Shown here: piece by piece, positions 1-64,000 of the stretch
How positions within the stretch are numbered: position 1 is the first letter of the stretch
How the letters are laid out: each line of letters starts with the position of its first letter
DNA from: Candidatus Nomurabacteria bacterium
GTDB lineage: Bacteria; Patescibacteriota; Minisyncoccia; Phycocordibacterales; UBA9973
Direction of reading: 5' to 3'
Assembly (NCBI GenBank): GCA_052035405.1
Contig: JBPOHQ010000004.1
Location: 70,687-134,686, forward strand
DNA length: 64,000 nt
Notes under the pieces: generated by a model
What the model was told of the DNA's origin: nothing
The model's input: the letters and a program-made list of their open reading frames with translations, nothing else
Database searches by the model: none
Made by a program: the position numbers and the translations under genes

Positions 1-200
1 TTTTTTGTATTTTCTAGAAGTGTTGCATTTTCTTTACCGCTCAAAAGACCAGTGGTTATTTCTTCTGTTCTCTCTTGTATTAATTTCTTCAAAGGCTTGG
101 CTGCTAATAAATAAAAAGCACAAAAAACCAACCCAAAGTTGATTACTTGTGCAAGCATTAACTTCCAATCTATGTGAAATGTTGAGATAAGACCTTCCAT
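1..200 (-). CDS. atpF: ATP synthase F0 subunit b, N-terminal part (5' partial, runs off window start)
   Basis: Reverse strand opens with ATG at 198-200 and reads MEGLISTFHIDWKLMLAQVINFGLVFCAFYLLAAKPLKKLIQER..., one TM helix then a charged helix, typical of the b subunit; it sits 14 nt downstream of atpE in canonical atpB-E-F order. Confidence 0.6.
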   Translation of the reverse strand, partial: MEGLISTFHIDWKLMLAQVINFGLVFCAFYLLAAKPLKKLIQERTEEITTGLLSGKENATLLENTK

Positions 201-214
201 TATTTTAATACTAC

Positions 215-481
<267 letters not shown>

Positions 482-524
482 CTAATTTTTATAATTTTGA
501 CCTTTTTATTAATAATTTAATAAA

Positions 525-1463
525 CTAAATGTGTGATAACTGACCTTCGTTCTCTTTGTGGTGACTATGCTCATGCTCTTCGTGTTCAGAATGATCTTGT
601 GCTGCTATCGTAAAATACACCGTCGTCAGTAAACTAAATATAAGTGCCTGAATAAGGCCAATAAACACTTCTAAAAATAGAAATGGTGTAGGCAATACAA
701 AAGCAAGTATCGCTGCCATAGAAGACAACAACACTTCCCCAGCAAAAATATTTCCAAACAAACGGAATGAAAGTGAAGCAATTTTTGCTAGTTCTCCAAT
801 AAATTCTATAATACCTACAAAGAACGAAATGGGTGCGACAACAAGCACACTTGGGTCTTTTCTAACTTTCGTAAAAATAGAACCAAGCTCTTGTAGCTTA
901 ACATATTTATTAATCGTTTTCCAGATTCCTAAAGTAATGATCCCAAATATGTTTGAACCAACCACCGCAACAATACCTAAAGTAAGTGTCATATTTATAT
1001 CAGCTGTACCACCCCGAAAGAGTGGCACAAAAATAGAATGACCTTCTTCCATCATATAAAAGCCCATTGAACCAATAAACGGCAAAATACCCAGCCAATT
1101 ATTTATTAAAATAAATATAAAAACACTAAATACTACCGGAAAAATCTTATTTGATATTTTCCGGTCGTTCGTAACTTGATCTACAAGTGACAACGCCCCA
1201 TCTAAAACTATTTCAAATACATGCTGAAGTTTTCCAGGTATCTTTTTTAACTTAAGACGAAGGATAAGAGAAAAAACAATAATAACAAGGACAGCAAGCC
1301 ATGAGGTTAACAGTGAGTTAGTGATTTGAAAGTCTCCAATCTTAAAAAGTGGCTCAGCATAAATTGTAACCTCGTGAACCGGTTGTTCGGATGTCTCGTG
1401 CCCCACTTCCGTAGTGCTTACATTTTCTATTTCTTGTATGTTATTTGTTGTCATTTTTTTCAA
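525..1463 (-). CDS. atpB: ATP synthase F0 subunit a
   Basis: 312 aa polytopic membrane protein with the subunit a signature SLSFRLFGNIFAGE; position in atp operon; unusual His/Glu-rich C-terminal tail. Confidence 0.88.
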   Translation of the reverse strand: MKKMTTNNIQEIENVSTTEVGHETSEQPVHEVTIYAEPLFKIGDFQITNSLLTSWLAVLVIIVFSLILRLKLKKIPGKLQHVFEIVLDGALSLVDQVTNDRKISNKIFPVVFSVFIFILINNWLGILPFIGSMGFYMMEEGHSIFVPLFRGGTADINMTLTLGIVAVVGSNIFGIITLGIWKTINKYVKLQELGSIFTKVRKDPSVLVVAPISFFVGIIEFIGELAKIASLSFRLFGNIFAGEVLLSSMAAILAFVLPTPFLFLEVFIGLIQALIFSLLTTVYFTIAAQDHSEHEEHEHSHHKENEGQLSHI

Positions 1464-1692
1464 TATCTTTTTTGTATTTTTTTATTTCCTTGTAAATTCC
1501 ATAACAGCTAATTATAAAACCCAAGAACATCAGAACAAAGAACAAGGTTTGATTTCCTCTAAGAAAGTATTTTGAAAACATTAATGCAACTAAAACGGGA
1601 AAAATTATCCAAGATGTTACTTTTGCATAAAAAAACATGGCAGGCTTCCACCATGGGTTATTTTCACTGAATTGGTTTTCTTCGTTTTTCAT
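1441..1692 (-). CDS. small two-TM membrane protein, possibly ATP synthase protein I (AtpI/AtpZ-like)
   Basis: 83 aa hydrophobic ORF immediately upstream of and overlapping atpB by 23 nt, the position usually occupied by atpI; no sequence signature beyond topology. Confidence 0.4.
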   Translation of the reverse strand: MKNEENQFSENNPWWKPAMFFYAKVTSWIIFPVLVALMFSKYFLRGNQTLFFVLMFLGFIISCYGIYKEIKKYKKDIEKNDNK

Positions 1693-1808
1693 AAAACAAA
1701 CCTTTGTACATGATACTGGTGGTCACACATAAAATTTTGCTAAATTTTTGTGCGACCCCGCCTCGGAACCGTCGTTCCTGCGGCTCTCACAAAGTACCCC
1801 GTACTTTG

Positions 1809-1880
1809 TGAGCGTGGATGGAATCGGACCATCGACCTCTGTCTTATCAGGACAGCGTTCTACCACTGAACTACACGCTC
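1809..1880 (-). tRNA. tRNA-Ile (anticodon GAU)
   Basis: Reverse complement GAGCGTG-TA-GTTCAGTGGTAGAAC-G-CTGTC-CTGATAA-GACAG-AGGTC-GATGG-TCCGATT-CCATC-CACGCTC-A folds as a canonical cloverleaf with a 7-bp acceptor stem; anticodon loop CTGATAA; no encoded CCA. Confidence 0.8.
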
Positions 1881-2001
1881 ATACTTAAAACTATATTTTA
1901 TTGTATAAAAAATATAACAGAAATAATTTTTTTAAGCAAACAAAAACCCCACAATGTGTGGGGTAATTGTTTCAAAATTTAATTTAAGTGTAAAGAATAG
2001 A

Positions 2002-2325
2002 TTAGTATTCTCGGCGTCCACCTGAGCGTCCACCTCCGTATCCACCACCATTTCCACCTGTTCGTGGAGGGCGAGCTTCCATTGGACGAGCTTCGTTAAC
2101 TGTGAGTTTTCTTCCTTCGAATTCTTTGTCGTTAAACATTGCAATAGCATTTTGTGCTTCTGCATCAGATGACATTTCTACGAATCCGAATCCTTTTGAG
2201 CGACCAGACATCTTGTCCATAATAATAACAGCAGATGTTACTGAACCTGCTTGTGCAAAGTACTCACGAAGAGCATCTTCACCTGTTGAGTAAGGGAGTC
2301 CCCCTACATATAGCTTTGTAGCCAT
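2002..2325 (-). CDS. RNA-binding protein with RRM domain and Gly/Arg-rich C-terminal tail
   Basis: RNP-2-like KLYVGGLPY and RNP-1-like KGFGFVEM motifs; C-terminal GGNGGGYGGGRSGGRREY. Confidence 0.85.
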   Translation of the reverse strand: MATKLYVGGLPYSTGEDALREYFAQAGSVTSAVIIMDKMSGRSKGFGFVEMSSDAEAQNAIAMFNDKEFEGRKLTVNEARPMEARPPRTGGNGGGYGGGRSGGRREY

Positions 2326-2514
2326 ACTATATACTTCTCCTGTTTTTAGAAAAACTCAGGCAAAAACTAATTATAATACCGTAGAGAAGAGTCGCTCAAT
2401 GTAACAAAGGCCCCCCAAAACTACTTGCTTGTAGTATGACACAGTAAACTGCTAAAAGCAATAAAAAAGGGCGACCCGTGAGGGTGCCCTTAAAAATACT
2501 ACTAAACAAGAAAA

Positions 2515-2889
2515 CTAAACAATCCTAAATCCTCCAGGATTGGAGCACGGAGATGCTGGCTCTATTAGTAGAGGTATTTGTTGTTTTTCTTGCTGTTGCT
2601 TTTCTTGCTGTTGTTTTTCTTGCTGTTGCTGTTGCTGTTCTTGTTCGAGTTGGCTTTGATCTTGGTTTTGGTTTTGGGCAACGACGAGCAATACTTCTTC
2701 TACTGGCATACAAATTAAATTTGAAAAATCAAAAAATACATGACCCACATTGGTCACGTTTATCTTTACCCGACTGTGTGTATCGGGAACAAAGGTATAC
2801 AGGCTTGTAAAACAAACCAACATAACTTTGTTTCCGAATCTCACTTGAACACAAACAAAACCAAAAAATTTTAAAGAACTAAACTGCAT
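2515..2889 (-). CDS. hypothetical protein with Gln/Glu-rich pentapeptide repeat (EKQQQ)x3; coding status uncertain
   Basis: ORF spans a 15-nt tandem DNA repeat; no recognisable domain. Confidence 0.25.
   Translation of the reverse strand: MQFSSLKFFGFVCVQVRFGNKVMLVCFTSLYTFVPDTHSRVKINVTNVGHVFFDFSNLICMPVEEVLLVVAQNQNQDQSQLEQEQQQQQQEKQQQEKQQQEKQQIPLLIEPASPCSNPGGFRIV
2570..2665. repeat. 15-nt tandem repeat (TTGCTGTTGCTTTTC-like, ~3 units plus degenerate copies; CAA/CAG-rich on the other strand)
   Basis: Direct reading: ttgctgttgcttttc ttgctgttgtttttc ttgctgttgctgttgctgttc. Confidence 0.7.
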
Positions 2890-2938
2890 TAAATATGCAG
2901 GGTTATTATTGTACCCTGCATAAAATCATAAGTCAACT

Positions 2939-3943
2939 TTACTCCTCGTCTGCGTCACCAGTCTCTCCTGATTCAAGTGCATTAAAAATATCATCTATCT
3001 CTCCTTCTAGGATTTTAGGTAGATTATGCCAAGACTTTTTGATACGGTGGTCAGTGATACGATCTTGGGAAAAGTTATAGGTACGAATCTTTTCACTTCT
3101 ATCCCCCGTTCCAATTTGATTTTTTCGGACACCTGCGTACTTCTTTGCCTCCTCTTCTTCTTTGAGCTGTTGAAGCTTAGCTACTAATATCATCATCGCT
3201 TTTTCACGGTTAGCGAGCTGACTTCGTTCATTTGTAGAACGTACATCGAGCCCTGTAGGTTTGTGTATAATACGCACAGCAGTCTCCACCTTATTCACGT
3301 TCTGCCCCCCTTTTCCTCCAGAGCGAGAATACTCCATATCGAAGTCCGCAGGATTTACTTCAAAATTAACTTTCTTCTTTATAGGCAGCACTGCGACAGA
3401 CGCAGTCGACGTATGGACACGGCCGTTTTTCTCAGTCGCAGGAATTCTCTGAACTCTATGCACACCAGTCTCGTAACGCATTAAACGATACACATCCTTG
3501 CCTTTTACCTCAAAACTAGCTTCTTTGTATCCTCCGATATCATTTTTTGATTCGTAGTTTACTTTCCATTGCCATCCTCGAACCTCAGCAAACCTCTCGT
3601 ACATATGAGCGAGCTCCCACGCAAACAATGCAGCTTCATCTCCTCCTGCTCCAGCACGTACTTCGAGCACTATTTCATTTGGAAATTCTTCTTCCTCTTT
3701 CTCTTTATCTAAAATTTCTTGAATTTGTTTTTCTGTAGCATCTCTCTGCTCTTGGATTGACTTGAGTTCGTTTGCTGCTAATTCGTGCAGCGTATCATCT
3801 GAATCAAGCATCTCTCGTACTTCAGCTTCTTCGCGAGCAAGACGCTCTAAAATAAGAGCAAGGTAACTCGTCTGATTATTCTTCTTTAATTCTTCTATGT
3901 CAAAAGATGCCATATAAACAAAAACATGAGAGTCTTTAAGCAA
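2939..3943 (-). CDS. prfA: peptide chain release factor 1
   Basis: GGQ motif (SGGKGGQNVNK) and RF1-type PAT tripeptide (RVQRIPATEKNGRVHTS); true start probably the internal MASFDIEEL. Confidence 0.85.
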   Translation of the reverse strand: MLKDSHVFVYMASFDIEELKKNNQTSYLALILERLAREEAEVREMLDSDDTLHELAANELKSIQEQRDATEKQIQEILDKEKEEEEFPNEIVLEVRAGAGGDEAALFAWELAHMYERFAEVRGWQWKVNYESKNDIGGYKEASFEVKGKDVYRLMRYETGVHRVQRIPATEKNGRVHTSTASVAVLPIKKKVNFEVNPADFDMEYSRSGGKGGQNVNKVETAVRIIHKPTGLDVRSTNERSQLANREKAMMILVAKLQQLKEEEEAKKYAGVRKNQIGTGDRSEKIRTYNFSQDRITDHRIKKSWHNLPKILEGEIDDIFNALESGETGDADEE

Positions 3944-3993
3944 ACAAGTTATGTATTCGTTTGCAGAAATTCTCTCATGTTTATGATATTAAT

Positions 3994-4206
3994 TTATTTT
4001 GCGGTAGCTTTTGCTCGACGCTTATTAAATCGGTCTACGCGTCCTGCAACGTCCATAATCTTTTCGTTACCAGTGTAGAAAGGGTGGCATTGGCTGCAGA
4101 TTTCAACTCTAATCTCTGCGAGGGTTGAACCTATTTCATAGGTAGCACCACAAGCACAAGTAGCTACTGTTTTATTATTATATTTTGGGTGTATGCCTTT
4201 TTTCAT
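3994..4206 (-). CDS. rpmE: 50S ribosomal protein L31
   Basis: 70 aa; MKKGIHPKY start, CxxC...CxxC zinc ribbon (CACG...[10 protein letters not shown]). Confidence 0.85.
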
Positions 4207-4229
4207 CGTTTTTACAGAATATCACGACT

Positions 4230-5591
4230 TTAATTTGAAAGCAAGTCTATGTCTGCTTGCATTTTTTCTCTTAAAGCCATAACGTTGTTACCATAGCTGA
4301 CTATCTCTTTCTCTCTTTTTGATTTAGGATTCTTAGGACAAGAAGATCCAGAATAATATTTACATGCTGCATTACGTTCAGCTGTATATGTACCAGCATT
4401 TGCGCCTAATTCACCCATATAAGTTGAAGTTGCCGTAATAGCATGAAATGGATCCCATGGATTTGGCATGCCAGATATACCAACAGCTTTTGCTATCTTT
4501 GAAGCGAAGAGTTCCCAAGTAGAAGGTATAAATTGTGAAGGACCCATCGCTCCACCATATCCAGATCCTTGTGGGCAAGATAGTGGTGTACCAGCGAGAG
4601 GTAAACCTAGATCTGCCATGATTCTTTTGTATGGTTCAGTATCTCTAGGAGATTTCATTATATTTTCCCAAGATTTTGAAGCAGGGTCTGTCGACCTATT
4701 ACAAGTTCCAACATTAGCTCCTAGATTTGTCTCTTGTCTTAGAATAGCGAGAGTAAGTGCCGGATGTACGCCCGTAGCCTTTTCTGCTTTTTCAGCGTAC
4801 GATACTGCTGTTCCAAAAGGTATTGCTTTTGTATCACGAAGGGTAAACAATGCTGCTCGTATTTTATCTGCTTGTGCTTTTTTAGTAGCGGCAAGTTTCT
4901 GATATTCGGCTTCTTTGTTTTTACTTATAGATAATAACTTCTTTTTTTCAGCTTCGGTCTGAGCTACTTTTTTCTGACTTAGTTCTAATTCTATTTTTGC
5001 ATCAGTTTCTGCATCTTGTTTTTTTTCAAGGTCCTTTTTTTCTTCTTCTGTTTCAGACTTTACCCCTTTAATTTCATCTACCGATCTTTTTATGGCCTCT
5101 TTTAACGAAGAATAGGATTCCAAATCTCCATAAAAACCAGATAAATTTTCACCGGAGAGTAATAAGTGTACCAAGTTTTCATTATCAAAATCATTAGTAT
5201 TTCTAATAAGTTGTCCAAGTGACTCATACTGATTTTCAATTTTATCAGATAGGTTTTCTATCTTTGAATTTTTTTCTTTTATAGATACTTTAAGCTGAGC
5301 AATGACTAAAGCTCGGGCTTTAACTTTTGTCTTGAGTGCATTTATTTGAGCGTTTAAATATTTAACATCTCCAGTAAGAGTACCAGTGTTCTTTTGTTGC
5401 TCTTTTTGTTTATTCAAAAGATCAGCAAGTTCGGCTTCAATATTTCCAAGTTCGATTTTACAATAATCTTTATCCGCTTGAGAAGAAGCTGTGGTTAAAG
5501 TTAGACAATCAAAAGCTGCCTCTACTTTTTTGAAAGGTAGATGAATGAATAATCCGAGTATGAAAATAAAAACTATGGCTTTTTTGTCCAT
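4230..5591 (-). CDS. secreted coiled-coil protein with C-terminal lytic transglycosylase (MltB/SLT_2-like) domain
   Basis: N-terminal signal peptide; ~250 aa heptad-rich K/E region; C-terminal GPSQFIPSTW motif matching the MltB-family G(P)MQF(M)PSTW signature. Confidence 0.6.
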   Translation of the reverse strand: MDKKAIVFIFILGLFIHLPFKKVEAAFDCLTLTTASSQADKDYCKIELGNIEAELADLLNKQKEQQKNTGTLTGDVKYLNAQINALKTKVKARALVIAQLKVSIKEKNSKIENLSDKIENQYESLGQLIRNTNDFDNENLVHLLLSGENLSGFYGDLESYSSLKEAIKRSVDEIKGVKSETEEEKKDLEKKQDAETDAKIELELSQKKVAQTEAEKKKLLSISKNKEAEYQKLAATKKAQADKIRAALFTLRDTKAIPFGTAVSYAEKAEKATGVHPALTLAILRQETNLGANVGTCNRSTDPASKSWENIMKSPRDTEPYKRIMADLGLPLAGTPLSCPQGSGYGGAMGPSQFIPSTWELFASKIAKAVGISGMPNPWDPFHAITATSTYMGELGANAGTYTAERNAACKYYSGSSCPKNPKSKREKEIVSYGNNVMALREKMQADIDLLSN

Positions 5592-5622
5592 AGTTTTTAT
5601 TGTAACATATTTTTTATTTTTT

Positions 5623-6270
5623 TTATGCCTCAGGTGCTTCTTCTTCTTTCTTACCCTTCTTTTCTACTTCAATAGCAGATAAATCAACTGGCATTTCTTC
5701 TTTCTCTTCTTTCATTACTGCAACAGAAGCAATTATTTCAGTTTCTTTTGTAACCAAGGTAACACCTTTTGGTAATACTATCTCTGAAGCAGATATTTGA
5801 CTGTCTAGATCAACAAGAGAAGATATATCAACTGAAATAGATTGAGGTAAATCTTTAGGAAGAGCTGACACTTCAATTTCATGAAGTACCTTTACAAGAA
5901 CCCCTAGCCCAGCTTTAACAGCAGGAGCTACACCAATAAATTCTAGTGGAATGGATACCTCTACAGTCTTATTTGCATCAATAACCATGAAATCAACATG
6001 GATAGGTTCACCTGTGATTGGATTAACACTCACATCATGAATAAGCACATCAAGATTAGACCCTGTCATAGTAAGTTTAACAGCAGAAGACTCCCCAGCA
6101 TGCTTCCAGACTTTTTTAAATTCATTAGTTGGTATAGAGATAGGAGTAGTCTCTTTACCCATGCCGTAAAATACAGCAGGAATCTCACCACCTCTTCTCA
6201 AGGCTTCTAAATTTTCTTTTAAATCTCTCTTTTTAGCTTTAATATCAAACATGGATTTTATTATATACAA
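5623..6270 (-). CDS. rplY: 50S ribosomal protein L25 / general stress protein Ctc
   Basis: L25/Ctc-type N-terminal beta-barrel (RRGGEIPAVFYG...) followed by an acidic C-terminal extension. Confidence 0.8.
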   Translation of the reverse strand: MYIIKSMFDIKAKKRDLKENLEALRRGGEIPAVFYGMGKETTPISIPTNEFKKVWKHAGESSAVKLTMTGSNLDVLIHDVSVNPITGEPIHVDFMVIDANKTVEVSIPLEFIGVAPAVKAGLGVLVKVLHEIEVSALPKDLPQSISVDISSLVDLDSQISASEIVLPKGVTLVTKETEIIASVAVMKEEKEEMPVDLSAIEVEKKGKKEEEAPEA

Positions 6271-6324
6271 AAAACTTAAAAAAGCAACTATCTTATAAAT
6301 ACCGTCGGCAATCTTTAATTAGAA

Positions 6325-7992
6325 TTACTTTTCCACTGTAATGTGAGCTATCATGTATTCTTTTGTACCCTGTTTACCTTCTCTTACAACCTTCTTCCCA
6401 GGATTAAATATATATAGTGGATCAAAAATTTCTTTTATCTGTTTAAAGATATTGATAATTTGATTGTTATACATTTTAGATAGATATGCTGTACGTATAA
6501 GACCATCGTTGTGTTCAGCTGTGATAGACCCTCCAAGTCGTACTACCAAGTCATACACTCTGTCTGAGACTTCCATAATCATCTCTTTTAATTTCTTATC
6601 TTTGGGATTAACTAATGTGTAGATATGTAAATTTCCATCTCCCGCATGTCCGCCTACAGCAAAAGTCATGCGTTTCTTGTAATCCCCTAATATCTTGTAT
6701 AACACTGGGAAAAATTCTGGAAGTTTTTCAGGACGAACAATCACATCATCTATAAATGGTTTTGATTTTACTTTTTTCAAATGGTAACGAATCATATTAA
6801 ATGCTTCATGACGGATGGTCCAATACTTCTTCGCTTCGAAAGCATCACGAGTAAGTCTAATACCAATCTTTTTAGTATTCTTTAAATCTTCATAAGCCCT
6901 CTGCGCTTCACTATCCGCCTCAGCTTGAGTCTCTCCTGTAAACTCAACTAGCAGGATGAGTTTTGGGAAACCATGTTGTAAGGTCATCATCGTCTCTGGA
7001 CCAAAAGAGAAAATGAGTTTAAATAAATTTTTTACCCCTAACAGTTTTGTGAAATCCTTTATGTATTTTAAAACTAAGAAAAAAGTCTTATCATCATATG
7101 ACTCGAGTGTCTGCGGGTTGTATTTTAATATTTTATTTACAAGATCTGGCACGATACTCATATCTCGCAAGAAGATAACAAGAAGTTTTGTGTACTTTGG
7201 GTCTACTACGAGCTTGTAAGTGATCTCTGTTGCTATGCCGAGTGTACCCTGAGAACCTACGAGAAGTCTGTTTAGATTAAAAATCTTTTTCTCTTCATCC
7301 CAGACATTCCAAATAGAATATCCAGCAGAATTTTTGTGTACATTTGGCTTGGCTTTTTGTATTTCTTCCTTGTTGGTTTGTATAAGTTCAAAAATACTTT
7401 TATAAATATTTCCTTCATAATCCCCTTGTGAAATTTTTTGCTTCAATTCTTCTTCATTAAGAGGCTTTACTGTATAGACATTACCGTCGTTAAAAACAAC
7501 TTTTGATTCCATCACATATTCCTCAGTTTTACCGTATTTTAAAGTTCGCTCTCCTGCAGAATTATTTCCAAACATTCCTCCAACAGCATTTAAGTTTTTT
7601 GAAGCAGTATAACAAGGTAATATTGTTCCCTTTTCTAGGGTAACTTTTTCAAAATCTCTATAAAACATTCCAGGCTGCACTACTATTTTGAGTGGATCTT
7701 CGAAGGAAAGGACTTGGTTCATGTATCGAGTAAAGTCCAGTATAATAGACTCTCCTACTGCTCCTCCTGACATATCAGTACCTGCGCAGCGTGCTGTAAT
7801 AGAAAGTCCTTCGTATTTATCTTTATTCTCATTTACCCATTTTACAAGATTCTTTACATCCTCAGTGTCTTTTGGAAAAAGAACAACTTTAGGACGAATC
7901 TCAAAAACACTCGCATCATGCGAATATTTAACCAATGTCTCCTCACTATCATCTACATCTCCTTTAAATATTTTTTGTATGTCTTCTTTCAT
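6325..7992 (-). CDS. FAD-linked oxidase (GlcD/D-lactate dehydrogenase-like FAD-binding PCMH protein)
   Basis: 555 aa; N-terminal FAD_binding_4-like region (RCAGTDMSGGAVG...) and C-terminal FAD-oxidase_C-like region (HAGDGNLH). Confidence 0.6.
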   Translation of the reverse strand: MKEDIQKIFKGDVDDSEETLVKYSHDASVFEIRPKVVLFPKDTEDVKNLVKWVNENKDKYEGLSITARCAGTDMSGGAVGESIILDFTRYMNQVLSFEDPLKIVVQPGMFYRDFEKVTLEKGTILPCYTASKNLNAVGGMFGNNSAGERTLKYGKTEEYVMESKVVFNDGNVYTVKPLNEEELKQKISQGDYEGNIYKSIFELIQTNKEEIQKAKPNVHKNSAGYSIWNVWDEEKKIFNLNRLLVGSQGTLGIATEITYKLVVDPKYTKLLVIFLRDMSIVPDLVNKILKYNPQTLESYDDKTFFLVLKYIKDFTKLLGVKNLFKLIFSFGPETMMTLQHGFPKLILLVEFTGETQAEADSEAQRAYEDLKNTKKIGIRLTRDAFEAKKYWTIRHEAFNMIRYHLKKVKSKPFIDDVIVRPEKLPEFFPVLYKILGDYKKRMTFAVGGHAGDGNLHIYTLVNPKDKKLKEMIMEVSDRVYDLVVRLGGSITAEHNDGLIRTAYLSKMYNNQIINIFKQIKEIFDPLYIFNPGKKVVREGKQGTKEYMIAHITVEK

Positions 7993-8909
7993 TTTTTAAT
8001 TATAACAGATTTATTTAATTTAATTATTTTCTCCCGAATTTCTTTTCTAAGCCAAAGTTTTGATGTTACCCCTATATACCCTTCAAATTTTATATCAATT
8101 ATTTCTTGAAGTAAGTTTTTTAATTTATCACTTTCAGTATAAATATAATTAACACCCTCACTAATGCTAGGGACAGAAAGCATCCAGTCTTCTTTACCAA
8201 AACTTTGTAAAGCCTTTTTTGCATTTTCTTTATTATTTTTAATAAAAGAAGAACCGTCCCATATCTCAACTTGTCCAAAAACAATATTATCTAGAATAAT
8301 CTTTGTATCTTCTTTAATGGCTTTTTCTGGATTTTCTTCGATGTATTTTGCCTGCTCATTAAAATATTCTTCTTTCCAGTTTTCAGGCAAATCTATAAAT
8401 TCTTGCAATTCATTAAAGGCATTAACATCTCTTTCATTATTTACCGATGATTTAAAATCTAAAGTATTTGAAACAATAGCTATTATAAGCAAATTAGCAT
8501 TTATAGAATCTATCATTACTCCAGACTTTTTATATTCCTCCCAAATCAAAGTCGCACAAGAACCAACCATTTCGATTTTAGATTTATTTCCAAGTAAAGT
8601 TTCGTAATGTTCTTGAAAACCATATCTATGATCAAATAATTCTATTATATTATTATCATTAGCAACTTTTGCAACATGGGAAGGCTCAGAAACATCTACT
8701 ATAACAAAACGATCACTCTCGACTGGTTTAATTTCAGTTTCAAAAGAAATATTCCAGGATTTTATGTTATCGGTTATGCTTGCATTTAATGGACCAGGTA
8801 AATAAACCTTATTATCAAATCCTTTTTGTTTTAATAAGTATCCATAAGCAACAGCACAAGCAAAAGCGTCGATGTCCGTATATAATTCTCCTGCCGTAAT
8901 ATAAATCAT
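7989..8909 (-). CDS. DHH-superfamily phosphoesterase (degenerate family II pyrophosphatase / NrnA-like)
   Basis: DxD-type motif TDIDAFACAVAYGYL near the N-terminus and a DHR variant of the DHH motif (ELFDHRYG); assignment is tentative. Confidence 0.4.
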   Translation of the reverse strand: MIYITAGELYTDIDAFACAVAYGYLLKQKGFDNKVYLPGPLNASITDNIKSWNISFETEIKPVESDRFVIVDVSEPSHVAKVANDNNIIELFDHRYGFQEHYETLLGNKSKIEMVGSCATLIWEEYKKSGVMIDSINANLLIIAIVSNTLDFKSSVNNERDVNAFNELQEFIDLPENWKEEYFNEQAKYIEENPEKAIKEDTKIILDNIVFGQVEIWDGSSFIKNNKENAKKALQSFGKEDWMLSVPSISEGVNYIYTESDKLKNLLQEIIDIKFEGYIGVTSKLWLRKEIREKIIKLNKSVIIKK

Positions 8910-8915
8910 TTCTAT

Positions 8916-9782
8916 TTACTGCATCATATTAAAAAGTTTTAATCTACTTTCTACTACTTTTTCTATTGCGTCCACTGCTGGTTGAAGTATCTTTGATGGA
9001 TTTATTTCTCCCGGAAGATCTTGAAGGGATTTTTCTATAGCTTCACGAAAGGCAAGACGTATCTCACTATTGATATGAACCATGTTTACCCCTGCTTTTA
9101 TAGCGTTAGTAAAATCTTCATCTCGTAGACCTGAGCCACCATGAAGGACGAGTGGAATATTTGTTATCTCTCTAATTGCTTTTGTAACTTCTATGTTTAT
9201 ATGAGGCTTACCACTTTTTATAAGTCCATGAATAGAGCCTATTGAAGGAGCGAGTAAATCAATACCCGTCTCATCGACAAATCTCTTTGCTTCTTCAGGG
9301 TTTGTAAGTATACCTGCACCTTCTGGAATAGAGTCTTTAATATTTGATCCAGAACCTATGTATCCTATCTCGGCTTCAACTAGAATATCTCGGCCAGTCA
9401 TAGCCTTCACCTCATGAGCATAATCTACGCATTTCTTCGTGAGTGCGACATTTTCTTCGAAAGGTAATTTTGCTGCGTCGATAATAACAGAATCAAATCC
9501 TGCATCAATGCATTTCTTTACACTTTCAAAACTCGCATGATGATCTGCATTTAAGAATATTGGGAAGTTGTCTCTCTCTCGGAGCATCTTTACTAGTACT
9601 GCGACTTCATCTATACCCACGAAAGCTTCTTCTCCTTCTGAAACTCCTATAACTACAGGCACGTTGAGCTTCTTTGCAGCATTATATATGCCGTGCAATG
9701 CCTCAAGATTAGAAATATTAAAATGCCCTACCGCTACCCCCTTCTCCCCAGCTTCTTTAATACATTCACGTAGTGTTTTCAT
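8916..9782 (-). CDS. fba: class II fructose/tagatose-bisphosphate aldolase
   Basis: Class II aldolase hallmarks: HFNISNLE, DHHAS metal site, HGGSG. Confidence 0.85.
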   Translation of the reverse strand: MKTLRECIKEAGEKGVAVGHFNISNLEALHGIYNAAKKLNVPVVIGVSEGEEAFVGIDEVAVLVKMLRERDNFPIFLNADHHASFESVKKCIDAGFDSVIIDAAKLPFEENVALTKKCVDYAHEVKAMTGRDILVEAEIGYIGSGSNIKDSIPEGAGILTNPEEAKRFVDETGIDLLAPSIGSIHGLIKSGKPHINIEVTKAIREITNIPLVLHGGSGLRDEDFTNAIKAGVNMVHINSEIRLAFREAIEKSLQDLPGEINPSKILQPAVDAIEKVVESRLKLFNMMQ

Positions 9783-9796
9783 AATATAACTTAGAT

Positions 9797-11239
9797 TTAT
9801 TTTATTAACTCTTTTAGTAATTTAATAACAACTTGAGGGTTTGCTGAGCCATTTGTTTCTTTGATTATTTTACCAACGAGGGACATGATAGCGTTTTCTT
9901 TACCACCCTTGTATGTAGTCACAACTTCAGGATTTTCAGAAATTATTTTTTCTACTATGCCCTTGAGTTCACCTTCGTCATTTTTCTGTAGAAGGTTTTT
10001 CTCTGTTGCTATCTTCAGCGGAGATTCATCGTTTAATACAATCATAGCGAGGATATCTTTTGCTCCACGAGAAGATATAGTGTTTTCTGAAAGCATATTT
10101 GCTAGCTCTGCAAAGTTTGTAGCACTTGGAAGTTTTACTTCGCTGTTTGCTTTTTTCAATCCCAAAAAGTCTGTCGTTATATAGTTTGACGCTACTTTTA
10201 TTTTTTCTGCATTACCGAGAATTTTAGCAACTTCTTCAAACCATAAAGCTAAAGACAAGTCATTTATATAACTCTCAATATCCTCATCTTTAATTCCAAA
10301 ATCTTTTCTGTAGCGTATTCTCTTTTCTTCTGGTAATTCCCCTAAGCTTTCTTTTAATTCTTTAAATTCTGGGCCACCAAAAGCTTCATAAAGTTTCATT
10401 TTAGCAAGGTCTGGATCGGGGAAATACCGGTAGTCCTCACTAGACTCCTTTTTCCTCTGAGACATTGTTTTCTGTTTTGCTTCATCCCATCCACGAGTTT
10501 CTTTGACTATTTCATCTTGCTTCCCTTCTTCCCAGAGTTCGATCATTCGTTCTACCTCATATTTGATAGCTTTTTCTACAGTCTTAAAAGAGTTTAAGTT
10601 TTTAACCTCCACATAACCTTTCCATAATTTGTCTTTCTCTGGAGACACAGAGACGTTCGCCTCTACACGCATCTCACCCTTTTCCATATTCGCTTCTGAG
10701 GCACCGATGTATTGCAAAAGTAGCTGATACTCCTTTGCAAAATTACTTGCCACCTTTGCTGCTTCATTAGGGTCTTCAAAAGTATGCGGTTCGGTCACAA
10801 GCTCCATCAGCGGAACTCCAGCACGATTAAAATCAATTAAAGAAAAATCTCCTCTATCATGCTTGTTATTTGCAGTATCTTCCTCTAGGTGAATCCGAGT
10901 CACATCCATATTTGCAAGTCGTCCACCAGAGACTATTGGGTATTTGAGCTGAGAAATCTGATACCCTTTTGGAATATCAGGATAAAAATAGTTCTTACGA
11001 TCAAACTCTGAGAAGTCAGCAATCTTTGCTCCTATAGCAAGACCTACACGGATAACTTGCTCTATGGCCTTTTTATTAGGAACTGGTAATGCTCCTGGAT
11101 GTGCCATACATACAGGACATATATTAACGTTTGGTTTTGTTTCGTCCGGATCGTTCTTGCAAGCACAGAACATTTTTGTCTTGGTCTTGAGCTCCGCGTG
11201 TATTTCAAGTCCGATGGTTGTGTAATATTTTTTCTCCAT
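9797..11239 (-). CDS. gatB: Asp/Glu-tRNA(Asn/Gln) amidotransferase subunit B
   Basis: 480 aa; N-terminal GatB core (TIGLEIHAEL, cysteine cluster CPVCMAHPGALP) and C-terminal GatB/YqeY domain; no gatA or gatC adjacent. Confidence 0.88.
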   Translation of the reverse strand: MEKKYYTTIGLEIHAELKTKTKMFCACKNDPDETKPNVNICPVCMAHPGALPVPNKKAIEQVIRVGLAIGAKIADFSEFDRKNYFYPDIPKGYQISQLKYPIVSGGRLANMDVTRIHLEEDTANNKHDRGDFSLIDFNRAGVPLMELVTEPHTFEDPNEAAKVASNFAKEYQLLLQYIGASEANMEKGEMRVEANVSVSPEKDKLWKGYVEVKNLNSFKTVEKAIKYEVERMIELWEEGKQDEIVKETRGWDEAKQKTMSQRKKESSEDYRYFPDPDLAKMKLYEAFGGPEFKELKESLGELPEEKRIRYRKDFGIKDEDIESYINDLSLALWFEEVAKILGNAEKIKVASNYITTDFLGLKKANSEVKLPSATNFAELANMLSENTISSRGAKDILAMIVLNDESPLKIATEKNLLQKNDEGELKGIVEKIISENPEVVTTYKGGKENAIMSLVGKIIKETNGSANPQVVIKLLKELIK

Positions 11240-11256
11240 TGTTTTATTATTATAGC

Positions 11257-12267
11257 CTAAATCTTTTTTAAAATCTTAGTAAGTTCATCTTTGAATTCTT
11301 TAGTACTTTTGTCGTCAAATAGTGATATAGTAAAGACCTTTTTACCGAGTTTTTCAAACTTAGCTTTTTCTTTTTCAATAACTTTCTCTAGTTTTGCTCC
11401 TTCTAATGGTATTACATCAGTCTTTGTTAGTATTATTATCTCATCTTTTTCTGCTAAGCCTTCAGATCCAAGACCTACGGACTTATCATACTTCTCTAAC
11501 TCCTTACGTATCTCTTTATAACTCTTCATCATATTTGGATTCTCAAAAGATACAAGATGAGCCAAAACTTTTGTCCTTTTAATATGTCGCAAGAATTTTA
11601 TACCAAGTCCCTTGCCTTCTGAGGCACCTTCGATAACTCCTGGAATATCAGCGATAATGTATTTATAAAACACTCCGAGGTTTGGATCTAGCGTAGTAAA
11701 AGCATAGTCTCCTACTTTTGCATCAGCGTTTGTAAGTACATTCAAAAGGGATGACTTGCCAGCGTTTGGCAACCCTACAAGTCCAAGATCAGCAAAAAGT
11801 TCGAGCTCTATTTGAAAATTTCCTTTTTCTCCTTCAGCTCCTTCATTTGCTTTAAGTGGAGTCACATTCGTAGAGCTTTTAAAATGCTCATTCCCAAACC
11901 CTCCATACCCACCCTTGAGTAGTAATACTTTTTGTCCTTCTTTTTCGAGTCTATACACTTCTTCTGTATCTAAGTTTGTGATGACTGTTCCTACAGGAAC
12001 TTCAAGCATAAAATCCTCTCCGCTTTTTCCATGAAGACTTTTTCCCCCACCGTCTTCACCTTTTTCTCCAATGAACTTCTTTTTTGCTTTATATTTTGAA
12101 AGTATATTTACATCTCTTACAGCAACAGCATAGAAGTCTGCTCCACGACCTCCATCTCCTCCAGCAGGACCACCTTTCGGTATAAATTTTTCTTGTCGCC
12201 AGCGTACAACACCGTTTCCACCACGTCCTGCTTCTGCGTATATTTTTAATTCGTCAGTAAATGCCAT
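11257..12267 (-). CDS. obg: GTPase Obg/CgtA
   Basis: N-terminal Obg fold with Gly-rich loops (GGPAGGDGGRG) followed by G-domain (GLPNAGKSSLL, DIPG). Confidence 0.88.
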   Translation of the reverse strand: MAFTDELKIYAEAGRGGNGVVRWRQEKFIPKGGPAGGDGGRGADFYAVAVRDVNILSKYKAKKKFIGEKGEDGGGKSLHGKSGEDFMLEVPVGTVITNLDTEEVYRLEKEGQKVLLLKGGYGGFGNEHFKSSTNVTPLKANEGAEGEKGNFQIELELFADLGLVGLPNAGKSSLLNVLTNADAKVGDYAFTTLDPNLGVFYKYIIADIPGVIEGASEGKGLGIKFLRHIKRTKVLAHLVSFENPNMMKSYKEIRKELEKYDKSVGLGSEGLAEKDEIIILTKTDVIPLEGAKLEKVIEKEKAKFEKLGKKVFTISLFDDKSTKEFKDELTKILKKI

Positions 12268-13196
12268 AAATTTTTCTTTGTTTTTATTGATAAAGACTTT
12301 TGAGCTATTGCCATAGCACCCTCTTTAGAATGTGCTGTTATCAAAAATCCACCCCTGTGAGCAAATAATGCATCAGGCACACCGGTGAGCTCTTTGAGTC
12401 TTGGATCATTATTTACCCCAAGTCTCCAACTCTCTGGAAACATCTTTCTACTTTCAAATGTAGTACGATTTTTAGCTATTGCCTCAGCTTTCCAGTTTTT
12501 ACCAAATATACCAGGGTATACTGTGTAAATAGGCTCAGGTAGCTCGGAAAGAACTCTTTGAAATAAATATCTAGGAAAAGATATGTCCATCTCTACAATT
12601 CTTTTATCTTTTGAATTGTTGTAAAATTCTAGAATTTTCTTTTTACCTTCTACATCGTCTGTTGCTACCTTTATCTCTCTTTTCAAAATTTCAACTGCCT
12701 TCATCACTTGATCCATAAACACCTCATCTATGTTTACATTGTTTTCTTCTTTCCATGTTGGATGATAAGACATGAGCATCTGGTCAGCAGTATATGGGTA
12801 AATATTTTTATATTTTATATTGACTAAATCTATACCGTTATCAACTGCATCTATAGGGGAAACAAGTTTTCTTTCTATTTCATCAGCTGCTTCTTTGTCT
12901 CCACATATTTGTTCTCCAAATTTTTTCCAAACCAACCCAAAAGAAGCATACTCTATACCGTTTTCATGCATACCCGCACCACCTTGCTGATGATGGTCAA
13001 ACCGATCTGTTTCCTCATCATATACCCCACCAACATCAAACACAACATCTGCTTTTTCTATAAGTTCGGTCTCCCGAGTACGAGTGACTCTTATACGTCC
13101 GTTTAGTAGTACATAAAGAGTTGCACACGCAAAAACATCATCGGCATGAAATGATCCATTGTGAGTAACTAAATTGTTAATTCCTTTCGTTATCAT
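12246..13196 (-). CDS. MYG1-family metal-dependent hydrolase (UPF0160)
   Basis: HNGSFHADDVFA motif near the N-terminus and overall ~316 aa MYG1 architecture; overlaps obg by 22 nt. Confidence 0.8.
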   Translation of the reverse strand: MITKGINNLVTHNGSFHADDVFACATLYVLLNGRIRVTRTRETELIEKADVVFDVGGVYDEETDRFDHHQQGGAGMHENGIEYASFGLVWKKFGEQICGDKEAADEIERKLVSPIDAVDNGIDLVNIKYKNIYPYTADQMLMSYHPTWKEENNVNIDEVFMDQVMKAVEILKREIKVATDDVEGKKKILEFYNNSKDKRIVEMDISFPRYLFQRVLSELPEPIYTVYPGIFGKNWKAEAIAKNRTTFESRKMFPESWRLGVNNDPRLKELTGVPDALFAHRGGFLITAHSKEGAMAIAQKSLSIKTKKNLWHLLTN

Positions 13197-13242
13197 AAAA
13201 TCATTCAGATCTAAAGAACATCCTTATTAGATATTTCGTATT

Positions 13243-13692
13243 TTAAAACAAAGAATCTACCACTTCTTTTACGACCGTTCCATCTGCTTTACCTTTGAGG
13301 TCTTTCATAAGCCCTGCCATCAGTATTCCTTTTTTTGTAGCATCAGTTAGACCAAGTTCTTCTTTTTTTATTTGTGCAATCTTCAGGACTTCATCTCGTT
13401 CCATCATTTTTGGTAAATATTTTTCTAAAATCGCAAGCTCTGCTTCTTCTTCTTTTACTAAATCTTCCCTACCTCCTTTTTTAAATTGCTCTATTGAATC
13501 TTTTCTTTGTTTTGAAAGTTTTGTAATAACAGCTAAGGTCTCCTCATCCGTTAGGAACTCATCAGGCTTACGGCCTTTTACCATAACTTCACTCATAAAA
13601 GCTGCAACCATATTACGAAGTGCCTTAAGCAGTACAGCATCCTTAGCTATCATCGCTTCTTTAATTCCTCCTTTTATTTGTTCGTGTAACAT
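13243..13692 (-). CDS. GatB/YqeY-domain protein
   Basis: 149 aa; YqeY-like ...KEAMIAKDAVLLKALR... and C-terminal GatB_Yqey fold similarity. Confidence 0.75.
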   Translation of the reverse strand: MLHEQIKGGIKEAMIAKDAVLLKALRNMVAAFMSEVMVKGRKPDEFLTDEETLAVITKLSKQRKDSIEQFKKGGREDLVKEEEAELAILEKYLPKMMERDEVLKIAQIKKEELGLTDATKKGILMAGLMKDLKGKADGTVVKEVVDSLF

Positions 13693-13851
13693 ATATAAAA
13701 ATTTTATTTCTAAAAAGAAATATTATTATTTATGGAGTCTTTCACAGGACGACGGTCCGAGAATAAGCAAAAATTCAGCAGAATTTTATGCGACTCCAGA
13801 AATGATGATATTTCTTTTTCTATTATACTAACAACATGCTAAAATAGCTAT

Positions 13852-14568
13852 ATGAAAAAAATCATATTTTTTGACACAGAGACCACTGGAAATGAAACCA
13901 AAGACTTTCTCTGTCAGATAGCATACAAGACAGATAATGAGACTTTTAGTGGTCTCTACAAACCTCCTTTCAAAATTCCACCAGAGGCATCAGCAGTGCA
14001 CCACATATCAAACAAAATGGTTGAGGATAAACCTGCATTTAGTGAAAGTCCTGATAGTAAAAAAATCAAGGATTTGTTTGAAGATGCAAATTCTGTCGTC
14101 GTGGCCCACAATGCACCTTTTGACTTGATGATTATTAAAAAAGAAGACATCACTCCAGCAAACTTTATCTGCACCCTCCGAGTCGCTCGACAATTGGACA
14201 CAGAAGAAAAGATAGAAAAATACAATCTCCAATACTTGCGATACCTACTCGACATAGAAGTAGAAGCTCAGGCTCATGATGCACTTGGTGACGTCCTCGT
14301 ACTCGAAAAACTTTTTGAAAGGTTAAAGAAAAAAATAATAGACACAGACGGCGTAAATGAAGAAGAAGCTATAAATAAAATGATAGAGATATCTTCACAC
14401 CCTTCTATATTTACCAAGCTAAACTTTGGAAAACACAAAGGCAAGAGAATTGAAGAAGTCCTCCAGACAGACCGCGGATGGCTCCAGTGGTTACTCGACG
14501 AAAAGACTAAAAGTGAAGTTCCGGATGAAGATTGGATATATACACTCAAACACTATTTACAAAAATAA
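13852..14568 (+). CDS. DEDDh 3'-5' exonuclease (DnaQ-like) with C-terminal extra domain
   Basis: Exo I motif IFFDTETTG, Exo II HNAPFD, Exo III H-x4-D (AHDALGD); C-terminal ~70 aa with FGKHKGKRIEEV...WLQWLL, reminiscent of exonuclease X-type C-terminal domains. Confidence 0.75.
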   Translation: MKKIIFFDTETTGNETKDFLCQIAYKTDNETFSGLYKPPFKIPPEASAVHHISNKMVEDKPAFSESPDSKKIKDLFEDANSVVVAHNAPFDLMIIKKEDITPANFICTLRVARQLDTEEKIEKYNLQYLRYLLDIEVEAQAHDALGDVLVLEKLFERLKKKIIDTDGVNEEEAINKMIEISSHPSIFTKLNFGKHKGKRIEEVLQTDRGWLQWLLDEKTKSEVPDEDWIYTLKHYLQK

Positions 14569-14597
14569 AACCCCTGCACTTTTGCAGGGGGATTTTA
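14567..14597. terminator. rho-independent terminator hairpin (CCCCTGCA-ctttt-TGCAGGGG + T-run)
   Basis: Perfect 8-bp GC-rich stem followed by GATTTT directly after the exonuclease stop; convergent with the 14612..15103 gene. Confidence 0.7.
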
Positions 14598-14611
14598 AAA
14601 TTTAAAAAAAA

Positions 14612-15103
14612 TTATTTTTTGGTTCTGATTATAGGAAAGATTTTCAGACTAATCAAAACAGCCACTACAAATCCTCCCAATAAAAAAATTGCTGTTTGAT
14701 GGTTTTCATACCAAACAACAACTCCGTCCCACCACTCTAAAAAAGGAAGCCAGACTTTTAAATAAAACAAATACCCAAAAAAACAGATTAAACCAAAAAT
14801 TATCGCTCTCATTCCTAGCCAGGCAACAAAAAAGTTTATTCGAATCTTTTTTTCCTTTTCTTGTTGCTCTGCAGAACGAGCATTTTCTTCTGCTTCCTTT
14901 GCTTCTTGGTAGGCTTCAGAATTTTGAGAAATTTTTTCCCAGGCTTTTGATATATCAAAAGGTGTTCCTTCTCCCCACAAAGCAGCATTTATTTTTTTCC
15001 ACAAGGAAATACGTTCCTCGTATGTCCCCGTAGTTACACTGTTACGGCAAGTATCCAAAATCTCATCAGAAATTTCTGGATAAGTTTTTTTCCTGTATTC
15101 CAT
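14612..15103 (-). CDS. hypothetical membrane protein
   Basis: 163 aa; soluble N-terminal half, 3 predicted TM helices in C-terminal half; no recognised family. Confidence 0.5.
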   Translation of the reverse strand: MEYRKKTYPEISDEILDTCRNSVTTGTYEERISLWKKINAALWGEGTPFDISKAWEKISQNSEAYQEAKEAEENARSAEQQEKEKKIRINFFVAWLGMRAIIFGLICFFGYLFYLKVWLPFLEWWDGVVVWYENHQTAIFLLGGFVVAVLISLKIFPIIRTKK

Positions 15104-15169
15104 GAATATGAATATTTTTTAAGTGAACAAATTTATTTTTCAATCATAGTTAACAATATTTAGATAGGA

Positions 15170-15198
15170 TTGTCAACACATACAAACTCTTGTAATAT
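15170..15198 (+). promoter_or_regulatory. sigma70-like promoter with extended -10 (TTGTCA-N17-TGnTAATAT) upstream of rmuC
   Basis: ttgtcaacacatacaaactcttgtaatat read directly, ~15 nt before the rmuC start codon. Confidence 0.45.
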
Positions 15199-15213
15199 TG
15201 CTAAAATCATACT

Positions 15214-16275
15214 ATGCAGAATATTGAATCTATTATTATCGCATTGCTTGTAGGCGGGATTGTCGCTTACTTTATTTTTGGTAGAAAAAAGGAGGCTCAG
15301 ATCGAAGAAAAGAAAGACGACATAGGCTTAAATCTAATACTCACTCAGCTCAATGAGCTTAGCAGAACTGTAGACAACAAGCTCGGCGAGAGTCAAAAGC
15401 AGGTAAACGAAAGCCTCAAATTCCATTCAAGTGAATCCAACAGAATTATCCAAGATGTAACAGAAAAGCTCACAAGACTAGATGAGACGAACAAGCAAGT
15501 CATATCTTTCGCAGATCAACTCCAAAGTCTGGAAAACATTTTAAAGAATCCAAAACAACGCGGTATCCTCGGCGAATACTATTTAGAGACAGTGTTAAAA
15601 AATGTTCTTCCTCCAGGCAGCTATCAGATGCAATACCCTTTTCCTGATGGGACTATCGTCGATGCTGTTGTGTTCGTTAAAGACAAAATAATTCCAATAG
15701 ATTCCAAATTCTCTCTCGAGAACTATAACAAAATGATAGAGGCGATAGATACGACAGAGAAGAAAAGGCTCGAGACAGTATTCGTAAATGATTTAAAAAA
15801 TAGAATAGTAGAGACTTCTAAATACGTGCAGCCCGGACAGAGAACAACGGACTTCGCTTTCATGTTTATCCCTCACGAAGCTATATATTATGATCTAATT
15901 ACAAACAAGATTGGTGGGCTTAAGGATGAAGAAAATGAAAATCTGATCCAAAGAGCAAGTGGTAAATACAAAGTCATTATCACTTCCCCTACTTCTTTCT
16001 TAGCTTATTTACAGACAGTATTACAAGGTTTGAAAGCGTTACAAATAGAAGAATCAGCAAAAGAGATAATAAAGAGAGTCGAAGAACTCGGTAAGCATTT
16101 AAAGAGTTATGATGAATACCACAACAAGCTCGGGACTTCCCTCTCTACTGTGGTAAACCATTACAATTCTTCAAACAAAGAACTGAAGAAAATAGACAAA
16201 GATGTACTTCGTATTGCTGGTACTTCTCCGGAACTTAGTTTACTTGAGATAACAAAACCTGAAATACATGACTGA
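15214..16275 (+). CDS. rmuC: DNA recombination protein RmuC
   Basis: N-terminal TM plus long coiled coil, C-terminal RmuC nuclease-like region (DFAFMFIPHEAIYYDL). Confidence 0.75.
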   Translation: MQNIESIIIALLVGGIVAYFIFGRKKEAQIEEKKDDIGLNLILTQLNELSRTVDNKLGESQKQVNESLKFHSSESNRIIQDVTEKLTRLDETNKQVISFADQLQSLENILKNPKQRGILGEYYLETVLKNVLPPGSYQMQYPFPDGTIVDAVVFVKDKIIPIDSKFSLENYNKMIEAIDTTEKKRLETVFVNDLKNRIVETSKYVQPGQRTTDFAFMFIPHEAIYYDLITNKIGGLKDEENENLIQRASGKYKVIITSPTSFLAYLQTVLQGLKALQIEESAKEIIKRVEELGKHLKSYDEYHNKLGTSLSTVVNHYNSSNKELKKIDKDVLRIAGTSPELSLLEITKPEIHD

Positions 16276-16900
16276 AAAAGGACTTAGAAAGAAAATAGAA
16301 AATACAGCTAAAAGGGTTACCGAACTTGGTGCAGACAAGTTGATATTTTTTGAAGGTAAACCTGAAGAAACAGAAACAGCGAAAATTGTTAAAAATGAGA
16401 CCTTACCCATTACAGAAACCCCTAAAAAGGAGACAATAGACAACAAAAGGATAAACATTCCAAATGATCCAAATTTTGTAAAAGGATATTCTATTCCAAA
16501 AAATTCAGTGGGTAATACTTTGCCAGATTTTAACTTTGAAAAAATACAAGTATTGGGTTCTGTCGTTGGTTCGTTAGAAAATGAAGACGTCGTTCGAATC
16601 GAATATATAGGACATGGGGCAGTTCTTCGTACAAATGGATCGGGATTTGATCATGTTTTTTATTTTAAATCTCAAATAAGAAATCCTAAAGGAAAAATAA
16701 TAGATACAAATTACTATCCTTCTCATCGTGAGAGCGGACATATTACATCTAAAGGTAGCAATAGTACTTTTTATGGGTGGTTTTTAAATTTACTTGAACT
16801 TGAAATAAAAAGTTTAAAAATAGAACAAACAGAATGGGTACCCAATACTCGTAAAAATGGGTTCTATAGTTTTAGGTGCTTTGCACCAAAAGAAATATAG
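16268..16900 (+). CDS. hypothetical protein
   Basis: 210 aa; overlaps rmuC stop by 8 nt (coupled); no recognised domain. Confidence 0.5.
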   Translation: MTEKGLRKKIENTAKRVTELGADKLIFFEGKPEETETAKIVKNETLPITETPKKETIDNKRINIPNDPNFVKGYSIPKNSVGNTLPDFNFEKIQVLGSVVGSLENEDVVRIEYIGHGAVLRTNGSGFDHVFYFKSQIRNPKGKIIDTNYYPSHRESGHITSKGSNSTFYGWFLNLLELEIKSLKIEQTEWVPNTRKNGFYSFRCFAPKEI

Positions 16901-16961
16901 ATAGTACCCTTACCTGAGTGGTATCTAATATTTTTCTTGCTTATACCTCTCTTAAAATAGT

Positions 16962-17053
16962 GGTGAGCGTTCAGCAGATAGAACTAAACGATTCCTTACC
17001 CCACAAGGTCGGTTTGGTGGATTTTAGTAAAGTAAAACGACCCTTCTCGTGCG
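16962..17053 (+). ncRNA. element X copy 1: conserved ~91-nt structured intergenic element (unknown ncRNA family; strand uncertain)
   Basis: Shares a 5' block GGTGAGCGTTCAGCAGATAGAAC and a 3' block ACGACCCTTCTCGTGCG with copies at 39291 and 40373; internal hairpin CCTT-N8-AAGG covaries between copies. Confidence 0.55.
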
Positions 17054-17740
17054 TCAATTATCTAAATCAATCTTGTCTAGAGAAATTTGTTCTTTAAAAG
17101 TTTTTCCTGTTTCTTTTTCCGCAATGTATGCCATTAGTAGAAGTAAACCTGTGGTATATCCAAAAATTAAAGCGTATAGAGATTCATCCAGTTTCTGTTT
17201 AAGTCCTCCATCGTCATTATATACATTAGCTTCAACTCGATACTTCTTATCTTTCACATATATAAAAACATTTGCCGTCTTATGTACCGAAGAATCTCTT
17301 AAATTTCTTAGGTCAGAAAAAATTTTATTATCAAGATGTTTTCTAAATTTTTCTTCAATTTCTGGATATTCACCTGATTGAACCTTCTTAAGAAATTTAT
17401 TAAAACTTTTTTGCTGGACACCATATTGATCTTTGAGAAAAATGAGTAGGTAGTCATAAATAGATCTTGCTAGAGTTAAATAGCTTTCAAATAACCCTGC
17501 CAATATCTCATGGTTTACATCATGTTTCGCATCATTTATTTCTTTTTCACCAGCTTTGTATAAAATGTCCCCAATTATTCCAGTCCTAAAAAGACGAAAA
17601 AAGATTTGTGATGAAATTTGACCTTTCTTTTTATGGAGTACATTTTTAACAAAATAATTCTGAGATAATGCATGAAAAGCATATGAGGATGGTTTATCAA
17701 AACTAAATTTAAAATATTTATTTGTAAGCTCTAATGACAT
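17054..17740 (-). CDS. hypothetical protein
   Basis: 228 aa, no recognised motif; bracketed by element X copy 1 and tRNA-Glu. Confidence 0.5.
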   Translation of the reverse strand: MSLELTNKYFKFSFDKPSSYAFHALSQNYFVKNVLHKKKGQISSQIFFRLFRTGIIGDILYKAGEKEINDAKHDVNHEILAGLFESYLTLARSIYDYLLIFLKDQYGVQQKSFNKFLKKVQSGEYPEIEEKFRKHLDNKIFSDLRNLRDSSVHKTANVFIYVKDKKYRVEANVYNDDGGLKQKLDESLYALIFGYTTGLLLLMAYIAEKETGKTFKEQISLDKIDLDN

Positions 17741-17785
17741 ATACCAATATCATATACAGCACCTTCTCGTGCGCGCTGTTGACGG

Positions 17786-17857
17786 TGACCTCACGGAGAA
17801 TCGAACTCCGATTAGCGGATTGAGAACCCGCTGTCCTAACCGTTAGACGATGAGGCC
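17786..17857 (-). tRNA. tRNA-Glu (anticodon CUC)
   Basis: Reverse complement GGCCTCA-TC-GTCTAACGGTTAGGAC-A-GCGGG-TTCTCAA-TCCGC-TAAT-CGGAG-TTCGATT-CTCCG-TGAGGTC-A(CC) folds as a cloverleaf. Confidence 0.75.
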
Positions 17858-17980
17858 AATATAACTAAACTACACTAAAATACTAACAAAATAAAGTTTT
17901 TTTGCAAAATAAAAATAAAAAAGCTCAGGCCCTACAAATACATGTAGTTCCTGAGCTTTAATTATTATTACAAAGTTGTT

Positions 17981-18466
17981 TTAGTATAACATAGCAACCC
18001 TGCAAGTGTCAGAACAAAAATAAATACTATCTGCTTTTATAAAGACCTTTTCAGGTAGCCATGTAAAATAAACTTTTCTTCTAAAGAAAGTATCATTTTC
18101 TGCTGTAAGCACATGTATCATACCTCCATCACTAAAAATAGCCACTTCTTTTTGTTCTATTTGTTCTATTTTTATTTTTGTAAAGTTAACTTTTGATAAA
18201 GTTGTTATAGGAACAAGCCCCTTGTCTACAGAAAGTAAATTAAGTGTATAAAAACCATAATTAGATATAGCAAAAACAATAAACTTTTTTTGAGAGTCGT
18301 ATAAAATTTGTGAAAAATCAAGATTATTATTGTTTTCAATCCTACAAAAACCATGGTCTTTTTGACAAGGAACAATATAATAATCTAAAGAATCATGTAA
18401 TAATTGTTCCCGCAAAAAAATCCCAAGAAAAACCAAAATAAGAACTATGAACAGCTTACCTAACAT
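17981..18466 (-). CDS. hypothetical secreted/membrane-anchored protein
   Basis: 161 aa with N-terminal hydrophobic signal/anchor (LGKLFIVLILVFLGIFL); followed by a 10-bp-stem hairpin at ~17921-17962. Confidence 0.45.
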   Translation of the reverse strand: MLGKLFIVLILVFLGIFLREQLLHDSLDYYIVPCQKDHGFCRIENNNNLDFSQILYDSQKKFIVFAISNYGFYTLNLLSVDKGLVPITTLSKVNFTKIKIEQIEQKEVAIFSDGGMIHVLTAENDTFFRRKVYFTWLPEKVFIKADSIYFCSDTCRVAMLY

Positions 18467-18646
18467 GAAAAAAAAATTTAAAGGTGAAGGAAAAAAATAA
18501 TTTATTTAAAATTCCATTCTTTCGTCATCTTTAAAACAAATTTTTTAAAGAACAAATTAGTTACCTTTTTAACCTAACACGACTAAACAAAAAAGTCAAT
18601 AAAACTACAAGAGCATTTGTAGAACATTCAGAGTATAATTACCTAC

Positions 18647-19291
18647 ATGGAAAATCTTCCTTTAGCAAATATCCCCTTTGAGCATTTGTCCCCCATTTGG
18701 TTTGTTTTGATTGCTATCGTAGCAAATGCATTCCCTCCTGTACCTGAAGAAATATTTCTCTTGTATTTTGGCTACCTTGCGAACATTCGACCTGACATCA
18801 TATCTTTCTGGCAGATAAACCTTTTTCTCATTATAGGATTCTTACTTATAGACTCGCTCGTATACCACCTCGCATTAAAAGGACACAAGGTAATACACTT
18901 TATACTTAAAAAGATTTTAGACGTAAACCTAGACGAGAAAGAAGAATTCTTAAATAAGCATATCTATAAAATAATATTCATATCTCGTTTCCTCGTTCAA
19001 CTCAGAGCATTGGGCCCTATTACAGCTGCACGACTCAAACTCCCTTTTAAAAATTTTCTGAAAATGGACTTTTTAGCACTTGTGGTATATGTGCCGACAG
19101 TCATGGGTATCGGATACTACTTTGCTCATAGCGTAGAAAAGATATTTTCTGGAACAAAAGTCATAAACAACATCATGTTTTCAGGGGTTATTATCCTCAT
19201 TTCTTTAATCATCTTAAAAAGATTAAGAAAAATACTTCTAAGTGAATTCAAAGGAGAGACGAACCACATAAAATCATTTCTAAAAATGTAA
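18647..19291 (+). CDS. DedA/VTT-domain family membrane protein
   Basis: 214 aa polytopic; motifs AFPPVPEEIFLLYFGY and SRFLVQLRALGPITAARLKLP resemble the DedA F/PxPGE...G and RF(L)P.R...G signatures. Confidence 0.5.
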   Translation: MENLPLANIPFEHLSPIWFVLIAIVANAFPPVPEEIFLLYFGYLANIRPDIISFWQINLFLIIGFLLIDSLVYHLALKGHKVIHFILKKILDVNLDEKEEFLNKHIYKIIFISRFLVQLRALGPITAARLKLPFKNFLKMDFLALVVYVPTVMGIGYYFAHSVEKIFSGTKVINNIMFSGVIILISLIILKRLRKILLSEFKGETNHIKSFLKM

Positions 19292-19312
19292 TTTTTTAAT
19301 TTATATGATAAA

Positions 19313-19696
19313 GTGGTGTTTATGGATTTAATCAATAAATTTGATGAAAGTGGCCACATGATGAGCCCTGAGCTTCCAAAAGAAGTCAGAAATTATTTAA
19401 TAGATATAGACGGTACTGTCTGTGAAGACATCCCAAATGAAGAACCAGAACGCATGCTCACTGCAAAAGAGATAGATGGAGCAAAAGAAGCGGTAAATAC
19501 ATTTTTTGATCAAGGACACAAAATAACCTTTTTTACTTCTCGCACTGAAGCTCATAGAGTGAACACTGAAACGTGGCTTAAAGAACATGGATTCAACTAC
19601 CATGGAATAATTTTTGGGAAACCTCGTGGTGGCAACTACTATTTTATAGACGACAAGCTAGAGAAAGGGATAAAATTTAAAGGCTCTTTTGAATAA
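19313..19696 (+). CDS. HAD-superfamily phosphatase-like protein
   Basis: 127 aa; DxDxT nucleophile motif (IDIDGTV), FTSR (motif II Ser/Thr), C-terminal GKP...DD resembling HAD motifs III/IV. Confidence 0.5.
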   Translation: MVFMDLINKFDESGHMMSPELPKEVRNYLIDIDGTVCEDIPNEEPERMLTAKEIDGAKEAVNTFFDQGHKITFFTSRTEAHRVNTETWLKEHGFNYHGIIFGKPRGGNYYFIDDKLEKGIKFKGSFE

Positions 19697-19718
19697 TTTA
19701 TGAAAAACATGGATTAGA

Positions 19719-20723
19719 TTGTATAATATAAGGATGGAAAAACTTATAGAAAATTTTAGTGCTCACATACAAGAAGCAATTACTATAGGGGAAAATGCTT
19801 CCTTGTCACAACCAACAACAACTTTAAAAAATGTATTAATCACTGGTATGGGAGGCTCAGGCATAGGCGGTACAATAGCTTCAGAAATAGCCTCTGTTGA
19901 ATCATCTCTACCCTTTTCAATTAGTAAAGGATATTCTATCCCCCAATTTGTCAGTAAAGACACTCTTGTCATTGTATCCTCATACTCTGGAGGCACCGAA
20001 GAAACAATTAGTGCCATGAAAAAAGCACAAGCAAAGGGTGCAAAAATAGTGTGCATTACTTCAGGTGGCGAAGTAGAGAAAATTGCAAAAGAAAACAACA
20101 TTGACCACATCATAATCCCAGGGGGTATGCCACCTCGATCAGCACTTGGATACTCACTCGTGCAAATGTTTTTTATCTTTAATTATTTTGGACTCATACA
20201 AGATAGTTTTAAAAACGATTTACTTGCTGCTGTAGAGTTATTAAACAAAGAACAAAATAATATAAAAGAATCAGCAAAGAAAATAGCTGAAAAACTCTAT
20301 GGTACTCTGCCTGTCATCTACGCCCCTTATGGCTCAGAAGGTATAGCCGTACGTTTCAAACAACAATTAAATGAAAACGCAAAAATGCTCTGTTGGTACG
20401 GTGTTGTTCCTGAAATGAACCACAACGAACTCGTCGGCTGGGCTGGTGGCAATGAGCACATCTCAGTGGTTATTTTTAGAAATGACGGAGACTACCTTCG
20501 TATCGCAAAAAGAATAGATATTTCAAAGGAAGTAATCTCAAAGTATACTCAAAATATCATAGAAATATACTCAAAAGGAGCTTCCCTTATAGAAAAGGCT
20601 CTCTATCATATACACACAGGCGACTATATTTCTTTTTACCTTGCACAGATGAAGGAAGTTGATGTGACCGATATCAAAGTTATTGAATATTTAAAGGCTT
20701 CTTTAACAGAAGTAAAAGATTAA
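19719..20723 (+). CDS. bifunctional phosphoglucose/phosphomannose isomerase (SIS-domain PGI/PMI family)
   Basis: 334 aa; two SIS-like halves, GMGGSGIGG sugar-phosphate binding loop, archaeal-type PGI/PMI length. Confidence 0.65.
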   Translation: MYNIRMEKLIENFSAHIQEAITIGENASLSQPTTTLKNVLITGMGGSGIGGTIASEIASVESSLPFSISKGYSIPQFVSKDTLVIVSSYSGGTEETISAMKKAQAKGAKIVCITSGGEVEKIAKENNIDHIIIPGGMPPRSALGYSLVQMFFIFNYFGLIQDSFKNDLLAAVELLNKEQNNIKESAKKIAEKLYGTLPVIYAPYGSEGIAVRFKQQLNENAKMLCWYGVVPEMNHNELVGWAGGNEHISVVIFRNDGDYLRIAKRIDISKEVISKYTQNIIEIYSKGASLIEKALYHIHTGDYISFYLAQMKEVDVTDIKVIEYLKASLTEVKD

Positions 20724-20762
20724 AAATTTGTAATATATTAGGCGTTTGCTTCGTCTACTAGT

Positions 20763-21272
20763 ATGGAAGAACATAAAAAACAATTCGAGGAGTGCTACAA
20801 CTTGCATGCAGATGCGATATACAGATTTTGTGTATATAAAGTCAGCGACAGCAAGCAAGCCGAAGATCTCACATCCGAAGCCTTTATAAGGCTTTGGGAA
20901 TATATGGTTGATGGTAAAAAAATAGACAACCTTAAGAGTTTTTTATATCAGATAGTTAGGAATTTGATAATAGATTTTTATAGGAAGAAAAAATCTAGTT
21001 CGCTTGATAAGATGCAAGAAGAAGGATTTGAGCCTTCGAACGAGGATTACGAGAAAATACAGAATCTTTCTGAGATTCGTATAGCTAGTGAAATCATAAA
21101 TACTTTAGAGGATAAATACAGAGACATCATTTACATGAAGCTCGTTGAGGAAATGGATTTAAAAGAAATTGCAAAAACATTACATATAACGATAAATAAT
21201 GCAACCGTAAGACTTCATCGAGGGTTAAAACACTTACAAAGAATTATTCAAAATAAAGAAAATGAAAACTAG
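20763..21272 (+). CDS. RNA polymerase ECF-type sigma-70 factor
   Basis: 169 aa; sigma-70 region 2 (ADAIYRFCVYKVSDSKQAEDLTSEAFIRLWEY) and region 4 HTH (DLKEIAKTLHITINNATVRLHRGLKHL). Confidence 0.8.
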   Translation: MEEHKKQFEECYNLHADAIYRFCVYKVSDSKQAEDLTSEAFIRLWEYMVDGKKIDNLKSFLYQIVRNLIIDFYRKKKSSSLDKMQEEGFEPSNEDYEKIQNLSEIRIASEIINTLEDKYRDIIYMKLVEEMDLKEIAKTLHITINNATVRLHRGLKHLQRIIQNKENEN

Positions 21273-22134
21273 CAAACAAGAACAATTTAATAAAGGTATA
21301 GAAAGACTTAAAAACACTCATCTATCTTTAGATGCAAAAAACTCCATCAAAGAACGTCTCTCTATTCACACAAAAACTTATATTCCAAAAATAAAGACTC
21401 CGTATTTTACCCATATTCATTTTTCATATAGAGCTGTAATCATATCTTTTGTTTTAGTTTTTTCTTTATCTATAGGCACAACGTATGCTTCTTTTAGTAG
21501 CCTACCAGGGGATGTACTCTACCCCATCAAAACAAATTTTACAGAACCGATGATAAAATTTACCAAAAAAACAAAAGAAGAAAAAGAGGCCTTCGATTTA
21601 GTTTTAGCTGACACGAGAATCTCTGAAATTGAAGAACTCATAAAAAAAGACACAATAACTGAAGCTAAACTTGATGCAAATTTAGCATTATTTGAAAAAC
21701 ATTTAGACGAAATAAAGAGAGACAGAAGTGAAAAAGAAAAAACAAAAGAAAGTAACGAAAAAGAATCTTTGGATACAGCAGTTTTACTTAAAGTGGACTT
21801 AGGTTCTGAAGAAGAAAAACAAAACGACTCAGACTCTCGTATCAATAAATATAGAGATATAATACTTTCAAAACCAAGCTTGAATGATTTTTACGAAAAA
21901 AAAGCCAAGACAAAATTAGATTCTAGACGAAATAAAAGTGAACAGAAAGAAGCTGAAGAAAAGACAAAAACAGTAGAGGAAAAAGGAGGGAAAGAAATTA
22001 GAAATTCAAAAGATGATAAAAGTTCAGAAAACAAAGAAAAAAATAATAATATCCACGAAACAGAAATAGAGTCAGAACACGAATTAGAGCTTGAAGATGA
22101 TGATATATTAGATATCAATATTCTAAATAGATAA
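21262..22134 (+). CDS. membrane-anchored protein coupled to the ECF sigma factor (DUF5667-like / candidate anti-sigma factor) with highly charged K/E-rich C-terminal half
   Basis: Start overlaps sigma stop by 11 nt; single TM (VIISFVLVFSLSIGTTYA) ~60 aa from N-terminus; C-terminal 150 aa almost entirely K/E/D/S. Confidence 0.5.
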   Translation: MKTSKQEQFNKGIERLKNTHLSLDAKNSIKERLSIHTKTYIPKIKTPYFTHIHFSYRAVIISFVLVFSLSIGTTYASFSSLPGDVLYPIKTNFTEPMIKFTKKTKEEKEAFDLVLADTRISEIEELIKKDTITEAKLDANLALFEKHLDEIKRDRSEKEKTKESNEKESLDTAVLLKVDLGSEEEKQNDSDSRINKYRDIILSKPSLNDFYEKKAKTKLDSRRNKSEQKEAEEKTKTVEEKGGKEIRNSKDDKSSENKEKNNNIHETEIESEHELELEDDDILDINILNR

Positions 22135-22142
22135 AATATGTA

Positions 22143-23453
22143 TTAGTACTTTTCCAGCCACTCTTTCTCTTGTCTCACTAAAAGATTTTTCTTCTTTTTT
22201 TGATCTTTTAATAATACCTCAACGGCTCGTTCCATACGCATACCCTGAGAACCTTTAACTAGCACAACGTCACCTTCTCGTATTGTATTTCTTACAAATT
22301 CACCTGCGTCACGTGCATTAAAAAATTCAAAAATATTTTCCTCTGGCATACCAGCATTTTGTGCACCAGTCTTGATAAAATGTGCCCTAGATCCTACAAC
22401 CACCAAAATAGTACAAATTTCTTTAGCAATATTCCCTATTGCAACGTGAGCCTCTTCTGTGTGTTTACCGAGCTCAAGCATGTCGCCCAAAACCGCTATT
22501 TTTCTCCCAAAGGTATTCACTTCTTGCAATCTTTTTAGGGCTGCCTCACAAGCAAATGGAGAAGAATTATACGTATCATCGATGATTGTAGAATATTTTG
22601 CACCCTCCAGCAATCTCATTCTACCTTTTGGTACATCGTAATTTTTCAATGCGTCTATAGCTTCTAAAATATTTATTTTAAATTCACTAACCACAGCGAG
22701 AGAAGCGATAGATGCGTATAAATGATTTATTCCAAAAGCACCATTTATAATGACAGGAAGACTTTTACCATTTTCATTTAATTTGAAAGATATACCTAGA
22801 GGAATATTTTTTTTATTAGTATCCTTTGTACCATAAAATATATTTTCACTTGAAGCAACAAAATCTGCTTCTGAATTAAATCCATATGTTATTACCCGAC
22901 ACTTTGTTTTAAATTTCATCTCTAAAACACTCTCGTCATCAGCATTTAAAACCAACAGACCTGTTTTTTTTAAAGTTTTTATCAGAAGACTTTTTTCTTC
23001 AATAAGATGTTTTTTTGAATTAAAAAATTCTATGTGTGGAGGTATCTGTCCTATCGCTGTGATTATAACAATATCAGTACTAAGCCATGAAGCCGTTTCC
23101 TTCATATCTCCAGGCCTACCTACTCCTACTTCCAAAATAAGCCATTCTGGATATTCATGCGGCCAAATAATAAGCCATAATCCTTTTAGGATATTTTTAA
23201 TCCAAAGAACAGAGTCATTCCATCCATTTGGAATTCCTAACACAACTAATGGTAAACCTATCTGACTGTTATAACTTTTTTCAGTTTTACGTACATAACA
23301 AAAAGGAGACAACACATTATACAATGCATCTTTAGTTGAAGTTTTACCAATAGAACCTGTAATAGCTACAATTTTTGGTTTATACTTTTTAAGTACAAGC
23401 TGTGACTCTGTTTTTAAAATCCAAATAAGGATTTTTTTGAATATATTTTTCAT
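22143..23453 (-). CDS. murF: UDP-N-acetylmuramoyl-tripeptide--D-alanyl-D-alanine ligase
   Basis: Mur ligase architecture with P-loop GSIGKTSTK, DxxYNSSP motif (DDTYNSSP), dcw cluster position after ftsI. Confidence 0.8.
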   Translation of the reverse strand: MKNIFKKILIWILKTESQLVLKKYKPKIVAITGSIGKTSTKDALYNVLSPFCYVRKTEKSYNSQIGLPLVVLGIPNGWNDSVLWIKNILKGLWLIIWPHEYPEWLILEVGVGRPGDMKETASWLSTDIVIITAIGQIPPHIEFFNSKKHLIEEKSLLIKTLKKTGLLVLNADDESVLEMKFKTKCRVITYGFNSEADFVASSENIFYGTKDTNKKNIPLGISFKLNENGKSLPVIINGAFGINHLYASIASLAVVSEFKINILEAIDALKNYDVPKGRMRLLEGAKYSTIIDDTYNSSPFACEAALKRLQEVNTFGRKIAVLGDMLELGKHTEEAHVAIGNIAKEICTILVVVGSRAHFIKTGAQNAGMPEENIFEFFNARDAGEFVRNTIREGDVVLVKGSQGMRMERAVEVLLKDQKKKKNLLVRQEKEWLEKY

Positions 23454-23455
23454 AG

Positions 23456-25168
23456 TTATCTATCTGGAGGTAGTTCGTAATAGTTAATTAAAAATTTAAC
23501 AACACGGAGAAATGGATCAGCCCATGTTTGTGCAGCATACGGAACACCTTTTGGATTGACTGCGTATAAAAAGACAATAAATTTAGGATCATAGGCAGGA
23601 AGATACCCAAAAAATGAATGAGTGTTCCTGTCTTCATAGTAGCCCCCAGTAACATTATTCGCAACTTGAGCTGTTCCTGTTTTAATGGCAATACTATAAT
23701 TATCAATTTTACCAAGCCCTCCTTTAAGTGATTTATCCATCACAGTTACCAACATACGAGTAATTTCTTCACTGGTTTCTTTAGAGATTTTAGTTTGTTT
23801 TGTAGGATATATTAAATCTTCCTCTGTACCATCGTCATATTTTATTTTTTTTCCTAAATGAGGTGTCACTAATATTCCACCATTAGAAAGTGCCGAGAGT
23901 GCCCTCACTAACTCTACTGGAGTCAGAGCGATTCCTTGACCGAATGCAGCATTTGCATATTCTAGCTCACGTGGACTATTCAAGTTCGCCACAAGACCAC
24001 TAGTTTCGTTTGGTAAATCAATTCCTGTTTTTTCTTTAATACCAAAAGAAAGCATATAATCTCGCATCCGTTCTTTACCTAATTTCTGATATGCAAAAAC
24101 CATACCGGTATTCAAAGATTGATTAAGCACGTCTTGCATGCTTGTACCTGGACCACGTCCCTTTTTGTCGAAATTAAATATTTCTCTCTTCTCAACTATA
24201 ACAGAACCAGTATCAGTGTATGTCGTGCTTGCCTTAAGTACTCCAGCATCAAGTGCACTTGCCATAACGATCGGTTTTACGACAGAACCAAACTCCAACA
24301 CATTTTCAACCAATGGGTTTGAAAACAATTTTGGATTTTGAACTTGTGAAAAGTTGTTTAAATCAAAACTAGGCAATGAAGATAAAGCATATATAGAGCC
24401 GTCGGTAGGGTTCATAATAATTCCTCCTATAGAATCTGCATTATATGTATCTCGTACATTTGCTAATTCTTTTTCTAAAAAACTCTGAACGCTTGGCTCA
24501 ATGGTCGTAACGATATCTCCTCTTTTTGAATCTCCTTTAAATAAAGTTTTATTTATATTAGAAAATACTTCTGCAAAGAAATTGACGTAAGGATTATCTT
24601 TATCCCGGGTCAACTCTTTATTGTAGGTTCTCTCTAATCCATACCGTCCTGCGAGCGAATCTCCACTATAGGCCACAAAACCGAGCGTATGTGCTGCCAT
24701 GGAGTTACCTGGATAAAATCGCCATTTCTCTTTAAAAATTTTTACTCCCGTTAGGTCAAATGCTGAGATGGCATCTGCTTGTGTTTTCGTCAGATGATAA
24801 GCTAACTCTTCATATGGATCTTCTTTTTTAGCAACTTTTTTGAAAAATTCTTCTTCGTCTAAGTCTACAATAGTAGACAATTTTTGATATACCAATTTTT
24901 GATCTTTTATATCTTTTGGTGTGATCGCAAGTTTAAAACCAGAAGCTTGAGTCGCTCCAGAAACAAGGTTTCCATCTTTTTTGGTAAAAAAAATGGTTCC
25001 ACGCTCAAATATGTTTGAAGCTGGTGTTACGTACTGCCGAATCGCTTCATCAGCATAAAAATTACGATGAACGATCTGTGTCAAAAACAACTTGCCAATA
25101 AGAATCAGTGAAAATAGCAAGACTAAAATGAGTAGTATATTTGTTCTAAAAGAAAACTCAGATTTCAT
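23456..25168 (-). CDS. ftsI: penicillin-binding protein 2 / FtsI-type transpeptidase
   Basis: N-terminal TM anchor, PBP dimerisation region, transpeptidase motifs SVVK (SxxK), SLN (SxN), KTG (AIKTGTAQV). Confidence 0.85.
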   Translation of the reverse strand: MKSEFSFRTNILLILVLLFSLILIGKLFLTQIVHRNFYADEAIRQYVTPASNIFERGTIFFTKKDGNLVSGATQASGFKLAITPKDIKDQKLVYQKLSTIVDLDEEEFFKKVAKKEDPYEELAYHLTKTQADAISAFDLTGVKIFKEKWRFYPGNSMAAHTLGFVAYSGDSLAGRYGLERTYNKELTRDKDNPYVNFFAEVFSNINKTLFKGDSKRGDIVTTIEPSVQSFLEKELANVRDTYNADSIGGIIMNPTDGSIYALSSLPSFDLNNFSQVQNPKLFSNPLVENVLEFGSVVKPIVMASALDAGVLKASTTYTDTGSVIVEKREIFNFDKKGRGPGTSMQDVLNQSLNTGMVFAYQKLGKERMRDYMLSFGIKEKTGIDLPNETSGLVANLNSPRELEYANAAFGQGIALTPVELVRALSALSNGGILVTPHLGKKIKYDDGTEEDLIYPTKQTKISKETSEEITRMLVTVMDKSLKGGLGKIDNYSIAIKTGTAQVANNVTGGYYEDRNTHSFFGYLPAYDPKFIVFLYAVNPKGVPYAAQTWADPFLRVVKFLINYYELPPDR

Positions 25169-25532
25169 TTTGAGCTAATTGTATATTTCTTTCTTTAAGT
25201 GTATTAAATCCTAGAGGTTGACGTACAGCAAATGCAGGTTTTGCCTCTATAAACCCAAGAGAATGTGATAATTCAAGATCAACACCAGAGGTCATAGATA
25301 GGTAAGTTAATTCCAACTCACTGATATCAGTAGCCAATGCTCTAGAATCATTTTCAAATCCTTTTCTTTCAATAACAGCAAGAATCATAGTACTCAAAAC
25401 TATCACATAAAGAACTGCTAACACCCCAAACGATACCAAAATAGCACGAAACATACGCTCTCGAAGATTGCTGTTGTCTACAATAGACACTCCCCTTTTA
25501 TAATTTTTTACTCTTTGTTGAATTTCTTTCAT
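25158..25532 (-). CDS. cell division protein FtsL-like (small bitopic protein)
   Basis: 124 aa, single TM then coiled-coil; located between rsmH and ftsI as ftsL is in dcw clusters; overlaps ftsI start. Confidence 0.5.
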   Translation of the reverse strand: MKEIQQRVKNYKRGVSIVDNSNLRERMFRAILVSFGVLAVLYVIVLSTMILAVIERKGFENDSRALATDISELELTYLSMTSGVDLELSHSLGFIEAKPAFAVRQPLGFNTLKERNIQLAQNEI

Positions 25533-25536
25533 GTTA

Positions 25537-26442
25537 TTATTTTATTTTTTCTATGATTCTTAATTTTGCACTTCTCGACCTGTTATTTTTTTTTAATTCT
25601 TCTTCTCCTGCTATAATTGGCTTTTTTGTTATTAAAATCGCATCACCATCATCTTTCTTTTTTTTATAAAAATTTTTTACAATTCGGTCTTCCAAGCTAT
25701 GAAACGCTATGACTGACATCCTCTTATCTTTTTTTAAAATTTCAAAACCTCCCTCAAGCCCTTTTTCCAAACTGGTCAACTCGTCGTTGACTGCTATACG
25801 TAGGGCCTGAAACGTTCTTGTAGCAAAATGAATCTTACCCTTTGTATACTTTGCTTTAATGGAATTTCGTATTACCTCTACTAATTCAAATGTTGTACTT
25901 ATCTCTTTTTCTTCTCTTGCGAGAACTATGCCTTTTGCTATTCTGCGTGCTAGTTTTTCTTCACCATATCCATAAATAATATCCGCAAGACTTTCTTCAC
26001 TCCACGTATTCACAATTTCCTTTGCAGTGACGTCGTCTTCATTTGGATTCTCTTTCATGGTCATATACAGCGGTTCATCTTTCATAAAAGAAAAGCCTCT
26101 TCCTGCATTTTCTAATTGATCAGAGCTCAATCCTAAATCCAAAACAACACCATCTACCCTTTCGATTTCCAACCCACGAACAAGTAGTTGTATATCTCTA
26201 AAATTTCCGTTAAGAAAAGTTATTCTATCCTCAAAACCCTTAAATTTAGCTTCTGCTTTACTCCATGCACTGTTGTCTTGATCTATGGCAATTACTTTTG
26301 CCTTTGGAAAATTCTTTAATATATAGATGCTGTGACCCCCTCCTCCAAAGGTACCGTCTACAACGATACTTTCTTCTTTAGAATTTAAATCTAACCCTTC
26401 TATTGTTTCTTTTAAAAGAACTGTCTTATGAACTGTTTGCAT
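25537..26442 (-). CDS. rsmH: 16S rRNA (cytosine1402-N4)-methyltransferase
   Basis: HKTVLLKETIEGL..VDGTFGGGGHS SAM-binding start typical of RsmH/MraW; follows mraZ. Confidence 0.88.
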   Translation of the reverse strand: MQTVHKTVLLKETIEGLDLNSKEESIVVDGTFGGGGHSIYILKNFPKAKVIAIDQDNSAWSKAEAKFKGFEDRITFLNGNFRDIQLLVRGLEIERVDGVVLDLGLSSDQLENAGRGFSFMKDEPLYMTMKENPNEDDVTAKEIVNTWSEESLADIIYGYGEEKLARRIAKGIVLAREEKEISTTFELVEVIRNSIKAKYTKGKIHFATRTFQALRIAVNDELTSLEKGLEGGFEILKKDKRMSVIAFHSLEDRIVKNFYKKKKDDGDAILITKKPIIAGEEELKKNNRSRSAKLRIIEKIK

Positions 26443-26886
26443 CTAATTACTGTTTTTACTTAACTTTTCTGCTAATGCATCTGCTTCTTTTTCAACTTTC
26501 TCTTTATATACAGTCCATGCTTTTTCATTCCAGATTTCAACTCGGTCTTCGACTCCCACTACTGCTGCAGAATTCTTCAGGTTAATTCGTTCCTTTAAGA
26601 AAGGAGGTAGAAGAATTCTACCAATCGAATCGACTTCAACTTCCGCTGCACGTCCAAACATGAATCGATTAAAACTTCTCTTGTCTGCAGACAAAAATGA
26701 AAGATCACTCTCAGAATTTGATAATCTCTTTGAGACTTTTTCCCATTCCTTCACTGTAAACACAAACAAACACTGATCAAGTCCAGGTGTAATAATAATT
26801 TTCTTACCCATTTCCTTGCGGAATTTTGAAGGCAAAGACATTCTGTTTTTTTCATCTATGGTATGTATGTATTCGCCAATTAACAT
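26443..26886 (-). CDS. mraZ: transcriptional regulator MraZ
   Basis: 147 aa; two MraZ/SpoVT-AbrB halves, N-terminal LIGEYIHTIDEKNRMSLPSKFR. Confidence 0.88.
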   Translation of the reverse strand: MLIGEYIHTIDEKNRMSLPSKFRKEMGKKIIITPGLDQCLFVFTVKEWEKVSKRLSNSESDLSFLSADKRSFNRFMFGRAAEVEVDSIGRILLPPFLKERINLKNSAAVVGVEDRVEIWNEKAWTVYKEKVEKEADALAEKLSKNSN

Positions 26887-26920
26887 ATGTTTAAGAAATA
26901 ATTATTACAACTTTTCTAAT

Positions 26921-26970
26921 TTCCCACTTTTTCCCACTTGTATTACATTATAAACCACCCTCCCCCACTA
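26921..26970 (-). promoter_or_regulatory. candidate MraZ operator: direct GTGGG repeats upstream of mraZ
   Basis: On the mraZ strand AGTGGGAAAAAGTGGGAAA (two GTGGG with 10-bp periodicity) plus a third GTGGGGGAGGGTGG ~30 nt further upstream, 35-85 nt before the start codon. Confidence 0.5.
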
Positions 26971-26979
26971 CGCAAATTA

Positions 26980-27016
26980 AAAAACACCTTTCTGTGGATA
27001 ACAGAAAGGTGTTTTT
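26980..27016. terminator. rho-independent terminator (AAAAACACCTTTCTGT-ggataa-CAGAAAGGTGTTTTT)
   Basis: Perfect ~14-bp stem flanked by A/T runs on both sides, between the holin-like gene and the mraZ promoter. Confidence 0.7.
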
Positions 27017-27048
27017 AGCTTTTTAAATAAAGGTTAAATACAATATAT

Positions 27049-27399
27049 CTAGTCGTTTTTATCGTGAATCAAAAGTTTATTTCCAACCCAAGTTAGGATT
27101 GATACTACTAACGCTCCTAATACTGCTGGAATGAAACCATCTACACTAAATCCTTCTATAAACGAAGCCACGAACCAGAAGAGTAACCCATTTATCACTA
27201 GAGAAAATAACCCTAGCGTAAGTATTGTGATTGGTAATGCAAGAATATGGAGAATTGGTTTTAAGAAAAAACTCACAAGTCCCCATACGAGTGCAACAAT
27301 AAGTGCGATATAAAAACTAGCGACCGTTATACCAGGTACAAAATACGCTGCACCAAGTACTGATAATGCTACAATTAACCATTTTAATATAAATTTCAT
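27049..27399 (-). CDS. phage-holin-4-2 / YvlD-like small membrane protein
   Basis: 116 aa, 3-4 TM helices, overall resemblance to the DUF360/holin_4_2 family (FVPGITV...GLFSLVINGLLFW). Confidence 0.45.
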   Translation of the reverse strand: MKFILKWLIVALSVLGAAYFVPGITVASFYIALIVALVWGLVSFFLKPILHILALPITILTLGLFSLVINGLLFWFVASFIEGFSVDGFIPAVLGALVVSILTWVGNKLLIHDKND

Positions 27400-27425
27400 A
27401 AATATACGTTAGTTAAAATTAATAA

Positions 27426-28892
27426 TTATTTATCTTCATTTCTTGGTTTCATCAGTGGGAAAAATACGGTCTCACGAATAGATTCACCTGCAAGCACTGC
27501 AAAAAGTCTTTCTCCGAAACCGAAGCCACAAGTCGGAGGCATACCGTGTTCGAGCATCTCGACGAATTCCCATTCAGGCATCATTGCTTCATCATCCCCT
27601 CGTTCTATGAGACTTTGTTGTAATTCAAATCTCTCTCTTTGGTCAACTGGGTCATTGAGCTCAGAGAAACCATTACCGAGTTCAGATCCTGCGATGAGTG
27701 GCTGAAATCTTTCTGTTAGTTCTGGATTACTTGGTAAAGACTTTGAAAGTGGAGACACGATCTTTGGATGATGCACTAGGAATGCTGGTCCTGAGATAGT
27801 CTTTCTGCAGTATTTCCAGAGTGTATCTATGAGTCTTTCTTTGTTTGCACCATCGTATTTTATTCCTAATTCCTGTGCTTTCTTTTCCATTTCAGGAAGA
27901 GTTGCAGACAAAATATCAATACCTGTTTTTTCAAGTACAGTGTCTCGATAATCAATCCTAGGCCAAGTATCAGCTAAATCAAACTCATGTCCTCGAACTG
28001 AGAATTTTGTAGTGCCAAAAACTTCTTGTGCAATGTACTTATACATTTTCTCTACAAGTTCCATACCGTCTTTATAATTCGCATATGCCCAGTAGAATTC
28101 CATATTGGTAAATTCTTGTAAGTGATCAGGGCTAGACCCTTCGTTTCTATACACTCGTCCGATTTCAAAAGTCTTTGGAAGGCCTGCAGCCATTAACCTC
28201 TTTTGCCATAGTTCTCCTACAGAGATGCGAAGATACACAGGCATGTCATAATCATTGTGATGAGTTTTGAATGGTCTTGCTTCTGCTCCACCTGTGGTCA
28301 CCTCAAGGGTTGGAGTTTCTACTTCTAGAAATCCTTCAGAGAGCATGAAGTCTCGAGTTGCTTTCCAGAATTTTGATTTCTTTTCTAAAATCTCTCTCAG
28401 TTTTTCATTCGTCAAAATATCTAGATATCGCTTTCTGTATCTCTCGTCGTCGTCAGTAATTCCATGCCATTTTTCTGGAAGAGGGAGAAGTGTTTTTGTG
28501 AGCATTCGCCAATCACGAGCCTCACATGTTTTCTCACCTCTCTTAGTTGTAAAAAAAGTACCTTGTATTTCAATAAAATCTCCTATGTCTACCGTTTCAG
28601 AAAATAAATTTAATTTCTCTTCGCCTATAACGTCTAATTTAAGTAGTCCTTGGAAAGAAGCTGTACCATCATTAAGAGTCACAAACACAATAGCACCCTG
28701 TCCACGGATAGACATAATACGTCCAGATATCCATTTTAAAGATGTTTCCTTTTCTAGTTGTTCAAAATTCTCGACAGCTTGAGTGAGAGATAACTCTCTT
28801 TTTGACTCAGCAGGAAAAGGATTAATACCTTTTTCCTGTAAAAGATTTAATTTTTTAAGTCGAGCGTCTTTAATTTCATCTATTGAAGACAT
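27426..28892 (-). CDS. lysS: lysine--tRNA ligase (class II)
   Basis: 488 aa; N-terminal OB anticodon-binding domain, class II motifs (FEIGRVYRNEG motif 2, GFGFGERL motif 3). Confidence 0.9.
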   Translation of the reverse strand: MSSIDEIKDARLKKLNLLQEKGINPFPAESKRELSLTQAVENFEQLEKETSLKWISGRIMSIRGQGAIVFVTLNDGTASFQGLLKLDVIGEEKLNLFSETVDIGDFIEIQGTFFTTKRGEKTCEARDWRMLTKTLLPLPEKWHGITDDDERYRKRYLDILTNEKLREILEKKSKFWKATRDFMLSEGFLEVETPTLEVTTGGAEARPFKTHHNDYDMPVYLRISVGELWQKRLMAAGLPKTFEIGRVYRNEGSSPDHLQEFTNMEFYWAYANYKDGMELVEKMYKYIAQEVFGTTKFSVRGHEFDLADTWPRIDYRDTVLEKTGIDILSATLPEMEKKAQELGIKYDGANKERLIDTLWKYCRKTISGPAFLVHHPKIVSPLSKSLPSNPELTERFQPLIAGSELGNGFSELNDPVDQRERFELQQSLIERGDDEAMMPEWEFVEMLEHGMPPTCGFGFGERLFAVLAGESIRETVFFPLMKPRNEDK

Positions 28893-28924
28893 ACGTTATA
28901 AATCGCATTTATGCGAATAAAGAT

Positions 28925-29392
28925 TTAGAAAACTTTTATAATTTTATATTTAACTGATCCTTTTGGTGTTTCAAAAATAACGGTATCTCCTTTTTTCTTA
29001 CCAAAGAGAGCTCCTCCAAATGGAGAACGGTTTGAAATTTTTCCTTCTGCCATACTTGCCTCTTCAGACCCGACAATGTTATAGGTAATTTCTTTATCAG
29101 TTCCTTCTTTAATGACAACAACTTTAGAGCCCACAGAGACCGTATCTCCACCGCCGCCAGTTACCACAGTTGCGGATTGTAGAATTTTTTCTACTACTTT
29201 TATTCTTTCTTCAAGTTTTCCTTGATCTTCGCGAGCATTGTGATATTCTGCGTTTTCTGACAAATCACCAAGCGACTTCGCGTATTCCAAAATTTCGATT
29301 ATTTCTCTTCTTTTTGGGCCTCGTAAATCTGCTAATTCTTTTTCTAAAGCAATCTTTTTTTCTTCTGTTATGTAATCTCCTGTTTTATCCAT
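28925..29392 (-). CDS. greA: transcription elongation factor GreA
   Basis: 155 aa; N-terminal coiled coil with acidic tip and C-terminal FKBP-like domain (TYNIVGSEEA...SPFGGALFGKKKGD). Confidence 0.85.
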   Translation of the reverse strand: MDKTGDYITEEKKIALEKELADLRGPKRREIIEILEYAKSLGDLSENAEYHNAREDQGKLEERIKVVEKILQSATVVTGGGGDTVSVGSKVVVIKEGTDKEITYNIVGSEEASMAEGKISNRSPFGGALFGKKKGDTVIFETPKGSVKYKIIKVF

Positions 29393-29499
29393 TTAATGAA
29401 TAGTACCTTTTTTTTGCTTAAAAATCAATTATACTTAAAAGTAGCTTATTCTTACTTGATGGACTTGCAATACGTATAAGTTATGCTAATATATACCAC

Positions 29500-29727
29500 A
29501 TGGCAAAAACAGTAATAGAAGTGAAGAAAAACCCAAACGAAAACAATATGAGTATATTGCGTCGTTTTTCTCGTAAAGTTCAAGAATCAAATATAATACA
29601 AAAAGTGAAAGGCTCTCGCTATAATGAAAGAAAAGAGTCTAAGATTAAAGTAAAAAAAGGAACCCTAAAGAGACTCGGTAAAAGAAAGGAAATGGAAAAG
29701 CTACGAAAGCTCGGTAAAATTAAATAA
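29500..29727 (+). CDS. rpsU: 30S ribosomal protein S21
   Basis: 75 aa very basic; ...LRRFSRKVQESNII...RYNERKESKIKVKKG... fits the S21 pattern. Confidence 0.7.
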   Translation: MAKTVIEVKKNPNENNMSILRRFSRKVQESNIIQKVKGSRYNERKESKIKVKKGTLKRLGKRKEMEKLRKLGKIK

Positions 29728-29740
29728 GACTAAAAATGGT

Positions 29741-30193
29741 ATGGAAAATAGTATCTCTATTTTAAACCAAACAAAAGGCACGTTGCCCAACGTGCCTTTT
29801 GTTCTATTAAAAGATGATATCCTAGGAAAAAAATATTCTCTGTCTATAGCGTTTATCGGAGAAAAAAAATCTAAAGAAATTAATTTTAAATATAGAGGTA
29901 AAAATAATTCTACTAACATACTCTCTTTTCCTCTATCTAAAACAGAGGGTGAAATTTTAATTTGCCCAAATGTAGTCAAAAAACAACTAAAATTATGGAA
30001 TAAAAATTACAGAGATTTTACAGGATTTCTAGTTATCCACGGCATGCTTCATTTGAAAGGAATGGAACATGGGGCTATAATGGAGAAAGCAGAGAAAAAA
30101 TATGATCAGAAATATTTCTATAGGAATAGACGTCGGAACAACCACGACCAGAATAATAGTTGGAGAATTACTAAAAGGACAACAAAATCCTAA
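29741..30193 (+). CDS. ybeY: rRNA maturation endoribonuclease YbeY
   Basis: H-x3-H-x5-H zinc motif (HGMLHLKGMEH); 3' end overlaps ftsA by 92 nt. Confidence 0.75.
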   Translation: MENSISILNQTKGTLPNVPFVLLKDDILGKKYSLSIAFIGEKKSKEINFKYRGKNNSTNILSFPLSKTEGEILICPNVVKKQLKLWNKNYRDFTGFLVIHGMLHLKGMEHGAIMEKAEKKYDQKYFYRNRRRNNHDQNNSWRITKRTTKS

Positions 30194-31265
30194 TATTATT
30201 GGAGTTGGTGAATATCCTACGACAGGCATGAGACACGGATATGTCGTGTCTTTTTCTGATGTTACTAAATCGATACGTAACGCAGTTGCTATGGCTGAAA
30301 AAACTTCTGGAATAAAAATAAAAAAAGCTTTTGTTTCTATTAGTAGTGTTACCCTACGTGGAGATGTGAGTACTGGCTCTGCTATTATTTCTAAGGCTGA
30401 TAATGAGGTAACAGTTCTTGATGTTAATAAAGCACTTTCTGAATGCGAAGAAAACTTACATCTGGGAAACAAAAAATTAATCCACACATATCCAATAGCA
30501 TTTAAATTAGATGGAAAAGAAGTGCATGGCCGAGTTGAAGGAATGCGTGGCACTAAGCTTGAAGTTAAAGCACTTATGGTAACTTGTTCAAATCAACATT
30601 TTGAAGACCTCATCAGTGCCATTGCTGAAGCTGGTATAGACATATTGGATGTCATTGCTTCTCCTATTGCAGGTGCTCATATCGCCTTATCTAAAAAGCA
30701 AAAAATGGTGGGTGGGGGCTTGGTGAACATAGGCTCGGAGACCATGTCTACCGTCATATTTGAAAACGAAGTCCCCATAGCATTACACAATTTTTCTATC
30801 GGTGGTTCGGATATTACCAACGATCTCGCTCTGGGTTTTAAGACCACACTCGAGCAAGCAGAAAGTATAAAACTTGGAAATAACACACAAGCTTTTCCAA
30901 AGAAAAAAGTAGACGAGATAGTGGGAGCACGACTAACTGATATGTTTGAGCTCGTTGAGAATCATTTAAAGAAAATAAAAAGGTCAGAACTCCTTCCCGC
31001 AGGAGTAGCCTTCATTGGCGGTGGAGCAAAAACTTCTGGACTTGAAGAGTTATCAAAAGAATACTTAAAACTTCCTTCACGTATTGGGGACACTGATTTT
31101 TTTGGAACTGCAAAACCAAAACTTCGCGATCCAATGTGGTTCGTAGCACTCGGACTTATCTTGGTTGGTAAAAATAACACGAATTACTACGAAGGAACAT
31201 TTTCAAATTTCTTGAAAGATTTAAAACACATACTCAAAGGGAGCCTTAAGCAACTTTTGCCATAA
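30102..31265 (+). CDS. ftsA: cell division protein FtsA
   Basis: Actin-fold start ISIGIDVGTTTTRIIVGE, 387 aa, directly upstream of ftsZ. Confidence 0.85.
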   Translation: MIRNISIGIDVGTTTTRIIVGELLKGQQNPNIIGVGEYPTTGMRHGYVVSFSDVTKSIRNAVAMAEKTSGIKIKKAFVSISSVTLRGDVSTGSAIISKADNEVTVLDVNKALSECEENLHLGNKKLIHTYPIAFKLDGKEVHGRVEGMRGTKLEVKALMVTCSNQHFEDLISAIAEAGIDILDVIASPIAGAHIALSKKQKMVGGGLVNIGSETMSTVIFENEVPIALHNFSIGGSDITNDLALGFKTTLEQAESIKLGNNTQAFPKKKVDEIVGARLTDMFELVENHLKKIKRSELLPAGVAFIGGGAKTSGLEELSKEYLKLPSRIGDTDFFGTAKPKLRDPMWFVALGLILVGKNNTNYYEGTFSNFLKDLKHILKGSLKQLLP

Positions 31266-31386
31266 AATAATCACCTAGAAAGGGTATTTGTCAAGGATTT
31301 CCCTTTTTTTGTTTTCTGATATGATTATACCTATATAAGTTTAACGTTTTTATTATTTAACATATGCCAGAACACCTTTACGGTCT

Positions 31387-32640
31387 ATGGCTGAAATCAA
31401 CATTATGCCCAAAGTAAACCCAGAAATAGAGAGCTTCGCTCGTATCGTCGTCATCGGAATTGGAGGTTCTGGAAAGAACGCTGTAAACCACATGATCAAC
31501 TCCAAAGTTAAAGGAGTGACTTTCATTTCAATGAACACAGATACTCAAGACTTACACAATTCACTTGCTGAAAAGAAAATTCATATTGGAAAAAATTTAA
31601 CTAAAGGTCTTGGTGCTGGAATGAATCCTGAAATCGGCAAGAAAGCAGCCGAAGAAACAAAATCAGAAATTCAAGATGTTATTAAAGGTGCAGATATGAT
31701 ATTCATCGCATGTGGTATGGGAGGAGGTACAGGTACTGGTGCTGCTCCTATAGTCGCACGATGTGCAAAAGAACAAGGAATACTAACTGTCGCCGTAACT
31801 ACAAAACCATTTTTCTTTGAAGGTAATCACCGAACAAAACTAGCAGAAAAAGGTATTGAAGAATTAGCAAAAGAAGTAGACGCTATTATCGTAATACCTA
31901 ACGACAAACTTCTTCAAATGGGAGATAAAAATACAAACTTCAAAGATGCTTTTGCTACTTGCGATAATGTACTCCGTGAAGCTGTAGAAGGTATCTCTGA
32001 TTTAATTACTACCCCTGGAATCATTAACGTAGACTTTGCAGATATTAGAGCCATCATGTCTGATGCAGGGTCTGCACTCATGGGTATCGGTATTGCTTCA
32101 GGTGAAAATAGAGCTGAAAATGCTGCAAGACTCGCTATCAATTCCCCACTTCTTGAAGTATCTATTCATGGAGCAAAAGGAGTGCTTTTCGCTATTTCAG
32201 GAGGGGATGATATTACTATAAATGAAATTCAAGAAGCAGCAAAGATAGTCACCGAATCAATAGATAAAGATGCAAAGGTTATCTTTGGGACTATTCATGA
32301 TGAAAAAATGAAAAAAGGTGAAATAAAAATTACTGTAATAGCCACAAACTTCCCTACTGATATGCATAGAAAAAATCTTTTTAGTTCCGTAGCTCAACCT
32401 ACTCAAGCACAAAAAGAAATAGTAAGGGAAGAACCAATTATTCCTGTAACAAAAAAAGAAATTCACAACTCAATACCTACAATGAGTTTAAATAACACAA
32501 ACAGTACCGCTACCCCAATCAACAACGACTTCATGAAAAGGATGGAAAAGAAGCCAGAACCAGTAGAAGAAGTAATTATAGACGACGACACAGAAGACTG
32601 GAGTGCTGTTCCAGCATTTCTCAGAAGAAACAAGAAATAA
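31387..32640 (+). CDS. ftsZ: cell division protein FtsZ
   Basis: Tubulin signature GGGTGTGAAP, T7 loop NVDFAD, extended C-terminal linker and conserved C-terminal peptide. Confidence 0.92.
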   Translation: MAEINIMPKVNPEIESFARIVVIGIGGSGKNAVNHMINSKVKGVTFISMNTDTQDLHNSLAEKKIHIGKNLTKGLGAGMNPEIGKKAAEETKSEIQDVIKGADMIFIACGMGGGTGTGAAPIVARCAKEQGILTVAVTTKPFFFEGNHRTKLAEKGIEELAKEVDAIIVIPNDKLLQMGDKNTNFKDAFATCDNVLREAVEGISDLITTPGIINVDFADIRAIMSDAGSALMGIGIASGENRAENAARLAINSPLLEVSIHGAKGVLFAISGGDDITINEIQEAAKIVTESIDKDAKVIFGTIHDEKMKKGEIKITVIATNFPTDMHRKNLFSSVAQPTQAQKEIVREEPIIPVTKKEIHNSIPTMSLNNTNSTATPINNDFMKRMEKKPEPVEEVIIDDDTEDWSAVPAFLRRNKK

Positions 32641-32661
32641 TCTCCAAATATTTGACGTATA

Positions 32662-33606
32662 GTGTATAATACATACATGAAATACGATTTAATTATTATA
32701 GGTGGTGGACCTGCAGGAACTGCCGCTAGTGTGTATGCTGCACGAAAAAGACTTAAAACATTACTCATACTCGCTGAATGGGGCGGACAAAGTATTGTTT
32801 CTGAACAGATCTACAACTGGATCGGCTCTCCTTCTATTTCTGGAAATGAATTAGCTGAGAACTTTAAAAAGCATGTGCTTGCAAATGTGGGTGCGGATTT
32901 AGAAGTTAAAGAAGGAAGCAAGGTCACAGATATCTCAAAAAATACAGAAAGTACCTTTACCATATCTACTGATACGGGAGAAACTTTTCAAACCAAAACA
33001 ATACTCATCTCTGCAGGATCTGGACGTAGAAAATTAGTTGCAAAGAATGCTGATACACTTGAACACAAAGGACTCACCTATTGTGCTTCTTGTGATGGCC
33101 CACTTTTCTCTGATATGGATGTAGTAGTTATTGGCGGAGGAAATGCTGGTTTTGAATCAGCATCTCAACTACTCGCATACTGTAAGTCTGTGACCCTTTT
33201 ACATCGAAGTGACACCTTCCGTGCAGATGAAGTAACTGTAGAGAAGATATCTAAGAATCCAAAGTTTAAAGCCATAAAAAATGTAGACATACTTGAAGTT
33301 CAAGGAGATAAATTTGTCGAAGGTATAGTCTACAAAGATAAAATCACAGGAGAAGAACACACTCTTCCCGTCTCTGGAATATTCGTAGAAATAGGACAAA
33401 TACCAAATACAGATTTTGCAAAAAATGTACTTACATTAGACGACATAGGACGCATCAAGATAGATCCATGGACAGGCAAAACAGATGTACCTGGTATCTG
33501 GGCTGCTGGAGACTGTACTAATGTGCTCTATCATCAAAACAACATCGCTGCTGGTGATGCTGTACGGGCACTCGAAGACATATATCTTGCGATACACGCA
33601 AAATAA
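32662..33606 (+). CDS. trxB: thioredoxin-disulfide reductase
   Basis: FAD motif IIGGGPAG, redox-active CASCDG, NAD(P) motif VIGGGNAG. Confidence 0.85.
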   Translation: MYNTYMKYDLIIIGGGPAGTAASVYAARKRLKTLLILAEWGGQSIVSEQIYNWIGSPSISGNELAENFKKHVLANVGADLEVKEGSKVTDISKNTESTFTISTDTGETFQTKTILISAGSGRRKLVAKNADTLEHKGLTYCASCDGPLFSDMDVVVIGGGNAGFESASQLLAYCKSVTLLHRSDTFRADEVTVEKISKNPKFKAIKNVDILEVQGDKFVEGIVYKDKITGEEHTLPVSGIFVEIGQIPNTDFAKNVLTLDDIGRIKIDPWTGKTDVPGIWAAGDCTNVLYHQNNIAAGDAVRALEDIYLAIHAK

Positions 33607-33612
33607 TACTAC

Positions 33613-34767
33613 TTACACGTGCGTATGATTAGCATGCGAAATAGAAGCAACTCCTTTATAATTTTTCAATACATATACAGCAAGTAATGTTGTAATTGGA
33701 ACAGTTAAGATCAAACCGATACTGCCTACTACTGTTCGTATTATTTCAGTTGCAAAAATTTCTTGATTAATTACACTCACACCTAAAGAATTTGAAGAAG
33801 AAAATAGTAGGAGCAAAGGGAGTGAGGCTCCTGTATACGCAAGTGCTAATGTGTTTACCAACGCTCCTACATGCTCTTTACCTACACTGAGAGCCTTTTT
33901 ATATACTTCTTTTTTTGAAAGATTAGGAGCTGAGTTGTATAGCTCCCGTACAACTGCAGCTTGAGTGACAGCTATATCGTCTAGAACCCCAAGAACTCCA
34001 ATCATTATGCCACCAAGGAGGAGCCCGGTAAAATCCAGTGTACCTCGAGTATTTAAGTTTAAATAAAAAGCTTCTTCTGTAGCAAAACCTGTAAAACGAG
34101 CCAAGGTCACACCAAGGTACGCAAGAATTCCAGTTAAAGTCACTGCAATCACTGTACCCGTAAACGCAACCGTTGATACTCGATTAAAGCCATGGGTAAG
34201 GTAGATAGCAAGGAAAAGAATAACGGTAGCCACAAAGACACTCGTAAGAATAGGAGGATACCCGTGCAAGAGGGCTGGAATCAAGAGATACACAATAACG
34301 AAGAAACTTCCCAAAAGTCCAAGAAGTGATCTTACTCCTTGCTTACCAGAAAACAACAAAACAACACCTATAAATAAAGCAATAAAAAATAGTATTACAG
34401 GTATACGATTAACATCTCTGACAGAGTAAATCTCTCTACCATCGATACCATCAATGCTATGATACAAGAAAAAAGTATCTCCTTCTTCAAGGGAAACATA
34501 ATCATTTTCCAAGGTTACTTCTAACCCCTTCTGCTCGCCTTCTAAAATTTCTACTTTGATAGTTTGATTTAAACTTTCTATGCCTGTATTTACGATATCT
34601 TCTGTGCTTTCACTCAAGACATCTATAACCCTTGTCTTTACAATCTCGGTTTTATCTTGGACAAGCTCTTGTGAGTAAACCAACGGTGCCACAAAAAAAG
34701 CACTTAAAAGTAATATAGCGAGAGAGAATAAAATTCCTTTTCTTTGAGACATTAGTTTTTTGAACAA
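33613..34767 (-). CDS. YibE/F-family polytopic membrane protein
   Basis: 384 aa; N-terminal signal/TM, extracytoplasmic ~110 aa region, then 7+ TM helices; overlaps fur by 16 nt. Confidence 0.5.
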   Translation of the reverse strand: MFKKLMSQRKGILFSLAILLLSAFFVAPLVYSQELVQDKTEIVKTRVIDVLSESTEDIVNTGIESLNQTIKVEILEGEQKGLEVTLENDYVSLEEGDTFFLYHSIDGIDGREIYSVRDVNRIPVILFFIALFIGVVLLFSGKQGVRSLLGLLGSFFVIVYLLIPALLHGYPPILTSVFVATVILFLAIYLTHGFNRVSTVAFTGTVIAVTLTGILAYLGVTLARFTGFATEEAFYLNLNTRGTLDFTGLLLGGIMIGVLGVLDDIAVTQAAVVRELYNSAPNLSKKEVYKKALSVGKEHVGALVNTLALAYTGASLPLLLLFSSSNSLGVSVINQEIFATEIIRTVVGSIGLILTVPITTLLAVYVLKNYKGVASISHANHTHV

Positions 34768-35183
34768 GCATTACAGATCCCAAATAAATCGAAAGAGTGA
34801 TGTTTGATTAATTTAAAATCCTTAACTTGTTTTAGTGCTTTAGTAATTAAAATATCAGCATCACAACCCGTAAAGTCAGATATCTTTTTGCATGAGAGAC
34901 ATATAACGTGATGATGATCCTCTATATGATCTGCTATTTCATATTGAGCTTCTCGCTCTCCGGTATTTACTCTTTTGATTAAACCTTTTTTCTCTAAAAC
35001 ATCCAATGTTCTATATACAGTCACTTTGTCTGCTTTATCTTTTTTTAATTTTTCAAAAAGAATGTTCGCTGATATTGGTTTTTTTGATGTTAGAAGCAAC
35101 TCTAAAAGAGCCACACGTGGCAACGTTTTTTTCAATCCAGCCTTATTTAATATAGCTTCAGTTTCATTTAGTTTATCTTTCAT
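34752..35183 (-). CDS. fur: Fur-family metalloregulator (Fur/Zur/PerR)
   Basis: 143 aa; winged-helix VTVYRTLDVLEKKGLIKRV, HHHxxC metal site, two CxxC pairs (CLSCKK..., CNACSK). Confidence 0.85.
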   Translation of the reverse strand: MKDKLNETEAILNKAGLKKTLPRVALLELLLTSKKPISANILFEKLKKDKADKVTVYRTLDVLEKKGLIKRVNTGEREAQYEIADHIEDHHHVICLSCKKISDFTGCDADILITKALKQVKDFKLIKHHSFDLFGICNACSKN

Positions 35184-35284
35184 ATATAAATACTAGTCTT
35201 TTTGGAGGTAAATGTAAAATACCTGTACAACATTAAATGCAATTTACTTGCGTTTATATACCTATATGTTATATTAAATATAAA

Positions 35285-35299
35285 TGCAATTTTATTGCA
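35285..35299. promoter_or_regulatory. perfect 6-3-6 palindrome TGCAAT-TTT-ATTGCA (candidate Fur-family operator) in the fur divergent promoter region
   Basis: Read directly; a related half-site repeat AAATGCAATTTACTTGC lies 35 nt upstream (35236-35252). Confidence 0.45.
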
Positions 35300-35336
35300 A
35301 TTGTTCATTTACAGTTTAACAAAAAATTCATAAGTC

Positions 35337-36137
35337 ATGTGCAAAAAATGCGAAATTCAAGGAATTACTATGGAGTTAGAATTCTTAACCATCCCCTCTT
35401 TAAAAAAGATGGAACAAAAACTTTCCCAAATAAAAGCATGGGAAAATCTTTTTAAATCAGGTTGGCACGAAGAAGATTTAATCCAAAGGGCTTATGCTCA
35501 CCTGGTGTGGACTATGCGAGAAGCAGAAAAATGCAACCAACCTCATTGGGTAACCAACGCTCGAGCGTTTTTATCAGCGATGGCAAAAGGTTTTTTAAAC
35601 CCTTTTAATCCAGAACAATTCAAACCCAAATCAGGAGATCCGAACTTTTCTTTCAAAATGGCTGTGGTGTCCGCAATTTCTGAGGCGTCAAATTTCTACG
35701 GCAACAGATGCCCTTCAGTTCTCTGGAACTCATTTGTCTACTTGGGTACACGAGAAGATCCAGAAGAATCGCGTTCGATCCTGAAAGAAGCCTCAGAACT
35801 CCCCCACCACTATGCCATAGTGGATACCATGCTTCATGCTAGTGCAAAATGTTACAAACTCCTACTTACAGTGCAGAGTTTTATGTACAAAAAAACGGGT
35901 ATGGTTATTGACCACAATTGCGATTGTAACTGTTCTCTGGTAAATTTACTCACTGGTACTGGTGAAATGGCTGTGATGTTCAAAATCAAACCCGAACAAA
36001 TTTTTGAAGCAACGCAAAGTGCTTTCACGCACATGCTTGCAGAATCGCATTTGATTTTGAACTGTAAGCTTCCTTTTGAATACACAGTCACAAAAGAAGC
36101 GGGGTTGCTTGAAGGAATTAGTGTAAGGGAAAATTAA
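35337..36137 (+). CDS. hypothetical Cys/His-rich protein
   Basis: 266 aa, no known family; CKKCE near N-terminus and DHNCDCNCS cluster near C-terminus; divergent from fur. Confidence 0.45.
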   Translation: MCKKCEIQGITMELEFLTIPSLKKMEQKLSQIKAWENLFKSGWHEEDLIQRAYAHLVWTMREAEKCNQPHWVTNARAFLSAMAKGFLNPFNPEQFKPKSGDPNFSFKMAVVSAISEASNFYGNRCPSVLWNSFVYLGTREDPEESRSILKEASELPHHYAIVDTMLHASAKCYKLLLTVQSFMYKKTGMVIDHNCDCNCSLVNLLTGTGEMAVMFKIKPEQIFEATQSAFTHMLAESHLILNCKLPFEYTVTKEAGLLEGISVREN

Positions 36138-36215
36138 TATTCCCTTCGAACAATTTTAGCTCCGCGACCTCTCAAGGACGCGGAGCATTTTATTAAATTA
36201 ATTATTTTAAATATT

Positions 36216-36551
36216 ATGGAATTACTTTTTACAACTTCTGCTATAGCGGGAGGCTCAGTCTTATGGCGTAACTGGCTAGAGCATCACGAAGGTTGGAAAA
36301 ATTACATAAAGAAAGCTCTAGGATCCTTGGATAAGGTTCTTTTATGTGGTTCATGTTTTACCTACTGGCTATCTTTATTTGCTTTATGTTTTATTAATCC
36401 CTTTCTTGAATTTTCAGAACAATTCAACTCAAAAACTATTTTCTTTATAGCTTCTTGGATGGCACTTTCTTATCTTTCTGTATTCTTACGTTTTGTTTAT
36501 ATTTTAATTCAAGAGACAGTTAGTGAAAAAGTACATAAACATACACATTAA
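36216..36551 (+). CDS. hypothetical small membrane protein
   Basis: 111 aa, 3 TM helices, His-rich C-terminus (KVHKHTH). Confidence 0.4.
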   Translation: MELLFTTSAIAGGSVLWRNWLEHHEGWKNYIKKALGSLDKVLLCGSCFTYWLSLFALCFINPFLEFSEQFNSKTIFFIASWMALSYLSVFLRFVYILIQETVSEKVHKHTH

Positions 36552-36820
36552 TCTGAGTAAAAATAACTTCTCCTAAAATTATGACTTATATCGAGTTGGA
36601 GAAACTGACACAATACATGTATTCTTTTTCTTATTCCTGAAATTGAACAGCGTATTTTGCCCGACTGTTTTCAGCAAAATTAATCCATTTTTGATATCCA
36701 TCACCTAAATACATGAACTTAGCAGGAGATTCCGCTCGAGAGTCTAAAGCAGAAAGCAATTCAAGTTCCTGGATTTTATTTAAAGCATGGGGCATGTTTT
36801 TATTATATATTTTCCAAATA

Positions 36821-37759
36821 CTAAAACAATGTTGCATCGCACTTCGCCTGTAAAGCGGTAATGTCATCAACTGTGAGCTCTAACCGATCTCCACTATTCA
36901 ACCGATACATAATTGCTTCTGGATTTTCTACGTGGTTCAGTCCCAATGCGTGACCAAGCTCATGAGTCAACACTCGTATCAACTTATCTTTACTTTCAAA
37001 TTGATAAATATCTATCTTTTGACCTTCAGGACCCGTGTGATAAATACCTTCATTAAATTCTTCCCCATTTTCTTTACTTATCTCGTTATATTTATTTACA
37101 TCGATATGAAGTGTTCGAGCAAGAGCGTTTAATTCTTCTGCTAAAGCATTCAGTTCTATCACTTGGGCATTTACAACATCTTGTTTTTTATTGATCTGAT
37201 CTGCTTCTTCTGTGAGATATGTCCTTTCTTGACTCAATCGAGCATATTCTTTCTGAGTTGCTCCACCGTGAGCATTCCAATATGAGACATCTTTTTCATA
37301 TGCACTCTTACGAGTTTCAAAAACAGCAACCCGCTGCTCATACTGGGCTTTAATTACCTTAAAAGTGGCTTGAGCGGCATCGTATTTTGATTTTAGAGTT
37401 TTATATGATGCTTCATTATTATCTAACACAGCGTCAATTTTCTGAAGTTTTTTTGTAGCTTCTTGTCTGTTGTCATAAATTAAATTTACCTTAAGACTTC
37501 CGTCATCTTCGTATTTAAATAAATCTTTACCACTTGGAGTCTCCCAGATCTTTTCTGCTTTTTGTAAAATTTCTTTAAATTCTTCTTTTGAAATATTAAA
37601 TTCAGTATCAAAGGTACCGATACTGTATGCAATGGGTGCAGTACATGGAAAATAATGATTCCTATTTTGTTCCCAAGCAGTACTTATTGGATCTTGAAAA
37701 TAAAAAATAAATCCACCTAAAACAGCTAAAGCAAATATGTTGTATAAAAAATTCTTCAC
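36821..37759 (-). CDS. membrane-anchored zinc metalloprotease, matrixin (M10)-like metzincin
   Basis: N-terminal TM, long coiled coil, C-terminal HELGHALGLNH zinc-binding consensus (HExxHxxGxxH). Confidence 0.65.
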   Translation of the reverse strand: MKNFLYNIFALAVLGGFIFYFQDPISTAWEQNRNHYFPCTAPIAYSIGTFDTEFNISKEEFKEILQKAEKIWETPSGKDLFKYEDDGSLKVNLIYDNRQEATKKLQKIDAVLDNNEASYKTLKSKYDAAQATFKVIKAQYEQRVAVFETRKSAYEKDVSYWNAHGGATQKEYARLSQERTYLTEEADQINKKQDVVNAQVIELNALAEELNALARTLHIDVNKYNEISKENGEEFNEGIYHTGPEGQKIDIYQFESKDKLIRVLTHELGHALGLNHVENPEAIMYRLNSGDRLELTVDDITALQAKCDATLF

Positions 37760-37828
37760 TTATAAATTATACCAGAATATGCATAATATTTTTGCAGTTT
37801 ATTTTAAAATACGATACGATTAAGACAT

Positions 37829-38254
37829 ATGTTTCTCTTCCGCAGGCATCCATCTTGGTTTATTGTCACCTCTAATGTATTTTTGTTGTTCCCTCTCTTT
37901 GTCGCTTTCTTTAAAAAAGAATGGGTATATTTCGGCATTACTCTTGGAATTTTTGTCGCTTCTATTGGATTCCATTATGGATATGAATTCCATAGGAAAA
38001 ACCCTTTGACTCAAAAATTTAGAATCCTAGACTGGCTTCTCGCAATGCTTGGAACATTGTATGTTTTTTATTTTATAACTCAATCTGATGCAAGGATGAG
38101 TATGAAAGTCCTTTTTGCTGCTCTGTTCATGATAACTCTCACTTTTTTCTGGTACAGCTATATTTTAAAAAATTATGAGGGATACAAAAAACTCCACCCT
38201 TGGTTTCATGTATTTTCCCCTATAGTTTTAGGATTTATTGTTTTGTTTTTGTAA
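37829..38254 (+). CDS. hypothetical membrane protein
   Basis: 141 aa, 4 TM helices. Confidence 0.4.
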   Translation: MFLFRRHPSWFIVTSNVFLLFPLFVAFFKKEWVYFGITLGIFVASIGFHYGYEFHRKNPLTQKFRILDWLLAMLGTLYVFYFITQSDARMSMKVLFAALFMITLTFFWYSYILKNYEGYKKLHPWFHVFSPIVLGFIVLFL

Positions 38255-38257
38255 AAC

Positions 38258-38848
38258 TTATTGCTCAATAACGACCTTTAATTTAGGCCATTTTTCTAAC
38301 CATTTTTTAGTTTTTACTCTGTCCCAAAAAAGATCAAGATTTTTATATTGTGGAGCGGTGGGTCTGATGATTAAATTCACTAAGTCGTCTATACCGTGGG
38401 GAGCTATTATCCTCGGTTCACCATTTTCAAGAGTTACGGCCACACACGTCGGCGTCTCTACCCATTCAGAAAGTCCTTCTTCTGCATTTCGGTAATGCTC
38501 CGTCCTGTCATGCTTAGTATGCATATATGCTTGATTTCTTATCTCCCATTCGAGCCCCAGGAGCCCGGACATCTTTTCTGAAAGCTTTTTATCTGCCTCT
38601 TTATCAGGATTATTCATATCAAAATATATTAAATCGATATCTCTCGTATCAGCAACTTCCCTTTTTATATCATGAAGATGATCCCAAACTTTATTCCTCA
38701 AAAATCCTGCACCAATCATCCAATCAGGCAAGTTTAACTTCTCCGCTTCATGAAGCACGTCCATCATCCATTTATCACTTTTTACTAAGTTTATTATTTC
38801 TTCTGTTTTCATTGGTGTGTTTAAATTAGTCTTCCCAAACCTCCACAA
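38258..38848 (-). CDS. nucleotidyltransferase-fold protein (pol-beta superfamily)
   Basis: GAGF...DIDL(IYFD) arrangement matching the GS...DxD nucleotidyltransferase signature; 196 aa; overlaps queD by 23 nt. Confidence 0.5.
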   Translation of the reverse strand: MWRFGKTNLNTPMKTEEIINLVKSDKWMMDVLHEAEKLNLPDWMIGAGFLRNKVWDHLHDIKREVADTRDIDLIYFDMNNPDKEADKKLSEKMSGLLGLEWEIRNQAYMHTKHDRTEHYRNAEEGLSEWVETPTCVAVTLENGEPRIIAPHGIDDLVNLIIRPTAPQYKNLDLFWDRVKTKKWLEKWPKLKVVIEQ

Positions 38849-39191
38849 AAGATTTTGCTGTTTCGTGAAGTTTTATTTTTACAACATTAACACCCTTTGT
38901 CTTAATCCTATTAAAGCACTCAGTTGCTAGATTTTCTGCTGTTGTAGTAAAAGGTAGAATATCATTCAGATATTGATGATCCCATTGAGAAATAATCTCA
39001 CTTTCAACAATTTTTGACAGATCTGAAAAATCCATAACCATACCCTCTTTGCTACCGCTTTCAATTATTTTACCTGAAACAGTCACCTCGAGCACGTATG
39101 AATGACCATGTAAATTTTTACACTTTCCATCATGATTCGGCAAACTATGAGCTGCTTCAAATTTAAATTGTTTTGTAATCGAGGTATTCAT
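38826..39191 (-). CDS. queD: 6-carboxy-5,6,7,8-tetrahydropterin synthase / 6-pyruvoyl-tetrahydropterin synthase family
   Basis: 121 aa; catalytic Cys-x3-HGH (CKNLHGHSY) and C-terminal His/Glu. Confidence 0.8.
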   Translation of the reverse strand: MNTSITKQFKFEAAHSLPNHDGKCKNLHGHSYVLEVTVSGKIIESGSKEGMVMDFSDLSKIVESEIISQWDHQYLNDILPFTTTAENLATECFNRIKTKGVNVVKIKLHETAKSFVEVWED

Positions 39192-39234
39192 AAGTTAAAT
39201 ATACTATTAGTGTTAGTTTATTGCTAGTGACATT

Positions 39235-39293
39235 CTTCACAAAAACGCAAAAGACTGGAGCAGTCCAGTCTTTTCTTTATAAGCGTTTTTATG
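39235..39293. terminator. ~58-nt nested-palindrome terminator module, copy A (AAAAACGC-AAAAGACTGGAGCAGTCCAGTCTTTT-CTTTATAA-GCGTTTTT)
   Basis: Near-identical (one extra A) to 42478-42540; inner 10-bp stem followed by T-run, outer 8-bp inverted repeat. Confidence 0.65.
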
Positions 39294-39381
39294 AGCGTTC
39301 AGCAGATAGAACCAAACAATTCGTTACCCTGTAAGGCTATTTTAGCTAGTTTTAGATAATTTTATCGACCCTTCTCGAGCG
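39291..39381 (+). ncRNA. element X copy 2
   Basis: TGAGCGTTCAGCAGATAGAAC...TTACCCTGTAAGG...CGACCCTTCTCGAGCG; same spacing as copies 1 and 3. Confidence 0.55.
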
Positions 39382-39409
39382 ATTGTTAAAAATACTAAAT
39401 TTCTGATGA

Positions 39410-40303
39410 CTATGTTTTGATAATTGTACCAATAAATGAACTTTCTGTATCGAATGATTTGTGAGTATATTGAGCGAGTTCAGACTCAAGTGATTCCTTG
39501 GTGTATCGTAATGACTGAAACACAATCAATTTGTCACCCGACGTAATACCAATGCTTTCTAGTGCTGAATTGGTATTAATCACTAAACATGACACTCGAA
39601 ATCCGTCGTCTGCAATTCTTGGTGAGATATCAGTGAATGGATCAAGTCCGATAAGTCGAACCTTGTCATCTACTAGTCGAACAGCATCTTCTTGATAAAC
39701 TTTTTGCAATTCAACCATATCTACACGATCACGCATCTGCGCATTTATAAACACAAAACCGTTTGTTCCCACAATGTCAGTAAGAAGCTTTAATATTTCT
39801 TGTGGTGCGTAATTTGAAAACGTAAGACCAAGAGAAACAAACCGAGGAACTGTGGATTCTCCAAGAACCTCAGGTAATTCTTCAAATGAGGCTTTCACTT
39901 TTCGTACAGGAATCCCTTGTGGTGTTGCGTGTGAATCTGCCATTTCAAGAAAGTGATCACTGATATCTACAGGAACATATATAAAAGATTTACCTTGTTT
40001 TTTAAGTTCATCAAACAGGAACTGCTCCTTGTGTTCTGTGCCTGGACCAAGATCAATGTATTCAAAATTATTTGGGAGTATATCTGCAATATTTTTTGCA
40101 ATTAGTTGTAGATATTCATGTTCTGGTTTTGTGACTAGTTTGAAATACGAAGTATCTTCTTCTTGTAACTGTTCGTAAACTGCATCGCCCGAACCAATGT
40201 AAATAAGAAGGGAATCCGAAAAATCCCAAATCCCATTATCTAGTTTCTTGAGAGATTTGAAGGCTCGATCCTTAAACCATTCTTGGTTGTATTTTCCATC
40301 CAT
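39410..40303 (-). CDS. SAM-dependent methyltransferase of the EgtD / Methyltransf_33 (histidine N-alpha-methyltransferase-like) family
   Basis: Collinear with EgtD: YIDLGPGTEHK (cf. ELGSGTSEK), YVPVDIS, SLGLTFSNY (cf. FLGSTIGNL); 297 aa. Confidence 0.55.
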   Translation of the reverse strand: MDGKYNQEWFKDRAFKSLKKLDNGIWDFSDSLLIYIGSGDAVYEQLQEEDTSYFKLVTKPEHEYLQLIAKNIADILPNNFEYIDLGPGTEHKEQFLFDELKKQGKSFIYVPVDISDHFLEMADSHATPQGIPVRKVKASFEELPEVLGESTVPRFVSLGLTFSNYAPQEILKLLTDIVGTNGFVFINAQMRDRVDMVELQKVYQEDAVRLVDDKVRLIGLDPFTDISPRIADDGFRVSCLVINTNSALESIGITSGDKLIVFQSLRYTKESLESELAQYTHKSFDTESSFIGTIIKT

Positions 40304-40316
40304 GTCTCAATTGTAT

Positions 40317-40347
40317 CACAAAAACAGCTCCCTTCGGAGCTGTTTTT
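40317..40347. terminator. rho-independent terminator (AAAAACAGCTCC-cttc-GGAGCTGTTTTT)
   Basis: Perfect 11-bp stem with flanking A/T runs between element X copy 3 and the methyltransferase start. Confidence 0.65.
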
Positions 40348-40372
40348 GTATGCTTCTCGTGCTAGCCCGAAA

Positions 40373-40463
40373 TGGTGAGCGTTCAGCAGATAGAACCTTT
40401 TGATTCATTGCCCAGTAAGGTCATTTACTACTTTTCATGATATCAGAACGACCCTTATTGTGC
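40373..40463 (+). ncRNA. element X copy 3
   Basis: GGTGAGCGTTCAGCAGATAGAAC...CATTGCCCAGTAAGG...ACGACCCTTATTGTGCG; preceded by an extra CTTCTCGTGC motif at 40351. Confidence 0.55.
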
Positions 40464-40478
40464 GACCTAGTAAAAAAG

Positions 40479-41516
40479 CTACGAAATTTCTTTTGCATGC
40501 TTCAGATATTCTAGGAAGGCAATCTTCATCTCCTTATTACTACCACTCTTGTTTATATCCGAACGGCTTCCTGACATAATTGTATTCACATCAGGCAGGT
40601 TCCAGGCTGTCTGGTCACTCAATATCCACCTATCATGGGTATCTCTAATAAGAGTGCTGTCGATTTTGAGCCATTCTAAACTAATACCCTTACTAGATAG
40701 CTCTTTTTTTAGATCCCGGTACTCCTTCAAGACCTTTGGAGTTATATGAACATCAAGCCCTAAGGAAAGAATTTTAATATCTTTGATTTTATTCGCATCA
40801 GCAGTCTCCCATATGTATTCAAGGCCAGCAGAAGTGAAATGCTTATCGAGCCAATAGATATTACCTTTACAGCCTGACAATACCCGTTTAAGCCACATCT
40901 TATTTCCATACGGACGTGTTGGATCAATAAATATACTTGATGGTATCTCCGTTTCTTCTGCTGTCTGATTGAAGAGAACTTGAATTGTCTTGAATTTCTT
41001 TGAATATGTAATCAAGCCGACCGAGTTCATCATCAACAGAAGATTTGTAAGAGGACTCTCATCCATATAACACCAGAAACCCCTACTCTTCAAAATCGAC
41101 AAGGCGTTCTCTTTTTTTGGATTTTTTACTCCGTAAAGCAACTGAAGTATTGCTTCACATGGAGGAAATTGGAGTAACCCTTTCTTGAGTGCTTCGTTAG
41201 CCCTATCTACCTCAGAACGAATATACCTACCGTGATAATAAGAAGTTCCAAGTTCAGTAAGACTGTCTGAGGTAATCTCCATAAATCCTAGTGACCTTAG
41301 AAAATCAATGTCATCGTTGGATCCATCGGAATCTTCATCTTCAGCAATCGCCTTCAATATTTTTTCGTAAGAACTCCAAGTTCTCTGAGGAAGAAGATGC
41401 TCTTCGTTGTTATTCTCCTGTAGATTCTGTGTCTCCATTTTCATTTGAACCATTGGTTTTAGAGTACTTGTCACTGAACCCCGTAACGGAAGAAATAAGT
41501 GCCTTGTAGTCATCAA
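40479..41516 (-). CDS. hypothetical protein (unknown family), gene A of an overlapping pair
   Basis: 345 aa, no recognisable catalytic signature; annotated start overlaps upstream gene by 107 nt (a later Met would cut this to ~29 nt). Confidence 0.5.
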   Translation of the reverse strand: MMTTRHLFLPLRGSVTSTLKPMVQMKMETQNLQENNNEEHLLPQRTWSSYEKILKAIAEDEDSDGSNDDIDFLRSLGFMEITSDSLTELGTSYYHGRYIRSEVDRANEALKKGLLQFPPCEAILQLLYGVKNPKKENALSILKSRGFWCYMDESPLTNLLLMMNSVGLITYSKKFKTIQVLFNQTAEETEIPSSIFIDPTRPYGNKMWLKRVLSGCKGNIYWLDKHFTSAGLEYIWETADANKIKDIKILSLGLDVHITPKVLKEYRDLKKELSSKGISLEWLKIDSTLIRDTHDRWILSDQTAWNLPDVNTIMSGSRSDINKSGSNKEMKIAFLEYLKHAKEIS

Positions 41517-42141
41517 GAAGACCTATATTCGTAAGAATATCTTTTGGAAGAATCAAACTGATACCACTTTTCCCAAATGGGATTACGGTGTGTTCTGAGT
41601 CTGTCGCAATAGTAGTTTTAGAACCTGGTCTGGTAATCTGCGCTTTTGCAACTGGCTTTCTTGTGGGTGTATTTGATGGAATTCTTGGAGTCTTTATCTG
41701 AGCGGAAACCTCTCGAAGACCTGCTTGTTCACAAAGATACACAAATGCTGGTACGGCACCCGTAGCAACTCGTGAACTTATCTTGTATACATGCATGAAA
41801 TCGTTATGCAGTTCATCCTTGCCCATGGTACATGCCTCAGGAACAACTTTGAGGAGGGCCTCATATGAGGTTTTTACCATCTCAACAAGTGCCTGTGCTT
41901 TTGCATCACCCTTATATCCCATTTTTGCCATCAAGGATGTACTATTGGAGTCGGCATCTATCAATCCAAGGAATCTCAAGGAGGCAACAGCCAAATTTGC
42001 ATCACTGCTGGAGAATGAGTGGGTAAGGAAATAATCAGGATTCAATGATGTCATACTTCTTGCACTTATCAGAGAAAGTACTTTCTCGAGTCTAGTAGCA
42101 CTCAAATACGCTGGTGACAATGGTCTTTTTTCTTCAGTCAT
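41410..42141 (-). CDS. hypothetical protein (unknown family), gene B of an overlapping pair
   Basis: 243 aa; structured N-terminal ~150 aa, Pro/Thr/Lys-rich linker, C-terminal ~60 aa; no known motif. Confidence 0.5.
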   Translation of the reverse strand: MTEEKRPLSPAYLSATRLEKVLSLISARSMTSLNPDYFLTHSFSSSDANLAVASLRFLGLIDADSNSTSLMAKMGYKGDAKAQALVEMVKTSYEALLKVVPEACTMGKDELHNDFMHVYKISSRVATGAVPAFVYLCEQAGLREVSAQIKTPRIPSNTPTRKPVAKAQITRPGSKTTIATDSEHTVIPFGKSGISLILPKDILTNIGLLDDYKALISSVTGFSDKYSKTNGSNENGDTESTGE

Positions 42142-42477
42142 AGTTTTATGTGAATTAATTTATAATGATATTATAAATCTATCATACCCATACAACTAAA
42201 TCAAGTTTTTATTAAAATAATAAAAGCCTTGTAGATAAGCATTTTTAGTGAGAAAATTTTTTATAATATAAAATTATCACTCAGTCAATATATAAATAAT
42301 GTCCATTAAACTCTAAATCCCATCTACTTGAAGCGTGTACTCAAATTAATTATAATATCCATTTTATTTAAACACTCGTGCGAGCTGTTGATGGTGAGCC
42401 ACAATAATTTGTTCGCCGTCGCTCACAAATTTTCCAGCCCCGGACTCAGCTGTTTTTCTTACTAGAAAAACATGCTT

Positions 42478-42540
42478 CCGTCTTCACAAAAACGCAAAAA
42501 GACTGGAGCAGTCCAGTCTTTTCTTTATAAGCGTTTTTGT
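42478..42540. terminator. ~58-nt nested-palindrome terminator module, copy B, abutting the tRNA-Glu(UUC) 3' end
   Basis: CGTCTTCACAAAAACGCAAAAAGACTGGAGCAGTCCAGTCTTTTCTTTATAAGCGTTTTTGTG; see copy A. Confidence 0.65.
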
Positions 42541-42611
42541 GACCCTACAGAGAATCGAACTCTGATTACCGCCTTGAAAAGGCGATGTCCTAACCGTTAG
42601 ACGATAGGGCC
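42540..42611 (-). tRNA. tRNA-Glu (anticodon UUC)
   Basis: Reverse complement GGCCCTA-TC-GTCTAACGGTTAGGAC-A-TCGCC-TTTTCAA-GGCGG-TAAT-CAGAG-TTCGATT-CTCTG-TAGGGTC-A; near-paralog of the Glu-CUC gene at 17786. Confidence 0.75.
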
Positions 42612-42758
42612 ATATGGGACATAATATAATATTTATGTTCTAATTGCAAAGGGTTTGATCTACAATATAACATTTTAACGTTTGCCTTTATATAAATAAA
42701 AAAGTAGGATACAAAAGAACAAAACCGAGCCTAGCGGTAAAACTAAGCATGATACAGT

Positions 42759-43289
42759 ATGAGACAGCTCTTTTTTATAGTCCTATTACTTGGGACTTCT
42801 AGATCATCACTCGCACAGCTGTCCCTAGAACAGATTGTGCACAACTACGAGACAGTACATGATACAATTCTTCCAGTATGTTTTTTGGAAAAAATTACAG
42901 GAATCTATAATTTTGTCGGAAGCCCTAAGATAGGCATAGACAGCAAAGGGTCAAGATTTTTCCCTGGAAAAATCTTCATTAGAGATAGTTCTGCTGTTTT
43001 TTCTCTTATAGAAGAAATGGCCCATGCATATCAATGGGAACAAAAAGGTGGTAAATTCAGAATGACTATAGCCCTAACAGGCTTGTCATTTAAAGCACTC
43101 TGGCGTACGGTCTTTTCTAAAAAACCAAAAAATTCTCGGAGTAAAAGAGGTACCGTTTGGCAACACTACACTGCATTCGCATACGAACCTATGCGAAGAA
43201 ATTTCTGGGCCTATGAATTTGAGGCTCATCATGTGATCTCTCCAGACATGCTTCAATATTTAAGTGAACCATGCGAGACAAAAAAATAA
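42759..43289 (+). CDS. hypothetical secreted protein
   Basis: 176 aa with N-terminal signal peptide (LFFIVLLLGTSRSSLA); no known domain. Confidence 0.45.
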   Translation: MRQLFFIVLLLGTSRSSLAQLSLEQIVHNYETVHDTILPVCFLEKITGIYNFVGSPKIGIDSKGSRFFPGKIFIRDSSAVFSLIEEMAHAYQWEQKGGKFRMTIALTGLSFKALWRTVFSKKPKNSRSKRGTVWQHYTAFAYEPMRRNFWAYEFEAHHVISPDMLQYLSEPCETKK

Positions 43290-43364
43290 TTATTTTATAA
43301 AAAGTAAACGCTTCTCTGCACAAAAATGCAGAGAAGCGTATTTTATTTATTTAATTTTAATAAC

Positions 43365-43925
43365 TTATTTTATCATTTCTACTAATGCCTCATAAGCTTC
43401 TGGGAGCTCGATAATACCCGCAGACCCGTTCAAGTGCCCACCGTTTGGGATTACAATAAGTTTTCCATTTGTCTCTCGTGCTATTTCTTCTCCGTCTGAA
43501 AGTGCCACATAAGGGTCATTGTCTCCATGTATCACAACTACATTTTTTATATTTTCTTTTATCTTTTCAAAGTCCGGTTCAACATTAAGAAAATTTAGAA
43601 TCTTTTCATTCTTTGTCTTATGACAAGGAGCAGAGACAAATATAGCACCCTTAATATTTTCATCATGATATCTTTCAAAATAACGAAGTAGTGTGGTTCC
43701 CCCTAAACTATGCCCTAATAAATATATTTCGTCATTTTTATTTCTATCTACTAGTCTTTTTATCTCTTCTAGCCACTCTTCGAGGATAGGCTCGCCAGGA
43801 GTTGGCATAGACAGTGAGCAAGCGTAGACATCAATCTTCCCTAGATCTGCCATGAGTTTTGTTCTCCATGCACCATTTGGAACACCTTCAAAACCATGTA
43901 TCAAGAATACTTTTTTATTTTCCAT
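43365..43925 (-). CDS. alpha/beta-hydrolase, YdeN/RBBP9-like serine hydrolase
   Basis: 186 aa; nucleophile elbow GHSLGG, C-terminal HGDNDPYV and GGHLN motifs typical of the Ser_hydrolase family. Confidence 0.6.
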   Translation of the reverse strand: MENKKVFLIHGFEGVPNGAWRTKLMADLGKIDVYACSLSMPTPGEPILEEWLEEIKRLVDRNKNDEIYLLGHSLGGTTLLRYFERYHDENIKGAIFVSAPCHKTKNEKILNFLNVEPDFEKIKENIKNVVVIHGDNDPYVALSDGEEIARETNGKLIVIPNGGHLNGSAGIIELPEAYEALVEMIK

Positions 43926-44006
43926 ATTTTAATTATAACATTTTCAGCTAAACTTTTAGAAAAATACACAGTTTTCTTTTTTTGTAAAAAGTAGTAAGTT
44001 TATAGT

Positions 44007-44768
44007 ATGGAAAAAGGAATGCACGATGTACAAATTATTATTTTAGCTGCTGGAAAAGGCAAAAGAATGGGAGGAGATGAACCAAAGGCTCTTGCGATGC
44101 TTCGCGAAAAACCTTTTCTAAAACATATCTTAGATACTGTTGAAATGCTCGACTTGCCAATCAAACCTGTTATTGTTATTGGACACAAAAAAGAACGGGT
44201 TAAAGAAGTGGTTGGACCTCATCACACATATGCAATTCAAGAAGAACAACTCGGCACAGGTCATGCTGTCGCGAGTGCAAAAGAAGTATTGCATCCTGAT
44301 TATAAAACACTGCTTGTACTTTCAGCTGATCAACCTCTCGTCTCAAAAGAAACTTTAGAAAACCTCATAAAAAAACACGAGGAAACAAGAGCGACTATCA
44401 CACTGGCTACAGTGGTACTACCTGACTTTGAAGATTGGCGAGAAGGACTTAAAAATTTCGGAAGAATTATTAGAAGCGAAAATGGTACTGTTGAAAAAAT
44501 TATTGAAAACAAAGATGCAACAGAAGAAGAAAAACAAATAAAAGAAGTCAACCCAGCACTATATGCATTCGACGCAGAGTGGCTCTGGAAAAACATTTCA
44601 AATATTAAAAATCAAAATGCACAAGGAGAATATTACCTAACTGACTTAATAAAAATGGCTTTTGAACAAGAGAGAACCGTGGCAGCGGTACCGGTCACAA
44701 ACATTTTAGAAGGATTGCAACCCAACACAAAAGAAGAACTTGAGACATTAGAAAAAATTACTATATAA
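44007..44768 (+). CDS. N-acetylglucosamine-1-phosphate uridyltransferase domain protein (GlmU N-terminal domain only, no acetyltransferase domain)
   Basis: LAAGKGKRM nucleotide loop, QLGTGHAV, ENKDATEEEKQIKEVNPA and NAQGEYYLTDLI match the GlmU uridyltransferase domain block for block; ORF ends at 253 aa. Confidence 0.75.
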   Translation: MEKGMHDVQIIILAAGKGKRMGGDEPKALAMLREKPFLKHILDTVEMLDLPIKPVIVIGHKKERVKEVVGPHHTYAIQEEQLGTGHAVASAKEVLHPDYKTLLVLSADQPLVSKETLENLIKKHEETRATITLATVVLPDFEDWREGLKNFGRIIRSENGTVEKIIENKDATEEEKQIKEVNPALYAFDAEWLWKNISNIKNQNAQGEYYLTDLIKMAFEQERTVAAVPVTNILEGLQPNTKEELETLEKITI

Positions 44769-44775
44769 TAAAGAT

Positions 44776-46002
44776 ATGAATACAAACAATCCATTTGAGA
44801 ATGCAATGATTCAGTTGGACAAGGTTGCAAAGTTGCGTAGTTTTAGCGACGAATTTATTACTCAACTTCGCCAACCAGACAGAGATATTCGAATATCTAT
44901 CCCGGTAAAGATGGATAATGGATCTATCAAAATATTTGAAGGCTACCGTGTACAGTACAACAATACTATGGGGCCGTACAAAGGAGGTATTCGTTTTCAT
45001 CAAGATACAGAAATAAATGAAGTTAAGGCACTCGCCTTTTGGATGACTATAAAATGTGCTGTAGCAGGTATCCCTATGGGTGGAGGAAAAGGCGGCATCA
45101 CAGTAAATCCAAAAGACTTATCTAAAGGTGAACTTGAGAGACTTTCTCGTGGATGGATAGAAAGACTTTCGGATGTTATAGGCCCTAAAAAAGACGTTCC
45201 TGCTCCTGACGTAAACACTACTCCTGAAATTATGATGTGGATGGCTGACGAATTTGAGAAAATTACTGGAGACAAAACTGGTGCGGTTATTACGGGTAAG
45301 CCACTTCTAAATGGCGGAAGCGAAGGAAGAGGCACAGCAACAGCCCAAGGAGGTTTTTATGTTTTTGAAGCTTTGCGAAATGATTTAGGACTTCCCGAGA
45401 AATGTAACGTGGTCATTCAAGGTTTTGGAAATGCTGGAATGCACGCAGCTACTATCTGGAGTAAAGCCGGACACACCATCACAGCTGTATCAGATTCCAA
45501 AGGAGGAACTTGGAATGAAAATGGATTAAACGTAGATGATCTCATCGCTTATAAAAAAGAAAAAGATACCTTAGCCGGATTCCCAGGAGGGACTGACGTA
45601 ACGAATGGAGAAATGTTAGAAGCACATTGTGATCTCCTTATCCCTGCTGCATTTGAAAATCAAATCACCGACACAAACGCATCTAAAATAAAAGCAAAAG
45701 TAGTTCTCGAACTTGCAAATGGTCCGACAACGCCCGCTGCTGACGATATACTCTCTAGTATGGGCATATATGTGATTCCCGATGTACTTGCAAACTCTGG
45801 TGGAGTTACTGTCTCTACTTTTGAATGGGAGCAAAATTTAAAGGGTGAACACTGGAGTGAAAAAGAAGTTTTTGAAAAGCTTCAACCCTTACTAGCCGAT
45901 GCAGCAAAGAAAATATTTACCATTTCGCAAGAATCAAAAACAGACCTCCGTCGCAGTGCATTTATCTTGGCACTTGAAAGAATCCAGGAAAAGATGTTAT
46001 AG
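44776..46002 (+). CDS. gdhA: Glu/Leu/Phe/Val-family dehydrogenase, most likely glutamate dehydrogenase
   Basis: Catalytic GPYKGGIRFH lysine box, GGGKGG, NAD(P) Rossmann GFGNAG. Confidence 0.85.
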   Translation: MNTNNPFENAMIQLDKVAKLRSFSDEFITQLRQPDRDIRISIPVKMDNGSIKIFEGYRVQYNNTMGPYKGGIRFHQDTEINEVKALAFWMTIKCAVAGIPMGGGKGGITVNPKDLSKGELERLSRGWIERLSDVIGPKKDVPAPDVNTTPEIMMWMADEFEKITGDKTGAVITGKPLLNGGSEGRGTATAQGGFYVFEALRNDLGLPEKCNVVIQGFGNAGMHAATIWSKAGHTITAVSDSKGGTWNENGLNVDDLIAYKKEKDTLAGFPGGTDVTNGEMLEAHCDLLIPAAFENQITDTNASKIKAKVVLELANGPTTPAADDILSSMGIYVIPDVLANSGGVTVSTFEWEQNLKGEHWSEKEVFEKLQPLLADAAKKIFTISQESKTDLRRSAFILALERIQEKML

Positions 46003-46016
46003 TCAAAAGACTATAC

Positions 46017-46092
46017 GCGCGGTTAGCTCAGTTGGTAGAGCGACCCCTTGACGTGGGGTAGGCCAGGGGTTCGAATCCCTTATCGCGCACCA
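46017..46092 (+). tRNA. tRNA-Val (anticodon GAC), CCA encoded
   Basis: GCGCGGT-TA-GCTCAGTTGGTAGAGC-G-ACCCC-TTGACGT-GGGGT-AGGCC-AGGGG-TTCGAAT-CCCTT-ATCGCGC-A-CCA. Confidence 0.85.
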
Positions 46093-46146
46093 TAAATAAG
46101 CACATATTAACTTTTAAAAAATCATTTAAAATGGTATATTTTTCCT

Positions 46147-48312
46147 ATGGAGATAAATGAAAAATTACTTAAACCGTATAGTCCAAAAGACACAGAAGAC
46201 CGTATTTATAAGGTCTGGGAAGACTCTGGACTTTTTAATCCGGACGTATGTATTGAAAAAGGAGTAACAGATAATAACGCAGAACATTTCTCGATAGTAC
46301 TTCCCCCTCCAAACGTGACCGGCAGTCTCCATACTGGTCATGCTCTTATGCTTGTCATTCAAGATATTATGGTTCGTCATGCTCGCATGCAAGGCAAACG
46401 TACGCTTTGGCTACCCGGTACTGATCACGCTGCAATCGCAACTCAATCAAAAGTAGAGAAAATCTTAGAAAAAGAAGGTGTGCGGAAGAATGACCTAGGA
46501 CGTGAAGAATTTTTAAAACGAGTTGAAAAATTCGCAAGTGATTCTCATGACACGATAGTCAACCAAGCAAAAAAAATGGGAGCGTCCATGGATTGGTCGC
46601 GTGAAGCTTTTACCTTAGACGAAAAAAGAAACCTCGCAGTTCGCACAACATTCAAAAAAATGTATGATGACGGACTCATTTACCGTGGTTATAGAATAGT
46701 AAATTGGGATCCAAAAGGACAAACAGTTATATCAGATGATGAGACATTTTCCGAAGAAAGAAAAAGTAAACTCTATACATTTAAATACGGCAAGAACTTC
46801 CCTATCTCTATATCAACTACTCGACCAGAAACAAAAGTTGGTGATGTAGCGGTAGCAGTACATCCAGAAGATGAAAGATATACTGAGTTTGTGGGTAAAG
46901 AATACGATGAAGTATTTTGCGGAGTGCCTATTCATATAAAAATAATTGCTGATGAACACGTAGAAAAAGATTTTGGTACTGGAGCACTCGGAGTGACCCC
47001 AGCCCACAGTCAGATAGACTGGGAAATGGCACAAAAACATAAACTTCCTGTAATACCAGTTATTAATGAATACGCAAAGATGATGGTCGGAGATGAAAGA
47101 ATTTTGAATAAAAAAACAACTGAAGCTCGAGCTACTATAGTCGAGTGGCTCCAGACTGAAGGGCTAATGGAAAAAGAAGAAGACATTGTACAAAATGTTC
47201 CTACAGCAGAACGGACAGGTGCTGTCATAGAGCCAATACCTAAACTACAATGGTTCATCGACGTAAATAAAAAAATAAAAGACCGAGGAAATAAATCTCT
47301 AAAAGAACTCATGCTTGGACCAGTACGTGAAGGTACTATCAACATCATGCCTGATAGATTTGAAAAAGTGTATTTCAACTGGATTGAGAACCTTCGTGAT
47401 TGGTGTATATCTCGTCAGATATGGTACGGGCATAGAATTCCTGTATGGTACAAAGGTGAAGAAATATATACTGGAGTAATAGCACCAGATGATGAAGGTT
47501 GGGTACAAGATGAAGATACATTAGACACATGGTTCTCTTCTGGACTTTGGACTTTCTCTACTCTTGGTTGGCCCGAACAAACTAAAGACTTAAAAGACTA
47601 CCATCCTACTACAGTCCTCGAAACAGGACACGATCTTATTTTTTTCTGGATTGCTAGAATGATACTTATGTCTCAGTATTTAATTGGTGAAATACCCTTC
47701 GAAACTGTTTACTTCCATGGTATGGTTCGTACAGCTGATGGTAAAAAAATGTCTAAGTCTCTCGGAGAAAAAGCTACTGACCCATTAGACATAATCGCAA
47801 AATACGGTAATGATGCCCTTCGTATGGCGATGATTGTTGGAAACACTCCAGGAAATGATTTAAAACTAGACGAAAACGATATTCGCGGTTACGCAAAATT
47901 TAACAATAAAATCTGGAATGCTTCCAGATTTGCACTAGAACAAACAAAAGATTTAGATTTAAGCAATCTCCCCTCTTTAGACGAAGAAGACAAAAAAGAC
48001 CATGAAGAGCTCCAAAAATTAATTGGAGAAATTTCAAAGGAAATGAATGAATATCGTTTCTCTCTTGTTGCAGAGAAACTTTATCATTACTTCTGGCACA
48101 CATTTGCAGATGTGATTATTGAGCGTTCAAAGAAAAAAATATTAGAAAATAATAATGCAAACTCAGCTAAAGCACTACTCTATACACACCTTATTACTTT
48201 AATCACCTTACTGCACCCATTTGTACCTTTCGTAACAGAAGAAATCTGGTCAATGTTACCTAATAAGAAAAATCTATTATTAATAGAAAAATGGCCTACC
48301 ATAAATGACTAA
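46147..48312 (+). CDS. valS: valine--tRNA ligase (short form, 721 aa)
   Basis: Class I HIGH (GSLHTGHAL) and KMSKS motifs, CP1 editing region; lacks the long C-terminal coiled-coil of ~880 aa ValRS. Confidence 0.9.
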   Translation: MEINEKLLKPYSPKDTEDRIYKVWEDSGLFNPDVCIEKGVTDNNAEHFSIVLPPPNVTGSLHTGHALMLVIQDIMVRHARMQGKRTLWLPGTDHAAIATQSKVEKILEKEGVRKNDLGREEFLKRVEKFASDSHDTIVNQAKKMGASMDWSREAFTLDEKRNLAVRTTFKKMYDDGLIYRGYRIVNWDPKGQTVISDDETFSEERKSKLYTFKYGKNFPISISTTRPETKVGDVAVAVHPEDERYTEFVGKEYDEVFCGVPIHIKIIADEHVEKDFGTGALGVTPAHSQIDWEMAQKHKLPVIPVINEYAKMMVGDERILNKKTTEARATIVEWLQTEGLMEKEEDIVQNVPTAERTGAVIEPIPKLQWFIDVNKKIKDRGNKSLKELMLGPVREGTINIMPDRFEKVYFNWIENLRDWCISRQIWYGHRIPVWYKGEEIYTGVIAPDDEGWVQDEDTLDTWFSSGLWTFSTLGWPEQTKDLKDYHPTTVLETGHDLIFFWIARMILMSQYLIGEIPFETVYFHGMVRTADGKKMSKSLGEKATDPLDIIAKYGNDALRMAMIVGNTPGNDLKLDENDIRGYAKFNNKIWNASRFALEQTKDLDLSNLPSLDEEDKKDHEELQKLIGEISKEMNEYRFSLVAEKLYHYFWHTFADVIIERSKKKILENNNANSAKALLYTHLITLITLLHPFVPFVTEEIWSMLPNKKNLLLIEKWPTIND

Positions 48313-48997
48313 CGATCCTAAAATTTTAGGATTGGCTCTTTTGGGTGGTATAATCCCCTCTCTTTTATGGTTATGGTTCTGGCTTAAAGAAGACAAAAAA
48401 GCTGAGGAACCAAAAGGATTACTCACAGTTATTTTTATACTTGGCATGGTCTCTGTGATACTTGTTATACCAATACAAAAATTAATTCAACAAAACACAA
48501 CAGATCATCAGTTAGAATTAACTCTTTGGGCTACCGCAGAAGAAATAATAAAGTATTTAGCTGTTGTACTTATTTTATACAAAACAAACTATGCAGACGA
48601 GCCTGTAGACTGGCCAATATATCTCATGACTGCAGCTCTCGGTTTTGCTGCATTTGAAAACACTCTTTATCTTATCAAACCACTCTCCCTTGGAGACACG
48701 ATTGTCGGACTACTTACGGGTCAATTAAGGTTTTTAGGTTCAACACTGCTTCATGCCGTATCTAGTGGTATTGTTGGTATATTTATCGGACTCTCGGTGC
48801 ATTTTGGAAAATTTATAAAAAAAATGTACCTTTTGATTGGATTATTTTTTGCAATTGTCTTGCATACTGTCTTTAATTTTTTTATAATGAAATACGAAGG
48901 AACAGGATTCATAAAAGTGTTTGCGTTTTTGTGGGTCGTTACTGTTATTATCATGTTACTCTTTGAGAAACTAAGAAGAATGAGTAGTAAAAATTAA
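48305..48997 (+). CDS. PrsW-family intramembrane metalloprotease
   Basis: EExxK (AEEIIKYLAV), FxxxE (FAAFENTLY) and H-x3-... (HAVSSGIVG) motifs in successive TM helices; overlaps valS stop by 8 nt. Confidence 0.7.
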   Translation: MTNDPKILGLALLGGIIPSLLWLWFWLKEDKKAEEPKGLLTVIFILGMVSVILVIPIQKLIQQNTTDHQLELTLWATAEEIIKYLAVVLILYKTNYADEPVDWPIYLMTAALGFAAFENTLYLIKPLSLGDTIVGLLTGQLRFLGSTLLHAVSSGIVGIFIGLSVHFGKFIKKMYLLIGLFFAIVLHTVFNFFIMKYEGTGFIKVFAFLWVVTVIIMLLFEKLRRMSSKN

Positions 48998-49019
48998 TAT
49001 TTAAAAAATAAAAATTATT

Positions 49020-49484
49020 ATGGAAAATAAAAAAAGAAGTTTTTTTGAAAGAATCACAGGAAGTATGAGAGCAGACGATGATATAGAAGTAGAACACCAG
49101 GCAGTAGAGCCAGATAAAAAGAATACCAATGCTTGGATGGAAGAGGAAAACGAAGAAGCAGAACTCACAGTAGATGTATTTCAGACATCTACTGATATAT
49201 TCCTACAGACTATGGTAGCTGGAGTAAAACCTGAGGACCTAGACTTAACTATAGGACGAGATATGATAACTATTAAAGGAAAAAGGGAGAATGATCAATC
49301 CGTACCTGATGAGAATTACTTTACCAAAGAACTCTACTGGGGCAAGTTCTCTCGAACCATTCTCCTCCCCCAAGAAGTAGAACCAGATCAGTCAGATGCA
49401 ACAGAAAAACATGGGTTGCTTACCATTAAGCTTCAAAAAGTAGATAAAGAAAAGAAAGCTAATGTAAAAGTAAAATCTATATAG
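49020..49484 (+). CDS. Hsp20/alpha-crystallin family small heat-shock protein
   Basis: 154 aa; alpha-crystallin domain core (DLTIGRDMITIKGKRE...FSRTILLPQEV...GLLTIKLQK). Confidence 0.8.
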   Translation: MENKKRSFFERITGSMRADDDIEVEHQAVEPDKKNTNAWMEEENEEAELTVDVFQTSTDIFLQTMVAGVKPEDLDLTIGRDMITIKGKRENDQSVPDENYFTKELYWGKFSRTILLPQEVEPDQSDATEKHGLLTIKLQKVDKEKKANVKVKSI

Positions 49485-49492
49485 TAAAAAAT

Positions 49493-49518
49493 AAAAAACC
49501 TCCACATGGAGGTTTTTT
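49493..49518. terminator. bidirectional rho-independent terminator (AAAAAACCTCCA-ca-TGGAGGTTTTTT)
   Basis: 10-bp stem with A6/T6 flanks between hsp20 (+) and tRNA-Phe (-). Confidence 0.75.
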
Positions 49519-49524
49519 ATTTTT

Positions 49525-49600
49525 TGGTGCCGAGACCCAGGGTCGAACTGGGGACCTATCCCTCTTCAGGGGAGCGCTCTACCAACTGAGCTATCTCGGC
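49525..49600 (-). tRNA. tRNA-Phe (anticodon GAA), CCA encoded
   Basis: Reverse complement GCCGAGA-TA-GCTCAGTTGGTAGAGC-G-CTCCC-CTGAAGA-GGGAT-AGGTC-CCCAG-TTCGACC-CTGGG-TCTCGGC-A-CCA. Confidence 0.8.
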
Positions 49601-49607
49601 AAATAAG

Positions 49608-49886
49608 TTACTTCTTAAATTTATTTATAAATTCTTGAAATGCGTTAGAGTGTATATCTACCTTTTGTTCAAAAGTAGATATTGAATTATACGCATTTAT
49701 AACCTTATCAAAATATGGTTCCAGATATACAAAGGCTCCGTAAGATAAACCAACAACAACCAACAACTTAATAATAGAAAATAAAGCTGTACGTTTCTGT
49801 ACTGCCCGTACCTTATGCAACATTGCATTGTTTTCTTTTGCTATTTCAAAGGTTGCCTGTAATAACTTTTTGGATTCTGGGTCCAC
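49608..49886 (-). CDS. hypothetical small membrane protein
   Basis: 92 aa, one central TM helix. Confidence 0.35.
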   Translation of the reverse strand: MDPESKKLLQATFEIAKENNAMLHKVRAVQKRTALFSIIKLLVVVGLSYGAFVYLEPYFDKVINAYNSISTFEQKVDIHSNAFQEFINKFKK

Positions 49887-49966
49887 AGGAATATTCTATC
49901 ATAAAACTAAGCTAAATCAAATATATATTTATTGCAATAACAGCAATTTATAGTAATATAAATTAC

Positions 49967-50485
49967 ATGCATTTTATTACATCTGGACGCAAAAATCACT
50001 CTTCTGGTTTTACGTTATTAGAATTACTTGTAGTTATTGCCATAATAGGTATTTTCTCCAGCATTATATTGGTTAATATTAATTTAAACAGAAAGAAAGC
50101 AAGAGATGGAGCAATCAAAACTCAACTAAAACAATTTCAAAATATTTTAGCTCTTGAATACAATGATACAGGTAGCTATGCAAACCTACAAACCGATGTA
50201 TGGTCTCCTGAAACTCCTTGCAATACTGCTTTTGCGGGTAATTATGCTACTCAAGCGACACAAATATGTAATGAAATAACTAAATTAGCAGGAAGTTGGG
50301 GTGTTTGGGGTGCTCCATATAAATTATATGCTGGAAATGCCGTTGATCCAGCAACAAAATATTCGATTATGGTACCTTTAAATTCAAAAAATACTTTTTA
50401 TTGCATAGGAAGCAGTGGAAGTTCTGACACTGAAGACACCCTTGATGGAGTGTTAGACACTATTGGCTGCGAAGAGAATCCTTAA
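49967..50485 (+). CDS. type IV pilin / pseudopilin (prepilin-type N-terminal cleavage/methylation domain)
   Basis: G-F-T-L-L-E-L-L-V-V-I-A-I-I-G class III signal motif after a short leader; C-terminal Cys pair. Confidence 0.8.
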   Translation: MHFITSGRKNHSSGFTLLELLVVIAIIGIFSSIILVNINLNRKKARDGAIKTQLKQFQNILALEYNDTGSYANLQTDVWSPETPCNTAFAGNYATQATQICNEITKLAGSWGVWGAPYKLYAGNAVDPATKYSIMVPLNSKNTFYCIGSSGSSDTEDTLDGVLDTIGCEENP

Positions 50486-50586
50486 AGATTTCTTGTCTTT
50501 TCTGTAATTCTATGGTTTAATAAAAAGAATCGGGCATGAGGCTCGATTTTTTTGTTCTTTCCACAATTTAAAAACTTTTACACAGG

Positions 50587-52281
50587 ATGAAGAAGTTACC
50601 TATTCCACTTATTATCTTTCTATTTTTGGCAGCTCAAAGCCTGGCACAAACATGGAATCCACTTAGCGATACTCTTAACGGGTTTGTTACCTGTGGAGTA
50701 AACACTGGCACACCAAACAATCTTTTACCTGAAGCACTTCTCGGTGGAACTTTCACCCAAACCAAAAACGGTATTACGTCTCCTTTAGTTATCAAATACG
50801 ACAACTGGACGCACGATTTTACACAAGTAACGGGCTTTGATCAAACAACCGACAAAGTAGTAGGATTTTTTAAAAGAAACGGTTCCTGGTATGCCTACGG
50901 TAAATTTAAAGTCGGAACTAATCTGTATTACGGTGCAATGGAATTCAACAGCGACAATACCGTAGCCACGCCAAATGCTCAGTTTCAATTCAAAGGGGCA
51001 CTTGCGAGCACAGGAAAAATTGAATCTCTGGGTATAGACACACTAACTAATGAAGTTATCTTTTACGGCAACACCTTGGCCCGCATGGGTCCAGGTAGTG
51101 GCGTAAACCTTGCAGCAAAAGTCGGTAAAATGACCCTTGACGGTACAGTAACAGCTCTTGGAGCACTGACACCCACACATGCATCTGAAAATCCAACGAT
51201 CCTAACAATCGGCTGGAAAAATTCAGAATGGTCCATCCTCGGCAACTTTGAAATGCTTGGTGGTACTTCAGTAAACGATCTTGGTACGTGGAACGGCACA
51301 AATGTAACTGCGATAAATACAAACACGAACACAGACGTACGATGCAGCGGATATTCTAACGGTTATTTAGGTTGGAATGGGTTTATTACCGACCTCGGAG
51401 TTAATTCGCCTGGTGGATTAAAATTAAACAATGGCAATCTTGAGGCACTTGGTGGTGGATGGAACATTGCAACAAAGCATGTGATCCAGCGAAACAACTT
51501 TGTATGGTTCTCTGGTGCAAAGCAAGCATCGGGTTCGAGATTAGCGACTTTCGATGTTCTCACTTCTAGTTGGACAAACAGACAAACCAATCTACTTACG
51601 GTGGATAATGATACAATTATTCTGAACGGTATCGTTCATTTCCCTGGAGACAGTCTGATGGTGTTTGGAAATTTTAATTCAACAAACTCTTCCATCCCTG
51701 GCGGCCTTGCCGTTGGCAAAGTCGCTTCGATTGCTTTACCGGTAGAATTAACCTCCTTCACGGGACGGTTAATAAACGGCAAAGTTTTACTACAGTGGCA
51801 TACTAAAACCGAGCACAAGAATCGTGGATTTAAAATCGAAAGAGCAAATGCTGAATTTCAGTGGACCGAAATTGATTTTATTGCAGGAAACGGAGATAGC
51901 GATTTGCCACAAGATTATTCTTACTGGGACAATAGACCGTTAGACGGTTTAAGTTACTATCGTTTAGTTCAAATGGATGAAGACAGTAAACTGACTTACC
52001 TACCCGCAATCAAAATTGAAAAAATTATTACAGGTATTAAGGTATCTCCGAATCCAGCATATGAAAGTATCCTAATTGAAATTGAAAGCAATCAAGAAAC
52101 AAGCGGATCAGTTGATGTTATAACCATTATTGGCAAAACGATATGCACAATACCTATTACTATTAATTCCGGGATGAACGAGACATCCTTAAGTCTCCTG
52201 GGCATTCCGAGTGGAAATTACATATTGCAAATTACTACGGAAAATCAGATTTTCAGAACACAGTTAATTATTTCGAACTAA
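50587..52281 (+). CDS. secreted beta-rich protein with Bacteroidota-type C-terminal sorting domain (T9SS/Por_Secre_tail-like); compositionally foreign
   Basis: Signal peptide (LIIFLFLAAQSLAQ); Asn/Gly/Thr-rich body; C-terminal ~75 aa VSPNPAYESILIEIES...GKTICTIPI...LGIPSGNYILQITTENQIFRTQLIISN resembles T9SS CTDs; preceded by an ELTSF...YYRL-type domain; GC ~41-51% in hand-counted samples versus ~31% for neighbours. Confidence 0.6.
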   Translation: MKKLPIPLIIFLFLAAQSLAQTWNPLSDTLNGFVTCGVNTGTPNNLLPEALLGGTFTQTKNGITSPLVIKYDNWTHDFTQVTGFDQTTDKVVGFFKRNGSWYAYGKFKVGTNLYYGAMEFNSDNTVATPNAQFQFKGALASTGKIESLGIDTLTNEVIFYGNTLARMGPGSGVNLAAKVGKMTLDGTVTALGALTPTHASENPTILTIGWKNSEWSILGNFEMLGGTSVNDLGTWNGTNVTAINTNTNTDVRCSGYSNGYLGWNGFITDLGVNSPGGLKLNNGNLEALGGGWNIATKHVIQRNNFVWFSGAKQASGSRLATFDVLTSSWTNRQTNLLTVDNDTIILNGIVHFPGDSLMVFGNFNSTNSSIPGGLAVGKVASIALPVELTSFTGRLINGKVLLQWHTKTEHKNRGFKIERANAEFQWTEIDFIAGNGDSDLPQDYSYWDNRPLDGLSYYRLVQMDEDSKLTYLPAIKIEKIITGIKVSPNPAYESILIEIESNQETSGSVDVITIIGKTICTIPITINSGMNETSLSLLGIPSGNYILQITTENQIFRTQLIISN

Positions 52282-52403
52282 TCGCCTGGTAAAATTTACC
52301 AAAAAATCATTAGCCCTAACACTTTACAAAGGAAGAGTGTCAGGGCTTTTTTATTTTCTACTGATTTTGGAATAGTATTTTTATATGGTAAATTATACAC
52401 ATT

Positions 52404-52475
52404 GCCCTCATAGTTCAATGGATAGAACAGTTCCGTCCTAAGGAATAGATCCCCGTTCGATTCGGAGTGAGGGCA
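52404..52475 (+). tRNA. tRNA-Arg (anticodon CCU)
   Basis: GCCCTCA-TA-GTTCAATGGATAGAAC-A-GTTCC-GTCCTAA-GGAAT-AGAT-CCCCG-TTCGATT-CGGAG-TGAGGGC-A; one mismatch in T-stem. Confidence 0.65.
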
Positions 52476-52519
52476 CAATATAAAAAATCTTCCAAAAAGG
52501 AAGATTTTTTATATTGTGC
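52473..52519. terminator. long perfect palindrome/terminator (GCACAATATAAAAAATCTTCC-aaaaa-GGAAGATTTTTTATATTGTGC) overlapping the tRNA-Arg 3' end
   Basis: 21-bp perfect stem read directly. Confidence 0.7.
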
Positions 52520-52532
52520 TTTATAGCTTTAA

Positions 52533-52769
52533 TTATTTAATTCCGAGGAGTTCAACTATCTTTGGTTTGTTAAAACCTACAACGACATTATTACCTATGA
52601 CTATTACAGGTACGCCCATTTGACCACTCTTTTCAATCATTTCCTTTCTTTTATCTGTATCTACACCAACATTAAAGTCAGTAAAAGCTACGTTGTTTTC
52701 TGTAAAAAAGTCTTTTGCCATATGACAGAAGTGACATGATTCAGTTGAATATATAGTTACATTTTCCAT
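52533..52769 (-). CDS. glutaredoxin-family small redoxin (NrdH/YruB-like)
   Basis: 78 aa; CHFC active site near the N-terminus, GVPVIVIG motif. Confidence 0.75.
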   Translation of the reverse strand: MENVTIYSTESCHFCHMAKDFFTENNVAFTDFNVGVDTDKRKEMIEKSGQMGVPVIVIGNNVVVGFNKPKIVELLGIK

Positions 52770-52823
52770 AAATTTTTTATTATTATCTTCTAATTACTTT
52801 AATTATATCACACCCGTCAACCT

Positions 52824-53621
52824 CTACAAATTATTGATTTGAATGTTTTCTACGTGAGACGCTGCTTCTGTAATACCCCTCCGCATCATAGTGACCACTT
52901 CTACTGGATACTTCCCCACGGTAGTCTCTTCAGAGAGCATAAGAGCGTCAGCTCCGTGCAAAACAGCAAAAGCAATATCAGTCATCTCAGCACGAGTAGG
53001 TGCAGGGTTCTCAGTCATTGAGAGTAATACTTGCGTAGCAACTATTACAGGCTTACCTGCTACCTTACATTTATTTAAAATATCCTTCTCGACAAAAGGG
53101 ATCTGTTCAAAAGGAATTTCATTTCCCATATCACCTCGGGCAATCATAATAGCATCAGCTACTGCTATAATGGAATCGATATTTTCCACCGCAATAGTGC
53201 GTTCGATTTTTGCAATAATAGGAATACGCTTACCTAATTTATCCATTTCTTCTTGTAATTGTAAAACATCCAGAGCTTTCCCTACATATGATAATGCTAC
53301 ATAATCTACTTCTTGCTGTATACCAAACGCTAAGTCCTCTAAATCTTTTTTTGTTATTACTTCTAAAGAAGATTTATCAAACTCATGACCATCGTCATTG
53401 GTCATTCTTGGTCCAGATAAATCTTGTATTATTGGAATTTGAAGGTTGAGTTCTTTACTCGCTTCTCGTATATTATTTATAAGAATTCCATGCTCTTCGT
53501 GTGTTCCATGAGAAAAGTTCAACCTAGCTAAACTCATACCGGCTTCCATTATTTTTTTAAGAATCTCTTTTTCTTTTGTGGCAGGACCGATGGTTGCTAC
53601 TATCTGTATTTGTTTACTCAT
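52824..53621 (-). CDS. pyk: pyruvate kinase, minimal form (A-domain barrel only; no B-domain lid or C-terminal domain)
   Basis: IVATIGPA...LARLNFSHGTHEEH N-terminus, MIARGDMGNEIP, and PK signature ...ATQVLLSM...PTRAEMTDIAFAVLHGADALMLSEETTVGKYP; only 265 aa with ~15 aa where the ~100 aa B domain normally sits. Confidence 0.65.
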   Translation of the reverse strand: MSKQIQIVATIGPATKEKEILKKIMEAGMSLARLNFSHGTHEEHGILINNIREASKELNLQIPIIQDLSGPRMTNDDGHEFDKSSLEVITKKDLEDLAFGIQQEVDYVALSYVGKALDVLQLQEEMDKLGKRIPIIAKIERTIAVENIDSIIAVADAIMIARGDMGNEIPFEQIPFVEKDILNKCKVAGKPVIVATQVLLSMTENPAPTRAEMTDIAFAVLHGADALMLSEETTVGKYPVEVVTMMRRGITEAASHVENIQINNL

Positions 53622-54841
53622 ATATTTGTTTCTTTTTTAATTTGAATTAATCTCTTATACTTAACCATTCTTTCTATTTTTCTAGGCGATCCAGACTTTA
53701 ATCCAAAAGCTCCGGTTGCATAAGCAAGGTCTGCTATAAAATCATCTTCTGTCTCCCCGCTCCTATGGCTGATTATTAGTTTTACATTGTTTTGGATTGC
53801 TAATGTTATAGTATCTATCATTTCAGATACAGTACCAATCTGATTGGGTTTAATAATGATTCCATTTATACTTTTACTATTTATAGCTTTTTCTAAAAGG
53901 CTTTTATGAGTTACGGTAAGGTCATCACCTACTACAATCAAATCTTTATGTTTTTCTCGTAACTTTGCAAAACTTTCGAAGTCTTCTTCGTGAAAAGGGT
54001 CTTCTATAGAAATTAATCTGAATTCTTGAATAAGTTCATCATAAATTTTTGCAAGTTCTTCTTTTGAAATACTTTTTCCATCCACCACATACACACCGTC
54101 TTTATAAAAAGAAGAAGCAGCGACATCTAGTGCAAGTCTTACTTTATCCTCACAATCATTTTCTATGATAGCCTCTCTCAAGAAAACCAAGGGTGTTCTT
54201 ATATCAGTAACTTTTGGAGCAAAACCTCCTTCGTCTCCTAAAACAATTGAATCTTCTCCAAGTTCACGGATAATAATATTCTGTAATGAGTCTTGAATCT
54301 TTAGACTCATAGAAACGGCTTCTTGTATGTCATCTACGAGTGTCACTATATGGTACTCTTGGAATGCTAGACCATTCTTCGCATGCTTGCCGCCGTTGAT
54401 TATATTTACAAATAAATGAGTTTGAACTCTTTGATTTACTTCTATAATTCTACTCAGATATTGATAAAGTGGGATACCTAAAGCTTGTGCTCCTAATTTT
54501 AGGGAGGCAATACTTACTCCTATCAGAGAATTAGCTCCTAAATAATCTTTATTTAACGTACCATCAAGAGCAATCATTTTTTTATCAATACTTGCTTGAT
54601 CGACTACAGACATACCAACAAGAGCATCTTTAATAAGAGTGTTTATTTTACCAATAGCATTATCTACCCCTTTGCCATCGGCATCACGAAGTTCGTGTGC
54701 TTCATGCACACCAGTTGACGCACCACTTGGTACTGAAAAACTAGCAGAAAGATTACCAGAAGATACGGTAACTTTAATCGTAGGATTCCCCCTTGAATCA
54801 AGTATATGGATTGCTTCAATTGTATTTATTTTATTTTCCAT
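53618..54841 (-). CDS. eno: enolase
   Basis: ILDSRGNPT N-terminal motif, ~407 aa, catalytic-loop and metal-ligand regions conserved; 4-nt overlap with pyk. Confidence 0.88.
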   Translation of the reverse strand: MENKINTIEAIHILDSRGNPTIKVTVSSGNLSASFSVPSGASTGVHEAHELRDADGKGVDNAIGKINTLIKDALVGMSVVDQASIDKKMIALDGTLNKDYLGANSLIGVSIASLKLGAQALGIPLYQYLSRIIEVNQRVQTHLFVNIINGGKHAKNGLAFQEYHIVTLVDDIQEAVSMSLKIQDSLQNIIIRELGEDSIVLGDEGGFAPKVTDIRTPLVFLREAIIENDCEDKVRLALDVAASSFYKDGVYVVDGKSISKEELAKIYDELIQEFRLISIEDPFHEEDFESFAKLREKHKDLIVVGDDLTVTHKSLLEKAINSKSINGIIIKPNQIGTVSEMIDTITLAIQNNVKLIISHRSGETEDDFIADLAYATGAFGLKSGSPRKIERMVKYKRLIQIKKETNI

Positions 54842-56126
54842 GTCTTCTTAAGAATATCATTAGATCAGAAACATTAGCCCCTGTTGCTCCTGTGTGAATA
54901 ATATCATTTGTTTTTTTAAAAAAATTATACGCATCATAATTTTCTAAATACTCATCAATATTCAGGTTTTGTTCTTTTACTTTTGAGATAGTGTATTCAT
55001 CTATGACCACCCCCGCAGCATCGCTATTGTCCATGCCATCGCTTGCTAATGGGATAAATACGGATCCTGGTGGTACTAACCCTAGTTTTAAAGCACGTAG
55101 GCCCATGTATAGGTTTCTTCCCCCGCTCCCACCTCTCTTTTTTACTTCAAGTACTGGTTCACCCGCAGCTAAGATAAAACAATCTTTATGCGACTCAGTA
55201 TCCAAAATTTTATGCAAAGAGGCATCGACTTCATCGTAGAGCTCAGTCGAAACTATTTTAGTATGAAATCCTAGTTCTTGTGCTTTTTTTAGCATAGCAG
55301 AAACAGCGATATCATTAGAGACCAGGACAAAGTTGTGTACTTTTTCAAAATATTTATCTTCTTTTGGTGTTTCAGTTAAATCAAATTCACCGAGCTGATG
55401 ATTTTGTATGATAGTTAAAGCATCGGTGACAGTAGTCGTATCTTTATAGGTAGGACCAGAAGCAACGTCCTCAAAGTGATTTCCTGGTACATCAGAAAAT
55501 ATAAGTCCAATGACCGTAGCTGGATAGGCTGTCTTTGCTAGTCCGCCACCTTTGAGAGCTGAAATATGCTTTCTCACGGTATTTAATTCTATGGTTGTTT
55601 TACCTGACTTCAAAAATGAATCATATAAGACTCTACCTTGCTCGCACTCTGTTTCTGGATAACATAAAAGAGCTGAACCTCCTCCAGACACAATAGCAAT
55701 GATTAAGTCATCCTCATCTGCATTATCACAAATTTGAAAAATTTTTTCACTTGCTACTGAATTTTCTTCCGATGGACGCGGGTGTGTACCTGCAAATGTT
55801 TCAATATACGTACAGGTTACTGTACGTAATCCAATAATGACACCTTCGTGAATCTTATTACCAAGTATTTTTTCAAGAGCTAATGCCGCATCACATGACG
55901 CCTTACCGAAACCAACAATCTTTATTCTTTTAAATAAAGATAGATCAAATTTTGTTTCAAAAACATGCAAGACATTACCTTCCAGTTTTATTGCGTTTTT
56001 TACAACAACATCTGTTGCGATGCCTTCAAGACCTGCTTCAGCTACAGCGAGTGCAAGCCTGCGATTTTCAATATCTAAGAGCGTTGGCACAAGCACATCA
56101 AAATTTTTAATCCATCTATCTTGCAT
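54831..56126 (-). CDS. glycerate 2-kinase (MOFRL / GckA-TtuD family)
   Basis: N-terminal DUF4147-like region with GFGKASCDAALALE, VSGGGSALL loop, C-terminal MOFRL-like region; 11-nt overlap with eno. Confidence 0.65.
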   Translation of the reverse strand: MQDRWIKNFDVLVPTLLDIENRRLALAVAEAGLEGIATDVVVKNAIKLEGNVLHVFETKFDLSLFKRIKIVGFGKASCDAALALEKILGNKIHEGVIIGLRTVTCTYIETFAGTHPRPSEENSVASEKIFQICDNADEDDLIIAIVSGGGSALLCYPETECEQGRVLYDSFLKSGKTTIELNTVRKHISALKGGGLAKTAYPATVIGLIFSDVPGNHFEDVASGPTYKDTTTVTDALTIIQNHQLGEFDLTETPKEDKYFEKVHNFVLVSNDIAVSAMLKKAQELGFHTKIVSTELYDEVDASLHKILDTESHKDCFILAAGEPVLEVKKRGGSGGRNLYMGLRALKLGLVPPGSVFIPLASDGMDNSDAAGVVIDEYTISKVKEQNLNIDEYLENYDAYNFFKKTNDIIHTGATGANVSDLMIFLRRHGK

Positions 56127-56127
56127 A

Positions 56128-57138
56128 TTATTTTAATACATTAACTGGCGTACCTTTTATAAAACTTTTAATATTTTCTACTGTTGTTGTGATAATTTCT
56201 CCCTCAGCTTCTTTTGAATAAAAAGCGATGTGTGGAGTGACAATAACATTTTTCATATTAATAAGGACTCTATCTTCAAGTAACGTTTTATAATCAGTAA
56301 CCTTGTCTCTTTTTTCTGGGTTGCCTAATATTTCAACCTCTTCTTTTAATTCTCTTTCACCTTCCAACACATCGAGTCCTGCTCCAGCAATGATGCCTTG
56401 ATTTAATGCAGAAACAAGCGCATCTGTATCAACTAATTCACCCCGGGCGGTATTAATCAAATACATACCTTTTTTCAAAAGACTAATATTGTCTTTATTA
56501 ATTAAGTGATGGTTTTCTTTTGTGTATGGAGCATGTAAAGAGATAACATCTGAAAGCGTAAAAACTTCATTTAAAGATTTATATTCAATACCGACTTCTG
56601 TTGCAAAACTCATGTCAGGATACAAGTCATACGCAACAACACGCATACCAAAACCTTTTGCCATTTTTATAAAATTCTTTCCAATCTTTCCTGTTCCTAT
56701 AACACCCATGACTTTGTCTTTTAAGTCAAAACCTCTGAATGAATAAATAGAAAAATCAGCGTTTTCTTTCAGTTCTTGGTTTGCAAGATATACTTTTCTA
56801 GAAAGGTTTAAAAGTAAAGCAAAAGCAAATTCAGCAACCGTAGAAGAACCATACGCAGGAACGTTTGATACAAGTATGTTTTTAGAACGTGCATACGCGA
56901 CATCTATATGATCAAATCCTGTAGAACGAGTGGTTATGTATTTTAGAGTAGGTATGGCATCTATAATGCTCGAGCTAATCATTGAGTTTATAAAGATAGA
57001 GATAACTTCCGCGTCTTTTGTAAGAGCGACATTTTCTTCCGTTAATTTTTCTTGATAAAAAGAGACTTGATCTTCTGGGAAAAACTGCTTAAGCATTTCC
57101 TGTTCGACAGTCGGCACTTCAAAAAATATGATTTTCAT
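56128..57138 (-). CDS. D-isomer-specific 2-hydroxyacid dehydrogenase (glycerate/hydroxypyruvate reductase or D-lactate dehydrogenase-like)
   Basis: NAD Rossmann GVIGTGKIGKNF...VVAYD, catalytic R/E/H triad context (NTARG...D, ...TPHIAF). Confidence 0.8.
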   Translation of the reverse strand: MKIIFFEVPTVEQEMLKQFFPEDQVSFYQEKLTEENVALTKDAEVISIFINSMISSSIIDAIPTLKYITTRSTGFDHIDVAYARSKNILVSNVPAYGSSTVAEFAFALLLNLSRKVYLANQELKENADFSIYSFRGFDLKDKVMGVIGTGKIGKNFIKMAKGFGMRVVAYDLYPDMSFATEVGIEYKSLNEVFTLSDVISLHAPYTKENHHLINKDNISLLKKGMYLINTARGELVDTDALVSALNQGIIAGAGLDVLEGERELKEEVEILGNPEKRDKVTDYKTLLEDRVLINMKNVIVTPHIAFYSKEAEGEIITTTVENIKSFIKGTPVNVLK

Positions 57139-57169
57139 GAGACCATTATATCATAAGAATACGTAAATA

Positions 57170-57553
57170 TTACTTGAAAAGTCTGTTGAAAAAAGAGAAG
57201 AAATTACTTTGTTTTTCTTGATTACCCTCTACCTCTTCATTCTTTTTTGGGTTAATAACCACAATCATGCCTTCTCCTTCCCTTGCCAACCCAAACTTTT
57301 CTCTAATAAGTGACTCTTTACCTTTGTCTGTGTTGAGGGTATTAATCTCTGTATGTAATTGGTCTTTTTTATCTAAGAGCTCAGCCACCTTGTTTTCTGC
57401 AATATCTCGAGATTTACGTGCTTCTATCATTTTACCTAAAAAAAGGATAATATTAATTGCAAAAAAAACAAGTAACAATGAGAGAATGACCAAAGAAGGC
57501 CAGGATTCTAGCAGTTTTCTCCAATCACTTTTTTTGTCTTGAAAACTATTCAT
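57170..57553 (-). CDS. septum formation initiator (FtsB/DivIC-like)
   Basis: 127 aa; single N-terminal TM followed by a coiled coil (LLDKKDQLHTEINTLNTDKGKESLIREKFGL), matching the FtsB/DivIC pattern. Confidence 0.55.
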   Translation of the reverse strand: MNSFQDKKSDWRKLLESWPSLVILSLLLVFFAINIILFLGKMIEARKSRDIAENKVAELLDKKDQLHTEINTLNTDKGKESLIREKFGLAREGEGMIVVINPKKNEEVEGNQEKQSNFFSFFNRLFK

Positions 57554-57693
57554 ATTATGTTAGTATAACACTATATGCTTTTCAATAAGAAACATCAAAA
57601 GAAAGTACAGATCGCTTGGGCAATCCTTTCAGGACTTATTATTCTGAGTATGATACTGCTGTATTCACCTATTTTTCTTACAAAATAAGGTTT

Positions 57694-59496
57694 TTAGTTT
57701 TCTCCACTACGCATCATTTTAAGAAATACATCTTGAGGGATGTTTACTGTGCCTCTTTCTTTCATCTTTTTCTTTCCTTTTTTCTGTTTTTCCCAAAGTT
57801 TCTTCTTACGAGTAATATCTCCACCGTACAAATACCCTGTAACGTCTTTTCTGTATGCAGCTACTGTACGAGATGAAATTATTCGCCCTAAAGCTTTTCC
57901 TTGAATTTTCATCACAAAAAGCTGTCGTGGTAAAATCGTGTGTAATTTTTCTACAGTTTTTTCTGCTTCTTCTTCTGCTTTTTTACGAGAAACAACTCTT
58001 GAGAAAGCAGGAACGATTTCGTCAGCCACCAATATGTCCAATCTTGTAACGTTTGCTGCACGCATTTCTCCTAGTTCATAAGAAATAGAACCATAACCAG
58101 AAGAAACACTTTTAAGTTCATCGAAGAAATTTCGCATGAGTTCACGAAGAGGCATTTTTAAAGAAAGCTGTGAACGATTGTCTCCAAAAGTCATTGTCTC
58201 CCCCACTTCTGCTTCGTGATCAAAAAGTATTTGCATGACTCCTCCTAAGTAAGGAGACGGAACTATTATTTTTGCATCTACCCAAGGCTCTAATACTTCT
58301 GTAATATTTGCATCGTCGGGGAAAAAATACGGAGAATAGATTTTTTCTTTTTTACCATGTTTAGTAGTAACTTCATAGGTAATAGAAGGAGTTGTAATCA
58401 CTAGTTCTAGATTAAACTCTCGCTTGAGTCTTTCAGTAATGATTTCCAAATGAAGCATCCCTAAAAATCCGGCTCTAAAACCTCGTCCCAAAGAACCACT
58501 AGATTCTTCCTCAAAAGAAAAAGATGAGTCAGACAATTTTAACTTACTCAATGCCATCTTCAGCTCTAGAAAATCATCCGCATCTTCTGGGAAAATAGAT
58601 GCCCAAACAATAGGAGTAGGTTTCATGTATCCAGGTAATGGGGGCATAGGATTTTTAAGCATTGTTATAGTGTCTCCAACAGAAGCTATTCCAGGTTTTT
58701 TTATACCAGTCACAATGTATCCAGTATCCCCAGCTGCAAGGAAATCTCTCGGTGTTTCTTCTGGAGAAAATGTACCAACTTCAAGTGACATAAATTTCTC
58801 ACCAGACACAGAAAAAAGAAGTTGATCATTTTTTCTAATTTTTCCGTCTAAAATACGTACAAATACTATGACCCCTCTATGATTAGAATATTTAAAATCA
58901 AAAACTAATGCACGAAGACTATTATCTTCTTCATAAGTTTTTATAGGTGGAGGGACTCTACGAATAACTTCTTTTAAAAGTTCTTCGACTCCTTCTCCGG
59001 TACGTCCTGATACAAGCAATATCTCGTCTGGATCACAATCCAAAAGTTCTACTACTTCTTCAGTGACTTCATCTACTCTAGATAACGGTGAGTCAATTTT
59101 AGATAATACGGGAATAATCTTAAGACCTCCTTCACGAGCCATGTTAAGCGTTGTAAGTGTCTGAGCCTGAACTCCCTGAGTACTATCAACTAGTAAGATT
59201 GAACCCTCTACGGCCTTAAGAGCACGAGAAACTTCATAAGAGAAATCTATGTGCCCTGGTGTATCTATGAGGTTTAAAACGTAATTTTGACCCTCAAAAG
59301 AGTACTCCATACGCACTGGCTGCATCTTAATAGTGATACCTCTTTCCCTTTCAAGCTCCATCGAGTCCAATACCTGATCACGCATTTTACGAGTCTCGAT
59401 AGTATGTGTGATTTCAAGCATTCTATCAGCCAGGGTGCTTTTACCGTGGTCGATATGAGCTATAATTGAAAAATTTCTAATGTGTTTTAATTCCAT
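57694..59496 (-). CDS. lepA: translation elongation factor 4 (LepA)
   Basis: G1 AHIDHGKST, DTPGHIDF, NKID; 600 aa with LepA-specific C-terminal domain. Confidence 0.92.
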   Translation of the reverse strand: MELKHIRNFSIIAHIDHGKSTLADRMLEITHTIETRKMRDQVLDSMELERERGITIKMQPVRMEYSFEGQNYVLNLIDTPGHIDFSYEVSRALKAVEGSILLVDSTQGVQAQTLTTLNMAREGGLKIIPVLSKIDSPLSRVDEVTEEVVELLDCDPDEILLVSGRTGEGVEELLKEVIRRVPPPIKTYEEDNSLRALVFDFKYSNHRGVIVFVRILDGKIRKNDQLLFSVSGEKFMSLEVGTFSPEETPRDFLAAGDTGYIVTGIKKPGIASVGDTITMLKNPMPPLPGYMKPTPIVWASIFPEDADDFLELKMALSKLKLSDSSFSFEEESSGSLGRGFRAGFLGMLHLEIITERLKREFNLELVITTPSITYEVTTKHGKKEKIYSPYFFPDDANITEVLEPWVDAKIIVPSPYLGGVMQILFDHEAEVGETMTFGDNRSQLSLKMPLRELMRNFFDELKSVSSGYGSISYELGEMRAANVTRLDILVADEIVPAFSRVVSRKKAEEEAEKTVEKLHTILPRQLFVMKIQGKALGRIISSRTVAAYRKDVTGYLYGGDITRKKKLWEKQKKGKKKMKERGTVNIPQDVFLKMMRSGEN

Positions 59497-59514
59497 AATT
59501 ATATTTTATTATGA

Positions 59515-61296
59515 CTAGTCTTGTTCTTCTAAAAATCCCCCAGTCTGTCTATTCCAAAGATTCGCATAAGAACCATTTTTTTCTAATAATTCTTTATGAT
59601 TCCCTTCCTCTACTATTTTACCTTTATTAAGTACGATAATCCTATCCATTTGTTGTATTGTAGAAAGTCTATGAGCTATCACAATAGTGGTTTTGCCTTT
59701 CATTAATTCATTAAATGCGTCTTGAATATAAGCTTCACTAATACTATCAAGAGAACTAGTTGCTTCATCAAGAATCAAAATAGGTGTTGGTTTAAGCATT
59801 GCACGAGCTATAGCAACACGCTGCCTCTCGCCACCAGAAAGTTTCACACCTCTCTCTCCAACCAGAGTATCATAACCTTTACTTAAATTCACTATAAATT
59901 CATGAGCATGAGCTTTTTTTGCTGCTTCGACTATCTCTTCATCGGTTGCATCGTCTTTAGAATAAGAGATATTTTCTTTTATTGATCTGTGAAATAAAAC
60001 AGGCTCTTGAGGAACATAAGAGATCGCTCTACGTAATTCATCTTGCGTCACTTTACTTATACTCTGTCCATCAATAAATATATCTCCAGAATTTATATCG
60101 GTAAAACGTAATAATAATTTTGTAATAGTAGATTTACCACTACCAGAAAATCCAACTAATCCTATCTTTTCCCCTTTTCTAACTTCTAAATTAAAATTAT
60201 TCAATACATCTACTTCTGCTATATAACCAAAAGAAACATTTTTAAATACAATATTACCTTCTTTCATTCTTGATATTTCTGGATTTATAGGATCTTTTAC
60301 ATCTATATCCCTTTCAAAAATATCAACCATTTCTTTGGCATCAGTTAAAGCTTCCATGAAATTTGTAAGACCAGAAGAAAGGTCCCATATCCTGTCTATA
60401 ATTGCAATAAAATAGACATAAGCCATCACAAAAACACCCACACTAATCTCTCCCTTAGACCACAGATGTATCATTGTATATATGATATATACATGAAAAG
60501 TTGTCATCATAAAAGACTGCAAAGCGTTTCTTCCTAGAGCAAATTTCCATGCAGCATAAATAGAATCTTTCAAAAAAGTTGAAACATTTTTAAAATTATT
60601 AAATTCTTTATCAAAAGCAGAAAATACTTTTATATTAGAGATGTTGGTTATTGTGTCAGCTAGTGTTCCTGTCATTTTTGAATCGGCTTCTGCTCTTTTT
60701 AGGTCAATTTTTATTTTGCTTTTAACAAAAATTGCCACTAATATAGAATATATAAAACACCATATTAAAAAATAAAAAGCTAGTGTTTTTGATTGGAAAG
60801 ATAAAGCGATAACGGAACTTATGATGGTGATACTCGTTGTCCAAAAATTATGAAGAAGAACACTGCTGATTGTCTCAAATGCTTTAACTAAGCGTTTTAC
60901 TCTTGCTACGATACCACCAGTAAAAGAATTTGCATAAAAATTATGTGAATGAAGAGCTAGTTTTTGGAAAGAAAAATCATATATATCTTTTATAACTTTA
61001 CTTGTAAACCTGAAGTTAACCCATTCTAAATATCTACTCAAAGTCATCGATAGAGCAAAAGAGACAGCCATTGGTATTAAATAGGAAAAAGCAATATGAG
61101 CCCTATCTTCTACCAAGAAAGCTTCGTTCCCTAAGATATCAATTATATTTTTATATGTAAGTCCCGTAAAAATATTTAAAAAGAAAACCCTTCCTGTGGC
61201 AATAAGAAAAAGCGAAAAAAAAGCAAACTTATAAGCTTTTATGAATGACCATATATATTTAAATATTTTAGAAAATGACAACATAAAAGTACCCAT
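59515..61296 (-). CDS. ABC transporter, fused permease/ATPase (MsbA-like exporter)
   Basis: 6-TM N-terminal domain, Walker A GFSGSGKST, signature LSGGERQR, Walker B ILILDEATS. Confidence 0.85.
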   Translation of the reverse strand: MGTFMLSFSKIFKYIWSFIKAYKFAFFSLFLIATGRVFFLNIFTGLTYKNIIDILGNEAFLVEDRAHIAFSYLIPMAVSFALSMTLSRYLEWVNFRFTSKVIKDIYDFSFQKLALHSHNFYANSFTGGIVARVKRLVKAFETISSVLLHNFWTTSITIISSVIALSFQSKTLAFYFLIWCFIYSILVAIFVKSKIKIDLKRAEADSKMTGTLADTITNISNIKVFSAFDKEFNNFKNVSTFLKDSIYAAWKFALGRNALQSFMMTTFHVYIIYTMIHLWSKGEISVGVFVMAYVYFIAIIDRIWDLSSGLTNFMEALTDAKEMVDIFERDIDVKDPINPEISRMKEGNIVFKNVSFGYIAEVDVLNNFNLEVRKGEKIGLVGFSGSGKSTITKLLLRFTDINSGDIFIDGQSISKVTQDELRRAISYVPQEPVLFHRSIKENISYSKDDATDEEIVEAAKKAHAHEFIVNLSKGYDTLVGERGVKLSGGERQRVAIARAMLKPTPILILDEATSSLDSISEAYIQDAFNELMKGKTTIVIAHRLSTIQQMDRIIVLNKGKIVEEGNHKELLEKNGSYANLWNRQTGGFLEEQD

Positions 61297-61338
61297 TTCT
61301 GGGCTTATTTTTACACTATATCAGAAAAGACTTAATTT

Positions 61339-63018
61339 TTAAAGCCCTTCTTCTTCTGAGATAATAATCTTTGCTTTCCAGAATTTTGTCTTTAAAGCAC
61401 GTAAGAGCACATAGAGTTGTTCATTCTTAAAGAGATAGAGGACTATACCACCCGCAATAACACCAAGGATACCAGAGATAAAACCTTCTAAAAACACTCC
61501 CCAAAAAGTACTATTACTAAAAACTCCTGAAAATGCATTTAAGCTTAAATATGAAACAAGCCCTAAGAAAAATGACGCTGCAAGACTTTGAAAGAATGCT
61601 TTTGAGATAAATACAGTGTCTTTCATAAAATCTTTTTTTATAAAAAATCCTAAGATAGTACAGTTAATGACTGTACCCACACTATATGCAAGCGGTAGCA
61701 TAAGTACCGCTGTACCAGGTATATCTGAGACCTTTAATATTGATTCTATAAAATTCTTAAATAAGGCGTACTCCTTAAAAAGAAATAAAAATAATGAAGA
61801 AAACATGATAATAGCCACAGAGGAAAGAAAGTTAACCACGAGAGGCCTCTTAGTATTACCACCAGCATAGTATGCTCTTGCAAAAAGAGCAGTTAATCCC
61901 TGAGCCACAATTGATATGGAAAAAATCGCAACTGATGCGGCGACAAGTCTTGTATTTTCCCACGAAAAAGATCCCGAACCTAGAATGACCCGGACGATTT
62001 GAGCACGAAGAACAATAAATAAAAAAGTAATGGGTAGTGACCAAAAAATAATCTGCTTTGCTCCGGCGGTTATGTAGTCTTTAAATTCTTCCAATCGTCC
62101 TGCGGAATATGACTTAGTCAGCATTGGAAACGCAGCAACTGCATATGAGAGTCCTATAATACCTAGCGGTACAGACTGAAGATTGAGAGATAAATTGAAA
62201 ATAGAAATAGAACCGCTGGTTAAATAAGAAGCAAAAGAAACAATACATATAAGTGCAATATTGTTAAAAGATAACCCAAGTGTCCTAGGTATCGACGTAA
62301 AAAATACTTGTTTTATATTCTGCCAATCTATGTGAACATTTAACTTTGGGGTAAGACCACAAGAAACGGAAGAAAAAAACTGAATCAAAAAATGCATACC
62401 CGCTCCGCCAATCACTCCTACAGCTAAACCATGTATTCCAAAAACAGGGTACAAAAATATAATTCCAGCGATAATTCCAAAATTATAAAAAACAGGACTT
62501 AAAGAATATATAAAAAACTTTTTAAAAAGTTGAGTGACCGAACCAAACAAATTAGAAAGTCCCAAGAACACAGGAGACAGGAGCATAATTCGAGAAAGTT
62601 CTACTACTCTCTGCTGCATTGCTACACTGAAGCCTGGAGCAACCCAAGGAACAATATAAGGCATAAGAACAAACACAATGATAGAGACTATCAGCATAGT
62701 TAATAGAAAGACACTAAAAACATCATTGAGAAATTTCCGTGATTCATCAGTAACCAATCCATCATTCATTCTCTGGAGAAGAAAAGGAATCAACACTGTA
62801 ATAGAAACGAGTGAAGCAATGGATATAAAAATAAGATCTGGAATTCTAAAAGCGGCATAATACGCATCAAGACTTGGCCCTGGACCAATAAAGTGAGCAA
62901 TAGCTCTGTCTCTAAACAGCCCCAAAATTTGAGATAAAAAAGCAAAGGAACCAAGCAGAAGTGCTGCTTGGTTCATGTTGCCATATTCTTTACCAAAAAT
63001 CCTGAAAATCCTTTCCAT
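61339..63018 (-). CDS. murJ: lipid II flippase MurJ (MviN/MOP superfamily)
   Basis: 559 aa, ~14 TM helices, N-terminal region with conserved Arg/Asp pattern of MurJ; proximity to cell-wall genes. Confidence 0.65.
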   Translation of the reverse strand: MERIFRIFGKEYGNMNQAALLLGSFAFLSQILGLFRDRAIAHFIGPGPSLDAYYAAFRIPDLIFISIASLVSITVLIPFLLQRMNDGLVTDESRKFLNDVFSVFLLTMLIVSIIVFVLMPYIVPWVAPGFSVAMQQRVVELSRIMLLSPVFLGLSNLFGSVTQLFKKFFIYSLSPVFYNFGIIAGIIFLYPVFGIHGLAVGVIGGAGMHFLIQFFSSVSCGLTPKLNVHIDWQNIKQVFFTSIPRTLGLSFNNIALICIVSFASYLTSGSISIFNLSLNLQSVPLGIIGLSYAVAAFPMLTKSYSAGRLEEFKDYITAGAKQIIFWSLPITFLFIVLRAQIVRVILGSGSFSWENTRLVAASVAIFSISIVAQGLTALFARAYYAGGNTKRPLVVNFLSSVAIIMFSSLFLFLFKEYALFKNFIESILKVSDIPGTAVLMLPLAYSVGTVINCTILGFFIKKDFMKDTVFISKAFFQSLAASFFLGLVSYLSLNAFSGVFSNSTFWGVFLEGFISGILGVIAGGIVLYLFKNEQLYVLLRALKTKFWKAKIIISEEEGL

Positions 63019-63026
63019 CTATTTAT

Positions 63027-63986
63027 TTAATTAGTCTTTTTATCTTCTTTTTTTTCAGTTTCAGTGATTGGTTCTGTCGTTGTACTCGGAGTTATATTGC
63101 CTCCATTACCCTTAAGTGAATTTAAGTATTGTAATACATCTTTATCCCCTGGTACTGTAGAGAGAGCTTGCTCGGCATACAGTATAGCCTCAGTATTGTT
63201 TCCCTGATTTTTTTCTAATTGAGATAAGAATATAAGACCAAGAGTGTAGTTAGGTTTTAAGGCAATAGATTCTTTTGCAAAATCTTTCGCTTCTTTTATT
63301 TTATTGTCAGCAAAGTAATTTTTTGAAATTGCTAGCTTTAATGCAGGATTTTTTGGATTTAATTTTGAAGCCTGAAGATACGCTTCGATGCTTTTAGCAT
63401 AAGCATCTTTAACTCCAAGCCCTGCTGCGGTGTTATATACAGCACCAAGCATATCATAATTTAAATAATTTTCTTTATCGTAGCTGATAGCTAAATTAGA
63501 CGCATTTACCGCTTCATCAAAGTAAGACTGTAGTAAAACTTTTTCATCCTCTGTTAAAGCAGTCTGTTTTGAAATCAATGTATTTAATTTAAAGAGATAT
63601 ATCTGGGCATAAGTTCTAAAATAGAAATCATTTTGATGTAATTGAATCGCTTTATTTATAGATGCTTCTGCTTTTTCAACTGTATCTGCAGCTAAAGCAC
63701 CTCTTAGATAAGATACTGAAGCAAAACGTTCAATGTATTTAAATGAAATTCCTGCTGAAACTATCATTAATACTACAAGCAACAATATTGAGAAGAAACT
63801 TTTTCTTGGATCTTCCAAGAAAGAAATCTCCATTACTCCATTCTCTCGAGAAGAAGCAAATATACCTATGTATATACCTAGGAAAGCGAAAGCTAGTAAA
63901 AAGAGCACAACACCTGAAGCATAAAAGAATGCAGCAACCATCAAATACAAAGCTATCAAAAAATAAAGCACTGATTCATGGTTCAT
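63027..63986 (-). CDS. TPR-repeat protein with two N-terminal TM helices
   Basis: 319 aa; repeated 34-aa helical units with A/Y/L periodicity (AIQLHQNDFYFRTYAQIYLFK..., AYAKSIEAYLQASKLNPKN...); C-terminal K/E-rich tail. Confidence 0.55.
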   Translation of the reverse strand: MNHESVLYFLIALYLMVAAFFYASGVVLFLLAFAFLGIYIGIFASSRENGVMEISFLEDPRKSFFSILLLVVLMIVSAGISFKYIERFASVSYLRGALAADTVEKAEASINKAIQLHQNDFYFRTYAQIYLFKLNTLISKQTALTEDEKVLLQSYFDEAVNASNLAISYDKENYLNYDMLGAVYNTAAGLGVKDAYAKSIEAYLQASKLNPKNPALKLAISKNYFADNKIKEAKDFAKESIALKPNYTLGLIFLSQLEKNQGNNTEAILYAEQALSTVPGDKDVLQYLNSLKGNGGNITPSTTTEPITETEKKEDKKTN

Positions 63987-64000
63987 TCTACCTTTAATGC

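Follow-up and report, generated by a model that had tools for sequence, protein, structure and literature searches.

The window, that is, the whole 64-kb stretch of DNA analyzed here, comes from a member of the Patescibacteria, a large and mostly uncultivated bacterial branch with tiny genomes. All coordinates are positions in this window, and L-numbers (L001, L110, and so on) denote the metagenome stretches or contigs used for comparison, whose sources include Hainich groundwater and anaerobic-digester samples (L023, L031, L033, L078, and the contigs Ga0172378 to Ga0172381). According to our analysis, a palindromic module occurs twice on the minus strand of the window, once at the 3' end of tRNA-Glu(UUC) and once shortly before queD, and the two copies are separated by 3.2 kb. 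Read along the minus strand, this interval holds a conserved RNA element (Y-core), a linker with the motif GCACGAGUG, two genes, a copy of a second element (X3), a linker with the motif GCACGAGAAG, a hairpin, a Methyltransf_33 gene, and a further X copy (X2). The features of the locus, in minus-strand order, are as follows.

42539 to 42611, minus strand: tRNA-Glu(UUC), from tRNA prediction, upstream of copy 2
42481 to 42542, minus strand: module copy 2 (62 nt), the canonical copy, from pattern search, terminator scan, and folding
42394 to 42484, minus strand: Y-core, directly after copy 2 (covariance model, 99.9 bits, E 3.7e-23)
42373 to 42393, minus strand: 12-nt linker CAUCAACAGCUC and degenerate G motif GCACGAGUG after the Y-core, the left cargo boundary
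40479 to 42141, minus strand: cargo 1, composed of the following two genes
41410 to 42141, minus strand: DUF5343 protein (Pfam; PADLOC candidate PDC-M34A)
40479 to 41516, minus strand: 345-aa protein, no family match
40375 to 40463, minus strand: element X copy 3, beginning with the G-motif variant GCACAAUAAG and ending GUUCUAUCUGCUGAACGCUCAC
40353 to 40374, minus strand: linker and G motif after X3
40318 to 40349, minus strand: hairpin unrelated to the module except for shared outer arms (ACAAAAAC/GUUUUUGU)
39410 to 40303, minus strand: cargo 2, Methyltransf_33 protein of 297 aa (Pfam)
39291 to 39380, minus strand: element X copy 2, beginning GCUCGAGAAG and ending ...GAACGCUCAU
39234 to 39294, minus strand: module copy 1 (61 nt), from pattern search, terminator scan, and folding
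39227 to 39238, minus strand: GAAGA followed by AUGUCAC, the first 5 nt of a Y-core joined to its last ~7 nt (putative Y-core remnant)
38826 to 39191, minus strand: queD (PTPS family), first of the conserved genes outside the variable block

Since all adjoining features lie on the minus strand, this is the strand on which the module is to be read, and its order there is UCA(C/U)-AAAAACGC-UUAUAAAG-AAAAGACUGGA-CUGC-UCCAGUCUUUU(U)-GCGUUUUU-GUG-AAGA. An outer helix of 11 bp (CACAAAAACGC/GCGUUUUUGUG, the variant in copy 1 reading CAU...) is followed by a one-sided bulge, UUAUAAAG, on the 5' side and by an apical stem of 11 to 12 bp (AAAAGACUGGA/UCCAGUCUUUU), closed by a CUGC tetraloop. The two copies are identical at 60 of 61 positions, the one substitution being A at 39291 versus G at 42539; copy 2 has an extra A, and the longest exact shared run extends over 42 nt (39249 to 39290, equal to 42497 to 42538). 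With three mismatches allowed, 100 dinucleotide shuffles gave 0 matches while the window itself gave only the two copies, and no third copy was found in the window even with up to four substitutions allowed in the 22-nt apical hairpin. Folded on the minus strand, copies 1 and 2 reach -27.8 and -30.8 kcal/mol (z about -5.6 to -5.8), no shuffle being equally stable; the corresponding plus-strand energies are -24.6 and -29.3 kcal/mol, and z ranges from -5.6 to -6.8 over both strands. All the sequence features of a Rho-independent terminator are present on the minus strand, namely, an A-run, a G+C-containing stem-loop core with the CUGC loop (GACUGGA/UCCAGUC, 7 bp, extended to 11 to 12 bp), and a U-run directly 3' of the apical stem, UUUU(U)GCGUUUUUGUG. 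A terminator consensus scan flagged both copies on this strand with 11 to 12 pairs; on the plus strand, it gave no more than a weak form with 5 pairs.

The ends of the module are shared with its neighbors. The start of copy 2 overlaps the final bases of tRNA-Glu(UUC), the start of copy 1 overlaps the final bases (UCAU) of X2, and both copies end in GAAGA, the opening bases of the Y-core. Copy 2 is thus part of a canonical unit composed of tRNA-Glu(UUC), module, and Y-core, with a promoter-like site just upstream of the tRNA (42650 to 42621). At copy 1, GAAGA is followed by AUGUCAC and then by the queD leader. The contig L110 has no module before queD, yet it carries the last 20 nt of the Y-core (CCAAAUUAUUGUCGCUCAC) at the corresponding place; because GAAGA and AUGUCAC are kept and a 3' fragment of the Y-core persists in L110, we read positions 39227 to 39238 as an internally deleted Y-core. 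This sequence evidence makes copy 1 most plausibly the hairpin of a second module-Y unit that lost nearly all of its Y-core by deletion. As the two copies share the outer helix and the bulge, which are the lineage-variable parts, a recent duplication, gene conversion, or recombination is indicated. The initial annotation, which had described a repeat present twice with a single A inserted in copy 2, one copy adjoining X2 and the other tRNA-Glu(UUC), is borne out on these points. The nested palindrome that it proposed is real, but its dimensions require correction from an inner stem of 10 bp and an outer helix of 8 bp to the values given above. Its description of the genome as otherwise non-repetitive does not hold, since the window also contains three X elements, two Y-cores and a remnant, and several copies of GCACGAGAAG.

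Judged by its sequence, the module represents, in this genome, a hairpin that is conserved across the Patescibacteria (CPR), the sequence AAGACUGGACUGCUCCAGUCUU being taken as the mark of Patescibacteria that carry the element. A scan of public metagenome contigs located the exact 22-nt apical hairpin in 89 stretches; as the search demanded the exact 22-mer, the 22/22 identity is partly a product of the search, which for the same reason cannot show that the 22-mer is universal. The neighbors of the family loci are housekeeping genes (MurF, FtsI, ValRS, and TsaD), and the MurF orthologues are mutually only 42 to 58% identical, which places the host lineages far apart. The hairpin lies directly 3' of a tRNA in 46 instances (34 Glu, 6 Arg, 2 Lys, 2 Trp, 1 Leu, and 1 Ala), the tRNA-Glu partners carrying a UUC or CUC anticodon, and in 43 of these 46 the loop, read in the direction of the tRNA, is CUGC. 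The outer helix opens with the base after the tRNA discriminator (...GGGUCAC|AAAAGCG...), and the hairpin ends one base before the Y-core, with no spacer in most loci. Neither the 22-mer of the module nor a 20-mer of X was found in viral contigs.

The outer helix differs in sequence among loci while its pairing is kept, as in CACAAAAGCG/CGCUUUUGUG, CCGCAUAG/CUAUGCGG, CGCAAAUGAG/CUCAUUUGCG, and CACCGAUAC/GUAUCGGUG. Among 72 distinct sequences, it covaries, with several Watson-Crick pair types per position; all 14 outer-helix positions are paired in 48 of the 72, and G-U pairs amount to 35 of 944, so that the helices are almost purely Watson-Crick. For this reason, a strand test based on G-U content was uninformative (mean of sense minus antisense, -0.8 kcal/mol). 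At the positions that follow the 22-mer, a U paired with A or G is found in 71, 72, and 56 of the 72 members, and we count this U-run as conserved because it was seen outside the searched 22-mer and was not imposed by the search. In about a fifth of the family members the stem is fully paired and has no internal loop. The apical stem also varies with compensatory changes that keep the pairing, in L042 (AAGGCUGGA...UCCAGCCUU), L060 (CAGACUGGA-CUAC-UCCAGUCUG), and L002 (CAGACUAG...CUAGUCUG). Three loci that were reached independently of the hairpin, via X or QueD, contain a Y-core, and the sequence preceding it is visible in two: in L002, it is a close variant of the hairpin, and in L008, it is another stem with the same AAA-CUGC-UUU apex. 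The third, L110, begins within its Y-core, the upstream part being outside the contig.

The Y-core itself is ~90 nt long, has two stem-loop domains, and ends ...GUGGCUCAC. In other loci it opens with GAAGACGGAAGCAUG followed by a hairpin with an AGCA loop, and the same is present after copy 2. An alignment of 30 sequences taken 3' of the hairpin yields a consensus fold of 19 pairs, 16 of which show compensatory changes. The covariance model built from that alignment has two matches in the window, one being the Y-core after copy 2 and the other belonging to a tRNA-Ile unit of the same design with a different hairpin.

1808 to 1880, minus strand: tRNA-Ile
1788 to 1810, minus strand: hairpin CACAAAGUAC-GGG-GUACUUUGUG, between tRNA-Ile and the short Y-core
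1719 to 1786, minus strand: short Y-core (41.2 bits, E 2.6e-08)

Two further tRNA genes in the window, tRNA-Arg and tRNA-Phe, are followed by long hairpins that start at the discriminator or 1 to 2 bases after it.

Y-cores occur in multiple and tandem copies, and in L095 and L044 the Y-core stands alone before convergent genes. In L020, L021, L085, and L081, a longer Y ends in UCUCUGUAGGGUCAC, 15 nt that repeat the 3' terminus of the preceding tRNA-Glu exactly, and a second hairpin comes after it. In the window, the Y-core ends in GUGGCUCAC, shares only UCAC with tRNA-Glu, and has no tRNA-like 3' end. In L066 and L062 there is no tRNA, and a sigma-70-like promoter (TTGAAA-17-TATAAT with 11 of 12 matches and TGGAAA-17-TATAAT with 10 of 12, respectively) ends 6 to 7 nt before the hairpin base, so transcription is predicted to begin at the base of the module and the hairpin to be the first part transcribed.

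When the whole window was compared with Rfam 15 at the gathering threshold, only tRNA passed, with nothing for the module, X, or Y, and at E<=10, positions 38700 to 42800 and positions 760 to 1160 of L020 gave no module, X, or Y family, the extra matches being limited to tRNA matching mascRNA and noise. In the literature, the literal sequences were not found, and searches on CPR structured-RNA motifs and on Patescibacteria integrons with attC returned nothing relevant. The module shows no sequence relationship to a described family, and neither Rfam 15 nor the literature that could be searched contains the Y-core, which to that extent is a new family of structured RNAs. Its assignment as RNase P, SRP, 6S, or tmRNA RNA finds no covariance-model support, and its multiple and tandem copies also speak against it. 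A Met-Phe-Phe leader peptide at the start of the Y-core was discarded since the AUG is not conserved, and for a tRNA-like cloverleaf in X or the Y-core there was no ARAGORN call and, by eye, no acceptor-stem partner for the 3' ends.

Element X is ~90 nt long, and its three copies in the window are all on the minus strand and share the invariant 3' end GUUCUAUCUGCUGAACGCUCA. Copy 1 of the module follows X2, and a like arrangement is seen in L022, L046, and L056. At other X copies, in other genomes, the position of the module is taken by unrelated hairpins. No consensus secondary structure was found for X. The idea that X is a riboswitch for which the module serves as expression platform was rejected on this ground, and also because the downstream genes are heterogeneous and some X elements have no downstream gene.

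The linkages proposed at the outset therefore recur in other organisms, that to tRNA-Glu in the 34 instances counted above and that to X in the junctions of L022, L046, and L056, and we did not encounter the many divergent copies, unlinked to X or tRNA-Glu, that had been named as the contrary outcome. The view that the repeat is more than an ordinary terminator is upheld; a recent private duplication does not suffice as a full account, as the hairpin is an element of a deeply conserved family, and a ribozyme recognition site is not borne out, no Rfam ribozyme family being matched at E<=10. Overall, the interpretation given in the initial annotation is partly supported, and the Y-core, the normal partner of the module, had gone unnoticed.

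A terminator-like reading of the module is suggested by its anatomy, by its strong folds and conserved U-run, and by the unrelated hairpins that follow tRNA-Arg, tRNA-Phe, and other X copies. One form of this reading would be an ordinary bidirectional intrinsic terminator, copied once, that merely ends the tRNA-Glu and X2 transcripts, its similarity to hairpins elsewhere being due to shared ancestry and to the exact-match search. It accords with the canonical features on the minus strand and their weaker version on the plus strand, with the unrelated hairpins in like position after other tRNAs of the window and other X copies, and with the divergent apical stems in the independently found loci. 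We nevertheless consider it unlikely. The exact 22-mer recurs 89 times, in lineages as far apart as their MurF proteins indicate, loop and orientation are kept in nearly all tRNA-linked instances, and the changes in the apical stem are compensatory. Moreover, a Rho-independent terminator should have nothing co-transcribed downstream, whereas here the Y-core adjoins without a gap, leaving no room for a promoter, and in L062 and L066 promoters lie directly before the hairpin. It is this combination of deep conservation of sequence, loop, and orientation with the gapless Y-core and the promoters that argues for more than a plain terminator.

We therefore propose, with roughly an even chance of being right, that the module functions as a leaky terminator, or as a hairpin for processing, and also serves as the 5' stem of a tRNA-linked small RNA. 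The proposal draws on the E. coli arrangement of tRNA-linked repeats and read-through of the T1 terminator, since such an arrangement reconciles the evidence for a terminator with that against it. Most transcripts would end or be cut at the hairpin, which would set the 3' trailer of the tRNA, and those reading through would carry the hairpin as the 5'-terminal stem of the Y RNA; at copies without a tRNA, transcripts from a promoter at the hairpin base would carry the same 5' stem. This stem could protect the 5' end of the Y RNA or bind a conserved partner, and the conserved apex of the module suggests that a specific partner exists. The sequences themselves show the structure, conservation, covariation, and positional linkage of the module and the variability of the block that its copies bracket; termination, read-through, processing, and stabilization by the module are what we infer. 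Several observations weigh against the proposal. With G-U pairs rare and energies similar, folding of the palindrome would be equally good on both strands and in DNA; two independently found loci have another apical stem (L008) or a variant of it (L002); a promoter-driven transcript that opens with a terminator would be odd (L062 and L066); and the Y-core in the window is without the tRNA-like 3' end that defines the E. coli tRNA-linked repeats. In addition, our promoter scan detected no promoter-like site between copy 1 and queD, so that efficient termination at copy 1 would leave the expression of queD unexplained.

Alternatively, the hairpin might be an RNase III-type processing signal or a 5'-protecting stem within a long tRNA-driven polycistron, in the order tRNA, hairpin, Y, genes, X, hairpin, genes, with little or no terminator activity. 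A duplex of ~22 bp, often with a one-sided internal loop, would suit this role. The distances to downstream genes are also short: 14 nt separate the hairpin after X3 from the start codon of the methyltransferase gene (40303), 27 nt lie between the short Y-core of the tRNA-Ile unit and the next ORF, and the end of copy 1 lies ~50 nt from queD, distances which, together with the missing promoter before queD, suggest co-transcription. The Y-core of L110 lies 39 nt from a HEPN gene. We regard this alternative as quite improbable, as convergent genes follow the Y-core in many loci, leaving no downstream message to protect, RNase III does not need a conserved U-run, and the sequence conservation of the apical stem would be unexplained.

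The segment between the two copies is variable among relatives, so that the module copies delimit a region of variable presence, as had been suggested for checking. L110, whose QueD is 98% identical to that of the window, has in its place a Y-core, a HEPN gene, a truncated X, a trypsin-like gene, and a terminator; L112 (QueD 80%) has tRNA-Glu, linker and motif, a different methyltransferase gene, and queD; and L114 to L116 (82%) have tRNA-Glu(CUC), a degenerate linker and motif, and ~170 nt before queD, with no module, Y, or X. When the exact methyltransferase and QueD proteins were looked up, the only matches were short contigs from a single sample: L109, with QueD, which starts within the module, and L001, with the methyltransferase, which ends within it. 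The window holds a parallel locus, without a module, at its other tRNA-Glu gene.

17784 to 17857, minus strand: tRNA-Glu(CUC), from tRNA prediction
17763 to 17784, minus strand: 12-nt linker and G motif after tRNA-Glu(CUC)
17054 to 17740, minus strand: HEPN (Cthe_2314-like) gene, the parallel cargo
16963 to 17052, minus strand: element X copy 1 (X1), from repeat search, following the HEPN gene

The frame of this locus is tRNA, linker and GCACGAGAAG, HEPN gene, and GCACGAGAAGG-X1, and L013 shows the same frame with a homologue of the Shedu protein SduA (E 3.8e-67) and a second gene as cargo. Across loci, the string '..UCAC + 12 nt + GCACGAGAAG' is found very regularly 3' of tRNA-Glu, Y, or X, and every X opens with the 10-nt GCACGAGAAG motif; from the left motif to the 3' block of the next X there are ~670 to 2950 nt, of which X accounts for ~60 nt. 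The possibility that one HEPN cassette occupies two slots, in the window and in L110, was dismissed, as the two proteins are not detectably similar.

This variability could be taken to mean that the hairpin acts at the DNA level as an att-like recombination site and that the two copies are direct repeats left when a 3.2-kb segment (Y-core to X2) recombined, by a site-specific or homologous event between conserved hairpins on mobile cassettes, into a target with the order tRNA-Glu, module, queD. The bracketed block is indeed different in L110 and missing in L114 and L115, the X-module-Y junctions of L022 and L046 are such as a circular intermediate would give, and the pairing is almost purely Watson-Crick. 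Moreover, the second module of L020 is chimeric, its 5' half being that of the first module and its 3' half different, in L027, L050, and L062 a single shared module is found with alternative flanks and its loop flipped, and a large serine recombinase adjoins X in L011 and L019. However, this reading is weakened by the cargo boundaries, which coincide with the linker and GCACGAGAAG motifs and not with the module, and by the fact that most module loci are stable housekeeping neighborhoods. Since, in addition, the 'empty' relatives are without any module, no integrase or recombinase was recognized among the window ORFs (10 scanned against Pfam), and the conserved loop orientation favors a strand-specific role, we deem a recombination site a rather poor candidate for what the module is.

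Tentatively, and with less confidence than in the small-RNA proposal, the module, Y-core, X, and the string 'CAC + 12-nt linker + GCACGAGAAG' can be viewed as parts of an undescribed Patescibacteria cassette platform anchored at tRNA-Glu. Promoter-less accessory or defense genes, such as those for Shedu SduA, HEPN proteins, DUF5343/PDC-M34A, and methyltransferases, would be inserted at the 10-nt motif, each insertion being bounded by tRNA-like ends (tRNA-Glu, Y-core, and X), all of which finish in ..UCAC. The hairpin would then cap or separate cassette units, with a recombinase acting in trans, and the platform would be functionally comparable to an integron made of different parts.

To our knowledge, almost nothing is known about non-coding RNAs or about gene gain and loss in the Patescibacteria. 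Three outcomes of this analysis bear on these subjects: a hairpin whose bases are almost all preserved between lineages that diverged deeply; a new family of structured RNAs, the Y-core, tied to tRNA genes and showing clear covariation; and a recurrent frame 3' of tRNA-Glu in which close relatives hold different defense-type genes between shared short motifs. If the frame is a dedicated system for cassette capture, it would represent a new route of gene exchange in the Patescibacteria; otherwise, the unit of tRNA, hairpin, and small RNA would still extend the poorly understood design of the E. coli tRNA-linked repeats to a distant phylum. The 22-mer, the Y-core model, and a 21-mer of X are defined sequences for direct searches of genomes and transcriptomes.

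Among known systems, T7 R1.1-type RNase III signals have an upper and a lower stem with an asymmetric internal loop and lie between the units of a polycistron, and the module would be alike in this; unlike in them, the loop is absent from the fully paired fifth of its family. In 5'-terminal stabilizer hairpins, such as that of the ompA leader, a hairpin stands at the 5' end of the downstream RNA, as the module would. With REP/BIME elements it has in common that it is repeated, palindromic, extragenic, and terminator-resembling; only two copies were counted in the 64-kb window, and it differs from them in being strictly tied to tRNA, X, and Y ends and in being conserved between distant lineages and not within a species. 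Like an integron attC site, it is an imperfect palindrome of ~60 nt that ends promoter-less accessory genes of one orientation whose content varies between relatives. However, the R''/R' cores (RYYYAAC/GTTRRRY) are absent, the base of the palindrome reading CACAAAA...UUUUGUG, its apex is conserved and its base variable, which is the reverse of attC, and, unlike in an integron, no integrase was seen in the ORFs scanned and the boundaries lie at the 10-nt direct repeat GCACGAGAAG. Rho-independent bidirectional terminators resemble the module in their A-run, G+C-containing stem-loop, and U-run and in their location at the 3' end of a tRNA gene, but intrinsic terminators are normally without deep base-for-base conservation, a fixed loop and orientation, or a conserved RNA adjoining without a gap, all of which the module has.

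The closest design is that of the E. coli tRNA-linked repeats, which lie just 3' of tRNA or rRNA genes and whose 3'-end 18 to 19 bp equal the 3' end of the upstream gene; there, 87% of transcripts stop at T1, and those that pass it give rise to the rrA/B/F small RNAs, situated between T1 and T2 (PMC8144298). As in these repeats and in the rrnB T1-rrB-T2 arrangement, a conserved small RNA lies 3' of a stable-RNA gene in the same orientation, with a terminator hairpin between them that has to be read through, and in L020, L021, L085, and L081 the Y shares the 15-nt tRNA 3' end and a second hairpin follows. The differences are that no Rfam family, RtT included, was matched at E<=10, that the host belongs to another phylum, that the first hairpin is itself conserved in sequence, that the window Y-core is without the tRNA-like 3' end, and that the Patescibacteria units also flank gene cassettes. 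By this comparison, the probable role of the hairpin is a variant of a known design, in which a leaky terminator stands between a stable-RNA gene and a small RNA, and the cassette frame 3' of tRNA-Glu is the most unusual part.

According to our analysis, the structured RNA lying directly 3' of the module (the ~60-nt terminator-like hairpin of the minus strand), here termed Y-core, is an undescribed structured RNA. It spans ~70-110 nt, is placed after a tRNA and its hairpin, and was identified at about 45 loci, with tandem arrays in the comparison loci L055 and L030/L092. Compensatory changes were detected in 16 of the 19 predicted pairs, and a search against Rfam left the Y-core unmatched. The following features of the window are relevant here:

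42394-42484, minus strand: Y-core
1719-1786, minus strand: Y-core
1454-1880, minus strand: tRNA-Ile with hairpin and short Y-core, then a small ORF
49480-49530: long A/U-rich hairpin after tRNA-Phe
52470-52520: long A/U-rich hairpin after tRNA-Arg

At the tRNA-Ile locus, the short Y-core is separated from the small ORF by 27 nt, and further downstream lies a 309-aa ORF which, judged by eye, encodes a putative ATP-synthase a-subunit. Since this arrangement leaves no space for a promoter, it suggests that the tRNA promoter drives transcription of the genes 3' of tRNA-Ile, with the hairpin being read through. The hairpins following tRNA-Phe and tRNA-Arg are perfectly paired over about 18 and 23 bp and start at the discriminator or 1-2 bases past it. 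A hairpin at or just past the discriminator seems to be a general tRNA 3'-end design in this genome.

When we inspected contigs from the Ga0210049, Ga0210051, and Ga0210057 metagenomes (L027, L050, and L062), we found a single, perfectly palindromic module with three different flank pairs, namely, tRNA-Glu/Y (Y denoting the Y-core RNA), tRNA-Glu/promoter region, and promoter region/Y, and with its 4-nt loop flipped relative to the usual orientation. The alternative flanks and the flipped loop point to the hairpin as a site of rearrangement or strain variation. Two contigs from the Logan assembly of SRR34217540 (L001 and L109), the only public ones carrying the exact methyltransferase and QueD proteins of the window, both break within the module, as expected of an assembler confronted with a repeat. 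The match also shows that this sample contains the same strain as the window.

Element X is present in three copies of ~90 nt:

16963-17052, minus strand: element X
39291-39380, minus strand: element X
40375-40463, minus strand: element X

Its 20-nt 3' block, GUUCUAUCUGCUGAACGCUC, was found in 18 genome loci (L002-L019), nearly all of them in Patescibacteria MAGs labeled Saccharibacteria, Nomurabacteria, or Parcubacteria. The element comprises three conserved sequence blocks but has neither a consensus secondary structure nor covariation, and it matched zero Rfam families. Since the blocks are conserved without structure or covariation, X may be recognized at the DNA level or serve as a protein-binding site instead of folding. 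Its 3'-terminal 8 nt, ACGCUCAC (e.g., 39291-39298), equal the tRNA-Ile 3' end ..CCACGCUCAC (1808-1815), and long Y RNAs likewise end like tRNA-Glu, the terminus common to all of these units being ..UCAC.

Directly beside X, L011 and L019 each encode a large serine recombinase, 546 aa long in L011 and 440 aa long in L019, with an N-terminal YVRVSSAEQ motif; in L011, the recombinase ORF and the X 3' block overlap on opposite strands. A 426-aa protein common to both loci, ParB-like by eye only, and a small protein of 124-137 aa also adjoin the element. In these two loci, X may be the attachment site of a mobile element.

A recurring unit, ..UCAC followed by a 12-nt linker (often ending ..GUGCUA or ..CAGCUA) and the 10-nt motif GCACGAGAAG, sits 3' of tRNA-Glu, Y, or X. 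Besides the start of each X, whose first 10 nt are this same motif, the window contains:

17763-17784: linker and 10-nt motif
40353-40374: linker and 10-nt motif
42373-42393: linker and 10-nt motif

The unit was also identified in L003, L004, L008, L013-L018, L112, and L114. Between two motif copies lie variable cargo genes, encoding Shedu SduA (L013), HEPN proteins, DUF5343/PDC-M34A, and methyltransferases, and about 670-2950 nt separate the left motif from the 3' block of the X that follows. This arrangement of motif and cargo resembles cassette boundaries.

Follow-up and report, generated by a model that had tools for sequence, protein, structure and literature searches.

A strain-variable, pilin-linked gene encoding a protein with a T9SS-type C-terminal domain in a Paceibacteria genome

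The window, that is, the whole 64-kb stretch of DNA analysed here, comes from a Candidatus Nomurabacteria genome and carries a gene whose product ends in a C-terminal domain (CTD) of the kind found on T9SS cargo in Bacteroidota. T9SS genes have been reported only from FCB phyla and from none outside them (PMC11285876), and the host is not one of these. Relatives of its ValRS (at 56-89%) occur only in MAGs of Patescibacteria, Paceibacterota and Nomurabacteria, which places the window in Paceibacteria ('Nomurabacteria'-like) and agrees with an earlier note on this DNA, which had assumed a small-genome host where no T9SS is expected. Does the gene belong to this genome, where did it come from, and what could such a domain do there? 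A literature search returned no relevant account of T9SS-type CTDs in CPR. The explanation that we favour, with a probability of about 0.68, is an old cross-phylum acquisition that is now a strain-variable, pilin-linked surface protein cassette of Paceibacteria, with a CTD that works without a T9SS.

The locus and its product

The 564-aa ORF described in the earlier note was recovered exactly, as were the tRNA-Phe, pilin and tRNA-Arg genes that it had placed around it (Table 1). The flanks are conserved. The position of tRNA-Phe(GAA) is kept in related species, orf92 is 100% identical across L005-L010 and its homologues adjoin tRNA-Arg in 59 of the loci compared, nearly all of them from related species representatives, and the glutaredoxin gene is syntenic in 51 loci. 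In related species that lack the module orf92 directly abuts tRNA-Arg(CCT), and neither the pilin nor the CTD protein is present at the locus in 80 related species. The pilin and CTD-protein genes are a two-gene module inserted between orf92 and tRNA-Arg(CCT), at a hotspot of recurrent insertion, as the earlier note had supposed; this tRNA gene also adjoins members of the CTD-protein family in L092 and L093, and in L076 it adjoins a different CTD protein. The inserted segment holds these two genes only and lies 5' of tRNA-Arg (plus strand), with orf92 between it and tRNA-Phe. The Pfam scan of window ORFs, run on the first 36 kb, detected no integrase, none is recorded among the syntenic genes of L005 (~37 kb to 62 kb), and no flanking direct (att) repeat above chance level was found at the segment. 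Both marks of an integrase-mediated island at a tRNA gene, the integrase and the tRNA 3' end with its att repeat, are lacking here. An ORF of ~210 aa lies beside an inverted tRNA-Arg in L012 and L092 (61% homologous to each other). A LAGLIDADG homing endonuclease was considered for this ORF and rejected, as Pfam gave weak HTH matches only and PDB none.

Table 1. Features at the locus (window coordinates)
Feature	Position	Strand	Basis and remarks
tRNA-Phe(GAA)	49525..49600	-	ARAGORN; Rfam RF00005, 65.2 bits; conserved left landmark
orf92, small conserved 92-aa protein, predicted	49608..49886	-	Left border of insertion point
Type IV prepilin/pseudopilin gene, 172 aa	49967..50485	+	PF07963, TIGR02532; conserved partner of CTD-protein gene
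Strain-variable cassette	50441..52300		Nucleotide identity drop against L005 and L002; replaced between near-identical genomes
Terminator-like hairpin, putative, in pilin/CTD-protein gene interval	50523..50553	+	Consensus scan; 13-pair stem, then T-run
CTD-protein gene, 564 aa, secreted (predicted), three domains	50587..52281	+	ORF, ATG start
Sec-type signal peptide, predicted, residues 1-20	50587..50646	+	MKKLPIPLIIFLFLAAQSLA followed by QTW; cleavage predicted between SLA and Q; Q at +1
N-terminal all-beta domain, residues 21-383	50647..51735	+	AF2 model, Foldseek; probable 7-bladed beta-propeller
Linker joint, putative recombination crossover	51736..51776	+	LPVELTSFTGRLIN; 41 nt; codon alignment
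Middle FN3/Ig-like beta-sandwich (predicted), 'ELTSF...YYRL' module, residues 384-480	51736..52026	+	pLDDT, Foldseek
T9SS type-A-like C-terminal domain, residues 481-564	52027..52278	+	PF18962, TIGR04183, AF2 model
Terminator-like hairpin, putative, after CTD-protein gene	52312..52355	+	AGCCCTAACACT...AGTGTCAGGGC, then T-run; by eye; readable in the sequence though not among consensus-scan results
tRNA-Arg(CCT)	52404..52476	+	ARAGORN, Rfam; right border of insertion point, hotspot landmark
Glutaredoxin gene	52533..52769	-	PF00462 in L005 gene table; conserved right flank

The CTD scores 30.4 bits against PF18962 (Por_Secre_tail, residues 487-562 of 564) and 41 bits against TIGR04183, above the curated cutoffs of 27 and 23 bits, which upholds the Por/T9SS C-terminal sorting domain proposed for it. 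It occupies the very end of a protein whose start, as read from the sequence, is the signal-peptide-like MKKLPIPLIIFLFLAAQSLA and Q. Precomputed PF18962 matches exist for all family members that came from the homology search or had a context look-up. The family profile matches the solved T9SS CTDs 8glk_D (1.4e-8), 8glj_D, 7pzj, 8qb1 and 5jvk. An AF2 model built from a 13-sequence alignment (mean pLDDT 86.6) was used in place of one from 5 sequences, in which the N-domain had a pLDDT of only 20-30. Seven strands are predicted in it at 481-562 (pLDDT 77-92), and by score, position and predicted seven-strand sandwich the domain can be assigned to the T9SS type-A CTDs.

The N-terminal domain, with 28 predicted strands (pLDDT mostly 84-96), is probably a 7-bladed beta-propeller. 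The top Foldseek matches of the model are the propeller ectodomains of the Bacteroides HTCS sensors BT4663, BT4673 and BT3049 (4a2m, 3ott and 3v9f, E 7e-9 to 2.5e-6), in which one or more propellers precede an Ig-like domain. The fold class alone is in common, with a sequence identity of 8-11% and low global TM-scores (0.15-0.21), and the CTD protein has no transmembrane or signalling domains. The propeller-like domain also resembles phage RCC1/Kelch-like proteins. The middle domain (pLDDT 73-91) gives tandem FnIII matches by Foldseek and has no Pfam or NCBIfam match in the libraries used. It shares 45-50% identity with the equivalent module of FCB-type T9SS cargo, P0007 among them, and the ELTSF...YYRL module, which the earlier note had recognised as shared with Bacteroidota surface proteins, is homologous in ~75 FCB-type CTD proteins. 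A Bacteroidota-style cargo architecture, as the earlier note had read it, is supported.

A hydropathy scan of the 564-aa protein revealed no hydrophobic segment besides the signal peptide. At the aligned signal-peptide junction [A/G]-Q is present in 13/13 family members and in ~5% of other signal-peptide-like Paceibacteria N-termini, a junction comparison that relies on a crude signal-peptide heuristic. This Q-rule has been described as Bacteroidetes-specific (PMC5837995). In its layout the protein resembles FCB type-A cargo (8GLK_D, 8GLJ_D, 7PZJ, mirolase 8QB1): a predicted Sec signal peptide with Q at +1 is followed by a functional domain, then by an Ig/FN3-like spacer, and the protein ends in a beta-sandwich of ~80 residues and seven strands with PNP...GxY...hydrophobic-tail motifs. 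However, its host is a member of the Paceibacteria (CPR), its N-domain has no FCB homologue, and members of its family stand beside pilin, sortase, PG-binding and SpaA-type genes, a set typical of a monoderm-style envelope.

Pilin and sortase neighbours and the role of the CTD

No T9SS component was found among the ORFs of the 64-kb window that were scanned or annotated through L005. Because of this, of the Patescibacteria lineage and of the restriction of reported T9SS genes to FCB phyla (PMC11285876), the protein is not filed here as functional T9SS cargo.

The upstream gene encodes a prepilin. It scores 34.5 bits against PF07963 N_methyl (cutoff 21.2) and 30.6 against TIGR02532 (cutoff 16.3), and its N-terminus, SSGFTLLELLVVIAIIG, has the GFTLxE-type cleavage/methylation motif and hydrophobic helix of a pilin; the equivalog models GspG, GspH, PilA and ComGC all remained below their cutoffs. 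Orthologues with 59% and 50% identity precede the family members in L092 and L093. An orthologous prepilin gene lies directly upstream of family members in three lineages, which bears out the connection to pili suspected by the earlier note. A metagenome scan with the pilin returned two distant pilins only, in ordinary pilus or cell-wall contexts from which the CTD-protein family is absent. The prepilin body is invariant among strains and the window allele alone differs, in its last ~14 residues. Co-variation of the pilin C-terminus with the CTD-protein alleles was considered and discarded, as three very different alleles have an identical pilin C-terminus.

PilY1/PilC are type IV pilus-associated beta-propeller adhesins, and the CTD protein is like them in being predicted to be secreted, in its probable seven-bladed propeller and in being encoded beside a (minor) pilin gene. 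It differs in being about half their size, with FN3 and CTD domains, and in a window whose ORFs, as scanned over the first 36 kb, include no pilus assembly genes; the likeness is not based on sequence or profile. In cultivated Patescibacteria host binding is mediated by type IV pili (PMC12206443).

Could the CTD have kept a sorting role in a CPR pathway other than the T9SS? It might serve sortase-like attachment, or export or assembly with the adjacent pseudopilin, as in a T2SS/Com-like piston or a pilus-tip adhesin. In L094-L096 and L098 the family member is immediately followed by a sortase gene (342 aa), the prepilin is adjacent in three lineages, and the CTD is retained in 13/13 members and under purifying selection. 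However, no LPxTG-type motif, transmembrane anchor or charged tail is conserved in any member, and regex and hydropathy searches of the 13 members gave neither the conserved LPxTG-type motif nor the C-terminal hydrophobic segment of a sortase substrate. The window locus has no sortase, and a sortase may be nearby only because surface-protein genes cluster; in L097, for example, a family member is grouped with PG_binding_1 and SpaA proteins. The terminator-like hairpin between the pilin and CTD-protein genes counts against assured co-expression. A retained sorting role is thus possible but rather unlikely, and the reading of the CTD as a domain at work without a T9SS, probably not for sorting, is preferred. 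As a separate observation, the sortase, PG_binding_1 and SpaA-like proteins near family members hint at a monoderm-type surface apparatus.

Composition and ancestry

The CTD-protein gene has 40.8% GC, against 35.5% in the window and an ORF mean of 35.7% (sd 3.2, 62 ORFs; z ~1.6), and a GC3 of 36.1% against 27.1% (sd 5.4, 62 ORFs). Only 1.4% of gene-sized intervals are as GC-rich, although four further window ORFs equal or exceed the gene in GC. The peak within it is 54% GC over 100 nt. The earlier note, which had called the gene much GC-richer than its neighbours, was right in direction and overstated the size; the pilin gene has 34.5% GC, not 31%, and is host-like (GC3 0.20). The raised GC is limited to nt 50600-51900 (0.41-0.47), the N-terminal domain is the GC-richest part of the gene (0.43) and the CTD-encoding 3' end is host-like (0.34-0.36). 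In tetranucleotide distance the gene stands furthest out in the window (z = 4.6) and by synonymous codon usage it ranks 1/62 in deviation; although its GC is raised only from 35.5% to 40.8%, it is the strongest compositional outlier of the window.

An exhaustive HMM search of 1.84 billion proteins with the N-terminal 360-residue domain found 12 representative clusters only, all with the identical three-domain architecture, where a word-indexed homology search with the N-domain alone had found two family members. Every member with an assignable context belongs to Paceibacteria, the sortase-linked L094-L096 and L098 falling outside the assignment. L093 has orf92, pilin, Grx, DivIC and LepA 84% identical to the window's, L097 has FtsK 70-87% identical to named Paceibacterota proteins, and in L092 a pilin gene and tRNA-Arg stand beside the family member. 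The other Paceibacteria members are 27-37% identical to the window protein, and two of them are at the same orf92/tRNA-Arg site. FCB proteins showed no match beyond the C-terminal ~180 residues, where identity is 25-36% in nearly all matches, and the exhaustive search yielded no FCB relative of the N-domain.

These results weigh on the recent transfer from Bacteroidota that the earlier note had put forward, in which a complete T9SS cargo gene would have passed from a donor of that phylum into this genome at the tRNA hotspot. Such a transfer would suit the raised GC and the tetranucleotide and codon-usage deviation, the missing module at the locus in 80 related species, and the Bacteroidetes cargo-like architecture with its Q-rule signal peptide. 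It does not suit FCB matches that are confined to the last ~30% of the protein, nearly all at such low identity, an N-domain for which the exhaustive search gave no FCB relative, divergent members already present in other Paceibacteria, two of them at this very site, within-species alleles apart by saturated dS, or the lack of any integrase or att-like direct repeat in the searches described above. We consider it very unlikely.

The family instead most likely stems from an old cross-phylum acquisition, because the Q-rule signal peptide, the ELTSF...YYRL domain and the CTD are hallmarks of Bacteroidetes cargo. Cross-phylum ancestry is likely, and we infer its direction and its age, old rather than recent, from these comparisons. 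In the distant members P0096 and P0098 the C-terminal modules resemble FCB proteins about as closely as they resemble the rest of the family, which speaks against assuming one acquisition. A single-protein scan of viral contigs found no family member and hence no evidence for a phage-borne family. Phage proteins with CTD-like folds do exist.

The composition of other family members follows that of their hosts, and exchange of the cassette among Paceibacteria of differing GC is a better explanation of the anomaly than recent import from Bacteroidota. Since the gene is the strongest compositional outlier of the window, the window allele may nevertheless have arrived fairly recently from outside the sampled Paceibacteria.

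A probable exchange of alleles and a proposed function

Nucleotide identity to L005 and L002 drops from 97-100% to 44-80% at about 50430-50440 and recovers to 89-97% at about 52300-52330. Within the species, flanking proteins are 93-100% identical and CTD-protein alleles 43-70% (63% for the CTD protein against 93-100% for syntenic proteins), the CTD itself having 33-71% identity among alleles. In the cassette pS is 0.57-0.81 and saturated, against a dS of 0-0.3 in the flanks. Between alleles pN is far below pS (apparent dN/dS 0.06-0.24), so that the gene is under purifying selection and not a pseudogene. The modules on the two sides of the linker joint are incongruent. By N-domain the alleles pair as {window, P0093} (72%) and {P0002, P0003} (83%), whereas the CTDs put {P0093, P0002} closest together (71%). 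The linker joint of 41 nt is identical at all synonymous sites in the window, L005 and L003, alleles that are otherwise saturated, and a 44-nt exact match is common to L003 and L005; the joint is a putative crossover point of recombination. As judged from these alignments, the CTD-protein gene is a replaceable cassette within the species, with allelic hypervariability and incongruent modules. P0004 in L011 was considered as a decisive natural recombinant and set aside: L011 turns 60% GC after nt ~1930, the crossover coincides with the 44-nt stretch common to the parental alleles, and the contig is probably an assembly chimera.

Strain-variable cassettes of surface proteins and receptors, exchanged by homologous recombination through conserved flanks, are known from O-antigen, pilin and adhesin loci. 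The locus resembles such islands in its near-identical flanks and sharp boundaries, in ancient alleles with saturated dS, and in purifying selection and module mosaics. It differs in being a cassette of a single gene (1.9 kb) in a CPR genome, for a protein of T9SS-cargo type, and in the absence of glycosyltransferase and mobile-element genes at the window locus.

Diversification of a resident gene in situ, by DGR hypermutation or strong positive selection and not by exchange of old alleles, would also suit a gene that diverges dramatically more than its neighbours, and DGRs are reported to be common in CPR genomes. However, saturated synonymous sites with pN far below pS are the opposite of mutation-driven non-synonymous diversification, and the divergence extends across the whole gene and intergenic DNA. 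No template/variable repeat pair was found anywhere in the window, nor any repeat longer than ~30 nt between the cassette and the rest of it. In the first 36 kb the Pfam scan detected no reverse transcriptase in any ORF that it covered, and none is recorded for the syntenic genes at ~37-62 kb, a scan that leaves aside a few ORFs at ~38-43 kb and the 3' end. Neither the repeat pair nor the nearby reverse transcriptase of a DGR target was found in these scans, and diversification in situ is highly improbable.

That the gene is intact and physically linked to its neighbours is documented by several assemblies. A 2797-nt contig from an independent Logan assembly (L001) is 100% identical and spans orf92, the pilin gene, the CTD-protein gene and part of tRNA-Arg, the 40-kb syntenic contig L005 has the same locus with allele P0093, and in full synteny another allele is found on JGI contigs 40 kb, 13.8 kb and 7 kb long. 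Given these contigs, the host-like GC of the 3' third of the gene and the short contigs to be expected where co-existing strains differ, the earlier note's chimeric contig or mis-binned reads, by which the gene would be physically foreign to the CPR genome, have practically no chance of being the explanation, even though its composition differs from that of its neighbours, many locus-carrying contigs are short and end near the locus, and the related contig L011 does look chimeric.

Under the favoured explanation of an old acquisition turned strain-variable cassette, a genuine and intact Paceibacteria gene encodes a Sec-exported protein made of a propeller, an FN3/Ig-like domain and a CTD sandwich, of a family acquired long ago across phyla and kept without a T9SS. 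Old, constrained alleles would be swapped by homologous recombination through the conserved flanks, their N- and C-terminal modules being reshuffled at the conserved linker joint, and alleles imported from somewhat GC-richer Paceibacteria would give rise to the compositional anomaly. After Sec export the protein may be exposed at or close to the cell surface or the pilus. The CTD protein probably serves in recognition, facing hosts or phages, and its propeller would act as a strain-specific binding module, either for attachment to host cells or as a target of phage or host defence, with its diversity maintained by frequency-dependent selection. The CTD would be a structural or anchoring Ig-like domain and not a T9SS export signal.

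A more speculative idea, to which we give little credence, is molecular mimicry. An epibiotic CPR cell would display a Bacteroidetes-type tail, Q-rule N-terminus and type-A CTD included, and its CTD would dock on PorV/PorU/PorZ, surface-exposed proteins for T9SS shuttling or attachment, of a Bacteroidota host, so that the host T9SS would be the receptor of a pilus-linked adhesin. If true, CTD and propeller would owe their diversity to an arms race in which the surface of the host varies too, this uncultured Paceibacteria lineage would have its host phylum identified, and this would be a new exploitation of a secretion system from outside.

To our knowledge, host recognition and attachment by ultrasmall CPR/Patescibacteria cells are largely unknown beyond a few cultivated Saccharibacteria. 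As a pilin-linked, strain-variable gene for a predicted secreted propeller protein, the locus is a concrete candidate for host attachment. It shows that a T9SS 'sorting' domain, commonly read as a sign of type IX secretion, can last under purifying selection in a phylum without reported T9SS genes. It follows that the domain must have a T9SS-independent role, and that CTD profile matches in CPR bins are evidence neither of a T9SS nor of contamination. The sharp cassette and conserved joint provide a clean natural example of modular allele exchange in genomes supposed to be streamlined and static, and the signal peptide and tail, being of Bacteroidetes type, offer a hint of the lineage's ecological partners.

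Position and composition of the CTD-protein gene

The CTD-protein gene is an intact ORF of 564 aa starting with ATG, and the tRNA-Phe, pilin and tRNA-Arg genes that the earlier note had placed around it were all found (see table). Its GC content is 40.8%, against 35.7 +/- 3.2% for 62 ORFs, its GC3 is 36% against 27%, and its highest 100-nt stretch reaches 54%. The gene is GC-rich as had been claimed, but the excess is smaller than supposed (z about 1.6), and since four ORFs in the window are as rich or richer, GC alone makes it a modest outlier. Only the first ~1.3 kb has raised GC, and the part coding for the CTD is host-like. The tetranucleotide and codon-usage comparisons proposed earlier both single the gene out, as the top outlier of the window in tetranucleotide distance (z = 4.6) and the first of 62 in synonymous codon usage. 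Family members have GC contents from 0.33 to 0.45, roughly tracking the local genome, and thus the excess GC fits the import of alleles from somewhat GC-richer Paceibacteria.

A chimeric contig or mis-binned reads, previously offered as an explanation of the gene, can be excluded with near certainty, because a 2797-nt contig of an independent Logan assembly is 100% identical over orf92, the pilin gene, the CTD-protein gene and part of tRNA-Arg, and because the locus also occurs, fully syntenic but with another allele, on JGI contigs that reach 40 kb. The neighbouring ValRS has 543 relatives in GTDB genomes; among the best 80 of these (56-89% identity) there is no named phylum outside Patescibacteria, the named ones being Paceibacterota or 'Nomurabacteria' MAGs and binning-pipeline records 'uncultured Candidatus Saccharibacteria', while some titles say only 'bacterium'. 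The remainder of the window is housekeeping (ATP synthase, RF, FBA, GatB, Obg, a Mur/PBP/MraW/MraZ cluster, FtsA/FtsZ, aaRS, enolase and LepA). No T9SS component, integrase, reverse transcriptase or pilus machinery was found among the window ORFs scanned by Pfam or annotated through synteny with L005, the 40-kb JGI contig.

A second strain-variable region adjoins tRNA-Glu(TTC), measures ~4.1 kb in the window against ~1.1 kb, with a NUDIX gene, in L005, and may be a small defence island. The PK homologue has only 265 aa (PF00224 only), about half the usual length; this length is kept in L005, L006 and L008, a search with the PK sequence matches 17 loci, and the protein may be a truncated or split PK typical of the lineage.

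Features of the window and of related contigs
Feature	Sequence	Position	Strand	Remarks
Holin-like protein	window	27049-27399	-	PF04020 Phage_holin_4_2, 109 bits; just upstream of MraZ/MraW/PBP/Mur division cluster
Second variable region	window	39209-43369		
Methyltransf_33 protein	window	39410-40303		in second variable region
345-aa ORF	window	40479-41516		second compositional outlier; no Pfam or PADLOC match
243-aa ORF	window	41410-42141		overlaps 345-aa ORF; PADLOC candidate defence family PDC-M34A, E 1.3e-11
tRNA-Glu(TTC)	window	42539-42611		
176-aa ORF	window	42759-43289	+	no Pfam or PADLOC match
tRNA-Phe(GAA)	window	49525-49600	-	flank of CTD-protein gene
Prepilin gene	window	49967-50485		flank of CTD-protein gene
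CTD-protein gene	window	50587-52281	+	
tRNA-Arg(CCT)	window	52404-52476		flank of CTD-protein gene
Inverted repeat	window	52473-52519		perfect 21-nt arms, 5-nt loop
PK homologue	window	52824-53621	-	
Insert with matrixin-like metallopeptidase and 450-aa CTD protein	L076	13960-16811		PF00413; at tRNA-Arg
Matrixin-like metallopeptidase	L016	13932-14864		PF00413; at tRNA-Arg
~210-aa ORF	L012	12201-12842	-	adjoins tRNA-Arg(CCT)
~210-aa ORF	L092	2489-3118	-	adjoins tRNA-Arg(CCT)
Transposase end	L094	3-116		also at start of L095
Contig with P0004	L011	1-3183		JGI 3300045378

Insertion and exchange of alleles at tRNA-Arg

Related Paceibacteria species have the order ValRS, PrsW, HSP20, tRNA-Phe, orf92, tRNA-Arg(CCT), Grx, PK, and so on, with orf92 directly abutting tRNA-Arg, and neither the pilin nor either half of the CTD protein was found at the locus in 80 related species representatives (0/80). 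The pilin and CTD-protein genes therefore form a ~2.4-kb insertion between orf92 and tRNA-Arg. This point is a recurrent hotspot, as the earlier note had proposed, with other inserts at the same spot. The 146-kb Paceibacterota scaffold L076 has a matrixin-like peptidase and a different secreted strong-CTD protein (PF18962, 56 bits) between tRNA-Arg and tRNA-Gly, and further inserts occur in four contigs (L016, L027, L026 and L017). Neither att-like repeats nor an integrase were found at the hotspot. The L076 CTD protein (450 aa, signal peptide IFA|Q) is unrelated to that of the window, so that Patescibacteria carry more than one CTD-protein family. Two contigs, L012 and L092, have tRNA-Arg(CCT) inverted relative to the window, and beside it each has a ~210-aa ORF that matches HTH profiles weakly and contains an 'LYWGEGTK' motif. 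The two ORFs are homologous (61% identity); a homing-endonuclease-like role was considered for these ORFs and found no support. The inverted repeat, which overlaps the tRNA-Arg 3' end and looks towards the end of the glutaredoxin gene, probably serves as a terminator in both directions, and homologous loci have a copy of this stretch 83-87% identical.

The window and L005 share 18 syntenic proteins with 93-100% identity over the aligned length, most of them at least 97% (glutaredoxin, aligned only in part, 91%), but the CTD protein is 63% identical. Alleles of other strains, P0002 (L003/L004) and P0003 (L002), show 43-46% identity, with flanks 96-99% identical at the nucleotide level. Nucleotide identity drops sharply within the final pilin codons, at about 50430-50440, and returns at about 52300. 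Inside the cassette pS is 0.57-0.81 (saturated), against a dS of 0-0.3 in flanking genes, and pN is far below pS in all comparisons. It follows that the alleles are old, stand under functional constraint, and were put into near-identical backgrounds by recombination without having arisen in place. Diversification of the gene by a DGR is rejected as highly improbable on this pN/pS pattern and because no template/variable repeats were found between the cassette and the rest of the window. The N-domain and CTD relationships are incongruent: the window N-domain pairs with that of P0093, the L005 allele (72%), and P0002 with P0003 (83%), while the sole close CTD pair is P0093 and P0002 (71%). The junction LPVELTSFTGRLIN (nt 51736-51776) is identical at 41/41 nt in three alleles, all synonymous sites included, which is the signature of a putative crossover joint.

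Another allele, P0004, changes parent at a 44-nt stretch common to two alleles, and was dropped as recombinant evidence since its contig, L011, looks chimeric. In L011, Grx and ~60 nt of PK are followed by ~60% GC DNA that codes for a PorV-like N-terminus and for a protein whose tail is FlgD_ig/CTD-like; the contig is probably an assembly chimera, unfit as evidence of natural recombination.

Domains, family and ancestry

The T9SS C-terminal sorting domain first recognized by eye was borne out, the last ~80 residues scoring above the curated thresholds of PF18962 (30.4 bits, cutoff 27) and TIGR04183 (41, cutoff 23), and a profile of the family finds solved CTDs from cargo proteins of Flavobacterium and Tannerella. 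An AlphaFold2 model built on a 13-sequence alignment (mean pLDDT 86.6) comprises a signal peptide, a 28-strand all-beta domain (~21-383), an FN3/Ig-like sandwich (384-480) and a seven-strand CTD (481-562). The modelled 28-strand N-domain is consistent with a seven-bladed propeller. The best PDB matches in Foldseek were propeller+Ig sensor ectodomains of Bacteroides hybrid two-component systems, and also tandem FnIII pairs; BFVD gave RCC1/Kelch-like, Fn3 and CTD-bearing phage proteins. Two phage matches (A0A6J5M2J1 and A0A6J5M064) carry CTD-type domains, and phages could be vectors of such modules across phyla.

The N-domain has hardly any relatives: when 1.84 billion representatives were searched exhaustively with its profile, 12 proteins were found, all of 510-566 aa and with the same three-domain layout. 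Genomic contexts were examined in six lineages. In L092 and L093 an orthologous prepilin (59% and 50% identity) lies directly upstream and tRNA-Arg(CCT) downstream, and the suspected link to pili thus holds. L093 is the same insertion point in another lineage: an orf92 homologue, Grx and DivIC are present there too, and its LepA is 84% identical to that of the window. The FtsK of the 49-kb contig L097 shares 70-87% identity with named Paceibacterota proteins; the family gene of this contig sits among PG_binding_1, PKD and SpaA-type surface proteins, and in L094-L096 and L098 a sortase gene is directly downstream of the family member. Directly upstream of one of these, P0100, is the C-terminal end of a transposase (...NRPRKRLGWKTPLEVF...), which from its motif we take to be IS30-like.

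Outside the family, about 75 matches cover only the last ~30% of the CTD protein, and the named ones are CTD proteins of Bacteroidota, Ignavibacteria or Saprospiraceae. Identity to FCB cargo is 45-50% for the middle domain and 24-35% for the CTD; alleles of the window's clade are closest to each other, a margin that disappears for distant members. The signal peptide ends in [A/G]-Q in 13/13 members, in agreement with the Q-rule reported as Bacteroidetes-specific for SPI substrates (PMC5837995). By a crude test over about 1.2 Mb of Paceibacteria DNA, 117 N-termini resemble signal peptides and only 6 of them have such a junction, two of the six being the CTD proteins themselves. From the likeness of the middle domain and CTD and from this junction, the whole gene looks like a descendant of Bacteroidetes T9SS cargo, which agrees with the Bacteroidota origin first suggested. 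A recent transfer, as first proposed, is very unlikely: acquisition across phyla would be old, the family having since diverged to 27-70% identity within Paceibacteria. The 176-aa ORF that borders the second variable region has a signal peptide (SLA|Q) with a Q-rule-like junction as in the CTD protein.

Possible role at the cell surface

The CTD-protein gene is intact, under purifying selection, linked to a pilin and exchanged as a cassette, and its product carries a secretory signal together with domains of extracellular type. After Sec export the protein would sit on the cell surface or be displayed with the pilus, and the propeller may act as a strain-specific binding or recognition module, its diversity perhaps upheld by frequency-dependent selection that hosts or phages exert. 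In cultivated Patescibacteria, host binding is mediated by type IV pili (PMC12206443). Since reports of T9SS genes are confined to FCB phyla (PMC11285876), the CTD is unlikely to serve a T9SS; its most likely part is that of an Ig-like domain for structure or anchoring. That it depends on a sortase or on the pilus is a live alternative; a scan of 13 members found neither a conserved LPxTG motif nor a TM anchor. Mimicry of host cargo, by which the CTD would bind T9SS components on the surface of a Bacteroidota host, is a long shot. T9SS-type CTD proteins and recombining surface-protein cassettes are known, and what is new is the unexpected phylum and the nearly orphan propeller domain. Inferential as its functional claims are, the locus is relevant to CPR biology.
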